Notes under the pieces: model-generated | Databases searched by the model: none | What the model saw: only the letters and a program-made list of their open reading frames with translations | Told to the model about the DNA's origin: nothing | NCBI GenBank assembly: GCA_048938005.1 | Contig: JBHLMQ010000024.1 | Location: 1-43,582, forward strand | From: Promethearchaeota archaeon | GTDB lineage: Archaea > Asgardarchaeota > Lokiarchaeia > Sigyniarchaeales > SOKP01 | Length of the DNA stretch: 43,582 bases | Direction of reading: 5' to 3' | Part shown: piece after piece, positions 1-43,582 of the stretch | Layout of the letters: the number at the start of each line of letters is the position of its first letter | Numbering within the stretch: the first letter of the stretch is position 1 | Translations under genes and position numbers: made by a program

Positions 1-147
1 TATGCAATTCATTGTCGAGTTAAACGTCTAAAAGAAATTGTGAAATTGAAATTAAGAACTAAAAAAACTCTTTTTACATTTAAAACAGATCCAACAACAG
101 CAGAGAGATTACTAAGAGATATTAGTTGCGATATAATAGAATTATAA
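1..147 (+). CDS. rpl38e: 50S ribosomal protein eL38 (5'-truncated by window edge)
   Basis: Frame 1 reads YAIHCRVKRLKEIVKLKLRTKKTLFTFKTDPTTAERLLRDISCDIIEL*; the VKLKLRTKKTLFT segment resembles the eL38 KxKxRxxRxLYT motif. Not in the ORF track. Confidence 0.8.
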   Translation, partial: YAIHCRVKRLKEIVKLKLRTKKTLFTFKTDPTTAERLLRDISCDIIEL

Positions 148-380
148 AGTCTACTTATTTTAAACGCAATTAATTTACTCCACTCAATAAATCGGAGAAA
201 AATTTTCTCCAAAATCAAATCAAAAAAAACGATAGAATAGAAGATAATAAACTTTAAACCTGAGTTTTTTGAAAAAGTTAATTATAAATTATTTTACTTT
301 TATTTTAAACATAAAGTAGTTATTGAAAAATTAAGAAAAGAACAAAAATTTGAATATTATAAAATTAAGATAATTTAACG

Positions 381-1301
381 ATGATTCAAGCTTTATATAT
401 TTTTCAGACTAGTTCAAAAGATCTTATATATAATAAGAATTTTCAAAGTGATGAAAAATTAGAGATGTTTGATTCTTTTTTTTCGGCGCTCCAGACTTTT
501 GTATCAGAACTTACTGAAAGCAGTACAGAATCATTAAATACAATTGAATTGGGAGAATATTTTGTATTAATTACCCGAATACCTGAAATAATTTCAGATC
601 TAGTTATTATTGCCGATAAGGATGATATAAAAGAAGTCCAAAAATTAATCCCTGAAATAAATAAGATTATACTTGGTCATCAAGATTTATTTGTTAATTG
701 GGATCGTAAACCAGAAAGACTAGAAATGTTTGATTTAAAAATTATACAGCTAATTCTTTCAAATAAAAAACTCATAGCAGGATCATCTCTAACTGCTGAC
801 CAAAGTACAATTTTAAAGTCGATATGGGAACAAAAAGGTACCTTATCCGAACAGATACGGGAAGATTTACAAAAAGAAAGAGATGAATTGGAAATTAAAT
901 ATTCAGTAGAAGAGAATTTCATTAACAAATACGATATATCAAAGCAATTGATTGAAATATCTGAAAAACTTCACGATGACGAGATGTTTATAGAATATCA
1001 AACAGAAGCTAAATCTCTTAGAGATGAAATTAAGGATCGAAAATTAAGATTGAAATATTATTTAGATAGAATTAAAGAATCCTTGGAATATTCAAAATAT
1101 GCGGAAATATACTCTTATCTTTATTCTTTTTGTATTAAACTTCAAAATTTTGCAGAAGCTCCTAATATAGAGAAATATAAATCCCTTGCCAAAATAATAC
1201 TTAATAGAAATAAAATCCCTAAAGAAGAATTTAAAGAAGCACTTAAACGTATATCAATGATCGAAAAAGAAATAAATGAATATCTTTCATTGGGCTCATA
1301 A
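381..1301 (+). CDS. Longin-like N-terminal domain plus coiled-coil/helical C-terminal protein
   Basis: N-terminus 'MIQALYIF...LIYNKNF...MFDSFFSALQTFVSEL...LNTIELG' follows the longin/roadblock-type pattern common in Asgard proteins; charged helical C-terminal half. Confidence 0.55.
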   Translation: MIQALYIFQTSSKDLIYNKNFQSDEKLEMFDSFFSALQTFVSELTESSTESLNTIELGEYFVLITRIPEIISDLVIIADKDDIKEVQKLIPEINKIILGHQDLFVNWDRKPERLEMFDLKIIQLILSNKKLIAGSSLTADQSTILKSIWEQKGTLSEQIREDLQKERDELEIKYSVEENFINKYDISKQLIEISEKLHDDEMFIEYQTEAKSLRDEIKDRKLRLKYYLDRIKESLEYSKYAEIYSYLYSFCIKLQNFAEAPNIEKYKSLAKIILNRNKIPKEEFKEALKRISMIEKEINEYLSLGS

Positions 1302-1526
1302 TTATATTTTTTAAGTTTAAAAATCGAAATGTTATTGGTTTTATCCATTTTTTAATGAAAGAATGATTTATTTGTAGGAATCTAATCCTTTTTAAATACA
1401 AAGTTTAAGAATTCTTATCAAAAAATTAATTAACCATTTTTAATAGATATCAATCACTATACTATTTATCAAAACGATATAATAGAATAATACTAAAGTT
1501 GGGATATTTAATCTGGTTTAAAACAA

Positions 1527-2039
1527 ATGAAAGTTCTTCCAGCAGATAAGACATGTATAAATTCTGGTTTTTTATGCACTAATTGTCAAGCTAGACTTGA
1601 TGCTGGAGAAATATCAGAATTTGAGATTGATTTAGCAAAAGATCTTATTCAATTAGAAGAACAAGAAGAAAATTTTGCTTTTCTAAAGGAAATTTCATTT
1701 TATAAAGCTATTGATTATGAAGACGTAGTAATATTAGTAGTTGGGAGGAAGGATAAATTAAAAATAACACCAGATTTGATATCTTGGATTAAAGAAACTT
1801 ATGAAATTGATGAGTTAATATTAATTGAAAAAACGAATAAACCACGCCCTGTAGTAGAAGCTTTAATTGCACCTAGTAAGTTAGTTTCTTTAAATGAGAT
1901 ATTTTTAGCAACTGGTGATATTCAATTCAGAGCTGTTCTATGGGAAGATGATAAGGATAAGATTTTGTTTACTAAAGAAGAACTCGAAGAATTGATACAA
2001 GAATTAACAGGAAATATTACTAGAGTAGAATTTCAATAA
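1527..2039 (+). CDS. Archaeal NusA-like transcription elongation factor (Cys-rich N-terminus)
   Basis: N-terminal CxxSGxLCxxCQ motif and a degenerate KH-like region; lies upstream of pth2-truD as is common in archaea. Confidence 0.7.
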   Translation: MKVLPADKTCINSGFLCTNCQARLDAGEISEFEIDLAKDLIQLEEQEENFAFLKEISFYKAIDYEDVVILVVGRKDKLKITPDLISWIKETYEIDELILIEKTNKPRPVVEALIAPSKLVSLNEIFLATGDIQFRAVLWEDDKDKILFTKEELEELIQELTGNITRVEFQ

Positions 2040-2086
2040 TTAGTAATATTTAATTAGCTAATTTCTTAATATTTAATAGATTTGCC

Positions 2087-2443
2087 TTGGACGAATATAA
2101 ACAAGTCATTTTAGTAAGAACAGATTTAAAAATGAGTACTGGCAAAAAATGTGCTCAATCATCTCATGCGAGTGTTTCTGCTTCAGATTTAGTACGTGTT
2201 CAAAATAAGAATATTTGGAAGAATTGGAAAAATACAGGTCAGAAAAAAGTAGTCCTTAAAATACAAAGTATAGAACAATTAAAAGAAATTGTCGTTAAAC
2301 TTGAATCTAATAAACTTCCATATTTCATTGTCAATGATGCCGGCTTAACTCAATTACCACCTGGCACGACAACTGCAGTTGGCATTGGTCCTGCTTTATC
2401 AACTAAGATAGATAAAATAACTGGAGATTTAAAATTATTATAA
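2087..2443 (+). CDS. pth2: Peptidyl-tRNA hydrolase Pth2
   Basis: [51 protein letters not shown] and TGDLKLL motifs; TTG start. Confidence 0.95.
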
Positions 2444-2466
2444 TAGTAAAACTATAGGCTAAAAAA

Positions 2467-3852
2467 TTGTTTAAACAGGAAATAGATTCTTATTCTTTTA
2501 GGGAAAATAATGAAAGAGAAGTTGAAAAGTTTGTAGGAATTGAAGTTTTTACTACACATGAAATTAAGGGAATAGGAGGAGAATATAAGAAAAATTTCAA
2601 GGATTTTATTGTAAGAGAGATTACTAATAATGGAAAGATCATTGACATTAAAGAAGATTATAAAACTCACCCTTTTTCTGAAGAATTAAAGGATAAATAT
2701 ACAACATTCAATTTAATAAAAATTAATAAAGACACATTTGAAGCCATAAGACAGATTAGTAAAGCTTTAAAAATTCCTTATAGTTCAATCAATTATTCAG
2801 GATTAAAAGACAAATTTTCCATTTCGGCTCAAAAAATCTCCATAAAAGGAGACTACATTAAAAAATTAAAGAATCTAAAATTAAGAGATATTTATATCAG
2901 AAATATATATCCAACAAAAAAATCGGTTAAATTAGGAAGTCACTGGGGTAATCATTTTACAATTATATTAAGAAACGTTGTCGATAATTTTAGGCTAAAA
3001 AGTAGCATAGAGAAATGTATAAATTTTTTAAACACTTATGGATTTCCAAACTATTTTGGACTTCAAAGATTTGGAATTTTTAGACCTAATTCACATATTG
3101 TTGGTCGTTGTATTCTTGAAGGTAAATTTAAGAAAGGATTTGAAGAATTTGTATCAACAACTTATTCAACAGAGTCTCTAGAATCAAAATTAGCTAGGAG
3201 AGAATTTAGAAATACCAGAAATCTTGAGAAAGCGTATGAAAATTTCCCAAAAAGTCTAAAATACGAAAGAAATATGATCAATTATTTAATTGAACACCCA
3301 AACGATTATGAAGGCAGTATTAATGCTCTATCCTCTGATTTAAAAACATTATTAATCAGTTCCTTTCAATCTTATCTATTTAATAAGATGCTTTCCATAA
3401 GAGTGCAGAAAGGTTTTCCTTTATTTAAGCCATTAAAGGGTGATGTCATTAGTATATTAGATGATTTTAATGGAAATATAACACAAGTAAAATACATTTA
3501 TGGGGGTTCTTATGATAGGTATTTGAAGAAAGCACTAAATCTAAATCGAGCTATAATAGCAATCCCTATCATTGGTACCAATACAAATTTAGATGAATTT
3601 CCATTAATGAAACTAATATTCGAAGAAATATTAAAGCAAGAAGACATAAATAAAAACATATTTAATAATAAACTTCCAATTAACCAAGAATTTAAAGGTT
3701 CTATTAGAGCAATGATTGCTAAACCGACTGCGCTAAAATTGTTAGAATTGACTGATGATGAGCTTAATCCTGGAATGAAAAAAGTTAAATTGGAATTTTC
3801 TCTTCAAAAGGGAAGTTATGCAACAATATTAATTAGAGAACTCATTAAATAA
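2467..3852 (+). CDS. truD: tRNA pseudouridine(13) synthase TruD
   Basis: DFIVRE, SGLKDK (catalytic Asp), GNHFTI, FPNYFGLQRFG, SFQSYLFN and FSLQKGSYAT motifs. Confidence 0.95.
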   Translation: MFKQEIDSYSFRENNEREVEKFVGIEVFTTHEIKGIGGEYKKNFKDFIVREITNNGKIIDIKEDYKTHPFSEELKDKYTTFNLIKINKDTFEAIRQISKALKIPYSSINYSGLKDKFSISAQKISIKGDYIKKLKNLKLRDIYIRNIYPTKKSVKLGSHWGNHFTIILRNVVDNFRLKSSIEKCINFLNTYGFPNYFGLQRFGIFRPNSHIVGRCILEGKFKKGFEEFVSTTYSTESLESKLARREFRNTRNLEKAYENFPKSLKYERNMINYLIEHPNDYEGSINALSSDLKTLLISSFQSYLFNKMLSIRVQKGFPLFKPLKGDVISILDDFNGNITQVKYIYGGSYDRYLKKALNLNRAIIAIPIIGTNTNLDEFPLMKLIFEEILKQEDINKNIFNNKLPINQEFKGSIRAMIAKPTALKLLELTDDELNPGMKKVKLEFSLQKGSYATILIRELIK

Positions 3853-5332
3853 TTTTAATCCTATATGATCTTATAGATTCAATCCCAAAAATATCTATTA
3901 CTTTTATTAACACATTATAATTTCCTGGTTTATCATAGTGATATGAGTCTGATTTTAATGTCAATATCCTGATTTTTGGGGTTCTGAAAGAAAACCACAT
4001 ATTTTTAAAAATATTATTTTGGGAATTAAAATCAATAGCCCAATAATCAATCCAATCTGAAAATGATTTTATATTCCTTTTAACTTTCTCAGATATCAAA
4101 TGGCTAAAAGGTATAATATAATCAAGTAATTCTACCATAATTTTATTTTTATTTTGATGGATTTTTACGTTCAAATCTGGGATTTCTTTAATTTGAAATC
4201 CGTTTTTATATTGATTATCTTTAGACAAAAACCCATTGGGTATTGAATTTAATTTATCGTTCTTTTCAATACATAAAAGTTTGAAAGATTGAGGATTTTT
4301 ATTATACATCTTTCTCCAATTTAAAATATCATTGCTTTTATTCAAGTTAAGAATTCTTTTCCTTGTCATATGAATCGCAAGTTTATTTGAATCGCACCCT
4401 ATCCAATGTCTTCCAAGTTTTTCAGCTACAACTAACGTAGTACCTGAGCCTGAAAAAAAATCTGCTACAAGATCACCTTCATTTGTTGATGCTAAAATAA
4501 TTCTTTTTAAAAGACGTTCCGGTTTTTGGGTAGAAAACCCTTGGTATTCTGAAGTATTCGCCCTAATATAAGGAATATCATTCCAGACATCTCTAGGGAA
4601 GATACCTTCCTTTTCTATGTATACTTTCCTTGACAACTTTTTTCCATTATGACTCCCACCTCTATAATAATATATACCTTTATTATCTTTCTTTAATGCA
4701 TTTTTGACTCGATCAGAAAATTCTTGGTATATTTTAGGATCATCATTAAAATTATAATCATCAGATTTTGAATAGAAAAGAATTGTATCATAAGATCTCA
4801 TAAAAAACCGTCTTGTTTTAACTGAAGCGGCGGGATACGCCCATATTATCTCGTTTCTAAAATTTTCAATTCCAAAAATCTCATCCATTATTATTTTTAT
4901 ATAATGAGATATGTGCCAATCTAAATGTATATATATTGAACCATTATGCGCTAATAACTCTTTCATTAAGATAAGCCTTTTATGTAAAAAGTCTAAATAA
5001 GCGTCTAATCCCTCTCCCCACTTATCTCTATAGGCAATCTGATCCACATATTTTCCAACTTCTCCTATTTGAATCTTAAGATTGAAATCTCCTCCTGTAG
5101 CAAACGGAGGATCAATGTATATAAGAGAGATTTTATTTTTGAAGTTTTCTAACAATGAATTCATTACTGTCTTATTCTCTCCCCAAATCAATAGATTTTG
5201 CCAGTTTTGTTCCGATTTAGTATTAATACTGATAGAAGGATAAATATCAAGAATACGGAAAGGAGTAGTTTCATATATTTTTGAAAAATTATCTTTTCTA
5301 TTCAATTTTCCTTTCCAATTCAAATTTACCAT
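3845..5332 (-). CDS. Site-specific DNA amino-methyltransferase (N6/N4, beta class, Type III Mod-like)
   Basis: IYIDPPF catalytic motif precedes TQKPERLL and the DFFSGSGTT SAM-binding motif; C-terminal 'IDYWAIDF...VKVIDIFG'-type tail (IKVIDIFG here). ATG at 5332 preferred over TTG at 5353. Confidence 0.9.
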   Translation of the reverse strand: MVNLNWKGKLNRKDNFSKIYETTPFRILDIYPSISINTKSEQNWQNLLIWGENKTVMNSLLENFKNKISLIYIDPPFATGGDFNLKIQIGEVGKYVDQIAYRDKWGEGLDAYLDFLHKRLILMKELLAHNGSIYIHLDWHISHYIKIIMDEIFGIENFRNEIIWAYPAASVKTRRFFMRSYDTILFYSKSDDYNFNDDPKIYQEFSDRVKNALKKDNKGIYYYRGGSHNGKKLSRKVYIEKEGIFPRDVWNDIPYIRANTSEYQGFSTQKPERLLKRIILASTNEGDLVADFFSGSGTTLVVAEKLGRHWIGCDSNKLAIHMTRKRILNLNKSNDILNWRKMYNKNPQSFKLLCIEKNDKLNSIPNGFLSKDNQYKNGFQIKEIPDLNVKIHQNKNKIMVELLDYIIPFSHLISEKVKRNIKSFSDWIDYWAIDFNSQNNIFKNMWFSFRTPKIRILTLKSDSYHYDKPGNYNVLIKVIDIFGIESIRSYRIKII

Positions 5333-5420
5333 AAATATAAGATAAGAAGGCAAAAATTTTATTTTTATTTTAATTTTAAAAATTATATTCTTAAAAATTA
5401 TATTTGAGAAAATTTTAAGA

Positions 5421-6755
5421 GTGGATAGGAAATTGCAGCTTGATGATTTAGGAGATTGGAGAAAAAGTCATTACACTAAAGATGTTACTCCAGATTTAGC
5501 AGGTAAAGAAGTTATTTTAGGGGGATGGGTTCGTAATTATAGAAATCTTGGGGGTTTAAAATTCATCTCTCTCCAAGATAAATATGGAGAACGCCAAATA
5601 ACTTTAAAAAAGGGGTTTGTATCTGATAATGTGTTTGATAAAGCGAAAGTTGGATATCAATACTGTCTTATGGTAAAGGGAGTTGTAAAAGCATTCAATG
5701 AAGCACCAGGAGGAATTGAAATAATACCATCTGAAATAAAAATATTAAATACAACACCTGATAAGCTTCCTATAGATATGACAGGAGAAACAATATCAGA
5801 GCTAGATCTCAGATTAAATAATAGAGCTTTGGATCTTAGATCTCTTAAAAATCAAGCTGTTTTTGAAGTTAGAGGAGAAATGCTTAGATCTATTAGGAAA
5901 TTTTTATTTAATAGAGATTTTACTGAAATAACAACCCCAAAAATTATAAGTTCCGCAACAGAAGGAGGTACTGAGTTATTTCCTATAATATATTTTGAAA
6001 AAGAAGCATTTCTTACTCAATCTGCTCAATTATATAAAGAACAATTGAGTGGGGTATATGAAAGAGTTTTTGAGATAAGTGATTGTTTTAGAGCTGAAAA
6101 AAGCCGCACAAAAAGACATCTATGTGAGATTTTTACTTTAGATGTAGAAATGGGGTTTTCTACAATGAAAGATGTTCTTAAAATTTTGGAAGAAATGGTT
6201 CATAAAGTCATTAAAGATATTATAAAGAATCAGATGCCAGCAATAAAGTATTTAAAAATGGAAGATAAAACTACCGTGCCAGAAATTCCTTTTCCAAGGT
6301 ATAAATATGAAGAAATCATCAATTTAATTAATAAAAATTTTAAATTTGATATTGAGTTTGGAGAGGATATTTCTACTGAGGCTTATAGAAAGTTAGGCGA
6401 AGAATTAAAAGAGTATTACTATATAACTCATTGGCCAATGTCTATTAAGCCTTTTTATATTATGCCCTCAAAAAATCCTAAATATAGTGAATCTTTCGAT
6501 CTACAAAAAGGAATGTTAGAATTGAGTTCAGGAGGTACCAGAATTCACAATAAAGAGCAATTAATAAACGCTCTTGAAGAATCAGGGCTAAACTCCCTGG
6601 CGTTTAAATCACATCTTAATACATTCGAATATGGGATGCCTCCACATGGAGGGTTCGGACTGGGGATTGACAGATGGCTTACAATATTATGCGGATTGGA
6701 TGATATAAGAGAAGCAGTAATGTATCCAAGAACTCCTGACAGATTAACACCTTAA
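5421..6755 (+). CDS. aspS: Aspartate--tRNA ligase (archaeal type)
   Basis: OB-fold anticodon domain, [31 protein letters not shown] and [14 protein letters not shown] class IIb motifs; GTG start. Confidence 0.95.
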
Positions 6756-6789
6756 ATTTACTTTATATTAATAAATTTATTGAAAAATA

Positions 6790-7707
6790 ATGACAAATAA
6801 TTATATTCAAGATTATATTAAAGCAGGAAAAGGAGTCATTGCTGCAAAGAAATTAGCAAAAAAGTTAATTAAACCAGGAGAATTACTTTTAGAAATTGCA
6901 AATAAATGTGAAGAGGAAATAATAAAAAATGGATGTGGACTTTCTTTCCCTATCAATATGTCTTTAAATGAAATTGCTGCTCATTATAGCCCTCCAATTG
7001 ATGATCAAACTAAAGTTCCAGAAAAAGGATTATTAAAAATTGATATTGGTGCCCATTATAATGGATATATAGCAGATTCTGCATTTACTATAAATATTGA
7101 TGAGGATCCTAAGCTTCAAAATTATATTGAAGCAGCAAAAGAAGCTCTTGAAGCTGCCATTCAGTTATTTAATCCAGGTGTTAAATTATATGAACTTGGT
7201 GAAGCCATTGCTCAAAAGATTATAAATCGAGGTTTACGTCCTATAACAAATTTAGGTGGCCATGAATTGAAGCAATATAATTTACACGCTGGACCTTTTA
7301 TTCCAAATTACAAGGATAAAATGCACAATCAAATATTAAAACTTGGAGATGCATATGCTTGTGAACCTTTTGCTACTTCTGGTGTAGGAAAAGTCGAGAA
7401 TGGGAAATATGCCTACATATTTCGATTTGTAAAAAGAATAAAAAAAAACATGCCATATGAACACTTAGGATATATGAATCAAATCGAGAAAAATTTTAGA
7501 CACCTTCCTTTTTCGCCACGATGGATAGAAAATAATAACCTTATACCTAAAAATAAAATACAGAGAACTATTGAATCTTTCATAGGAAAAAAAATTCTAG
7601 AGAAATACAATATTCTATTAGAAAAATCTAAAGAACCCGTAGCTCAAGAGGAGCATACTATTGTTATAAACATGGATGGGAATAGAATTGTCACTACTAA
7701 AGAATAA
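6790..7707 (+). CDS. map: Type II methionine aminopeptidase
   Basis: AAHYSP, KIDIGAHYNGYIADSAFT, NLGGH, ACEPFAT and AQEEHT metal-binding motifs. Confidence 0.95.
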   Translation: MTNNYIQDYIKAGKGVIAAKKLAKKLIKPGELLLEIANKCEEEIIKNGCGLSFPINMSLNEIAAHYSPPIDDQTKVPEKGLLKIDIGAHYNGYIADSAFTINIDEDPKLQNYIEAAKEALEAAIQLFNPGVKLYELGEAIAQKIINRGLRPITNLGGHELKQYNLHAGPFIPNYKDKMHNQILKLGDAYACEPFATSGVGKVENGKYAYIFRFVKRIKKNMPYEHLGYMNQIEKNFRHLPFSPRWIENNNLIPKNKIQRTIESFIGKKILEKYNILLEKSKEPVAQEEHTIVINMDGNRIVTTKE

Positions 7708-8551
7708 ATTTAAAGAAAAATTATCTGTTGTCATTTTATGTGCTGGAGAAGGAACGAGACTTAAAGAAATTACAAAGAACATACCTAAACCATTAATTAA
7801 AATAGAGCTATTAAATAATACTACAATTCTTAATCATCTTATTAATAATTTAATTTTTTTAGGAATAAAACAGATTGCTATAGTAATAGGTTATTTAGGT
7901 GATAGGATACGTGATTTCATTTCATCCATAATAAAAAATAATAGATCCTTAGAAGATAAATTGATAATAATTAATACAGAAAATCAATATAAATTAGGGC
8001 CATTATATTCTTTTTTATCTATAACTAATAATAAGATACTCTTTAATCCTGCTAATTCATATATAATGATCCCTGGGGATACAATCTTTCATTTGAGCAT
8101 ATTGAAAGAAGTTTTACTCATAATTTCTAAGAATTACCAGTTGATTCAAGACCATCCCTTCGTTTTTTATAGAAATATCAGATTAAAAACATTAAAAAAA
8201 ATTCATAATAGAATTAAATTAATTTCTACTGTTGAAGTAGAAAAAATTGGCTCAGAAATCGTTTTAAAAAAAATATCTCAGTTAAGAGTATGTGATATTC
8301 TTCCTATGGATGTTTTAAATCAATCTATTCCCATTTTTGCACTAAGTTATGACTTTATCAACGAAATCTTGAAATTAAAGGAAGAAATTCTAGTAAAAAC
8401 AGTTCGGGAGGCAATAAATCATATGATTATTAATGGAAAGAAGATTTTTGCTTTTGAAATTGAAAGTAAAGATTATTTTTATGATATTGATAATATAGAT
8501 GATTTAACTAACTTAAATAAAAAAAAAGAGGACAATAGGCGCTCCGATTAA
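7676..8551 (+). CDS. Nucleotidyltransferase (NTP_transferase/LicC-like family)
   Basis: VILCAGEGTRL...IPKPL N-terminal signature and C-terminal YDIDNIDD; true start may be TTG 7688. The 3' end overlaps the putative RNA antisense. Confidence 0.8.
   Translation: MGIELSLLKNKFKEKLSVVILCAGEGTRLKEITKNIPKPLIKIELLNNTTILNHLINNLIFLGIKQIAIVIGYLGDRIRDFISSIIKNNRSLEDKLIIINTENQYKLGPLYSFLSITNNKILFNPANSYIMIPGDTIFHLSILKEVLLIISKNYQLIQDHPFVFYRNIRLKTLKKIHNRIKLISTVEVEKIGSEIVLKKISQLRVCDILPMDVLNQSIPIFALSYDFINEILKLKEEILVKTVREAINHMIINGKKIFAFEIESKDYFYDIDNIDDLTNLNKKKEDNRRSD
8519..8527 (-). terminator. Oligo-U terminator after the 3' closing helix of the putative ncRNA
   Basis: A9 run on plus (U9 on minus) immediately follows CCTATTGTCCTC. 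Confidence 0.45.
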
Positions 8552-9020
8552 TCTAAGTATAATTGATTCAAAGGAATTAAAGAGGCATAATCCAATGAAG
8601 CAATTATGAAATCAAAGCTCCTATATATATCAATTCCGATTTAATGTAATAAAAGTCCTATTGTCTCAGGTACCATAAAAAAATACGGTAATATTCAACT
8701 AGAGTTCTAGTTTTAATGTTAGGTTGTCTTAGATTCCAAAAATGTGCAAATTAAATCGAGAATTTATTGAAATACTTTAAATCCTGCTCCAAAGTGCTGA
8801 ATTAATCATGTTTCTTCTGTATAATTTATTTAGTGTGTTTTAAGCACTACAGGAACAAATGAAAAATGTGAATTATTTTTATGATAGTATTTTGAATCCT
8901 CAGAATCTAAAAAAAAAAATTATCGGAAATTAAGGATCAATTCAATTTGTGTATACAACTAATCCGGTGTGCAAACCGTAATTGTGTATCTAATTCCAAT
9001 GCAAAACAGACCTATTGTCC
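8528..9020 (-). ncRNA. Putative large structured non-coding RNA (~490 nt), family unknown
   Basis: No ORF in the ORF track across 8552-9163. Minus-strand 5' GGACAATAGG (9020-9011) is perfectly complementary to 3' CCTATTGTCC (8539-8530), which is followed by a U-tract. TATA box about 24 nt upstream. At least 8 internal helices, several with G-U pairs that only form on the minus strand. Confidence 0.6.
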
Positions 9021-9043
9021 AGATAAATATATGATAATTTTAC

Positions 9044-9051
9044 TATTTAAA
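9044..9051 (-). promoter_or_regulatory. Archaeal TATA box (TTTAAATA) for the putative ncRNA
   Basis: Minus-strand TTTAAATA ends 24 nt upstream of the G at 9020, a typical archaeal spacing. The AT-rich background weakens the call. Confidence 0.45.
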
Positions 9052-9163
9052 TCTTGTTATTAATGGAAATAAAGTCTTTACTAATTATTTTAACAAAAAT
9101 ATAATAAATTTAAGATTTTATTTAAATTAATATAAATATCAGAGAATATATTATTTATAAAAT

Positions 9164-9541
9164 ATGAGTGTACCAATAAAGATTGATTTATTCGGAATTG
9201 GCACAATAGAAGGTGATATTATTCGTCATATTGCACCCCTTACTGCTGATGCAATAATTGATAAATTACCTTTTAATTTAAGAGGAAGATTTAGTTTTGG
9301 TTCAAAAAAATATTGGACTTTACCTGGTTTAGAAATTCATAAAGGAACTAATCCTAAATCAAAAACTAATGCTGAAAAAGGTGACATTCTTTATAATCCT
9401 AAAACTGATGAATTAATAATAGTTATTGAAGACATTGAAATGCCAAATAAAGTGAATAAAATTGGGAAAATAAATACTAACATTGAAATACTATTAAAAG
9501 CAAGGAACGGATTAAATACTAAATTATCAAAAAAGCAATAA
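9164..9541 (+). CDS. Cyclophilin-like fold protein (TM1367/DUF369-like)
   Basis: 'RHIAPLTADAIIDKLP...AEKGDILYNP...NKIGKI' matches the pattern of archaeal cyclophilin-like proteins. Confidence 0.65.
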   Translation: MSVPIKIDLFGIGTIEGDIIRHIAPLTADAIIDKLPFNLRGRFSFGSKKYWTLPGLEIHKGTNPKSKTNAEKGDILYNPKTDELIIVIEDIEMPNKVNKIGKINTNIEILLKARNGLNTKLSKKQ

Positions 9542-9546
9542 TAAAT

Positions 9547-10377
9547 ATGGCAGTTTCAAAGAAATTAACAATTGTATTTACAATTTTTTATTTAATTGTC
9601 ATTATTTATATATTTCTATTTTTATATGTACTAGATTTTCAAAATTTTATTATAAGTGCACGACAAAACCTAACTATAATCACACAAGGCGCAAATTATT
9701 TATGGGCTCTATTAATTTCTCTTGGGATATGTTTTTTAGGCTCAGCATCAATAGGGTTCCCAATCCCTTTTCCATTTGTTTTGTTCTCACTATCGAACGC
9801 AGTTTATCTTAAATATTATAACATGGGATTATTAGAAACACAAATATTGCAAAATGGTTCTTTTTGGCTTGAAATTATAGGTCTTGCATTGATAGGGGGT
9901 TTAGGTAGTGCTCTAGGTGAATTCACTGGCTATGCTGTTGGGTATGGAGCGAAAAAGCTAACAGAAGAAAGAAATTCAGATATATTGAATAATGTAGATG
10001 GATTTGGGAAATTAATATTAGAAAACGAAAAACGTACACCTTTATATATATTTCTATTTGCATTGACTCCACTGCCAGATGATATTTTATTCCTGCCACT
10101 TGGTATGATAAAATATCCCTTTTGGAAATGTATTATTCCTGGATGGTTAGGTAAAAACTTTACTACTCTGATTTATTGTTGTTGGCCTATTTTTATAGCA
10201 CTTGGATTCGTTACTCAAGGAATTCAAGCTAACGATACATCAAGCATAATAACGGAAGCAATTTTACTTCTAGTTACAATAACAGTTATGTTTTTTATAA
10301 TGGCTTTTAATTGGAACAAATATCTAGAGAAACGTAAGCAGAAGAAACAAAAAAAAAGGCAAATTCATAAAGTATAA
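9547..10377 (+). CDS. VTT/DedA (SNARE-associated Golgi protein) family membrane protein
   Basis: GLGSALGEFTGYAVGYG and FALTPLPDD...PLG motifs; several TM helices. Confidence 0.85.
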   Translation: MAVSKKLTIVFTIFYLIVIIYIFLFLYVLDFQNFIISARQNLTIITQGANYLWALLISLGICFLGSASIGFPIPFPFVLFSLSNAVYLKYYNMGLLETQILQNGSFWLEIIGLALIGGLGSALGEFTGYAVGYGAKKLTEERNSDILNNVDGFGKLILENEKRTPLYIFLFALTPLPDDILFLPLGMIKYPFWKCIIPGWLGKNFTTLIYCCWPIFIALGFVTQGIQANDTSSIITEAILLLVTITVMFFIMAFNWNKYLEKRKQKKQKKRQIHKV

Positions 10378-10382
10378 CAATA

Positions 10383-10571
10383 TTATATTGAATTTTCTTT
10401 TTCTAAGCAATTCTTACAAACAAAAATAGTTTTCCTTTTTTCCTTAGAATTTTCATCGTAATATATTCTTTTATAAATGAAATTATTACAGATCTCGCAT
10501 ACTGCGGGAGTACGGGTCTCTGCTATCAGTGGCCCTAAATGTTTAAAATTAGATTTAGCATTTGACTTCAT
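10383..10571 (-). CDS. Small CxxC-CxxC zinc-finger protein (62 aa)
   Basis: ATG at 10571, 4 nt after the Alba stop; CEIC and CKNC pairs. Confidence 0.65.
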   Translation of the reverse strand: MKSNAKSNFKHLGPLIAETRTPAVCEICNNFIYKRIYYDENSKEKRKTIFVCKNCLEKENSI

Positions 10572-10575
10572 AAAA

Positions 10576-10902
10576 TTAATATATTGATTTGGTTTGAAGC
10601 GTAATTTCAATTTTTGAAATAATATCTATTTTTTTCTTATTTCCTCTATTATTTTTGTTATAAAAACCACGTTGCCTATTATTTAGATAAGGACGACTTC
10701 CTAAAGAAACATTTGCAATCTCTATTCTAGGATACATACGACTTTTTAAAATTTCAGCAACTTCTACGGCGGTACTGATTTCTTCTCCTTCACCCTTTAT
10801 TAACAGTGATTTTCTACCACCAGAAAATGCAAATATTGCGTCTTTAATTGATTTTTCTTTATCGTTTCTGTTTTTTATTATAATTGTAGTCTCATTGACC
10901 AT
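10576..10902 (-). CDS. Alba family DNA/RNA-binding protein (divergent)
   Basis: 'LIKGEGEEISTAVEVAEILK' and 'ISKIEITL' match the Alba (KARGxAISxAVDVAE / SxIEI) signatures. Confidence 0.75.
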   Translation of the reverse strand: MVNETTIIIKNRNDKEKSIKDAIFAFSGGRKSLLIKGEGEEISTAVEVAEILKSRMYPRIEIANVSLGSRPYLNNRQRGFYNKNNRGNKKKIDIISKIEITLQTKSIY

Positions 10903-11062
10903 GAAAGAACCTCATTCGCAACAAAATTTTATACTATTTTAAAAAGAAGCTTAATTCTTAATAATTTACTTATTAATATAAAATTTTTTTAAAGTACTTA
11001 AATTGATTATATCTTTTTATATTTTTAAAGTTTGATAAATATAAAATAAAATATTTATGCTA

Positions 11063-12187
11063 TTACTCTTCTAATTTTAATTTTGCTCTGTTATTTAGCT
11101 CATCTAAGATTTTAGAATATTCAGAAATTCTCTCTTCAAAATATTCAACAACTTTCCTTTCATTAGTGTCTAGATAAGTATAAAAAGGAAAAATTATTGC
11201 AATTTTTTTAGAGAAATCTTCCATTAATTTATCATACCATTCATTTGGTTTTTTTAGCATATTTTGAATTTTTTTTATTAATTTCTCTTTTCTCTTTTCA
11301 TATTTTTCTTTTTCATTGTTTTCAATTAATTTATCTAACTCATCGTAAGCCGCTCTTATAATACTTTCTACTTTTTCTCTAAATTTTGGAATACGATATG
11401 ACTTTTTAAAAAATTCAGGATCCCACTCATACAAATACCGGTCATCCTCTTCAGCTACCTCTTGATCATCAGTAATAATGACATCTTCCTTAGGAACTAA
11501 AATTAATCCAAAATTCCTTTGTAATTGGGCCAAAGCTTTTTTTCGGAGCACCTCATCAATATAATTAATCTCTTCCAATACCTTTTTCATGTTTTTATCA
11601 ACTTTGTTAACTACTTTTTCAACTTTTTCTACCATTACTTTTTCTTCTAATTCATATTTCAGTTCTATTAAGTCATAAGTAGAAGAAATTCCTAAATCAG
11701 GATCCTTAAGTCTCAATCCTCCAATTCCCAAAAAATGTAAATCAGATTCTTTTTCACAATGATCAAATATTAATCCTACAGCATAAGGATTAGGGATCTG
11801 ATATCCTAATTGAGTCATGCAATCTATTGGGGAATAAAAGAAGCCAAAACCGGGATGTGTATGAAACCAACCAATAATAAAATCATTTTTTTTATCTTGA
11901 ATGGATCTTTCAAACACAGAAGCGTCAATCTGAGCCATATCAACATATTGTTTGTTTTCATATTTAACTCCAGCTCGATCTCCAACTACCATTGGAATTG
12001 CATCTTTTATAATTACTTTTGAGTCATCTTCAATAGAGCCAATTAAAATTCCATACACTTCACGCCATTTATCAGGATTTAAATCTTTATTAGCATATCT
12101 GATAGCATACCCCACGATCCTTTTATATGCCTTTAAAGTCAATAAACATGGAGTGCGAAATGGCTTAATTTTTTTATTTTTTAGCAT
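11063..12187 (-). CDS. MPN+/JAMM metalloprotease, Rpn11/CSN5-like, with helical C-terminal extension
   Basis: EVYGILIG ... GWFHTHPGFGFFYSPIDCMTQ gives an intact E-HxH-S-D JAMM motif close to eukaryotic Rpn11 GWYHSHPGFG..S..D..TQ. Confidence 0.85.
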   Translation of the reverse strand: MLKNKKIKPFRTPCLLTLKAYKRIVGYAIRYANKDLNPDKWREVYGILIGSIEDDSKVIIKDAIPMVVGDRAGVKYENKQYVDMAQIDASVFERSIQDKKNDFIIGWFHTHPGFGFFYSPIDCMTQLGYQIPNPYAVGLIFDHCEKESDLHFLGIGGLRLKDPDLGISSTYDLIELKYELEEKVMVEKVEKVVNKVDKNMKKVLEEINYIDEVLRKKALAQLQRNFGLILVPKEDVIITDDQEVAEEDDRYLYEWDPEFFKKSYRIPKFREKVESIIRAAYDELDKLIENNEKEKYEKRKEKLIKKIQNMLKKPNEWYDKLMEDFSKKIAIIFPFYTYLDTNERKVVEYFEERISEYSKILDELNNRAKLKLEE

Positions 12188-12300
12188 AAAAATGGCAATT
12201 ATTGCTGTGTGATATTTTACTTTATAAATTTTATATCTTATTCTATATAGAATTTAAACAAAGTCTAAGTATTTAAATTATATTAAGAAAAATTACATTA

Positions 12301-12846
12301 ATGAAAATTCTAGCAATAGTTGGCCTTCCTGGTTCTGGAAAAACAACAGCGATAGAAGCAATCAAGGATCTAGGGTTAGTTGTAACTATGGGCGATATCA
12401 TTCGCAATGAAGCTAAAAATAGGAATTTAGAACCTTCTGGAAAAAATATAGGTAAAATCGCTAAAGAATTGCGTAAAAAAAGGGGACCCGCAATAATAGC
12501 TGAAATGTGTGTAGATACGATAAAAAATTTAAAGAATGAAGAAGTTATTTTTGTGGATGGAATTAGAAGTCTGTCTGAAGTTAATACATTTAGGAAGTTT
12601 TGGAAATTTCCAATTATAGCTATTTTAGTTGATGAAGAAAAAAGATTTAATCGACTTTTTAAAAGAGGTCGTAGCGATGATCCAAAAAATCTTGATGATT
12701 TAAAGGAGAGAGATAAAAGAGAAATTCAATTTGGGCTTGATGAGGTTATAAAAAATGCAGACTATACAATTATGAATGATTCAACAATAGAAGATTTTAA
12801 GATAAAAACTAGAGAAATTGTATTAAATATTATTAAGAATTGGTAA
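12301..12846 (+). CDS. P-loop nucleotide kinase, UPF0200/dephospho-CoA kinase-like
   Basis: GLPGSGKT Walker A, TMGDIIR, DGIRS, RGRSDD and RDKRE motifs. Confidence 0.85.
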   Translation: MKILAIVGLPGSGKTTAIEAIKDLGLVVTMGDIIRNEAKNRNLEPSGKNIGKIAKELRKKRGPAIIAEMCVDTIKNLKNEEVIFVDGIRSLSEVNTFRKFWKFPIIAILVDEEKRFNRLFKRGRSDDPKNLDDLKERDKREIQFGLDEVIKNADYTIMNDSTIEDFKIKTREIVLNIIKNW

Positions 12847-12861
12847 TACTACAATTTTTAC

Positions 12862-13764
12862 TTATTTCAAATAATCTGCTATAATTTTGGCTAAAGAGAC
12901 TTGACATACTTCATTATCAATAGAATCTGTACCTATTATTTCATCCGCACCTGCTTTTAAGATTCGATACTTAGCTTGTCCTAGTAATAATGCATGAGTA
13001 GCTACAGCGAATATTTTATTAGCTCCACTCTCTTTTATTATTTTTATCGCACTAGCCATTGTACCGCCTGTAGCAATAATATCATCTGCAATAACAACAT
13101 CTTTACCTTTAAGACTAAATAATCCATACATTTTAATTTCACCCGTTTTAGTATCCCTCTCCTTTTCAATAATTTCAACTGGAACATTTTCTCCAAAATG
13201 TTTAGCAAAAGCCTTTGATCTTTTAATTGCTCCTTTATCTGGAGATACCACAACAATATCTTTCGCCCCTTGAGAATAAATATATTCTGCTAAGAGCTTC
13301 ATTGAATCAATATTAATTGCTTTGCATGAACATTCATTCATAACTTCTGGAGCGTGAATATCAACAGTATATAATTCATCTATACCTAGAGAATTGATAA
13401 TACGAAACAAAACATTTGCAAATTGACTTTCTCCTGGTCTAAAAACTTTATCTTGACGGGCATATGCAAAATATGGAATGACAACTATAACTTTTACTGC
13501 TCCCATACGTTTAACAGAATTGATCATCATAAAAAGTTCCATCAAACGACTATTCTGATTTCCGCTAGAGCTAGGACCTGTAGACTGCACAATTATGACT
13601 TCTTTGTTCACTATTAGAGTCTCATCCTCAATATTAATTCTTAAATAATTTTCCCCATCTGGAAACAATTTGACTTCTGTATTTATAGCTTCAATTCCCA
13701 ATTCTTGAGCAATTTTAAACCCTAATATTTGCGAGGCAGGACCAACAATTAGTATTTTACCCAT
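12862..13764 (-). CDS. prs: Ribose-phosphate pyrophosphokinase
   Basis: FPDGE, PYFAYARQDK, VDIHA, SPDKGA and DDIIATGGT motifs. Confidence 0.95.
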   Translation of the reverse strand: MGKILIVGPASQILGFKIAQELGIEAINTEVKLFPDGENYLRINIEDETLIVNKEVIIVQSTGPSSSGNQNSRLMELFMMINSVKRMGAVKVIVVIPYFAYARQDKVFRPGESQFANVLFRIINSLGIDELYTVDIHAPEVMNECSCKAINIDSMKLLAEYIYSQGAKDIVVVSPDKGAIKRSKAFAKHFGENVPVEIIEKERDTKTGEIKMYGLFSLKGKDVVIADDIIATGGTMASAIKIIKESGANKIFAVATHALLLGQAKYRILKAGADEIIGTDSIDNEVCQVSLAKIIADYLK

Positions 13765-13814
13765 TATAATTCAACCAAATAATAAAATTCATAATAATTT
13801 TTTTTTTTCCTTCT

Positions 13815-14555
13815 TTATAACTTTTTCAAAAATTCAAGAGAATAATTAAAAATTTCTTCTCTATGCCCAGAAAAAGTATGCCCTCCACTGTTAAACTCAA
13901 TAACATTTTCATCATTTAATCCAAGACTTTCCTTTATTTTATATAAGTTTTCAATTGGAATTACCTCATCATCTTTGCAATGTGCAATCAAAACTCTATC
14001 ATTATTCAGTGAATTTTTTTTTAAGAAATTATTAGGACTAATTTTTCTCATAATTTCTTCTCTTTCTTCTTCTTTAATTCCTCGATATCTTCCCTGAATT
14101 GTCCGGTAATCATAACGTGTACTAAGTGCAATTAAAATTTTTGCTCTTTCATCAATAAATCCATGTGATAGTATAATTGCTCCACCGAGACTCCTTCCAA
14201 ATAACGCAATTTTATTTTTTAGAAGTCTATTTGATTGATTTTTTATGATCCATTCAATAACAACATGAATATCTGAAAATATTTGCGTTATCATTTGATC
14301 CCATCTAGATCCAGTCTGTTTTTGTGTTTCTCCATGCCCTCGATAATCATATGACAAAACGTAATAGCCTGCATTTGCAAATCTTTCAGAATAAAATTTC
14401 ACTAAAAAATTTTCTCTGTTATGCATAAATCCTGGTAAATTAACAATAAAAGGAGCTTTAGTTGGCGTATTTAATGCAAAATAAAGTGAAGCTTTCAGAA
14501 GAATATTATCAGAGCTTACAGGAATATCGATATTTTCACTTATCAGATCATACAT
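13815..14555 (-). CDS. Alpha/beta hydrolase
   Basis: YDYRGHGE, GRSLGG nucleophile elbow, D (KDDEVI) and H (GGHTF) of the catalytic triad. Confidence 0.9.
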   Translation of the reverse strand: MYDLISENIDIPVSSDNILLKASLYFALNTPTKAPFIVNLPGFMHNRENFLVKFYSERFANAGYYVLSYDYRGHGETQKQTGSRWDQMITQIFSDIHVVIEWIIKNQSNRLLKNKIALFGRSLGGAIILSHGFIDERAKILIALSTRYDYRTIQGRYRGIKEEEREEIMRKISPNNFLKKNSLNNDRVLIAHCKDDEVIPIENLYKIKESLGLNDENVIEFNSGGHTFSGHREEIFNYSLEFLKKL

Positions 14556-14567
14556 TATAGATTAGAA

Positions 14568-15005
14568 TTATTGCTTTAGTTTATATTTTTCAATTATATC
14601 TTTGAGAGTTTCAATTACAAAATCTGCAAAATATATTTCATCTTCAGGTAAGCCTTTTAATGTGTTATCAATATCTTCTGCTTTTAAATTTTCAGCAAAT
14701 TCAATAGATTTACCCTCTATCAATAGTGTTAGTTGATTTCCTGTTGCAATCATCACACCACAACCATCTGTTCTAAAGTTTGCTTTGGTGATTATATCAT
14801 TCTCTATCTTTATATATAATCCTAAGAAATATTGTTTAGGACCTCCTCGTCGTTCTTCAAACACTGTTATTTCTTCTTTTTCAGGTTTTCCCCAATTTTG
14901 TGGATTATAGCATTGATTTACAATTTCTTCATTATAATCTTCAATTTCCTTTTGAAATATTTCTTTTTGAAGCTTCTTTACAAATTCATCAAATTTATTA
15001 GGCAT
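14568..15005 (-). CDS. IscU/NifU N-terminal-like protein with degenerate Cys ligands
   Basis: NPQNWG, 'ITKANFRTDGCG', 'LIEGKSIEFA' and 'LKGLPED' fit the IscU fold; only the central conserved Cys is retained. Confidence 0.75.
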   Translation of the reverse strand: MPNKFDEFVKKLQKEIFQKEIEDYNEEIVNQCYNPQNWGKPEKEEITVFEERRGGPKQYFLGLYIKIENDIITKANFRTDGCGVMIATGNQLTLLIEGKSIEFAENLKAEDIDNTLKGLPEDEIYFADFVIETLKDIIEKYKLKQ

Positions 15006-15027
15006 TATATAATCATTGGATAAATTA

Positions 15028-15291
15028 TTATAAATGTTTTAAAACATGACTCTCTAACGGAGTGAGATATGTTGGCTTACTTTGATATTTTTTTACAATA
15101 TCGATGATTTTTTTGTTCAATTCATGATGCTCTGTCAGACAACTTGTTTGACTTAAAAATTCCTCTCCACGACGAATGATAGCGGTGTTTTCAGTCACCT
15201 TTATTAACTCAGTTGCTATTATACCATTGATATAAATTAAATCTGCGAGCATGTTTTTAATATTTGATAGAATTGATGTTTTTTCAGACAT
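15028..15291 (-). CDS. Hypothetical protein (87 aa)
   Basis: ATG at 15291 preferred; co-oriented just upstream of the IscU-like gene. Confidence 0.6.
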   Translation of the reverse strand: MSEKTSILSNIKNMLADLIYINGIIATELIKVTENTAIIRRGEEFLSQTSCLTEHHELNKKIIDIVKKYQSKPTYLTPLESHVLKHL

Positions 15292-15550
15292 ATTATTAAA
15301 AAGAATGCTAATAATAAAAAGAGCCAATATTTTAGAAATAAAGATTTAAAATTTGCTTTCTTAACATCGAATAGTATTCTATAGTCTTCTTTCTATAAAT
15401 AAATTTCAACTTATTATCGATTCAACATAAATGGATAACCAAAAAAAAGATATAATATTCTACTTGAATTAATTTCTATATATATAAAATTTTATTTGTA
15501 TCTCGAATTAAATATAAAATTACAAAAATTATCTTAAATAAAGTGGTGGT

Positions 15551-16060
15551 GTGACCTTAGATTACAAAGATTTCCATAATGGTTTATTATCTTTAACATT
15601 AACGTTATTTTTTTTCTCATTAACGCTTTTAATTGGTTCAATTGTACTTAAGCCATATATTGGACTACAACTTCAAGAAAGGGATTTCATTATTATATTG
15701 TGTTCTATAAATCTTATATTTTCTTCATACTATTTATGGAATGCTTTAAGATTAGAAAAGATTTTCAAGTTAGAAAATAAAAACATAATTAAATTTGGCA
15801 AAACAATAGGTATTGTTACAATTATATATATTCCTCATATTTTTACATTTTCAACGCTTTTTCTTAAAGATTTACATAATCTGGAAATGTTAATGATATT
15901 TCTTATTTTTTTTATAGAATTAATGCTGATTGGTTTAGTACTTAAAGAATCTTATGATCTAGTGTTTTTAGAAGAATCTCGAAGAGATTTTGAATTGGAA
16001 GCAAATCGTAAAAAGTATATAGAAAGAGAAAAAAAACCCATAACAGAGGAAAATCTTTAA
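15551..16060 (+). CDS. Hypothetical membrane protein (about 4 TM)
   Basis: Four hydrophobic segments and a charged C-terminal tail; GTG start. Confidence 0.7.
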   Translation: MTLDYKDFHNGLLSLTLTLFFFSLTLLIGSIVLKPYIGLQLQERDFIIILCSINLIFSSYYLWNALRLEKIFKLENKNIIKFGKTIGIVTIIYIPHIFTFSTLFLKDLHNLEMLMIFLIFFIELMLIGLVLKESYDLVFLEESRRDFELEANRKKYIEREKKPITEENL

Positions 16061-16078
16061 ATTTTAAGTAGATTGAAT

Positions 16079-17311
16079 TTATTTTCTCGTTAATTTTTCT
16101 ATAGCAGAATCAATCATTTTTAATTTTGTGGAATATTTTTCCATGAGTTCAGCAAACTTATCAACTTCTATCTCATTACTTTCTTTTAGTGACTTAAGTT
16201 CATTAATTGTTCTTACGACTCCCGCCTTCTTGTCAATTAATTTTTCTTTTTTACTATAGGGAATTTTTTCCTCCAATTTCTTTCTTTGGTATGACTTAAA
16301 TCGTTTAATATTTAAATCTTTAGGAACAAATTTCGTTAGATATATAATATTTTTTGGAACGAATGGCGCTAAATTTTCTGGAATGATAATTATTGGCTCA
16401 GGATCTTGTATTTTCTTTATTTCTTCGTATTCTAATTGTTCTAAATCGTTTTCTTTTAAATTATCTTTAACAATTGATAAATTTAACTTTATATTTTCTT
16501 TTTCTTCACTTGAAACGGGAAGAGTTCTTAGCATCTCTTCCCAAATATCTCTTGCTTTTAAAAAATACCAAAAAGCTTTTTGTTGTAGTTTGTGGACTCT
16601 TTCTTTATTAATTGATGTAATCGATGATTCTAAGGAAGCTCGAGCTTTGAGATAACATGCTTTTCCCATATCATAGTGAAATTGAGCTCTGATTTGCTGT
16701 TTCTTTTTCTCTTCATGTTTCTTTAAATAAAATAATCTTTTAGATAATAAACTAAGGCCTGCATATAATTTTGAGGAAAAGTAAATATTATTATCATTTT
16801 CTTCTTTTAAAGCAGCGATACTTTGAGCAAGAATTCTTGATTCTTCGGAATTTAATTCTAGATTTTCTGAAGCAAGAGTTAAGCCCATCTCTCTTTGATA
16901 CGCAACAGCAGCGCTAAAATAAGCTGCCGTTTTATATATTTTACTACATTCGGTCATCGCTATAATAGCATTTTCCCATTCTTCTTCCTCTTCATATTTT
17001 TCAGATAATTGGGAATAAGTTTTAGCCATAACCCATAACGCACGAGCACATTCAAACATTAAATCTTGAATTTCAATATCTTTGTTAGCTAAAGGGTCAA
17101 AAAAAAGAGGAGTAATATCTAAATCTTCTAATATTTCTTTATGATTTTCATTTTCATAATTAATATTTAAAATTTTAGTATATTCTAATATAAGATTTAG
17201 ATCATCTAAACCAAAGTGTTCATCTTCTTTTTCTAAAGCATCTTCTAAATGTTTTATTTTAAAATGCAGATAACGTATTCTCTGCATTAATTCTTCTGTA
17301 AAAAAAGTCAT
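16079..17311 (-). CDS. Hypothetical alpha-helical repeat (TPR-like) protein
   Basis: 410-aa ORF with repeated amphipathic helices carrying A/Y patterns (e.g. 'AIIAMTECSKIYKTAAY'). Confidence 0.65.
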   Translation of the reverse strand: MTFFTEELMQRIRYLHFKIKHLEDALEKEDEHFGLDDLNLILEYTKILNINYENENHKEILEDLDITPLFFDPLANKDIEIQDLMFECARALWVMAKTYSQLSEKYEEEEEWENAIIAMTECSKIYKTAAYFSAAVAYQREMGLTLASENLELNSEESRILAQSIAALKEENDNNIYFSSKLYAGLSLLSKRLFYLKKHEEKKKQQIRAQFHYDMGKACYLKARASLESSITSINKERVHKLQQKAFWYFLKARDIWEEMLRTLPVSSEEKENIKLNLSIVKDNLKENDLEQLEYEEIKKIQDPEPIIIIPENLAPFVPKNIIYLTKFVPKDLNIKRFKSYQRKKLEEKIPYSKKEKLIDKKAGVVRTINELKSLKESNEIEVDKFAELMEKYSTKLKMIDSAIEKLTRK

Positions 17312-17445
17312 AATAAGATCTTATAGTTTTTTATTAAATTTAGTTAAATTAAATAATTCAAACATCATTTTAAAACTAATCTATCAAAACATTTTAAAGA
17401 ATGACTTATCTATAAAAATCTGAATATTAAAAATTTACTTTAAAA

Positions 17446-18741
17446 ATGAGTAAAAATTTAATTTTTATTTTTGAATTTGTCTCTGGTGGCGGTTTTAGTA
17501 AAATTAATATACCCACTTCACTTTTATGCGAAGGATTTGGTATGTTAAGATCGATTATAACAGATTTTAAAGCCATGGATTTTGAGATTCTTACATTTTT
17601 AGATTATAGGATTTTCTTCTTATCAAAATTCTTAGAAGCTGATGAAATAAAAAGAATAACTGCTAATGAAAATTACATAAAAATTTTTAAAAATTATGTG
17701 AGAGTTTGTGAATATGTTTTTATAATTGCTCCAGAATCCTCAAATATTTTATTTGAATTAACTAGAATTGCTAAAAACTCTAAAAAAATAATTTTAAGTG
17801 CAAATCTAAAGGCTATTAAGCTTGGTACCTCAAAAATAAGAACTTATAATTTTTTCAAAAAAAATGAAGTTTTAACACCAAGAACTTACAAAATCCCTTA
17901 TAAAAAGGGTATTTTGGATTTAGATTTTATAATTAGAAAATATAGAAAATTGAAATGTCCAATTGTGATTAAACCAGAAGATGGAGTTGGAGCAGAATCC
18001 ATTTATTATTTTGAAAAAGAATATCAAATATTAGATATTTTTAAAGAATTAAATAGAAAAAATGATAATAAAAGGAATTTTATACTTCAAGAATTTGTTG
18101 AAGGGATGGATTCAAGTCTTTCATTAATAGGTGCTCCAAATTTATTAGATTTGCATCCAATTATTCTGAGTGTGAACTCACAGGATGTTAGTATTAAAAA
18201 CCTAAAATCTGAATATTTTGGGGGTTATACTCCTTTAGAAAATTATGAAGAAATACTTATAGAATTATCAATTCTTATGAAAAATATCAATTTCTCTAAA
18301 ATTGAAGGTTATTTTGGCATTGATTTCATAAAAAAATACCCTTCTAGTTTTTATTTTATAGAGATTAATCCTAGATTAACTACTTCATACATAGGATTAA
18401 GAAATACAATTAATCTAAATTGTGCAGAACTAATTCTAAATTCCAAAACAAATAGCGTTGAATCAGTAGAAATAAAAATACTCAATCATTCGCACTTTAC
18501 CAGAGTTGATTTTTATATTAATGAATTTAAAGACAAGGAAGAATTATATGAAAAGTTGCTACCAACTTTAATGAAAAAGATCCCTGAATTTGTTACACCT
18601 CCAATTTCACTTTACAATTCAAACCATTTCTCGTGTTTTATTGCTACAAAAATGAAGGATTTAGCCTCATCGAGAATAAGAGTAAATGAAATAATTAAAT
18701 CTCTAAAAGATCTAAATTTTAAAGTCGTTAAACCAGCATAA
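17446..18741 (+). CDS. ATP-grasp ligase, MfnD (tyramine--L-glutamate ligase)-like
   Basis: FEFVSGGG, EGFGML, IIAPE, IKPEDGVG, QEFVEG, GYFGIDF and IEINPRLTTSY motifs. Confidence 0.8.
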   Translation: MSKNLIFIFEFVSGGGFSKINIPTSLLCEGFGMLRSIITDFKAMDFEILTFLDYRIFFLSKFLEADEIKRITANENYIKIFKNYVRVCEYVFIIAPESSNILFELTRIAKNSKKIILSANLKAIKLGTSKIRTYNFFKKNEVLTPRTYKIPYKKGILDLDFIIRKYRKLKCPIVIKPEDGVGAESIYYFEKEYQILDIFKELNRKNDNKRNFILQEFVEGMDSSLSLIGAPNLLDLHPIILSVNSQDVSIKNLKSEYFGGYTPLENYEEILIELSILMKNINFSKIEGYFGIDFIKKYPSSFYFIEINPRLTTSYIGLRNTINLNCAELILNSKTNSVESVEIKILNHSHFTRVDFYINEFKDKEELYEKLLPTLMKKIPEFVTPPISLYNSNHFSCFIATKMKDLASSRIRVNEIIKSLKDLNFKVVKPA

Positions 18742-19609
18742 GTAAAATTATTGTAAAACCACCATAATGAAGCGATAAAGAAATAATTAGACTGCTTTCA
18801 ATTTTTAATCCTTTCTTTACGCATAAACTGTATGATAATAACCATAAGGACCAGACTTGGAAAATAATCAGTAATACTTTGTCAATTAAATTAACTATGC
18901 TGAGATATATTATCCCTGAAGATATAAAAATCAAGTGGAGTATAAGATATAAAATCATTGGAAATTCAATAATCGCAAAAGAAATAAAAAAATTCAACAT
19001 ATTTTCTTTCTTTTTATAAAATAATCGAGAAATGCCTTCTACTATTATGAAAAATATAAAAAAATTAATTATGAAACTGAAACTAATTAAAAGTCGAAAA
19101 GATATATCTGAGCCTATTTGAGTATTTTCTAAAAAAAATAATAAAAAAGAGGAAAAACCATTTAATCCACAAAAAATGGTACCTAGAACAATAATACAGA
19201 CGGATATTAGAATAGTGTAGATTTTATCTTCTTTCTCGAAAAGAATGAATCTTCTTGAAGTTAGTAACATCAATTTTCTTAAAATTGGGGATTTGAACTC
19301 TCTAGTAGGGGATTTAATTGTTTCAATGTTATCCTTTAAAGAGTTATATGCATAAACTCCTAATTCTGTTAAATAATACTTTTTATCTTGCCTTTGCTCT
19401 ATTAACTCTGACAGAGTATCCAAATGATGATAAATTGTCCCAGTACTTACTCGAAGTACTTTTTTTAGGATAGTAAAGGATGTGAACTCATTATCTCCAA
19501 TAATTTTAATTATTCTTCTTCTAAGTTCATGACCTAGAGCATAATAAAAACTTGATTCAGCATCTTGCCCATTTGACTCATTCTCAGTTCCATTAGTTTT
19601 TTCTGAAAT
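18728..19609 (-). CDS. ArsR-type winged-HTH fused to a multi-pass membrane domain (probable ATT start)
   Basis: The frame stays open 62 codons upstream of the track start at 19423 and encodes 'YALGHELRRRIIKIIG...FTILKKVLRVSTGTIYHHLDTL', an HTH. The only plausible start is ATT at 19609, 2 nt after the upstream stop. Confidence 0.75.
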   Translation of the reverse strand: MSEKTNGTENESNGQDAESSFYYALGHELRRRIIKIIGDNEFTSFTILKKVLRVSTGTIYHHLDTLSELIEQRQDKKYYLTELGVYAYNSLKDNIETIKSPTREFKSPILRKLMLLTSRRFILFEKEDKIYTILISVCIIVLGTIFCGLNGFSSFLLFFLENTQIGSDISFRLLISFSFIINFFIFFIIVEGISRLFYKKKENMLNFFISFAIIEFPMILYLILHLIFISSGIIYLSIVNLIDKVLLIIFQVWSLWLLSYSLCVKKGLKIESSLIISLSLHYGGFTIILLMLV

Positions 19610-19611
19610 TC

Positions 19612-20043
19612 TTAATTACCATCCGTACGTTTTTCTATAGTCATTAGTACATTTATTATATTAATTAGTATTAAAAGAAATCCCACAACTGCTAGGTATA
19701 ATCCAATACCTGCATTAGGGAGGTATCCTAAATATGTAATAATAATCCTAATATAATCAACAAAAAATATTATCAAAAAGCCTAAACCTACAAAAAATAT
19801 AATAACAGATTTAATTTTTAACTCTGTTTTATAAATGATTAAAATACTAGCGATTAGACAAATAATACCACTCATTAAAGGAAATAGAAATAAAAATGCA
19901 TCAGAAATAGCTACAGATATAGTACTAATATAAATCTCAATTAAGGTAGATTCAGAAAACCATGAAAAAAATTCAGACAATATTATTATTATAGAACCAA
20001 TTAAACCTATTATATATGTATTTAAGTACTTTTTTAGTTCCAT
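19612..20043 (-). CDS. Hypothetical membrane protein (about 4 TM)
   Basis: Highly hydrophobic 143-aa ORF with 'FFSWF' and 'GIGLYLAVVG' segments. Confidence 0.7.
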   Translation of the reverse strand: MELKKYLNTYIIGLIGSIIIILSEFFSWFSESTLIEIYISTISVAISDAFLFLFPLMSGIICLIASILIIYKTELKIKSVIIFFVGLGFLIIFFVDYIRIIITYLGYLPNAGIGLYLAVVGFLLILINIINVLMTIEKRTDGN

Positions 20044-20177
20044 AAAATTTCATACAGATTTTTTGATTCAAATTGAAAAATTATAAAAATTCAAAAAGAA
20101 TAATATTAAAATAAGTTTTGAAAATATTAATTTTTCTGAGATTTTGAATACCCAATTAAATAATAAAAAGGATTGAA

Positions 20178-21584
20178 ATGACATCACAAATTGAATCCGA
20201 GATAGAAACAGAATCGCCTCCGCTATTTAATTATTTAAAGCAAGAAATTCCACTTGAAGATATAAGAGATTATGCATCACCTCGAAGAATTACATCAATT
20301 GATTTTTTAAAAGGTTTTGCGATAGTCTTTGTAATACTAGCTCATACATCGCAAGGATGGCTGGATGCCGATTCATTGTATCTTTATGGACTCCTTTTTG
20401 CCCTCTTAGATATTCTTGGTCCCTCATTATTTGTGTTCCTCTCAGCATTAAGTGTCATATTTAGTATTAAAAGAAAAGAAGGTATAATACACCCTAAAAT
20501 TATCCGAAATCGAATTTTTACGCGTGGCATTGTAATGATTGTTTTAGGAATGCTTACTAATATAATAGGTGTTGATCTAAAAACAGGAAAAGTCGTTGTA
20601 ATAATTTTTGGTTGGAATATTATTACTTTTATAGGATTCTCTCAAATTTTTTCTTATTATATCTTAAAAATAAAAAAGTCTTACCGTATTGTAATAGGAT
20701 TAATCATAATTATTCTCTCTCCCTATTTAAGAGCTATTCTTTATGAAGGGATAAAGACAGGAAATATATTATTAACCATTTTCCATTATATTATAACCTC
20801 TCCAACCCCTCATCTAACTCTTCTTCCTTGGGTTTCAATATGTTTTATTTCTACCATTTTTGGTGAATATATATTTGAAGCAATGAATAAAGGAACGATA
20901 AATGCTTATATTGGTTTGTTTAGGATCTTTTTTGTCTGGGGAATAATTTTTATTATTATTGGAATTTTTGTTCCCTTTCCTAGTGGGCTAAATCTTGCCG
21001 ATTGGCAACCTGGTTGGGCCCTACAAACTCCAGCTACTATGGAATTATCTGAATATCCTCATTTAGGTTTATTAGCAATTGCGCAGAGTCAATTGGATAT
21101 TCCTGGAATGCCAAATTTCTTAATAAGAGGAACAAGCGCAAATATGTTTTATAATCAAGGAGCTGCATTATTAATTATAGCCATTTTCTTTTACTTTATT
21201 GATATTAAAAAAAAATCCAATGACCTCACCAATACTTTAATATATTTCGGTAAAGTTTCTTTAAGCCTTTTCTTAATTCATTTCGTATTCCTTCCACTTT
21301 TCTTTAATCAATTTGGTGTAGCCCTATTTTTAATTATTGTTTTTTCTTATGTAGGATTCTTAGGGATCTTTATGTACATTTGGATGGAATATGCTAAAGG
21401 AGTCGGTTCACCCGAATGGTTAATGGTTCAATTAGGTAGAATAGGGCAAAAATCAGGTGAAGCTGTTAAGAAAACAACTAAAAAAATGTATGATAGAATT
21501 AAAAAGCGTGAAAAAGTTAAAAAAATGGAAGATTTCATGAAAAAATTGAGTAAAGACAGCGAAAATGGAAAAACAACAGAATAA
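20178..21584 (+). CDS. HGSNAT-like/DUF1624 membrane acyltransferase (paralog 1)
   Basis: RITSIDFLKGFAIVFVILAH motif, 'GPSLFVFLSALS', 'GKVSLSLFLIH' and C-terminal G.PEW; about 11 TM. Confidence 0.75.
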   Translation: MTSQIESEIETESPPLFNYLKQEIPLEDIRDYASPRRITSIDFLKGFAIVFVILAHTSQGWLDADSLYLYGLLFALLDILGPSLFVFLSALSVIFSIKRKEGIIHPKIIRNRIFTRGIVMIVLGMLTNIIGVDLKTGKVVVIIFGWNIITFIGFSQIFSYYILKIKKSYRIVIGLIIIILSPYLRAILYEGIKTGNILLTIFHYIITSPTPHLTLLPWVSICFISTIFGEYIFEAMNKGTINAYIGLFRIFFVWGIIFIIIGIFVPFPSGLNLADWQPGWALQTPATMELSEYPHLGLLAIAQSQLDIPGMPNFLIRGTSANMFYNQGAALLIIAIFFYFIDIKKKSNDLTNTLIYFGKVSLSLFLIHFVFLPLFFNQFGVALFLIIVFSYVGFLGIFMYIWMEYAKGVGSPEWLMVQLGRIGQKSGEAVKKTTKKMYDRIKKREKVKKMEDFMKKLSKDSENGKTTE

Positions 21585-21626
21585 ATATATCAATTCGCGG
21601 ATTAAATAGAAAAAGTAAGATTTCTA

Positions 21627-22910
21627 ATGTATAAAACACGAATATTTTTTTTCATAGCTTGTGTTATCAATGCTTTCTATTTGATTTTAACTTACATTTT
21701 CTTTTATTTTTTAGATAGTCCTTTAATGAATATTAATGAAAATGATTATCTGTCATTTTATTATGCTGGTTTGAATGTTTTAGAAGATTTGCCTAATTTA
21801 TATAACTCTTCACTTTCTCCTTTTCCATTTAGATATTTACCAATTTCAGCTTATTTTTTTACACCATTTTCAATTTTGGGATTAAAATTGGGCTATTTTA
21901 TTTTCCAAATTTTCAATTTCTTTCTAAACATCTTAATTATTTATCTGATCTATAAAATCATTCAGATTTATAAGGGCTTAAGGAATAACTCTAATTTACT
22001 TTATAAATTAAACACCTTTCGAGATATTTTTGATAAAACGGAAAACGAATCCATTCTTCATCAAAACGCGGTTTTTCTAATAATGCTCCCGCAATTTATG
22101 AATTATTTCTTAGGACAAATTAATATTTTAGTTTCAATTTTCATTCTTTCTTCACTTTTTTATTTTTTGAAAGGAGGAGTTAAGAATGATTTGTTAGGAG
22201 GATTCTTATTAGGATTAGGAGTTTCAATTAGACCAACATTAATTTTTGTTTTACCATTTTTAATAGTTTTAAACTATAATAGAGATACTAAGAAATTTAC
22301 TTTTAATTTTAAAAAAACTGTTATGAGATTATTAGGATCTGTGATATTAATATTGATCTCAGGAGTTTACTTTTTAGTTTATCCGCAAATGTTAATAGAT
22401 TTTATTGATGTTAATCTTGCTGGAAGATATACATATGCTATTGAAGGAGGATTAGAAATTAATCCTTCATTCAGTCTTACTAGAATAATCTTAATTTTCC
22501 TGCAATTGATTAAAGTAGATATTAATGGTTTTTTAGTTTTTATTATTATAGCCATATTACTCTTAGTTCCAATGTTTTTTCTGTATATTCATGACTCAAA
22601 TCACCCGATTAATTTAATCAATGGATATTTAGCAGGGATATTAATAATGCTAATAGTATATTTTGATTCTTGGCCTCATCATATTGTCGTTTTGACACCT
22701 TTCTTAATTTTTTTCATTCTCATATATAAAAATTTTAAATCCTATAAACTATTCAAATATCTTCATTATCTATTAGCTATATTGATGGTTATTTTCTGGG
22801 GAATTTTTTATCTATCATATAAATTTTTCCCATTTAATGCGGGAGGATTAATTTTATTGATGCTATTATACTACTGCTTAATTGTATATTATGTAAATCA
22901 AGTTAGATAG
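21627..22910 (+). CDS. GT87-like (GT-C fold) membrane glycosyltransferase
   Basis: DYLSFYYAG, FRYLPISAYFFTP, GQINI, 'GLGVSIRP', NPSFSL and SWPHH motifs typical of the GT87/DUF2029 family. Confidence 0.8.
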   Translation: MYKTRIFFFIACVINAFYLILTYIFFYFLDSPLMNINENDYLSFYYAGLNVLEDLPNLYNSSLSPFPFRYLPISAYFFTPFSILGLKLGYFIFQIFNFFLNILIIYLIYKIIQIYKGLRNNSNLLYKLNTFRDIFDKTENESILHQNAVFLIMLPQFMNYFLGQINILVSIFILSSLFYFLKGGVKNDLLGGFLLGLGVSIRPTLIFVLPFLIVLNYNRDTKKFTFNFKKTVMRLLGSVILILISGVYFLVYPQMLIDFIDVNLAGRYTYAIEGGLEINPSFSLTRIILIFLQLIKVDINGFLVFIIIAILLLVPMFFLYIHDSNHPINLINGYLAGILIMLIVYFDSWPHHIVVLTPFLIFFILIYKNFKSYKLFKYLHYLLAILMVIFWGIFYLSYKFFPFNAGGLILLMLLYYCLIVYYVNQVR

Positions 22911-23105
22911 AATTTTTCGAAGTGCTATAAAAACTACTCTTAAAACTAGAGTTTTTTGAGCTTAGAACTGCTCTTATATTAAACTAACCATAAAGGTAAC
23001 AAAAAGGTTTTAAAAAGTATAAATGTTGAATAATAATATAACAATTTTAGTTAGGAAATTAATGGTTTCGTTATTCAATTAATAATAAATAGAGTAGAAC
23101 CAAGA

Positions 23106-24371
23106 ATGTCAACAATAATTGAAGAAGAATTTAACAATGATATTAAAAAGGATACGTCAAAACGTATTGGTTCAATAGATTTTGTTAAAGGATTTGCAAT
23201 AGTTTGGATAGTCTTAGCTCATGTAGGTCTCAGTTGGTTCGATCGCGATTGGGTATATGTATATGGACTTGTTTTTGCATTTATGGATATTCTAGGCCCT
23301 TCTTTATTTGTTTTTCTTTCAGCTCTTAGTGTAGTTTTCAGTTACAAAAGAAAACAAGGAAAAATGTCACAAAAGGTAATTCGCAATGGGATTTTGGTAA
23401 GAGGCGGAGTAATTATTATTATAGGTGTACTTTTCAATCCAATATCTTTATTCACGTCAGGTGTAAACGTTCCTTTTCCTGCAAATTTGTGGGGTTGGAA
23501 CATACTAATGTTTATTGGATTCTCTCAGATTTTCTCTTATTATGCAATAAAATTCAATAAGATTACACGTGCAGTGATAGGTATAGTTATTATTTACTTT
23601 TCTCCTTGGATTCGAGAACTCCTCTATGAATTTAAGGAGGGAAATATAGCAGTAACTATCTTACATTTTATTATAACTTCTCCACTTCCCCAGGTACCGA
23701 TTTTACCATACTTAGCAGTCTGTTTCATGTCCACAATATTTGGAGAGTTTCTTTATGATGCAATGATGAGAGGGACCAAAGAAGCTTATTATAAGTTATT
23801 CCGAATATTTTCCATCTATGGTATAGCATTTGTATTAGTTGGGATATTCATAATTGTTCCTAGGGGAGTTGCTTTCGATATATGGGATTTTGGATTGACA
23901 CGAGTAATTCCTGGAATTGAATCAACTTCAACTACAATAGTACGATCAGAATACTTGCATATTGATTTATTGGGTATCGCTAATCAACAAACTTATTATA
24001 AGTTTGGGGCAATGCCAATATTTATGATAAGATGTACTGCTCATAATATGTTCTACAATCTTGGTGTAGCTTTTGTACTTATTGCAATAACCTTTTATTT
24101 TATCGATATAAAAAAGAAATCTAATGATGTCATAAAATTAGTCATATTTTATGGAAAAACAAGTCTCTCTCTTTTTCTAATTCAATATCTATTTCTTCCA
24201 TTATATACTGGTCAATTATCAATAATATTTTTGCCAATTGTTTGGGTTGGTTATTGTGGCTTTTTAGGTTTACTTATGTATATTTGGTTAAAATATTTTA
24301 ACGGTGTTGGAACACCCGAATGGATTATGAGAAAAATTGGAAGTGCTGGAAAAAAAAAGAAAAAATCGTGA
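23106..24371 (+). CDS. HGSNAT-like/DUF1624 membrane acyltransferase (paralog 2)
   Basis: RIGSIDFVKGFAIVWIVLAH, identical DILGPSLFVFLSALSV block, FIGFSQIFSYY and GTPEW; clearly paralogous to 20178..21584. Confidence 0.75.
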   Translation: MSTIIEEEFNNDIKKDTSKRIGSIDFVKGFAIVWIVLAHVGLSWFDRDWVYVYGLVFAFMDILGPSLFVFLSALSVVFSYKRKQGKMSQKVIRNGILVRGGVIIIIGVLFNPISLFTSGVNVPFPANLWGWNILMFIGFSQIFSYYAIKFNKITRAVIGIVIIYFSPWIRELLYEFKEGNIAVTILHFIITSPLPQVPILPYLAVCFMSTIFGEFLYDAMMRGTKEAYYKLFRIFSIYGIAFVLVGIFIIVPRGVAFDIWDFGLTRVIPGIESTSTTIVRSEYLHIDLLGIANQQTYYKFGAMPIFMIRCTAHNMFYNLGVAFVLIAITFYFIDIKKKSNDVIKLVIFYGKTSLSLFLIQYLFLPLYTGQLSIIFLPIVWVGYCGFLGLLMYIWLKYFNGVGTPEWIMRKIGSAGKKKKKS

Positions 24372-24573
24372 AAGAGATCTCATTTAGAGGAATATAAAAA
24401 ATAATTAGGCTATATTATAAAGATATAAATATCTTTAAAAGATATATGAAATAATAAGAAATGAATTAATTATTAATAAAATACACTAAATTTAATTCAA
24501 ATTATATAAAATTTTTTATATCTGACATTAAAAGAAATGCTCTAAATATTTATTTTCTACGAGGAGATTGATA

Positions 24574-25095
24574 ATGAGTACAGATTCTCAATATAAATTC
24601 AAAATTACTCTTTTTGGACCTGGTGGTGTAGGTAAAACATCTCTTTTATTGCGTTATATAAAAGATTACTTCAGTGATGACTTAAAAAAAACTATAGGTA
24701 GTAATTTTTTAATCAAAGACGTCGAACTTGATAAAAAAAGTGTGCGTCTCCTTCTCTGGGATATTGGAGGGCAACCACAATTTCACAAACTTCGAACTAT
24801 TTATTTTAAAGGTAGTAATGCCGCACTTGGCGTTTTTGACTTATCATCTAGTCAAACTCTTCTTAAGATTCCTGGATGGGTAAGTTCTATTAAGAAAACG
24901 GTGAAAAAAGCTATACCTATGTTACTTTTAGGTAATAAAGTTGATCTAGAAAGAGAAGTTGATCGGAAAGAAGCAGAAGATACAGCAAAAAGGCTAAATT
25001 GTGAATATATGGAAACATCAGCAAAGACAGGAGAAAATGTAGAATTAGCATTTGAAAAGATCGCAAAAGCATGTCTTGAAGATATAAGTGAATAA
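24574..25095 (+). CDS. Rab-like small GTPase (Ras superfamily)
   Basis: G1 GPGGVGKT, G2 TIG, G3 WDIGGQ, G4 NKVD, G5 ETSAK; Rab-like 'LRTIYFKG'; ATG at 24574. Confidence 0.9.
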   Translation: MSTDSQYKFKITLFGPGGVGKTSLLLRYIKDYFSDDLKKTIGSNFLIKDVELDKKSVRLLLWDIGGQPQFHKLRTIYFKGSNAALGVFDLSSSQTLLKIPGWVSSIKKTVKKAIPMLLLGNKVDLEREVDRKEAEDTAKRLNCEYMETSAKTGENVELAFEKIAKACLEDISE

Positions 25096-25112
25096 ACAAT
25101 TTAATGGCTTTT

Positions 25113-25730
25113 TTACAAAACCTTTAATTTTTTAAGCTCTTCTATAAGTACATCTGTATTAGTGTATTTTATACTTATAATTCCTAATTCCTTAGCGGAA
25201 CGTATATTATTTAATCCATCATCTATATAGACTATTTGTTCTGGTTTACAACCAATTTTCTGAATAGCATATTCAAAAATTTTTGGATTCGGTTTGATCA
25301 GATGAATTTCATGTGAAAGGATTAATTCATCAAAATAATTCATAAAATCCCATTTTTTATCTAATATATAATTCCAATGACTGGAGTTCACATTGGATAA
25401 AGCTATAAGTTTATATTGATTACTATCTCGTATTTTTTTGATTATTTCGATTACATCTGAATTGATACCTGAAATAATACTATTAAATGCATTGAAAAAT
25501 TCAGATTGATCTAACATACAAACTTGAAGAAGGTCACAGGCAAGTTGGTAAAATTCGTCATCAGTCATATTTCCTTGATGGTATATGTCAGATTGTCTAA
25601 AAAATTCTAGCATAATTGGTGTTTGGGGTTTGTTTAAAGGTGATTGCGTAATTATTTTGTTATAGAAATTAGAAAAATCTAAATCTATAACTACTCCTCC
25701 TAAATCAAAAATAAATGCTTTAATTGTCAT
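25113..25730 (-). CDS. HAD-superfamily phosphatase (YihX-like)
   Basis: FDLGGV, LSN, KP and IDD motifs. Confidence 0.9.
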   Translation of the reverse strand: MTIKAFIFDLGGVVIDLDFSNFYNKIITQSPLNKPQTPIMLEFFRQSDIYHQGNMTDDEFYQLACDLLQVCMLDQSEFFNAFNSIISGINSDVIEIIKKIRDSNQYKLIALSNVNSSHWNYILDKKWDFMNYFDELILSHEIHLIKPNPKIFEYAIQKIGCKPEQIVYIDDGLNNIRSAKELGIISIKYTNTDVLIEELKKLKVL

Positions 25731-25757
25731 AAGATTTAAAAAACTTGTTAATTAGAT

Positions 25758-27818
25758 TCACTTTCTGAAATAAATTTTCGTTGAAAACCTTCTAAATGGC
25801 ATTGGCAATTTATACTTTGGGAAATTTCTGGTGTCATCTTCCAGCAATTCAAACAATTTATCTATCTTTACATTATTTAATTGTTCAGAAGTTAGTTTTT
25901 TTGGACCAAAAGGTTTACCAATCAATCTTTTTCTAATTGAAATTGTTTGATTCTGCTGTTCTTTTTTACCTATTATTACTGTATACGGTATCCATTCTAT
26001 TTCTGATTGTCTTATTTTTTTCCCTACAGTTTCTTCCCGATCATCAAAATCTGCTCTAAATTCTTCTCCATTAAGGATATTAAGTACTTTTTCAGCATAT
26101 TCATTCTGATCATCACTTACAGTAATAATTCGCACTTGAATTGGAGATAACCATGTTTTAAATCCTGGAACTAATTTATCTTTATTTCGAATTGATGACT
26201 CAATCAAACCCCATAATACTCTCTCTAATCCTCCAGTTGGAGAATTATGAAGAATAATCGGATGTTTTACTTGACTATCAATATCTTTAAAAGATATATT
26301 ATATTTTTGCCTATTTACACCGTCATTATCAACCATATATTCTAAGGAGCTCTCTACATCTATCTGGTTGGTTGCTAATGTTGCACTTCTGTTTTGAGCA
26401 GAAAGCACATTTCTTTCAAATTTTAATATATAATAATAATACCTCTCATCCCATAATTCTAATAACACAGGGTGTTTTTCTGTTTTGATTAAATTGACAA
26501 TCCAATCCTTGTTTTCCTCATAAAAAGTTCTCGTAACTCTGAAAATTGTATAACTTTTTATCCCTAAATCTTTTTCCAAATCACTAATTAATTTATACTG
26601 CTTTATAAACTCATCAATCGACGATTTCAAAGTTTTACAAAGTGTATGAAGGTCAGGCATAATAAAACCACGTAGCCTTCTCAATCCGGATAGTTCACCT
26701 TCTTGTTCTCTTCGAAAATCATACTGCTCATATTCATATACTCGTAATGGAAAGTATTCTGGTTTTAAATTCATTTGAGAGAATAAATCAAACAGAAGAA
26801 AATCACTGGCATATCTTAAAAGATACCTATCTTTCCCGGATTCAAGCCAATAACTTCTTGCAGGAAAACGAGCGGTTTGAGCTGTTAATTTTTTATTTTT
26901 TACCGTATACATAATTGGAGTATCAATAAGAACTGCCCCATAATCTATTAATCTATCTTCTACAAAATTCTTTATTAAATTCTTCATAATAACTCCTTTT
27001 GTATACCATCTAAAATTGCCTGCATCAGTATTGGGATCAAAATCCACTAATTCAAACTCTTTCATTACTTTAATATGGGCTGGCTCGATTGCTTTATCAA
27101 CCCTTCTAGACCCTAATTCAGATTTTAGAAATAAATTAAAATCCTCATCTTTAATCTCTTTAGGGACTAGAACATTCCCATCTTCATCAAAATTTATATC
27201 TAATTCCTTTCCTAAAGGTGTAATTATTTTAAATACTGAATTTTTAATTTGTTCTTCAGGCTTAATAGCTAGTTTCACATCTCTATACATTTCAGCTACT
27301 TCATGACCTAAACAATCAATCTTAAATGACTTATACCACCCAAATGGAGAAAATTTTGCTTCAATTCCTTTCTCTTCTAAAAATTTAGCGATTTTAGGGC
27401 ATACTTCCATTGCACTTGCTTCATTACTGAGAAATTTACTTAAATGCGCCCAGGGGTAAACTAAAACTTTATCTACACGATACATATCCCGATTTTTAAT
27501 GAGTTCTAGTAGTTTCCTCGGTTTTCCTTTAATTTCACCTCTCTCAATCTTCTTATTGTGTTCCCTTATTTCTTCATTTTTTTGCCTGATATTTTCAGGA
27601 AAACCTGTAATTTGCAATATAGCTGCTTCGATTTCTTCAGCACCTTGTCTAGCAATTAATTCAATATCATAAGTATCTTGATCTTCAACAGAGACAAAAC
27701 AGACAAGAATTAAACCTTCCATTTTTATAAAATCATCAGCAAATTCCTGTGGGTTGCTCGTTGCTTCTTTATTCTTAATAACTTCAACATTTTGAGAGTG
27801 AATTAATAAAATTTTCAT
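25758..27818 (-). CDS. thrS: Threonine--tRNA ligase (archaeal type with N-terminal editing domain)
   Basis: MKILLIHS start (ATG 27818), YPWAHLS and PFGWYK editing domain, FRREQEGEL..LRRLRGFIMPDLH, and an anticodon-binding domain. Confidence 0.95.
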   Translation of the reverse strand: MKILLIHSQNVEVIKNKEATSNPQEFADDFIKMEGLILVCFVSVEDQDTYDIELIARQGAEEIEAAILQITGFPENIRQKNEEIREHNKKIERGEIKGKPRKLLELIKNRDMYRVDKVLVYPWAHLSKFLSNEASAMEVCPKIAKFLEEKGIEAKFSPFGWYKSFKIDCLGHEVAEMYRDVKLAIKPEEQIKNSVFKIITPLGKELDINFDEDGNVLVPKEIKDEDFNLFLKSELGSRRVDKAIEPAHIKVMKEFELVDFDPNTDAGNFRWYTKGVIMKNLIKNFVEDRLIDYGAVLIDTPIMYTVKNKKLTAQTARFPARSYWLESGKDRYLLRYASDFLLFDLFSQMNLKPEYFPLRVYEYEQYDFRREQEGELSGLRRLRGFIMPDLHTLCKTLKSSIDEFIKQYKLISDLEKDLGIKSYTIFRVTRTFYEENKDWIVNLIKTEKHPVLLELWDERYYYYILKFERNVLSAQNRSATLATNQIDVESSLEYMVDNDGVNRQKYNISFKDIDSQVKHPIILHNSPTGGLERVLWGLIESSIRNKDKLVPGFKTWLSPIQVRIITVSDDQNEYAEKVLNILNGEEFRADFDDREETVGKKIRQSEIEWIPYTVIIGKKEQQNQTISIRKRLIGKPFGPKKLTSEQLNNVKIDKLFELLEDDTRNFPKYKLPMPFRRFSTKIYFRK

Positions 27819-27943
27819 AATAAATCCTTTTTTTAGTCTGTTATCCAATACCTTATAATAAGTTCTAAATATTTTACTTAATTTTGATATATAATTATAT
27901 TCAAAATTCAAATTAATTATTACTAAAATTTAGTTCTATTATT

Positions 27944-28555
27944 ATGAACCTTAAAAAAGCTTTTTCAGAAATAACTGAGTTATTAGAAATATTGTATCAA
28001 GATAGAGAAGAAATTTTAAGATTATCTCGTAATATAATTAGGGATTCTAGCATCGCTATAAAAAATATTCATAGAAAAGAATATGATAAGTATCAAGAAA
28101 AAATAGACAAGATTAAGATTAACCACCAGGATTTAACTAAATTAGTTAATAAGAATCCTGGAATTTTTTTCAAATATTTAAAAACACCTGAGCAAGAATT
28201 TGCAGAATCTATTACTTTTTATTCAATAATTAACAAAAAAGAAATTCCAACACCATTCGAATTAGAGATTAATCCTTTAAATTTTATTTTAGGTTTGGCA
28301 GATGTAATAGGGGAATTGCGAAGATTTGCTTTAGATAACATTAGAAATTCACAAGTTGAAGATTTGAATGAAATTTTGGAAAGTATGGATGAAATATATA
28401 CATATCTATTTACACTAGATTACCCTGTAGGAGTAACTCAAGATCTAAGACATAAAGTAGATGTTGCTAGAAATATAATCGAAAAAACTAGAGGAGATAT
28501 CTCTCTTGCTATTCAAATGAACGATTTAAAAAAATGTTTTGAGGAAAATATGTAA
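27944..28555 (+). CDS. Translin/TRAX (C3PO) family ribonuclease
   Basis: DREEILRLSR, QEFAES, LGLADVIGELRR and LRHKVD motifs with the acidic catalytic residues intact. Confidence 0.88.
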   Translation: MNLKKAFSEITELLEILYQDREEILRLSRNIIRDSSIAIKNIHRKEYDKYQEKIDKIKINHQDLTKLVNKNPGIFFKYLKTPEQEFAESITFYSIINKKEIPTPFELEINPLNFILGLADVIGELRRFALDNIRNSQVEDLNEILESMDEIYTYLFTLDYPVGVTQDLRHKVDVARNIIEKTRGDISLAIQMNDLKKCFEENM

Positions 28556-28612
28556 ATTAAAATATTCTAATGAAATAATCAATTTAAACAATTATTTATG
28601 AGATGAGTTAAT

Positions 28613-29065
28613 ATAAGGAAAAAGGTACTTATTGCAGGGACATTCGATTTAATACATCCTGGCCATATATTTCTTATCAATGAAGCTGCGAAATTAGGAG
28701 ATGTATATATAATCGTAGCCACTGATAAGAACCGTAGATTATATTCAGGAACATCTCCAATAATACCACAGGAACAGAGATTAGAAGTCATAAAAAGCAT
28801 AAAGCAGGTTAAGGACGCGAGATTAGGAAGAAATGATAACGATACTCTAAAAACAGTGGAAGAAATTAATCCAGATATTATTTTGCTAGGACCTGATCAG
28901 AAATATGGTGTAGAGATACTGAAGAACGGACTCAAAGCAAAAGGATTAAATAAAATTGAAGTTAGGAGACTTGAAACTTACTATGATAAGTATGAGTTAC
29001 ATAGTTCAAGTTTAATAAAACAAAAAATTATAGAAAAAAATAAGGAAGACAAATCAAAAAATTAA
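28613..29065 (+). CDS. ribL: FAD synthase (cytidylyltransferase-like); start uncertain (ATA 28613)
   Basis: The in-frame region upstream of the track ORF at 28856 encodes KKVLIAGTFDLIHPGHIFLINEAAKLGDVYIIVATD...QRLEVI...PDIILLGPDQ...SSSLIK (HxGH motif). Adjacent to ribK. Confidence 0.85.
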   Translation: MRKKVLIAGTFDLIHPGHIFLINEAAKLGDVYIIVATDKNRRLYSGTSPIIPQEQRLEVIKSIKQVKDARLGRNDNDTLKTVEEINPDIILLGPDQKYGVEILKNGLKAKGLNKIEVRRLETYYDKYELHSSSLIKQKIIEKNKEDKSKN

Positions 29066-29069
29066 GATA

Positions 29070-29783
29070 ATGGAAGATAAGGAAGAAATTTCTTCAGAAA
29101 ATTATGCAAATTGGTTTGCTCTTTATCATCTTTGCAGAAATATAGGAAGTCGGAAAGCTATTCACATTAGTAGTATTGAGTTTGGTAAGATACTCAATTT
29201 ATCTCAACAAACAGCATCCAGAAGGATAAACCAATTAGAAGAAATCGGTTGGATTCAAAGAAAGATTGTTGGAAAAGAACAAATCATAAGGATCACTAAG
29301 AAAGGTGCCGATGTAATGCTTACAATGTATAAAGATTTAAAACAGATTCTCGAAGATATCTTAATAGTCGGTGAAGTCACAGAAGGAATGGGAGAGGGGG
29401 GGTATTATGTTAGAATCAAGGAATATTATGAGCAATTTATTGCAAAATTAGGATTAGGAAAACCCTATTATGGAACATTAAACCTACAATTTAGTGATTT
29501 AAATAAAGAATTATTGGAAGAAAACTTAAAAAATCGAATCCCAGTTAGAATTACTGGATTTGAAAAGGAAGAAGTTGGACGAACATATGGATCAGTAGAT
29601 TGTTATCGTTGTATAGTATCTCGTTTGGATGATCAAGATAAAAAAGTAAACGCTGCTATATTAAAGATTAAAAGAACTCACCATAAGAAAAATATCGTTG
29701 AAATTCTAGCAGCACCATACCTAAGAGATGAATTAAATTTAAAGGATGGAGATAGAATTAGGATAGAATTTACTAAGAAGTAA
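29070..29783 (+). CDS. ribK: CTP-dependent riboflavin kinase with N-terminal wHTH (RbkR-type)
   Basis: SQQTASRRI..LE..GWI HTH; GEVTEGMGEGGYY, PYYGTLN, RTHH, EILA..LR..LNLKDGD. Confidence 0.92.
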   Translation: MEDKEEISSENYANWFALYHLCRNIGSRKAIHISSIEFGKILNLSQQTASRRINQLEEIGWIQRKIVGKEQIIRITKKGADVMLTMYKDLKQILEDILIVGEVTEGMGEGGYYVRIKEYYEQFIAKLGLGKPYYGTLNLQFSDLNKELLEENLKNRIPVRITGFEKEEVGRTYGSVDCYRCIVSRLDDQDKKVNAAILKIKRTHHKKNIVEILAAPYLRDELNLKDGDRIRIEFTKK

Positions 29784-29790
29784 ATAATTT

Positions 29791-30420
29791 TTACACTGTT
29801 TTTTGATTATCTCTCTTTTTTAGGTCAATGTAAAAACGAATCACTCTAAAAATAAATGTTCCTATAACAAGCCACATATAAACAAATAAAAACTCATTTA
29901 AAAAATCGAAAAAAAATCCTATAAACGAAGTTATAACGATGTAAAATAATCTTTCTGACCTTGCCATAAGTCCAACATCAAAATCACCTTTAAAAAATAC
30001 TTCTGCTCTTGCCCTAGTATAACTAATCATAATGGAAATTAAGAAAGATACGAGTATAATCATTTTCATATCGATACAATTCCAAAGTGATTGATCTTGG
30101 ATAAAAATAAACAATCCTAAGAATATGAAAAACTCCGAAATTCTGTCCATGAAAGAATCAAAAAATCCCCCAAATTTTGTAGATTTTCTAGTTAATCGAG
30201 CAATTGCTCCATCACATCCATCCATAATTCCTGTAATAAATACAAAAATAGAGAAGCATAAAAGATTTTGAAAAAGCGCTAAAGAAAGAAAACTGAAGAC
30301 AGAAAAGCAAAGCATAATAATAGTTGCTAAATTTGGTGTGACTCCAATTCTAATTAAGCCTTTTGCAATTAGATTTACCAAAGGTCTAAAAATATATCTT
30401 ACTCTAAATTTGGAAGCCAT
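29791..30420 (-). CDS. CDP-alcohol phosphatidyltransferase (archaetidylinositol-phosphate synthase-like)
   Basis: TPN...DGCDGAIAR...GGFFDSFMDR signature, SYTRARAE and GLMARSER. Confidence 0.9.
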   Translation of the reverse strand: MASKFRVRYIFRPLVNLIAKGLIRIGVTPNLATIIMLCFSVFSFLSLALFQNLLCFSIFVFITGIMDGCDGAIARLTRKSTKFGGFFDSFMDRISEFFIFLGLFIFIQDQSLWNCIDMKMIILVSFLISIMISYTRARAEVFFKGDFDVGLMARSERLFYIVITSFIGFFFDFLNEFLFVYMWLVIGTFIFRVIRFYIDLKKRDNQKTV

Positions 30421-30514
30421 ATTTTTTTACTTCTTTATGGGTTAAATTAAAATATGTTTCACATATTTTAAATATATAAATTAATGATTTAAACAATAAA
30501 GAGATTGAAAAGCA

Positions 30515-30820
30515 TTGAAACTACGCCTTATTTTAAAAACAACTACAAAGAAAAAAAAAGAAATAAGCCTTAAAATGAATATTGCGCCAAGCAAACATAT
30601 TGGATTTATAAATTTTATAAACTTAGCATTAAATCAAGGTTTACCCATAGAATTATCTTTTGAAAAAATATCAAAAACAGGTGAGCGAGAAGAAAGTAAA
30701 ATTTTTGGGGAATTTAAACTACAAGGTAAGGCTGATTCACGAATATATGAGTTAGAGGAGGAAATTCAAGAAGCAGAGCGTAAGAGAAAAAAACTACAGC
30801 AAAAACGAAAGCAACATTAG
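30515..30820 (+). CDS. Hypothetical basic protein with C-terminal coiled coil
   Basis: 101-aa ORF, TTG start, co-oriented with the downstream kinase gene. Confidence 0.65.
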   Translation: MKLRLILKTTTKKKKEISLKMNIAPSKHIGFINFINLALNQGLPIELSFEKISKTGEREESKIFGEFKLQGKADSRIYELEEEIQEAERKRKKLQQKRKQH

Positions 30821-30874
30821 GACTTTATCCTTATATTTGTTAACCCATAATGTTCATATCAAAGTTCAATCACT

Positions 30875-31825
30875 ATGATACAAAAAATTACTGTAAAAGT
30901 TCCTGGTCGAATCTGTCTTATGGGGGATAAGGTCGACCTATTGGGTAAACCAGTCATAGGAATGGCTATAAATTTAATGATGGCTATCAATTATGAAGAA
31001 AGAACAGATGGAATGATAGAATTCTTCAGTTATAATACAAAAGAAAGGATAAAATTCAAATTAGGTGAACCTGCTCCTCTTGATATAGATTTAGCATATT
31101 GGAGCGTATTATATGAAAGATTGAAAAATCATATAAAAACTGGATTTTATATAGATGTTAATTCAGATATTCCTATAGGAGCGGGATTATCCACATCTGC
31201 GGCTTTATCAATTGGTTTTATTAAATCATTAAACATAGCCCTAAATTTAAACATGTCTAACGCAGATATTGCGGAACTTGCTTATTTAGGAGAGAATCAT
31301 GATCTCGGTATTCAATGTGGAAGACTAGATCAATATACAGAGACATTTGGTGGAATTGTATTCATTCATACCGATGAAAATCCTGGAGTAGAACACTTAG
31401 ATGTTGAAGAATTACCAGTAGTAGTTGGAGATTCCATGGAAGAAAGAAAAGCTTCAAAAATATTAAATAGAGTGAAAAAAAATATACGAGAAAAAGATCC
31501 TACTACATTAAAAGCATTTAAAGTAATTGAAACGTGTGTATATCAAGCAAAAGAAGCAATATTACAAAAAGATTTTAAAAAATTAGGAGAATTAATGGAT
31601 AAACAACAAGAACAAGAAGCAATTTTAAAAGCAGATACAACAAAAATTTTAAAATTATGTAGAGCAGCTAAAGATGCTGGTGCTTTAGGTGCTAAACAAA
31701 TGGGGGCAGGCGGAGGAGGCTGTATTGTGACAATTGCACCTGGAAAACAAAAAAAAGTTGCTCAAGCAATTAATAATGCTGGAGGAAAAGCTTGGATTTT
31801 TAAAATTTTTCGATATCCTAAGTAA
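30875..31825 (+). CDS. GHMP-family kinase (galactokinase/mevalonate kinase-like)
   Basis: PGRICLMGD, PIGAGLSTSAA, CGRLDQ and GAKQMGAGGGGC motifs. Confidence 0.9.
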   Translation: MIQKITVKVPGRICLMGDKVDLLGKPVIGMAINLMMAINYEERTDGMIEFFSYNTKERIKFKLGEPAPLDIDLAYWSVLYERLKNHIKTGFYIDVNSDIPIGAGLSTSAALSIGFIKSLNIALNLNMSNADIAELAYLGENHDLGIQCGRLDQYTETFGGIVFIHTDENPGVEHLDVEELPVVVGDSMEERKASKILNRVKKNIREKDPTTLKAFKVIETCVYQAKEAILQKDFKKLGELMDKQQEQEAILKADTTKILKLCRAAKDAGALGAKQMGAGGGGCIVTIAPGKQKKVAQAINNAGGKAWIFKIFRYPK

Positions 31826-31972
31826 TCTTCCGATATTCAAACTCCCAAGTCTTCTTCACATACACTAATTGAGGATGCGAAAATGTTTTACACTAATTTT
31901 TTGTAGATTGTGTAACAAAACATAAAAAAAAATTTGTGGTAAAAACGATTTAGAGATTATTTTTATTTTTTA

Positions 31973-32722
31973 TTAATTAAAAGAGATAAATCCCAATTTA
32001 ATGAGGTTTTTACATACATTATATACTTGATTTTGATTTAAATTCAAATATTTAGCAATTTGATTGATTGATTTTTCTCCATTTATTTGTTCATAAACTT
32101 TGCATGAATTATCTCCTGTTAAATAGTATTTTGGATTAATTTTTTTAGAGCTCGTGTAAATAGGTATATAATGATAGTATTCTGGTGTCTCTTCAATATT
32201 TTCTATATCAGTTTTTGGTTTTACTGATTTTATATCTTCTTCCACAAAACTGTTGAGAAATTTAAAAGCTCTATTCTTTTCTTGACTCTCATTTTTCCTT
32301 TTTTCTTCTTCAAAATATTGGTCAACTACCCTATTAAATGACTTAAAATAATCTAACTTCCCATTCCAGTTTGAAATTTGATCGATATTAAATTCTTTCA
32401 AAAAAATGTAAGAAATTTTTTTTAAAAATCGTTGCACGTTTAATAGTTCTGACTTGTCGTCATAAGTAGCGAGATATATTAAATCTGGGAAGTTTGGCTC
32501 TTTTAAGAAAGATAGTTTTAGATTATTATTTGATAATTTTAATTCACTAATGGTTCCTAAATCATCAAATGAATCCGAAAAAGAATTCAATGCTGAAAAA
32601 AATCCAGATATCATAATGAGATTGTCTTCTTGAGAAATAAGATTCTTAATATTTGAGGAATTAGAAAAATTCTTTGAAAATAGAGGTAATCCGTCTTTAA
32701 TAATTACAACGTCGCAAATCAT
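31973..32722 (-). CDS. Longin-like domain plus C-terminal winged-HTH protein
   Basis: 'VIIKDGLPLFSKNF...MISGFFSALNSFS...ISELKL' longin-like pattern; C-terminal 'INGEKSINQIAKYLNL...VCKNLIKLGFI' wHTH. Confidence 0.65.
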   Translation of the reverse strand: MICDVVIIKDGLPLFSKNFSNSSNIKNLISQEDNLIMISGFFSALNSFSDSFDDLGTISELKLSNNNLKLSFLKEPNFPDLIYLATYDDKSELLNVQRFLKKISYIFLKEFNIDQISNWNGKLDYFKSFNRVVDQYFEEEKRKNESQEKNRAFKFLNSFVEEDIKSVKPKTDIENIEETPEYYHYIPIYTSSKKINPKYYLTGDNSCKVYEQINGEKSINQIAKYLNLNQNQVYNVCKNLIKLGFISFN

Positions 32723-32921
32723 TAATCTCAGGAATTTATATCCTATATTTTTTAAAAATATGAAGATCTATTGTTAATTTAAAAGGATCTATATTATCGG
32801 AAAAAAAAAGAATTATAATACATCTGTGATATCAGAGTAATATAAATATTCATTATAAGTAAATTGAAAAAGCTGGAAATAACACATTCTTAATCAAATT
32901 AATTAATGGTGTCGAGCTTTA

Positions 32922-33689
32922 TTGAAAGCAATAGTGTTATGTGCAGGATTAGGAAAAAGAGTACAACCTTATACTAAAACCTATCAAAAATCAATGTTAC
33001 CTATTCACGGTAAACCCCTTTTAGAATACATTCTAAATGGTTTAGTATATACTGGTTTTAAAAATTTCATTATAGTGGTAGGATATAAAAAAGAACAAAT
33101 AATAGATTATTTCAAAAATGGAGAAAAATGGAGTATCAATTTAGAATATGTAGAACAAAAGAATTTAAATGGAACAGGTGGTGCTCTATTAAAATGTCAA
33201 AATGCAATAGAAGAAGAGCATTTTTTTTTAACTTGGGGTGATATCTTAGTACCCTATAATATATATAAAAAAGTTTTTACTACTTTTAAAGAAGAGCAGA
33301 ATGAATCTGTTTTAGTAGCTAATTATACTGATGATCCTTATAAGGGAGCAGTTATTTATAGCACGAATAATTATTGTGTTGACATTATTGAAAAACCGCC
33401 AATAGGTAAATCTAAATCTAATCTTAATAATTGTGGAATCTTTATTCTTTCAAAAGAGATTTTTGAAGTTATAAACTCTCTTGAACCTTCTACAAGAGGC
33501 GAAATTGAGTTGACAGAAGCGTTAAGGATTGGAATTCATAAAAGAAAATGGAAAATTCGAGTTATTGAAATGGAAAAGAATCAATTTAGAGGAGATTTTG
33601 GAGATAGGAATGTCTATGAGCAATTAAAAGAAAATTCAAATTGGTTAAGAGAATTAGTTAGCAATAATAGAAATCAAAATAAAACGTGA
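32922..33689 (+). CDS. Sugar-phosphate nucleotidyltransferase (GlmU/RmlA-like)
   Basis: AIVLCAGLGKR..P.T...KSMLPI.GKP, GTGGA, WGD, EKP and STRGEIELTEA; TTG start. Confidence 0.9.
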   Translation: MKAIVLCAGLGKRVQPYTKTYQKSMLPIHGKPLLEYILNGLVYTGFKNFIIVVGYKKEQIIDYFKNGEKWSINLEYVEQKNLNGTGGALLKCQNAIEEEHFFLTWGDILVPYNIYKKVFTTFKEEQNESVLVANYTDDPYKGAVIYSTNNYCVDIIEKPPIGKSKSNLNNCGIFILSKEIFEVINSLEPSTRGEIELTEALRIGIHKRKWKIRVIEMEKNQFRGDFGDRNVYEQLKENSNWLRELVSNNRNQNKT

Positions 33690-33833
33690 ATTATTCACTT
33701 AAAGATACCGTTTTTAGATTTTTTTACTGAATTATTGAAAAAAATACACCTTTTTATATCAGATATTAGAAGTGTTATTGTAATAAGAATTCTACACAAT
33801 TTAATTAAATCAAATAATAAAGGTATTTCAAGA

Positions 33834-34349
33834 GTGCGTCAAATTCTCGAGAAAAAAAGGATCATTATTTTTATCGATCATGCAAATATTTTCCATAATA
33901 TTGAAAATCTGAACATAAGGATTAATTATTTGAAACTGAAGGAAATATTTACTCAGAACCATCATTTAGTGGGTTGTTTTATGTATATGTCAATTTTTGA
34001 TAAGATTCTGCCCAAAAAACTCAAATTTTTAAATTATATAAGAGCTCAAGGATTTATAATTCAACCAAAACCAGTGATTATATCTCCAACTGGCAAAAAA
34101 AAACAGAAGGGTTTAGACATTTTTATATATAAAGACATTGTGGAGCTAGCTGAAGAAGATACGTATGATAAAGCGATATTGGTAAGCGGAGACTCAGATT
34201 TTTTAGATGTTGTAAGAAAATTGAAAGAATTGAAAAAAGAAATCGAGATTTGGAGTTTTAAGAAGTCAATATCACGATCCCTAATAGATGAAGCTGGACA
34301 AGATAATGTTCATTATATTGATTATATATTAGATGAAATTAGATATTAA
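33834..34349 (+). CDS. NYN domain (LabA/DUF88, PIN-like) protein
   Basis: IFIDHANI, KQKGLD, LVSGDSDF and SRSLIDEA motifs; GTG at 33834 preferred. Confidence 0.88.
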   Translation: MRQILEKKRIIIFIDHANIFHNIENLNIRINYLKLKEIFTQNHHLVGCFMYMSIFDKILPKKLKFLNYIRAQGFIIQPKPVIISPTGKKKQKGLDIFIYKDIVELAEEDTYDKAILVSGDSDFLDVVRKLKELKKEIEIWSFKKSISRSLIDEAGQDNVHYIDYILDEIRY

Positions 34350-34655
34350 TAAACAAAAAAGTTATGAGTTTAAATATGAAAATTAAGACTAAATATTGTT
34401 TTTTTGGTTAATATTCTCCTTTTTGAGAGGATGTTGAGAAGATGTTCTAATTAAATCATTCGCTAATATCTCGTTTCCCTTCGAAAAAAACTCTTCTCAC
34501 AATTTCTCTCTTTAATTTTAATGTTAAGACTTTAATACCATTATAAAATGCTGAATAACATATTTATCCAACTCTATAAAAATTGGACTATTCAAGAATT
34601 ATTAACAAAAAATATTTATTTTGCACTATAATAAAATATACTAACAAAATTTTGA

Positions 34656-35234
34656 ATGATAAAAATGAGTTACGATAAATATCGGTATAGGTATTATTAT
34701 AAAGAAACTTATGAAGCTGCTATTGGAACTTTTGCTGTTGCTATAGTTTTTCTTTTTGTTGCGATCTTATCATTATTTTTTAGAGCTTATAATATTAATT
34801 TCATAGGACTAGATAATTGGGGGTATTGGATGTTTATTCCTGCTTTTTTTATTTTCATTGGTGGATTTGAACAGCTTTATAGAAATTATAAATACAAGCA
34901 GGTTGTAAAGAATGCTATTATCCAAAGAAACTTTCAAGGGACCTATAAACTTGAACATATCGCATTGGAAATAGGTATGAAACCAAACGTATTACTGCGT
35001 GTGTTAGCAGATCTAAGAAATAGAGGAGAAATAAAGTATAGTTTTGATGCTGATTCAGGACAAATTATCTTAGGCCAAACAATAACATATTCCCCTGCGA
35101 CTGAGTATATTCCACCTCCTAAAAAGATAAGTGAACCTTTACCAACGGAAGGAAAAAATTATTGTGTTTATTGTGGTCATAAATTGGAAGCAGAAGGAAA
35201 TTTCTGTCCTAATTGTGGATCTAAACTTTCTTAA
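34656..35234 (+). CDS. Two-TM protein with PCI-like winged helix and C-terminal double zinc ribbon
   Basis: Two TM helices; 'LEHIALEIGMKPNVLLRVLADLRNRGEIKYSFDADSGQII'; CVYCG...CPNCG. Confidence 0.7.
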   Translation: MIKMSYDKYRYRYYYKETYEAAIGTFAVAIVFLFVAILSLFFRAYNINFIGLDNWGYWMFIPAFFIFIGGFEQLYRNYKYKQVVKNAIIQRNFQGTYKLEHIALEIGMKPNVLLRVLADLRNRGEIKYSFDADSGQIILGQTITYSPATEYIPPPKKISEPLPTEGKNYCVYCGHKLEAEGNFCPNCGSKLS

Positions 35235-35343
35235 ATTAATTATAAATTTTTCTTTTTTCTTTATTATTTAAAATGATTTTCAAAAGAATCCTTTCATATC
35301 AAAGATTATATTTAAAAATTATCTATGAATTAATTTTAACAAA

Positions 35344-36369
35344 ATGAAAATATTGCGGATTCCACCTCCTATTTCTGGAGGTTTAATCCTCTCTTATAAA
35401 TGTAGTGGTGAGTGCAAACATTGTATGTATTTCGGATCACCAAAGTGGAGCAATGATTGGATCAGAGAAAAAGATTTGGAAGAAACTTTAACGTATATAT
35501 CAAATTATATTCAAGAGTCTCCATACGGTCCCGAAAATGTAAATCTCAATTATGGAATTCATTTTACTGGTGGAGAGCCATTTCTCAATTATGATCTTTT
35601 ATTAAAAGCAGTAGAAATTGGCAAAAGCTTAGATCTTCCATCTAGTTTTGTAGAAACAAACTGCTATTGGTGCAAAAATGATAAAATAACAAAAGAGAAA
35701 TTAGTTGAACTTAAAGAAAAAGGATTGAAAGGTATTTTGATTAGTGTAAACCCTTTTATTCTAGAATTTGTTCCGTTTGAACGTACTGAACGTGCAATAA
35801 AAATAAGCATGGATGTCTTTAGGAAAAATTTCATGATTTATCAATTGTATTATTATATGCAATTTAAAGAATTAAATATTAAAGAAAAACTCTCTCTTGA
35901 GAAATATCTTCAATTAATTAGTATGGATGATTTGAAAAGAAGAGTAGAGCTATTTAAAATGGGACGGGCAATTTATACTCTTCAAAATTTATACCAAAAA
36001 TATCCCATCAATTACTTTTTTAAGGAGAATTGTAGGACAGAATTGGTTAGGAATTGGCATTGTCACTTCGATAATTATGGTAATTATATGCCAGGATATT
36101 GTGGAGGGCTTACTTGGGGTAATATCAGAAATTTGGATTCACTTTGTATTGATGGAATCAATCTTGATGAATACCCTATTTTAAGAGCTTTAATCATAGG
36201 AAATATAAAAGATCTATATGAATTCGCAAATAAAGAATTTGGATATAAAGAAAGAAAAGAAGGTTATGTTTCAAAATGCCATATTTGCTTCGATATTAGA
36301 AGACATATAATTTTGAACACTGAAGAATTTAAAGAACTCAATCCACCTGAGTTTTACTTACATATATAA
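35344..36369 (+). CDS. Radical SAM protein
   Basis: CSGECKHC (CxxxCxxC), FTGGEP and VETN motifs; C-terminal Cys cluster (CHIC). Confidence 0.9.
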   Translation: MKILRIPPPISGGLILSYKCSGECKHCMYFGSPKWSNDWIREKDLEETLTYISNYIQESPYGPENVNLNYGIHFTGGEPFLNYDLLLKAVEIGKSLDLPSSFVETNCYWCKNDKITKEKLVELKEKGLKGILISVNPFILEFVPFERTERAIKISMDVFRKNFMIYQLYYYMQFKELNIKEKLSLEKYLQLISMDDLKRRVELFKMGRAIYTLQNLYQKYPINYFFKENCRTELVRNWHCHFDNYGNYMPGYCGGLTWGNIRNLDSLCIDGINLDEYPILRALIIGNIKDLYEFANKEFGYKERKEGYVSKCHICFDIRRHIILNTEEFKELNPPEFYLHI

Positions 36370-36401
36370 AAAAAAGATTTATTTTAGGATAATTTTTGAT
36401 C

Positions 36402-37802
36402 TTAAGCAGTTAGTACTCTTTCTTTTTTTTCTGAATGTAATTTTCTCGCCTGTTCAGTTAGTTCATCGTATTTTTCTTTATTAATTGGGAAGTATAACAT
36501 ACTTATAATCCCTATAACCAGGAATATTGTAGGAAAAATAAACATTAAGCTACGTAAACCGAAAATATTCTCTGTAGTAATCGTACTAGGGTCGAAAATA
36601 GCCCAATCAGTTCCAATAAAAACTAACGCTATTGTTATATAAATTAACACATTACTTAGTTTTATAACAAATCCCTGTATTCCAAAGAATCCTGCCTCTC
36701 TTCGGATCCCTGTATTCAATTCATCTTCATCAATTATAGCTGCAACGGTAATATCTCTAACAATCAAAACGCCTGCTAATCCAAAGCCCCAGATTAAAAG
36801 AGTAATAAATCCAGATATTTCATTTGAAATGAACATAAATGGGAATAGTGTTGCTATAAACACTATTAATGATAAAATGTATGATTTTTTGGCTCCAAGT
36901 CTCCTAATGATAATTCGCCAAGGAAATACAAAAATCATTGCTGCAACAAAACCAGTTCCAAGCATTAATGATTGAATAAAAGCATCTTCAACACCTAATA
37001 CAAAATCACCATAAAGTGGAAATACTGTAGGAAGCATACCAAACGAATACCAGAGAGCAAAACTACCCACAATATAAAACCTAAATGATTTATTTCGGAA
37101 TGTATACTTCAATGAGGTAAAGAACGTGGGAGCACTTTTAGGATCCTTTGAAAATTCAACTCTTTCTTTTAATCCAAAGATTATAAAAATAAATCCTGAA
37201 ATATTACATATTATTGAAATAACAATTGCAGCAAGACTAAATTCAGCAAAATATTGAGGATCATCAAATTTTGGAATGAAAATACCTGGCAAAATAAACG
37301 CAATAAGAAGAGAAATAACTTGAAAGAATTGTACTGAAGTATTTGCTTTTGTTCTTTGTTCCAAATCTCTGAACATTTCGGGAAACAAAGATGTTTGATT
37401 TACGGAGTACATAGTATAAAAAAATTCCCATAGGATAATAATTATTAAAAAATAAACAAATGCAGCGATATCATCACCTCTAGGTGGAGTCCAAAGCAAC
37501 ACGTTTATGATAAGAAGTGGGACAAATCCTGCAATAATGAATGGTTTTCTACGGCCCCATTTTGAGCTTGTACGGTCTGACAATGATCCTAGAAGTGGAT
37601 CATTAATGGCATTCCAAACAGACCAAATTATGAAAGCAACTGTAATTAGAGTTACATTTAATGAAACAACTGAATAGTAGAAAGTAAAGATTAAAAAAGT
37701 AAAGAATTGTAAAAAAATGACATCTGTAAAACCAGCAAAACTATAAAACACTGCTTTTTTCAAGGAATATTCATCTTCCTCATCTTTTCTTTTTTCAGTC
37801 AT
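36402..37802 (-). CDS. MFS transporter, glycoside-pentoside-hexuronide (MelB-like) family
   Basis: WNAINDPLLGSLSDRTSSKWGRRKPF and IIDEDELNTGIRREAGFFG motifs; 12 TM. Confidence 0.9.
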   Translation of the reverse strand: MTEKRKDEEDEYSLKKAVFYSFAGFTDVIFLQFFTFLIFTFYYSVVSLNVTLITVAFIIWSVWNAINDPLLGSLSDRTSSKWGRRKPFIIAGFVPLLIINVLLWTPPRGDDIAAFVYFLIIIILWEFFYTMYSVNQTSLFPEMFRDLEQRTKANTSVQFFQVISLLIAFILPGIFIPKFDDPQYFAEFSLAAIVISIICNISGFIFIIFGLKERVEFSKDPKSAPTFFTSLKYTFRNKSFRFYIVGSFALWYSFGMLPTVFPLYGDFVLGVEDAFIQSLMLGTGFVAAMIFVFPWRIIIRRLGAKKSYILSLIVFIATLFPFMFISNEISGFITLLIWGFGLAGVLIVRDITVAAIIDEDELNTGIRREAGFFGIQGFVIKLSNVLIYITIALVFIGTDWAIFDPSTITTENIFGLRSLMFIFPTIFLVIGIISMLYFPINKEKYDELTEQARKLHSEKKERVLTA

Positions 37803-38102
37803 GATAATTCACTATTTTCATAAAAAATATTATATTTTTGTTTAGAACTAAAAATAAATTGCTCTTGAAATTTATAAATATTTAATTTTTCCTTACATAA
37901 TTCTCTCATCCTTTTTTTACTATTGACGCTCTTTTACATCCAAATATTCAAATTTCCACTAAATTCAGAGAGGCTTTTTTTTTAAATATTGAAATGATTT
38001 TACTTATATCAAATTGAATTCTCTCTGAGATGAAATATAATTTCAAAAGGCTTTGTTAATAAAAACTACTCTGAAATTTCGATAGAGAAAAATCCAAGTT
38101 TA

Positions 38103-38534
38103 TTGAAAACAAATATTTTCAATAAGGGTGAGCTTCAAAATTTAGATAAAAATATTATTTCTGGACTCCTCTCGGAGCTATTTAACCACATAAATTCAAA
38201 AGAATCCTTTAATTACATTTCAGATTTATTAATTGCATCTCTCAGTAAATATAAAAAGAATTTTCCAGTTGAAAATTTTATTGAGAATCAAGACAATTCT
38301 CTTAATAAAATTGATAAAAACTATATTAGCAACTTGGGCTCTAACTTAACCGACTCTAAAAATGAATATCTTGCCATTTCAAATGATATCCATTCGATTT
38401 TATCGAATTGCCCAGACTTAACTAACAACCAAAAACTTGATTTTTGTACTAATCAAAGATATTTCATGAAATTATATTTAAAAGAAGTATTAATCCAAAT
38501 AAATAAAGTATATCCTATTATTGAAAGATATTGA
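38103..38534 (+). CDS. Hypothetical protein or degenerate gene (start uncertain)
   Basis: Open frame extends upstream to 38034 without an ATG; Asn-rich, no recognisable motif. Confidence 0.35.
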   Translation: MKTNIFNKGELQNLDKNIISGLLSELFNHINSKESFNYISDLLIASLSKYKKNFPVENFIENQDNSLNKIDKNYISNLGSNLTDSKNEYLAISNDIHSILSNCPDLTNNQKLDFCTNQRYFMKLYLKEVLIQINKVYPIIERY

Positions 38535-38602
38535 AATTATTTTTTGATTAAAAAATCCTTATTCTTAAAAAAAAAAATAAAAAAATTAAATTTAATTTAT
38601 AT

Positions 38603-39313
38603 TTAAGTCTTTAAGCCTAGATACATCCAAACGGCGAATGTAGCCATTACAACTCTTATGACCCAAATAGCGAGAGGTAGAGTAAGAATTGAATCTAATG
38701 CTCCACATACAACAAAAATTATAAAACCAATTGACAAATAAGTAAATTTTTTTCTTAAAAGACCTGTTGCTTGTTTTGCTTTTACTGCCATTCCAATTCC
38801 TAAGAAAACTAACGCAGATACTAAAAATATTGCTACCATAATAAATGTTGGATGAGTTCTATTAAAACCAGCATCAATTAAACCATCAACAGGAGGTTTA
38901 ACTTCTATAAACTGAAATGATTGCCCAATATTTGGTTGAGTCCATAGAAAAAATTCAAATATCCCGCCTAAGACTACAAAAATTCCCACAAGCAACCATT
39001 TATATTTAGGTATTAGAAGTTCGCCACCTAGGTACATCGAAAAAAACAAAGCAGGTGCTACCCAGGTATAACTTAAAAGTACGTAAATGGTTACAGGATT
39101 AAGATTTGTATCGTTGATTAATTTTAAGAAAAAATCAGTAGTTGGTCCAAGCCATAAGAATCCAACGAAAATCATGACTACACCAGCTATCGAAAGTAGT
39201 TTTGCTTTCAATTTTATTGATTTATATAGAGAAAACAATCCAAAAATAACTGAGGAAAAAATTATAAGTGAAGCAGTTAAACCATCCATCCAACCTTCAA
39301 AAACGAGTCCCAT
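38603..39313 (-). CDS. Hypothetical 7-TM membrane protein
   Basis: About seven hydrophobic helices, resembling the 7TM sensor-like proteins common in Lokiarchaeia (inference). Confidence 0.7.
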   Translation of the reverse strand: MGLVFEGWMDGLTASLIIFSSVIFGLFSLYKSIKLKAKLLSIAGVVMIFVGFLWLGPTTDFFLKLINDTNLNPVTIYVLLSYTWVAPALFFSMYLGGELLIPKYKWLLVGIFVVLGGIFEFFLWTQPNIGQSFQFIEVKPPVDGLIDAGFNRTHPTFIMVAIFLVSALVFLGIGMAVKAKQATGLLRKKFTYLSIGFIIFVVCGALDSILTLPLAIWVIRVVMATFAVWMYLGLKT

Positions 39314-39472
39314 TTGTATTTTATCACCACTATGTAAAAAAATTCAATTATGAAATTATATATTTATTTATTTTGATTTTATTTATAATTATATTTTTTG
39401 ATGTAATAAAGTAATATAATATATGTTTAACAATAGCATAAATGTAATATTCTCACTTATAATTCTTTCCAT

Positions 39473-40030
39473 TTAAGAAATTTTCGTATAAAGAAAAGTG
39501 AAAATTTCTTGTTTGCTTTTTTTATGGACTAATCTGTATTCATATCTTATAAGAGAATTTAAATCATTGAGTTGATATTTGTGAGAGATAATAACTGCTC
39601 CTCTTTTTGCCGTGGAAAGTACATGCTTAAGATATTTTTGCATAGAAGGTAATGAATATAAGTAAATAAAATCATATTTCTTTAAATTTTGAAGATATAA
39701 ATCTCCCAATTTAATCTTAATTTTTCGAAATAATCCATTTTTGAAATTTCTTTCTCTTTTCAATGATTTTATACGTACCATTGTTTCTTTTACTAAAGAG
39801 CGGTCAATTTCAATGCCATAAGCTTTAATACCGTAATATAAAGCCGAAAAAATAACAATACTCCCATTTCCTGCTCCTAAATCAACTAATTTTTGGTTAG
39901 AATTTCTTTTTAATCCGAATTCAAGTTCAAGTATTTGAAATATCTCCTTTAAAGATTCATTATCTGTTTCTAAAAATGGTAAATCTAACTGTGAATGAAA
40001 TTTCCCAAAATTCTTTTGTTTCTTTTTCAA
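39473..40030 (-). CDS. Class I SAM-dependent methyltransferase, FAM173/DOT1-like (protein-lysine MTase candidate)
   Basis: LPF..T, VDLGAGNGSIV, AYGIEID, GDLY, YLYSLP and 'GAVIISH'. Confidence 0.75.
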   Translation of the reverse strand: MKKKQKNFGKFHSQLDLPFLETDNESLKEIFQILELEFGLKRNSNQKLVDLGAGNGSIVIFSALYYGIKAYGIEIDRSLVKETMVRIKSLKRERNFKNGLFRKIKIKLGDLYLQNLKKYDFIYLYSLPSMQKYLKHVLSTAKRGAVIISHKYQLNDLNSLIRYEYRLVHKKSKQEIFTFLYTKIS

Positions 40031-40256
40031 TTTTTAATCATAGACCTTTTAATTAAAACTTTAGAAGATCTAAAATATATTAATTGAAGTTCTTTAATAA
40101 ATGCCTTCTGAAGTTAATAAGAAAAAACATTCTATTTACTCCGAGGTTTCCTAATATCAAAAGGTGTAAAATCTGAATACTTCTAAGATCTAACTTTAAT
40201 ACGATGTAACCTTTTAATATTTTAAAATTTCTTTTTATTACATTAACATTCTTGTC

Positions 40257-41303
40257 ATGGTGGATATATTAATAACTGGTGGTACGGGTTTTATTGGAGT
40301 TCATTTAGTAAAAAGGCTACAAAATTTAGGACATAATTTAAAGCTGTTAATCAGAGAGAGTAGTAATATAACTCCATTTGATGGATTAAATCACATTGAA
40401 TATATTACTGGTGATGTTCGAGATTATGAAACTCTTTATAAAGCCGCAGAAAATGTAGATTTAATTTACCATCTTGCAGCCTACACTAGAATGTGGGCAA
40501 AAGATAAGAAAATTATCGAAGATACAAACATAGAAGGCACAGAAAATATAGCAAAGATTGCGTTAAATAATAATAAAAAATTAATTTATATTAGTTCTTT
40601 TATTGCTCTGGGGGGAACTCCCCCTACTCCTGTGGATGAAACTCATGAAAGTGAAGAAGGATTATTTTTAGAATATGCTAAAACTAAGTTTTATGCTAGA
40701 AGAATAATAAAAAAATTTATTGAAAAAGGACTTAATGCTACAATATTCTATCCAGGAATTATTTACGGTCCTGGGGATTTTAACATTTTTGGGCAAATTA
40801 TTTTATATTTAACAGCAAAGAAATATTTAGGATGCCCCGGAAAAGGAGAAACTCTTGGTAATTTTGTATATTTAAATGATGTTGTAGATGGATTTATAAG
40901 TATAATTGATAAAAATGATTTAAAGGGTGAAGAATTCATTCTTGGAGGAGTGAATATAAAATTTACTGATTGGCTTGATTTAATAGCTGAAATTGTAGGT
41001 AAAAAGAGAAAACCACGGCATTTTCCCATGAGTATCGCCCTAATGTATGGCTGGTTATGTGAATTAATTACGAAAATAACGAAAAAAGCACCATTTATAA
41101 ATAAAAATCCTAGAATAATCTTTGGACCTTATATTAATCGAGCTACTGTTAAAATGATTAATTATAATTGGGTTTATTCTTCAAAAAAAGCCATTGAGAA
41201 ATTGGGATATAAAATCACACCATTAAGAGAAGGGTTAGAAGAAACAATAAAATGGTATAAAGATTTTATTGAAAAAAAAAGAAAAAAGGAAAATAATGAA
41301 TAA
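40257..41303 (+). CDS. Extended SDR NAD-dependent epimerase/dehydratase (3-beta-HSD/HpnA-like)
   Basis: TGGTGFIG, HLAA, YISS, YAKTK and PGIIYGPGD motifs. Confidence 0.9.
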   Translation: MVDILITGGTGFIGVHLVKRLQNLGHNLKLLIRESSNITPFDGLNHIEYITGDVRDYETLYKAAENVDLIYHLAAYTRMWAKDKKIIEDTNIEGTENIAKIALNNNKKLIYISSFIALGGTPPTPVDETHESEEGLFLEYAKTKFYARRIIKKFIEKGLNATIFYPGIIYGPGDFNIFGQIILYLTAKKYLGCPGKGETLGNFVYLNDVVDGFISIIDKNDLKGEEFILGGVNIKFTDWLDLIAEIVGKKRKPRHFPMSIALMYGWLCELITKITKKAPFINKNPRIIFGPYINRATVKMINYNWVYSSKKAIEKLGYKITPLREGLEETIKWYKDFIEKKRKKENNE

Positions 41304-41305
41304 AA

Positions 41306-41785
41306 ATGTTAGAAGATGAAATGACAAGCCAAATTATAGATAAAAAAGCATATAAGACAGAAATAGCCAGAAAATATACTATTTTTCTGTCAAAATATCC
41401 TGAAATTTTTTCTGATTTGATTAATGGGTCAAACTTTGATTTTGGGCTTTATGATTCGCTTGAAGCATATGATAATGAATCCCCGGTAGATATCTTTAAT
41501 GTCTATCGAAAAAAACAGGGAATTGAAATAAAACCTGGGAGAGCGGTCGATTCAGATTTGGAACTAGCACTCTCTGTAAATGCTGTCGAAAAACTAATTC
41601 AAACAAAAACGAAAGTAGAATATGCTCAACTCCTAGGATCTTTTTATAACAATCCTGATAAGCAAAAAGGATGGGTTGATTTCATATTGCATAAAAGAAC
41701 TCAAACCATAATTGAGATGGGTTATGGAAAATTTGCTCAAAGTGCTGGTATCCTTGAAGACGATGGTAGTATAATTAAGATTTAA
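41306..41785 (+). CDS. Hypothetical protein (weak SCP2-like resemblance)
   Basis: 159-aa ORF starting 2 nt after the SDR stop; 'IEIKPGRAVDSDLELALS' resembles an SCP2-type beta-strand/loop. Confidence 0.65.
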   Translation: MLEDEMTSQIIDKKAYKTEIARKYTIFLSKYPEIFSDLINGSNFDFGLYDSLEAYDNESPVDIFNVYRKKQGIEIKPGRAVDSDLELALSVNAVEKLIQTKTKVEYAQLLGSFYNNPDKQKGWVDFILHKRTQTIIEMGYGKFAQSAGILEDDGSIIKI

Positions 41786-41834
41786 AATCATTTTTTTTTG
41801 AACTAAAAAATTAAAAAGATTATAAAGAATAAAC

Positions 41835-43328
41835 ATGTCAAAATCACAAGAGTTAAGTATTAGAGATAAATACACTGGTGAAGTCATAGGAACTGTTCCT
41901 GCGGATACACCAGAAACAGTTCGAGAAAAAATAAAGAAGGTTTATAAAAACCAAGACCTACTAAAAGAAATGGACTTTTTTGAAAGGGCTCAACTTCTTT
42001 CGAAATTTGCTAGCAAATTGCGATTTAAAAAAAACCAACTGAAAGATATGATTGTAGCAGAAGGGGGATTGCCAATCAAGTATTCTGAATGGGAATTAAA
42101 TGTGGTAACTAATGGTTTTAAATTTTGTGATTGGTATTATCAATTTTTAAAAGAAAAATCTTTAACAAGTATCGAAGGAGAACAACTCGTTAGAATAAGA
42201 TATATTCCTCACGGTTTAGCAGCATGTATTTCTCCGCGTAATACTCCTATAAGTCTACCACTTTATCAACTAGGAGCAAATTATTTAGTTGGTAATGGAG
42301 CTATTGTTAAACCATCCACAGCTTGTCCGTTAACTATGATAGAAGCTTATTCTATGATGGAAGAAATGGATTTACCTGCTTTAGAGGCTTTAGATTTGGT
42401 GATTGCTCCTGGAGAATGGGCTGTGGATGAATTTCTCAAATCTCCTTTAATTAAAACTTTAATGACAATTACAGCCTCTCATACAGCAAAAGATATATTA
42501 GTCCGTTATGGGAGATTCTTGAAAAAAACTGTTGATAAATCAATGGGACTTCTAATGTACACTCAGCCATTTAAACATTTCTTTTTTGAATGTGCGGGAA
42601 ACGATGCAGGAATTGTTATGGATGATGTAAATTTAGAACAAGTAGCTAAATGGAATGCTATGGCTAGTTATACTAATTCTGGCCAACAATGTTTCTCGAT
42701 GAAAAGAATTATCGTACATAAAGATATATACGATGAATATTTGGAATATCTTATCAAAGAAATTGAAGGATTAAAATATGGAGATCCTACCGATCCTGAT
42801 GTAGATATTGGACCGCTAGGAAGTAGGAAAATCTTAATGATGATGGAGGTAATGGTAGCTGATGCAAAAAAATACGGTGCTAAAATATATACAGGTGACG
42901 AAAAGATTGATACTGGTGAAGATTATGGGTTGTTTTACAAACCGACTTTAGTAGAAATAAAACCTGAATTGTGTGAAGACTTAACTAAAGCTCCATTTTT
43001 GTGGCGAGAAGAGGCTTTTGGCCCTGTTCGCTCTATTACTAAAGCTAATGATTTGAAAGATGCAATAAGATTAGCAAATGCGAGTAATTATGGTATGCGA
43101 GCAGTTGCCTACACTTCAAATTTGAAAAATATTGAGATTTTTAAGAATGAATTAGAAGCTGCCAACATTTATATAAATGCAAGACCTATGCTCGTTGATA
43201 TTACAGTTTCTCTAGGAGGAATTAAGGATTCTGCTTATCCAGCAGGCTGTAAATATTATCCACAAGAATTAGTTTATGGAAAATACATTTATGATGGCAC
43301 TTCAATTAACTTGGAGAAAATAAAATAG
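41835..43328 (+). CDS. Aldehyde dehydrogenase family protein (divergent)
   Basis: ISPRNTP, VKPS, FECAGND (catalytic Glu), SGQQC (catalytic Cys), EEAFGPV and ANASNYG. Confidence 0.9.
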   Translation: MSKSQELSIRDKYTGEVIGTVPADTPETVREKIKKVYKNQDLLKEMDFFERAQLLSKFASKLRFKKNQLKDMIVAEGGLPIKYSEWELNVVTNGFKFCDWYYQFLKEKSLTSIEGEQLVRIRYIPHGLAACISPRNTPISLPLYQLGANYLVGNGAIVKPSTACPLTMIEAYSMMEEMDLPALEALDLVIAPGEWAVDEFLKSPLIKTLMTITASHTAKDILVRYGRFLKKTVDKSMGLLMYTQPFKHFFFECAGNDAGIVMDDVNLEQVAKWNAMASYTNSGQQCFSMKRIIVHKDIYDEYLEYLIKEIEGLKYGDPTDPDVDIGPLGSRKILMMMEVMVADAKKYGAKIYTGDEKIDTGEDYGLFYKPTLVEIKPELCEDLTKAPFLWREEAFGPVRSITKANDLKDAIRLANASNYGMRAVAYTSNLKNIEIFKNELEAANIYINARPMLVDITVSLGGIKDSAYPAGCKYYPQELVYGKYIYDGTSINLEKIK

Positions 43329-43496
43329 TTGTACTACCTATGGATTCTGAAGAATTATATAAGAAATTAAAATCTATTTTTCTCGAAATTTGGATTTAAT
43401 GAGATATCTATATGTAAATGCTTTTGTGTAAAGTAATTTTTATATTATCTTAAAACACATTAAATTCTATTGAAAATATTAGAATGAAAAATGATA

Positions 43497-43582
43497 ATGA
43501 ATAAAGAAGATATTTGTTATATGTCTGCTTGTGAAATGAGGGACAAAATCAAAACACAAGAACTCACTTCACAAGAGATAAC
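43497..43582 (+). CDS. Amidase family protein N-terminus (3'-truncated by window edge)
   Basis: MNKEDICYMSACEMRDKIKTQELTSQEI matches the typical amidase-signature/GatA-like N-terminal helix. Confidence 0.7.
   Translation, partial: MNKEDICYMSACEMRDKIKTQELTSQEI

What the first reader, a model, noticed from the sequence alone, without database searches (positions are those of the whole stretch)
8519..9051. Candidate ~490-nt unannotated, highly structured ncRNA with its own promoter and terminator
Seen in sequence: a 610-bp gap without a sizeable ORF in an otherwise gene-dense window. On the minus strand, TTTAAATA (9051-9044) lies 24 nt before GGACAATAGG (9020-9011), which pairs perfectly with CCTATTGTCC (8539-8530); a U9 tract follows. 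Internal helices (plus coordinates): 8991-9000 with 8922-8932; 8979-8985 with 8955-8961, capped by CGGU/ACCG around a UUGCAC loop; 8845-8849 with 8831-8835; 8750-8764 with 8632-8645 (14 bp, one bulge); 8698-8711 hairpin; 8684-8690 with 8671-8677; 8630-8637 with 8573-8580; 8603-8608 with 8586-8591. Several imperfect pairs are G-U on the minus strand but A-C on the plus strand, which points to selection on minus-strand RNA. Established knowledge: it lacks the RNase P GAGGAAAGUCC core, the SRP helix-8 GNRA/CAGG-AGCAG core and tRNA-like ends. Inference: a possibly undescribed Asgard large RNA family.
Basis: partly seen in the sequence, partly recalled or inferred. Interest (0 to 1): 0.85.

Follow-up and report, generated by a model that had tools for sequence, protein, structure and literature searches.

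The report
New structured RNA gene in Asgard archaea
The gap holds a real gene for a roughly 500-base non-coding RNA that folds on itself, matches no described RNA family, and is kept in most searched genomes of one family of Asgard archaea, though what it does is still unknown.

Summary
The finding holds. Window 9020-8519 (minus strand) is a stand-alone gene for a ~500-nt non-coding RNA. It has a conserved archaeal-type TATA/BRE promoter (9063-9044), a terminal stem joining the 5' and 3' ends, and a U9 terminator.

- **Copy number and position:** one copy in its genome, at a conserved position (MetAP / NTP-transferase | RNA | cyclophilin-like).
- **Distribution:** found in most genera of one Asgard family and in no other family searched.
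- **Identity:** it is not RNase P RNA or SRP RNA, which lie on other contigs. No Rfam 15 family matches.
- **Structure:** compensatory changes support the terminal stem (C-G / U·G / U-A; G-C / U-A / A-U; co-varying extensions), the 3' hairpin, a small 5' hairpin, and a hairpin that carries a conserved U6-U13 loop. U·G pairs fix the strand as minus.
- **Expression:** contigs of one metatranscriptome library lie only inside the RNA.
four are window-specific or mutually exclusive.
- **Conservation pattern:** between genera the interior diverges strongly (358-632 nt). Only the promoter, terminal stem, a GCAUUGG motif, the U-loop hairpin and a 3' hairpin persist.

Function is unknown. My best guess, about 0.3, is a protein-bound scaffold or regulatory RNA, possibly with Sm-like proteins on its U-rich parts.

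The parts
9044..9063 (-). Promoter: conserved upstream block ending in the TATA box TTTAAATA (9051-9044)
   Evidence: Columns 9-27 of alignment A1 are invariant or nearly so in 31 of 31 same-genus homologues. A TATA-like box at the same distance (about 23-24 nt before the first base of the terminal stem) is present in the homologues of other genera.
9027..9033 (-). Conserved CATATAT block between the TATA box and the start; possible proximal promoter element (inferred)
   Evidence: A39-T42 are invariant and C38, A43 are at least 90% conserved in A1.
8519..9020 (-). The RNA gene. The start near 9020 is inferred from the TATA distance and the first paired base. The end lies within the U-run 8527-8519.
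   Evidence: RNA-library contigs lie within 8541-9018. Neither end was mapped by reads.
9010..9020 (-). P1, 5' strand (GGACAAUAGGU)
   Evidence: It pairs with 8540-8530. All 60 sequences examined form a 10-19 bp terminal duplex. Positions 4, 10 and 11 covary in 77 sequences. Partner-swap test p = 0.0008.
8530..8540 (-). P1, 3' strand (GCCUAUUGUCC)
   Evidence: As for the 5' strand. In several lineages the stem runs on into the tail: GAAAA/UUUUC, GAAGA/UUUUC, GAU/AUC, GAGAG/CUCUC.
8996..9002 (-). GCAUUGG motif, the most widely conserved internal sequence
   Evidence: T68-G75 are invariant in A1. The motif is kept in the diverged homologues of genera g12, g15, g16, g19, g21, g22 and g23.
8991..9000 (-).
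   Evidence: 76.5% of cells are paired on A1. By my reading of single folded sequences, the UGG/CCA core closes a short local hairpin in g12 and g15, against an insert of about 60 nt here. This was not tested statistically.
8922..8932 (-). P2, 3' strand
   Evidence: In some lineages it competes with the U-loop hairpin for the CCGA bases.
8965..8978 (-). Small hairpin CGGU-UUGCAC-ACCG
   Evidence: 94.4% of cells are paired on A1. Other stem sequences sit at this place in genus g22 (ACAGU/ACUGU, ACAAC/GUUGU). Partner-swap p = 0.015.
8909..8919 (-). Internal U11 run, the loop of the 'U-loop hairpin'
   Evidence: A U-rich run lies 60-170 nt from the 5' end in 71 of 77 homologues. In many lineages it sits in a hairpin loop whose stem covaries: UGUGA/UCACA, UCCGA/UCGGG, UUCUGG/CCCAGA, UUUCC/GGAAA, AAUUUCCG/CGGAGAUU, UUGAUA/UUAUCA. 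In the window itself the closing stem is uncertain.
8844..8858 (-). Central stem P4, 5' strand (UUGUUCCUGUAGUGC)
   Evidence: It pairs with 8797-8783 in the 60-sequence and group RNAalifold folds. One lineage has AUUCCU..UUUUUAAC / GUUGAAA..AGGAAU instead. Partner-swap not significant (p = 0.18). Absent from the shortest homologues.
8783..8797 (-). Central stem P4, 3' strand (GCACUUUGGAGCAGG)
8750..8764 (-).
   Evidence: 14 bp with one bulge, -10.7 kcal/mol. 63.7% of cells are paired on A1. By my reading, a CGAUUU/AAAUCG core recurs in other lineages of the genus with different flanks. Partner-swap not significant (p = 0.23).
8632..8645 (-). P5, 3' strand
8663..8667 (-). GAGAC, invariant within the genus and unpaired in most folds
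   Evidence: G404-C408 are invariant in 31 of 31 sequences of A1. By eye it is absent from the homologues of genera g16 and g23.
8620..8624 (-). Internal AUAGG, a copy of part of the P1 5' strand, just before the 3' hairpin
   Evidence: A3, T4, A5 and G6 are invariant in 54 of 54 sequences of A2. It could pair with CCUAU (8539-8535). That pairing loses its fifth pair in genus g22, where P1 keeps its own through a compensatory change.
8541..8618 (-). 3' hairpin. Hb: 8618-8610 with 8549-8541. Hc: 8607-8601 with 8565-8559. Hd: 8599-8596 with 8570-8567. He: 8593-8591 with 8575-8573.
   Evidence: Model R1 scores the sense strand at 57-115 bits in 70 loci and the antisense strand of the same loci at 28-43 bits. 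87.2% of cells are paired against 35-52% when slid. Nine pairs change on both sides (8 of 500 shuffles as high). Covariation score is 0.099 against 0.081 (0 of 500). Independent folds of 56 distinct sequences give the same nested hairpin, with Hc as AUAAUUG/CAAUUAU, CAGAUUUG/CAAAUCUG, UCAGGAUUA/UAAUUCUGA, UCAGGAGA/UCUUCUGA or AAGAUUC/GAAU.CU.
8519..8527 (-). U9 run: archaeal-type terminator and 3' tail
   Evidence: A U-rich tail follows the 3' strand in all 31 sequences of A1 and in the homologues of other genera.
7676..8551 (+). Neighbour: NTP-transferase-domain ORF, convergent. Its last 22-32 nt overlap the 3' end of the RNA.
   Evidence: Pfam PF00483 and PF12804. It is the least conserved neighbour, at 36-84% identity in the genus, and is missing in the g16 locus examined, where the RNA remains.
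9164..9541 (+). Neighbour: cyclophilin-like ORF, transcribed divergently from the RNA
   Evidence: Pfam PF18050 and PF04126. Next to the RNA in 31 of 31 same-genus loci and 8 of 8 loci of g22, g21 and g19. In the g15 genome G049 it lies about 9.5 kb away.

Best explanation
Window 9020-8519 (minus strand) is a stand-alone gene for a stable, structured non-coding RNA of about 500 nt. It founds a family that is not in Rfam.

Transcription starts about 23 nt after a conserved TATA box and ends in a U-run.

Shown here by conservation and compensatory change:
- The two ends pair in a 10-19 bp terminal stem (P1).
- A GCAUUGG motif follows P1.
- A small hairpin and a hairpin presenting a U-rich loop of 6-13 U form the 5' part.
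- A long nested hairpin lies just before the 3' strand of P1.
- Between them is a lineage-specific interior that can shrink or grow. Total length runs from 358 to 632 nt.

Inferred, not shown: the RNA works as a protein-bound scaffold or regulatory RNA rather than as an enzyme.
- The sequence-invariant core of P1 plus GCAUUGG would be the docking site of a specific protein.
- The U-rich loop and the U-tail would be sites for Sm-like (LSm/SmAP) proteins, of which the genome encodes at least three.
- P1 would also shield both ends from exonucleases.

My odds: real conserved ncRNA gene of a new family about 0.9; scaffold or regulator of an RNP about 0.45; Sm-like proteins as partners about 0.3.
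For: **Gene signals**
- The promoter block is invariant in 31 of 31 same-genus homologues, and the U-tail is kept.
- The same TATA distance, 3' partner and U-run occur in other genera.

**Single copy, vertical inheritance**
- One full-length copy in the genome.
- Synteny is kept in 31 of 31 same-genus loci, in 8 of 8 loci of three other genera, and at diverged loci of g12, g16 and g23.

**Distribution**
- blastn: 23 of 24 same-genus relatives and 75 of 135 family genomes, own genome included.
- 3'-domain model R1: 90 of 131 family genomes, and 0 of 19 in the three other families of the order.
- 5' signature pattern: 76 of 135 family genomes in 8 of 13 genera, against 2 hits of the reversed control.

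**Structure**
- P1 position 4 is C-G, U·G or U-A. Position 10 is G-C, U-A or A-U. Position 11 is U-G/U-A or A-U. There are 28 distinct end combinations in 77 sequences.
- Stem extensions co-vary on both sides.
- Partner-swap p = 0.0008 for P1.
- 3' hairpin statistics and its five versions of stem Hc.
- U-loop hairpin with at least six different stems.
- Folding z-scores.

**Strand**
- Conserved U·G pairs.
- z = -3.62 on the minus strand against -1.46 on the plus strand.

**RNA-library cover**
- Ten contigs of metatranscriptome run X20 were laid, and the eight listed lie within 8541-9018.
- Two of them span the internal U-run.
- Two loose ends are adapter sequence.

**Possible partners**
- Three LSM genes score over the Pfam cut-off.
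- That archaeal Sm-like proteins bind U-rich RNA is established knowledge, which I recall. For papers on it I saw only a search listing.
Against: - No experiment or read-level mapping shows the transcript ends, its strand or its abundance. Contigs cannot show these, and DNA can be present in an RNA library.
- The U-run could be an ordinary feature of a genome with about 27% GC, or an internal termination signal rather than a protein site.
- GC content is not raised above background, unlike my reading by eye of the RNase P and SRP RNAs of the same genome.
- The interior turns over fast. Several window helices are not conserved. Most partner-swap tests were not significant.
- Covariation statistics on MAFFT or model-fitted alignments are modest.
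- No partner protein is linked by gene neighbourhood. The neighbours are housekeeping or metabolic genes.
- The 5' domain has competing pairings, so its fold is not settled.
Confidence: 0.55

Rival explanations
1. Trans-acting antisense regulator. The conserved GCAUUGG region near the 5' end would be a seed that pairs with mRNAs or another RNA. The rest of the molecule would provide stability.
For: GCAUUGG and its neighbours are the most widely conserved internal sequence. The conservation exceeds what pairing inside the RNA needs. A clamped 5'/3' stem and a U-tail suit a long-lived regulator.
Against: Part of the motif (UUGG) appears to be the 5' strand of P2, so it may not be free. A 7-nt seed cannot be assigned targets in a 3.7-Mb AT-rich genome. 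I ran no target search with controls. About 500 nt is long for a seed-type regulator.
Confidence: 0.15
2. Two products from one gene. The internal U-run (8919-8909) stops the archaeal polymerase part of the time, giving a short RNA of about 110 nt alongside the full-length RNA. The ratio may be regulated.
For: A U6-U13 run at a conserved distance from the start occurs in 71 of 77 homologues. That oligo-U tracts act as archaeal termination signals is established knowledge, which I recall.
Against: RNA-library contigs run across the U-run (records 25 and 26). The 5' strand of P1 would have no partner in a short form. In many lineages the run sits in a covarying hairpin loop, which suggests it is a displayed element.
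Confidence: 0.12
3. A new large ribozyme or other RNA whose function needs a complex tertiary fold.
For: It has several conserved helices, an invariant unpaired GAGAC within the genus and a closing stem, as many large structured RNAs have.
Against: Only the ends, the U-loop hairpin and a 3' hairpin survive between genera. The region holding GAGAC, P4 and P5 is missing or replaced in the homologues of 358-431 nt and in g16/g23. GC content is low and z-scores are modest.
Confidence: 0.06
4. A DNA-level element: a replication origin with inverted repeat boxes, or only the regulatory region of the flanking genes. No functional RNA.
For: The 9-bp inverted repeat GGACAATAG / CTATTGTCC is sequence-conserved. 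The window has a third GACAATAGG copy (near 8665-8656). Gene orientation and cumulative GC skew turn near 10.2 kb.
Against: The repeat changes through U·G intermediates and by compensatory extension on one strand only, which is meaningful for RNA and not for duplex DNA. The third copy is not conserved. No orc1/cdc6 was seen among the ten neighbouring ORFs scanned. The promoter and U-tail are correctly placed. RNA-library contigs cover it.
Confidence: 0.03
5. A highly diverged member of a described family that the covariance models miss.
For: The SRP RNA of this genome already scores below Rfam's cut-off (63 vs 96.5 bits). So Asgard RNAs of this lineage can be divergent.
Against: RNase P and SRP RNAs are accounted for elsewhere. 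No family appears at E<=10 or E<=1, even with permissive filters, for the window and four divergent homologues. No tRNA or tmRNA was found.
Confidence: 0.03

Closest known systems
Large orphan structured ncRNAs of bacteria, such as OLE RNA (comparison from my own knowledge; not tested here)
   Same: Several hundred nucleotides long, with its own promoter and terminator. Conserved helices with covariation. Restricted to one lineage. Function not deducible from sequence. OLE works as part of a ribonucleoprotein.
   Different: No sequence or model similarity. The host is archaeal (Asgard). The interior is much less conserved. There is no linked partner gene, whereas OLE has neighbouring partner genes (recalled).
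Eukaryotic scaffold RNAs with a conserved closing helix and fast-evolving interior, such as telomerase RNA, RNase MRP RNA and 7SK (from my own knowledge)
   Same: The ends are brought together by a conserved long-range helix. A few short conserved motifs persist. Length varies widely between relatives (358-632 nt here). There is a U-rich 3' end.
   Different: No template, pseudoknot or P4-type core was identified. No homology was detected. No reverse transcriptase or MRP proteins were examined.
Sm-class / LSm-bound RNAs (snRNAs; archaeal SmAP-bound sRNAs)
   Same: Conserved internal U-run and U-tail. The genome encodes three LSM-domain proteins over the cut-off.
   Different: The U-run lies in a hairpin loop, not between two hairpins. 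Its 3' flank is variable. Binding was not tested.
Y RNA / Ro60 particles
   Same: A terminal stem formed by the 5' and 3' ends with a sequence-conserved core. A U-tail. A pyrimidine-rich internal loop.
   Different: About five times longer. No TROVE (Ro60) gene was found in the 95%-complete genome.
Archaeal RNase P RNA and SRP RNA
   Same: Stand-alone archaeal RNA genes with a TATA promoter and a terminal stem.
   Different: Both are present elsewhere in the same genome. The covariance models do not match this locus.

Membership tests
RNase P RNA, archaeal (RF00373) | Match to the covariance model (conserved core, P4) | tested here: not met
   No hit in the window at the gathering score or at E<=10 in 8300-9300. 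The genome's RNase P RNA is on C62:17914-18237, 119.4 bits.
SRP RNA, archaeal (RF01857) | Match to the covariance model (helix 8 / Alu domain) | tested here: not met
   No hit at this locus. The best genome hit is C15:1951-2229, 63 bits, E 1.3e-13, below the 96.5-bit cut-off.
Any Rfam 15 family (4227 models) | Score at or above the gathering threshold, or any hit with a low E-value | tested here: not met
   0 hits in the 43,582-nt window. Only snoR10 (plus strand, E 2.7) and freshwater-2 (E 7.7) at E<=10. 0 hits at E<=1 in four divergent homologous loci.
tRNA / tmRNA | ARAGORN detection | tested here: not met
   0 genes in 8300-9300.
C/D-box or H/ACA guide sRNA | C and D boxes next to the terminal stem, or an ACA box 3 nt from the 3' end (features recalled) | tested here: not met
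   No Rfam C/D or H/ACA family on the minus strand at E<=10. Reading, the 3' end is ...CCUAUUGUCC plus U-run, with no box D or ACA next to it.
Sm-class RNA | Single-stranded U-rich Sm site between hairpins, bound by an Sm/LSm ring (consensus recalled) | tested here: inconclusive
   A U6-U13 run is conserved in 71 of 77 sequences, but it mostly lies in a hairpin loop with variable flanks. LSM genes are present. Binding is not testable here.
Y RNA / Ro RNP | Ro60 (TROVE) partner gene in the genome | tested here: not met
   PF05731: 0 matches in the own genome (95.28% complete). The control hit 2 of 14 genomes.
Mobile element with terminal inverted repeats (MITE-like) | Many copies, variable locations | tested here: not met
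   One full-length copy in the genome. One copy at the same syntenic position across genera.
Protein-coding gene | Conserved open reading frame | tested here: not met
   Only two 38-aa ORFs touch the gap. Homologues differ by many indels that, by my reading of the alignment, are not multiples of three. No separate coding-potential test was run.

The most novel reading that the evidence does not exclude
The RNA is the scaffold of a lineage-specific Asgard ribonucleoprotein in which an LSm/SmAP ring sits on the displayed U-rich loop (and/or the U-tail) and a second, sequence-specific protein reads the invariant P1 core plus GCAUUGG. That would make it a prokaryotic RNA built on the same plan as eukaryotic Sm-class and LSm-class RNPs (closing helix, U-rich ring site, freely evolving arms), in the closest archaeal relatives of eukaryotes.
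Probability: 0.1. Interest if true: 0.9.

Novelty: categorically new. Interest (0 to 1): 0.68.

Why it matters
Large, conserved, structured RNAs outside the universal set (rRNA, tRNA, RNase P, SRP) are rare in archaea. I met no description of one in Asgard archaea in the three literature searches I ran, where I saw listings only. This one has clear gene signals, covariation, one copy per genome and cover in an RNA library, so it is a concrete target.

It offers a new RNA family for annotation. It now lies in a 612-bp 'empty' gap in dozens of genomes. It also gives a marker for one Asgard family.

If it is an RNP scaffold with Sm-like partners, it gives a testable case for how RNP architecture looked in the archaeal relatives of eukaryotes.

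'Categorically new' is meant in a limited sense: there is no detectable relation to any described RNA family. The general kind, an orphan structured ncRNA gene, is familiar from bacteria, and the function is unknown.

Tried and rejected
**Known families.** Rfam at gathering and permissive thresholds, RNase P, SRP, tRNA/tmRNA: nothing at this locus.

**Replication origin or repeat boxes.** I considered this because GACAATAGG occurs three times in the window. I rejected it. The third copy is not conserved, the repeats change as RNA pairs do, and none of the ten neighbouring ORFs scanned is orc1/cdc6.

**Alternative helix AUAGG/CCUAU.** RNAalifold proposed it. It loses its fifth pair in genus g22, where P1 covaries, so I left it out of model R1. 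It remains unexplained.

**Shared promoter with another RNA gene.** The 35-nt match at C24 lies next to no Rfam family or tRNA.

**Organism name.** The search for related loci with the NTP-transferase returned one 'uncultured archaeon' record and six Psychrobacter loci at 32% identity. This did not help.

**Wider distribution.** The 5' signature hits 13 of 265 genomes outside the family, against 4 control hits. All 13 lack a TATA box, a 3' partner and a U-run, so I count them as chance. Also chance: the hits in G051 (C201) and G052, and the second hits in G041 and G148.

**Partner-swap duplex test.** Significant only for P1 and CGGU/ACCG. For the other helices the padded windows include neighbouring conserved strands, so the test says little.

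**Regex extraction of stem Hc.** Too brittle, not used.

**Search for P5 by duplexfold.** The script stopped with an error after four sequences. I used it only as a lead.

**rRNA comparison.**
- The own genome has no 16S and only part of a 23S.
- In two single-contig relatives, only a 123-nt piece matching the 3' end of the 16S model was found.
- The locus around it is not a 16S gene: GC is 0.30 and no match came up.
- So the idea that part of the 5' conserved segment resembles a conserved 16S loop, which I recalled, could not be tested. I dropped it.

**mafft-qinsi.** Could not run because a helper program is missing.

**RNA-library cover.** The flanking genes had no cover in run X20 (0 depth in 25 of 30 bins). 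Run X20 shared few sampled words (0.04), and its contigs are 80-95% like the window, so they come from relatives.

**Closed or unread sources.** No paper was read. From I saw only listings (titles and the first lines of abstracts). Supplements were not consulted.


Full report
**What is in the sequence**

Between the ORFs 7676..8551 (+) and 9164..9541 (+) lies a 612-bp gap that only two 38-aa ORFs touch. Read on the minus strand, it holds:
- TTTAAATA at 9051-9044;
- 23 nt further, GGACAATAGG at 9020-9011;
- about 470 nt downstream, its exact complement CCTATTGTCC at 8539-8530;
- then UC and nine U (8527-8519).

Two of them (8632-8645 and 8630-8637) use the same bases.

The minus strand folds to -104.2 kcal/mol, z = -3.62, with 0 of 100 dinucleotide shuffles as good. 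The plus strand gives z = -1.46, 11 of 100. GC is 0.22-0.27 across the region, the same as the flanks.

**It is not a known RNA**

- No Rfam 15 family reaches its gathering score anywhere in the window.
- With permissive filters on 8300-9300, only two chance-level hits appear (snoR10 on the plus strand, E 2.7; freshwater-2, E 7.7).
- ARAGORN finds no tRNA or tmRNA.
- The genome's RNase P RNA is on contig C62 (119.4 bits). An SRP RNA candidate is on C15 (63 bits, E 1.3e-13, under the 96.5-bit cut-off).
- Four divergent homologous loci also give no Rfam hit at E<=1.

The genome is Asgard-like. It has an actin gene scoring 442 bits and two profilin-like hits just under the cut-off, a family that hits none of the 14 control genomes. 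I could not verify the class. The only named relative record reads 'uncultured archaeon'.

**Conservation and position**

- The genome holds one full-length copy.
- blastn finds it in 23 of 24 same-genus relatives at 94% down to 66% identity. It finds it in 75 of 135 genomes of the family, own genome included.
- In the 31-sequence alignment A1, the promoter block, the region around GCATTGG, GAGAC, and the last roughly 100 nt with the U-tail are invariant or nearly so. The middle diverges.
- The gene order MetAP, NTP-transferase, RNA on the opposite strand, cyclophilin-like, VTT is kept in the 31 same-genus loci examined. Cyclophilin-like and VTT are found in 31 of 31. NTP-transferase is found in 29 of 31, the two misses being truncated loci.
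- The same order holds in 8 of 8 loci from genera g22, g21 and g19.
- At the same spot in g12, g16 and g23, nhmmer finds only the two ends.
- In the g16 locus the NTP-transferase is gone and the RNA remains. In g15 the RNA stays beside the NTP-transferase while the cyclophilin-like gene lies about 9.5 kb away.

**Distribution**

- A covariance model of the 3' domain (R1) finds the RNA in 90 of 131 family genomes: g1 47/52, g22 37/42, g21 5/8, g19 1/1. It finds none in 19 genomes of the three other families of the order.
- The 5' signature GGAYAATAG, 2-16 nt, GCATTGG occurs in 76 of 135 family genomes across 8 of 13 genera, usually once. The reversed control pattern has 2 hits.
- Across 400 genomes of the phylum, 13 of 265 genomes outside the family also match, against 4 control hits. 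None of these 13 has a TATA box upstream or a 3' partner followed by a U-run, so I count them as chance.
- The in-family hits do have a TATA box at the right distance and CTATT[G/A]TCC plus a U-run 358 to 632 nt downstream.
- It was not found in g13, g14, g17 and g20, which are 1-2 genomes each.

**Structure: what is supported**

*Terminal stem P1*
- In 77 full-length sequences there are 28 distinct end combinations.
- Position 4 is C-G, U·G or U-A. Position 10 is G-C, U-A or A-U. Position 11 is U-G/U-A or A-U.
- All 60 sequences of the g1/g22 set form a 10-19 bp duplex.
- Lineage-specific 5' extensions are matched at the 3' side: GAAAA with UUUUC, GAAGA with UUUUC, GAU with AUC, GAGAG with CUCUC.
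- Swapping partners between clusters weakens the duplex (p = 0.0008).

*3' hairpin*
- Model R1 scores the sense strand at 57-115 bits in 70 loci, and the antisense of the same loci at 28-43 bits.
- On the model-fitted alignment, 87.2% of cells pair, against 35-52% when partners are slid.
- Nine pairs change on both sides (8 of 500 shuffles reach this).
- The covariation score is 0.099 against 0.081 (0 of 500). Such an alignment leans towards its model.
- Independent single-sequence folds of 56 distinct sequences give the same nested hairpin. The outer stem forms in all but one mis-cut sequence, and L024 and L052 differ inside.
- Stem Hc occurs in at least five compensatory versions.

*Smaller elements*
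- The small CGGU/ACCG hairpin pairs in 94.4% of cells. It has other stems in g22. Partner-swap p = 0.015.
- A U6-U13 run lies 60-170 nt from the 5' end in 71 of 77 sequences. In many lineages it is the loop of a hairpin whose stem differs between lineages, with at least six versions.

*Strand*
Two U·G pairs of the 3' hairpin are kept in 67 and 58 of 68 distinct sequences, and P1 passes through U·G. On the plus strand these would be A·C mismatches.

**Structure: what is weak**

Its covariation score does not beat shuffles (99 of 500).
- H4 (42.2%) and H7 (39.5%) look window-specific. H9 conflicts with stem Hc. H8 overlaps H5.
- P4 and P5 recur in the group folds with partly different sequences, but the swap tests are not significant.
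- The 5' domain has competing pairings.
- Between genera the interior is replaced. Homologues of 358 nt (g19) and 362 nt (g15) lack most of the centre, and those of g12 reach 632 nt.
- Folding z-scores of nine homologues average -2.59 (sense) and -2.04 (antisense), with 20 shuffles each.

**Expression**

- Of 20 public runs that hold the stretch, 19 are listed as DNA (a guessed label) from sediment, mangrove or soil samples. One is a soil metatranscriptome.
- Ten contigs of the RNA library were laid on 7000-10600. They are 80-95% like the window, so they come from relatives. The eight listed lie within 8541-9018.
- Two of them (8689-9006 and 8693-8951) cross the internal U-run.
- Loose ends at 8541 and 9005 are adapter sequence.
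- Contigs cannot show strand, ends or level, and an RNA library can hold DNA. This is supportive, not proof.

**How it most likely works**

Shown: a promoter, a terminator, a clamped 5'/3' stem, a displayed U-rich loop, a 3' hairpin, and a short invariant motif, all around an interior that evolves freely.

Inferred: this is the pattern of a protein-bound scaffold or regulatory RNA. Few short sequence-specific elements are under strong selection, and the arms may change.
- The invariant core of P1 with GCAUUGG is a likely docking site for a specific protein.
- The U-loop and U-tail are plausible sites for Sm-like proteins. The genome encodes three over the Pfam cut-off.
- No Ro60/TROVE gene was found, which speaks against a Y-RNA-like particle.

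The rivals are an antisense regulator using GCAUUGG as a seed, a short and a long isoform produced at the internal U-run, a ribozyme, a DNA element, and a missed known family. Each is given with its odds in its own section.

**Novelty and verdict**

- The locus is a real, conserved, structured ncRNA gene with no detectable relation to any described family.
- It is restricted, as far as these searches go, to one family of Asgard archaea.
- Three literature searches (listings only, no paper read) showed no description of it.
- Its function is unknown. My mechanism is a reasoned guess.
- I rate it interesting (0.68): a concrete new RNA in a lineage of high evolutionary interest, but narrow in distribution and without functional evidence.

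Noticed in passing
G000 contig C15:1951-2229 (locus L030): The genome's best SRP RNA candidate scores 63 bits (E 1.3e-13). That is well under Rfam's 96.5-bit gathering score, so standard annotation would probably miss the SRP RNA of this lineage.
   Followed up: no
window 8530-8551: The NTP-transferase-domain ORF (7676-8551, +) runs 22-32 nt into the 3' end of the convergent RNA gene. This ORF is far less conserved (36-84% identity in the genus) than its neighbours, and it is absent from the g16 locus examined.
   Followed up: partly
window 8620-8625: An internal copy of the P1 5'-strand bases AAUAG(G) is invariant in 54 of 54 sequences. It could compete with the 5' end for the 3' strand. It may be a conformational switch, or it may stack on the shifted P1 of the GAAAAGGACAAU lineage.
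   Followed up: partly
loci L028 and L030 compared with window 8519-9020: By eye, the RNase P and SRP RNAs of this AT-rich genome are much GC-richer than the genome. The new RNA has background GC (0.27-0.31). That is unusual for a structured RNA.
   Followed up: no
G000 whole genome: The assembly has no 16S rRNA hit, and only a partial 23S at the end of contig C41. The single-contig relative G006 also gave no 16S hit, and G022 gave only a 123-nt piece matching the 3' end of the 16S model.
   Followed up: no
window 3845-5353 (-): A 502-aa ORF has an N6/N4 DNA methylase domain (PF01555, E 2.5e-49), set among housekeeping genes (TruD, class II aaRS, MetAP).
   Followed up: no
window 8536-9052, DNA run X19: One 521-nt DNA contig covers just the RNA gene and its promoter (record 21). 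Probably the conserved RNA gene assembles across strains while the flanks break.
   Followed up: no
G120 (C57:3288-3388 and C117:913-1013): One g22 genome has two sense hits of the 3'-domain model on different contigs. This could be a duplicate gene or a mixed-strain assembly; contamination is listed as 9.
   Followed up: no
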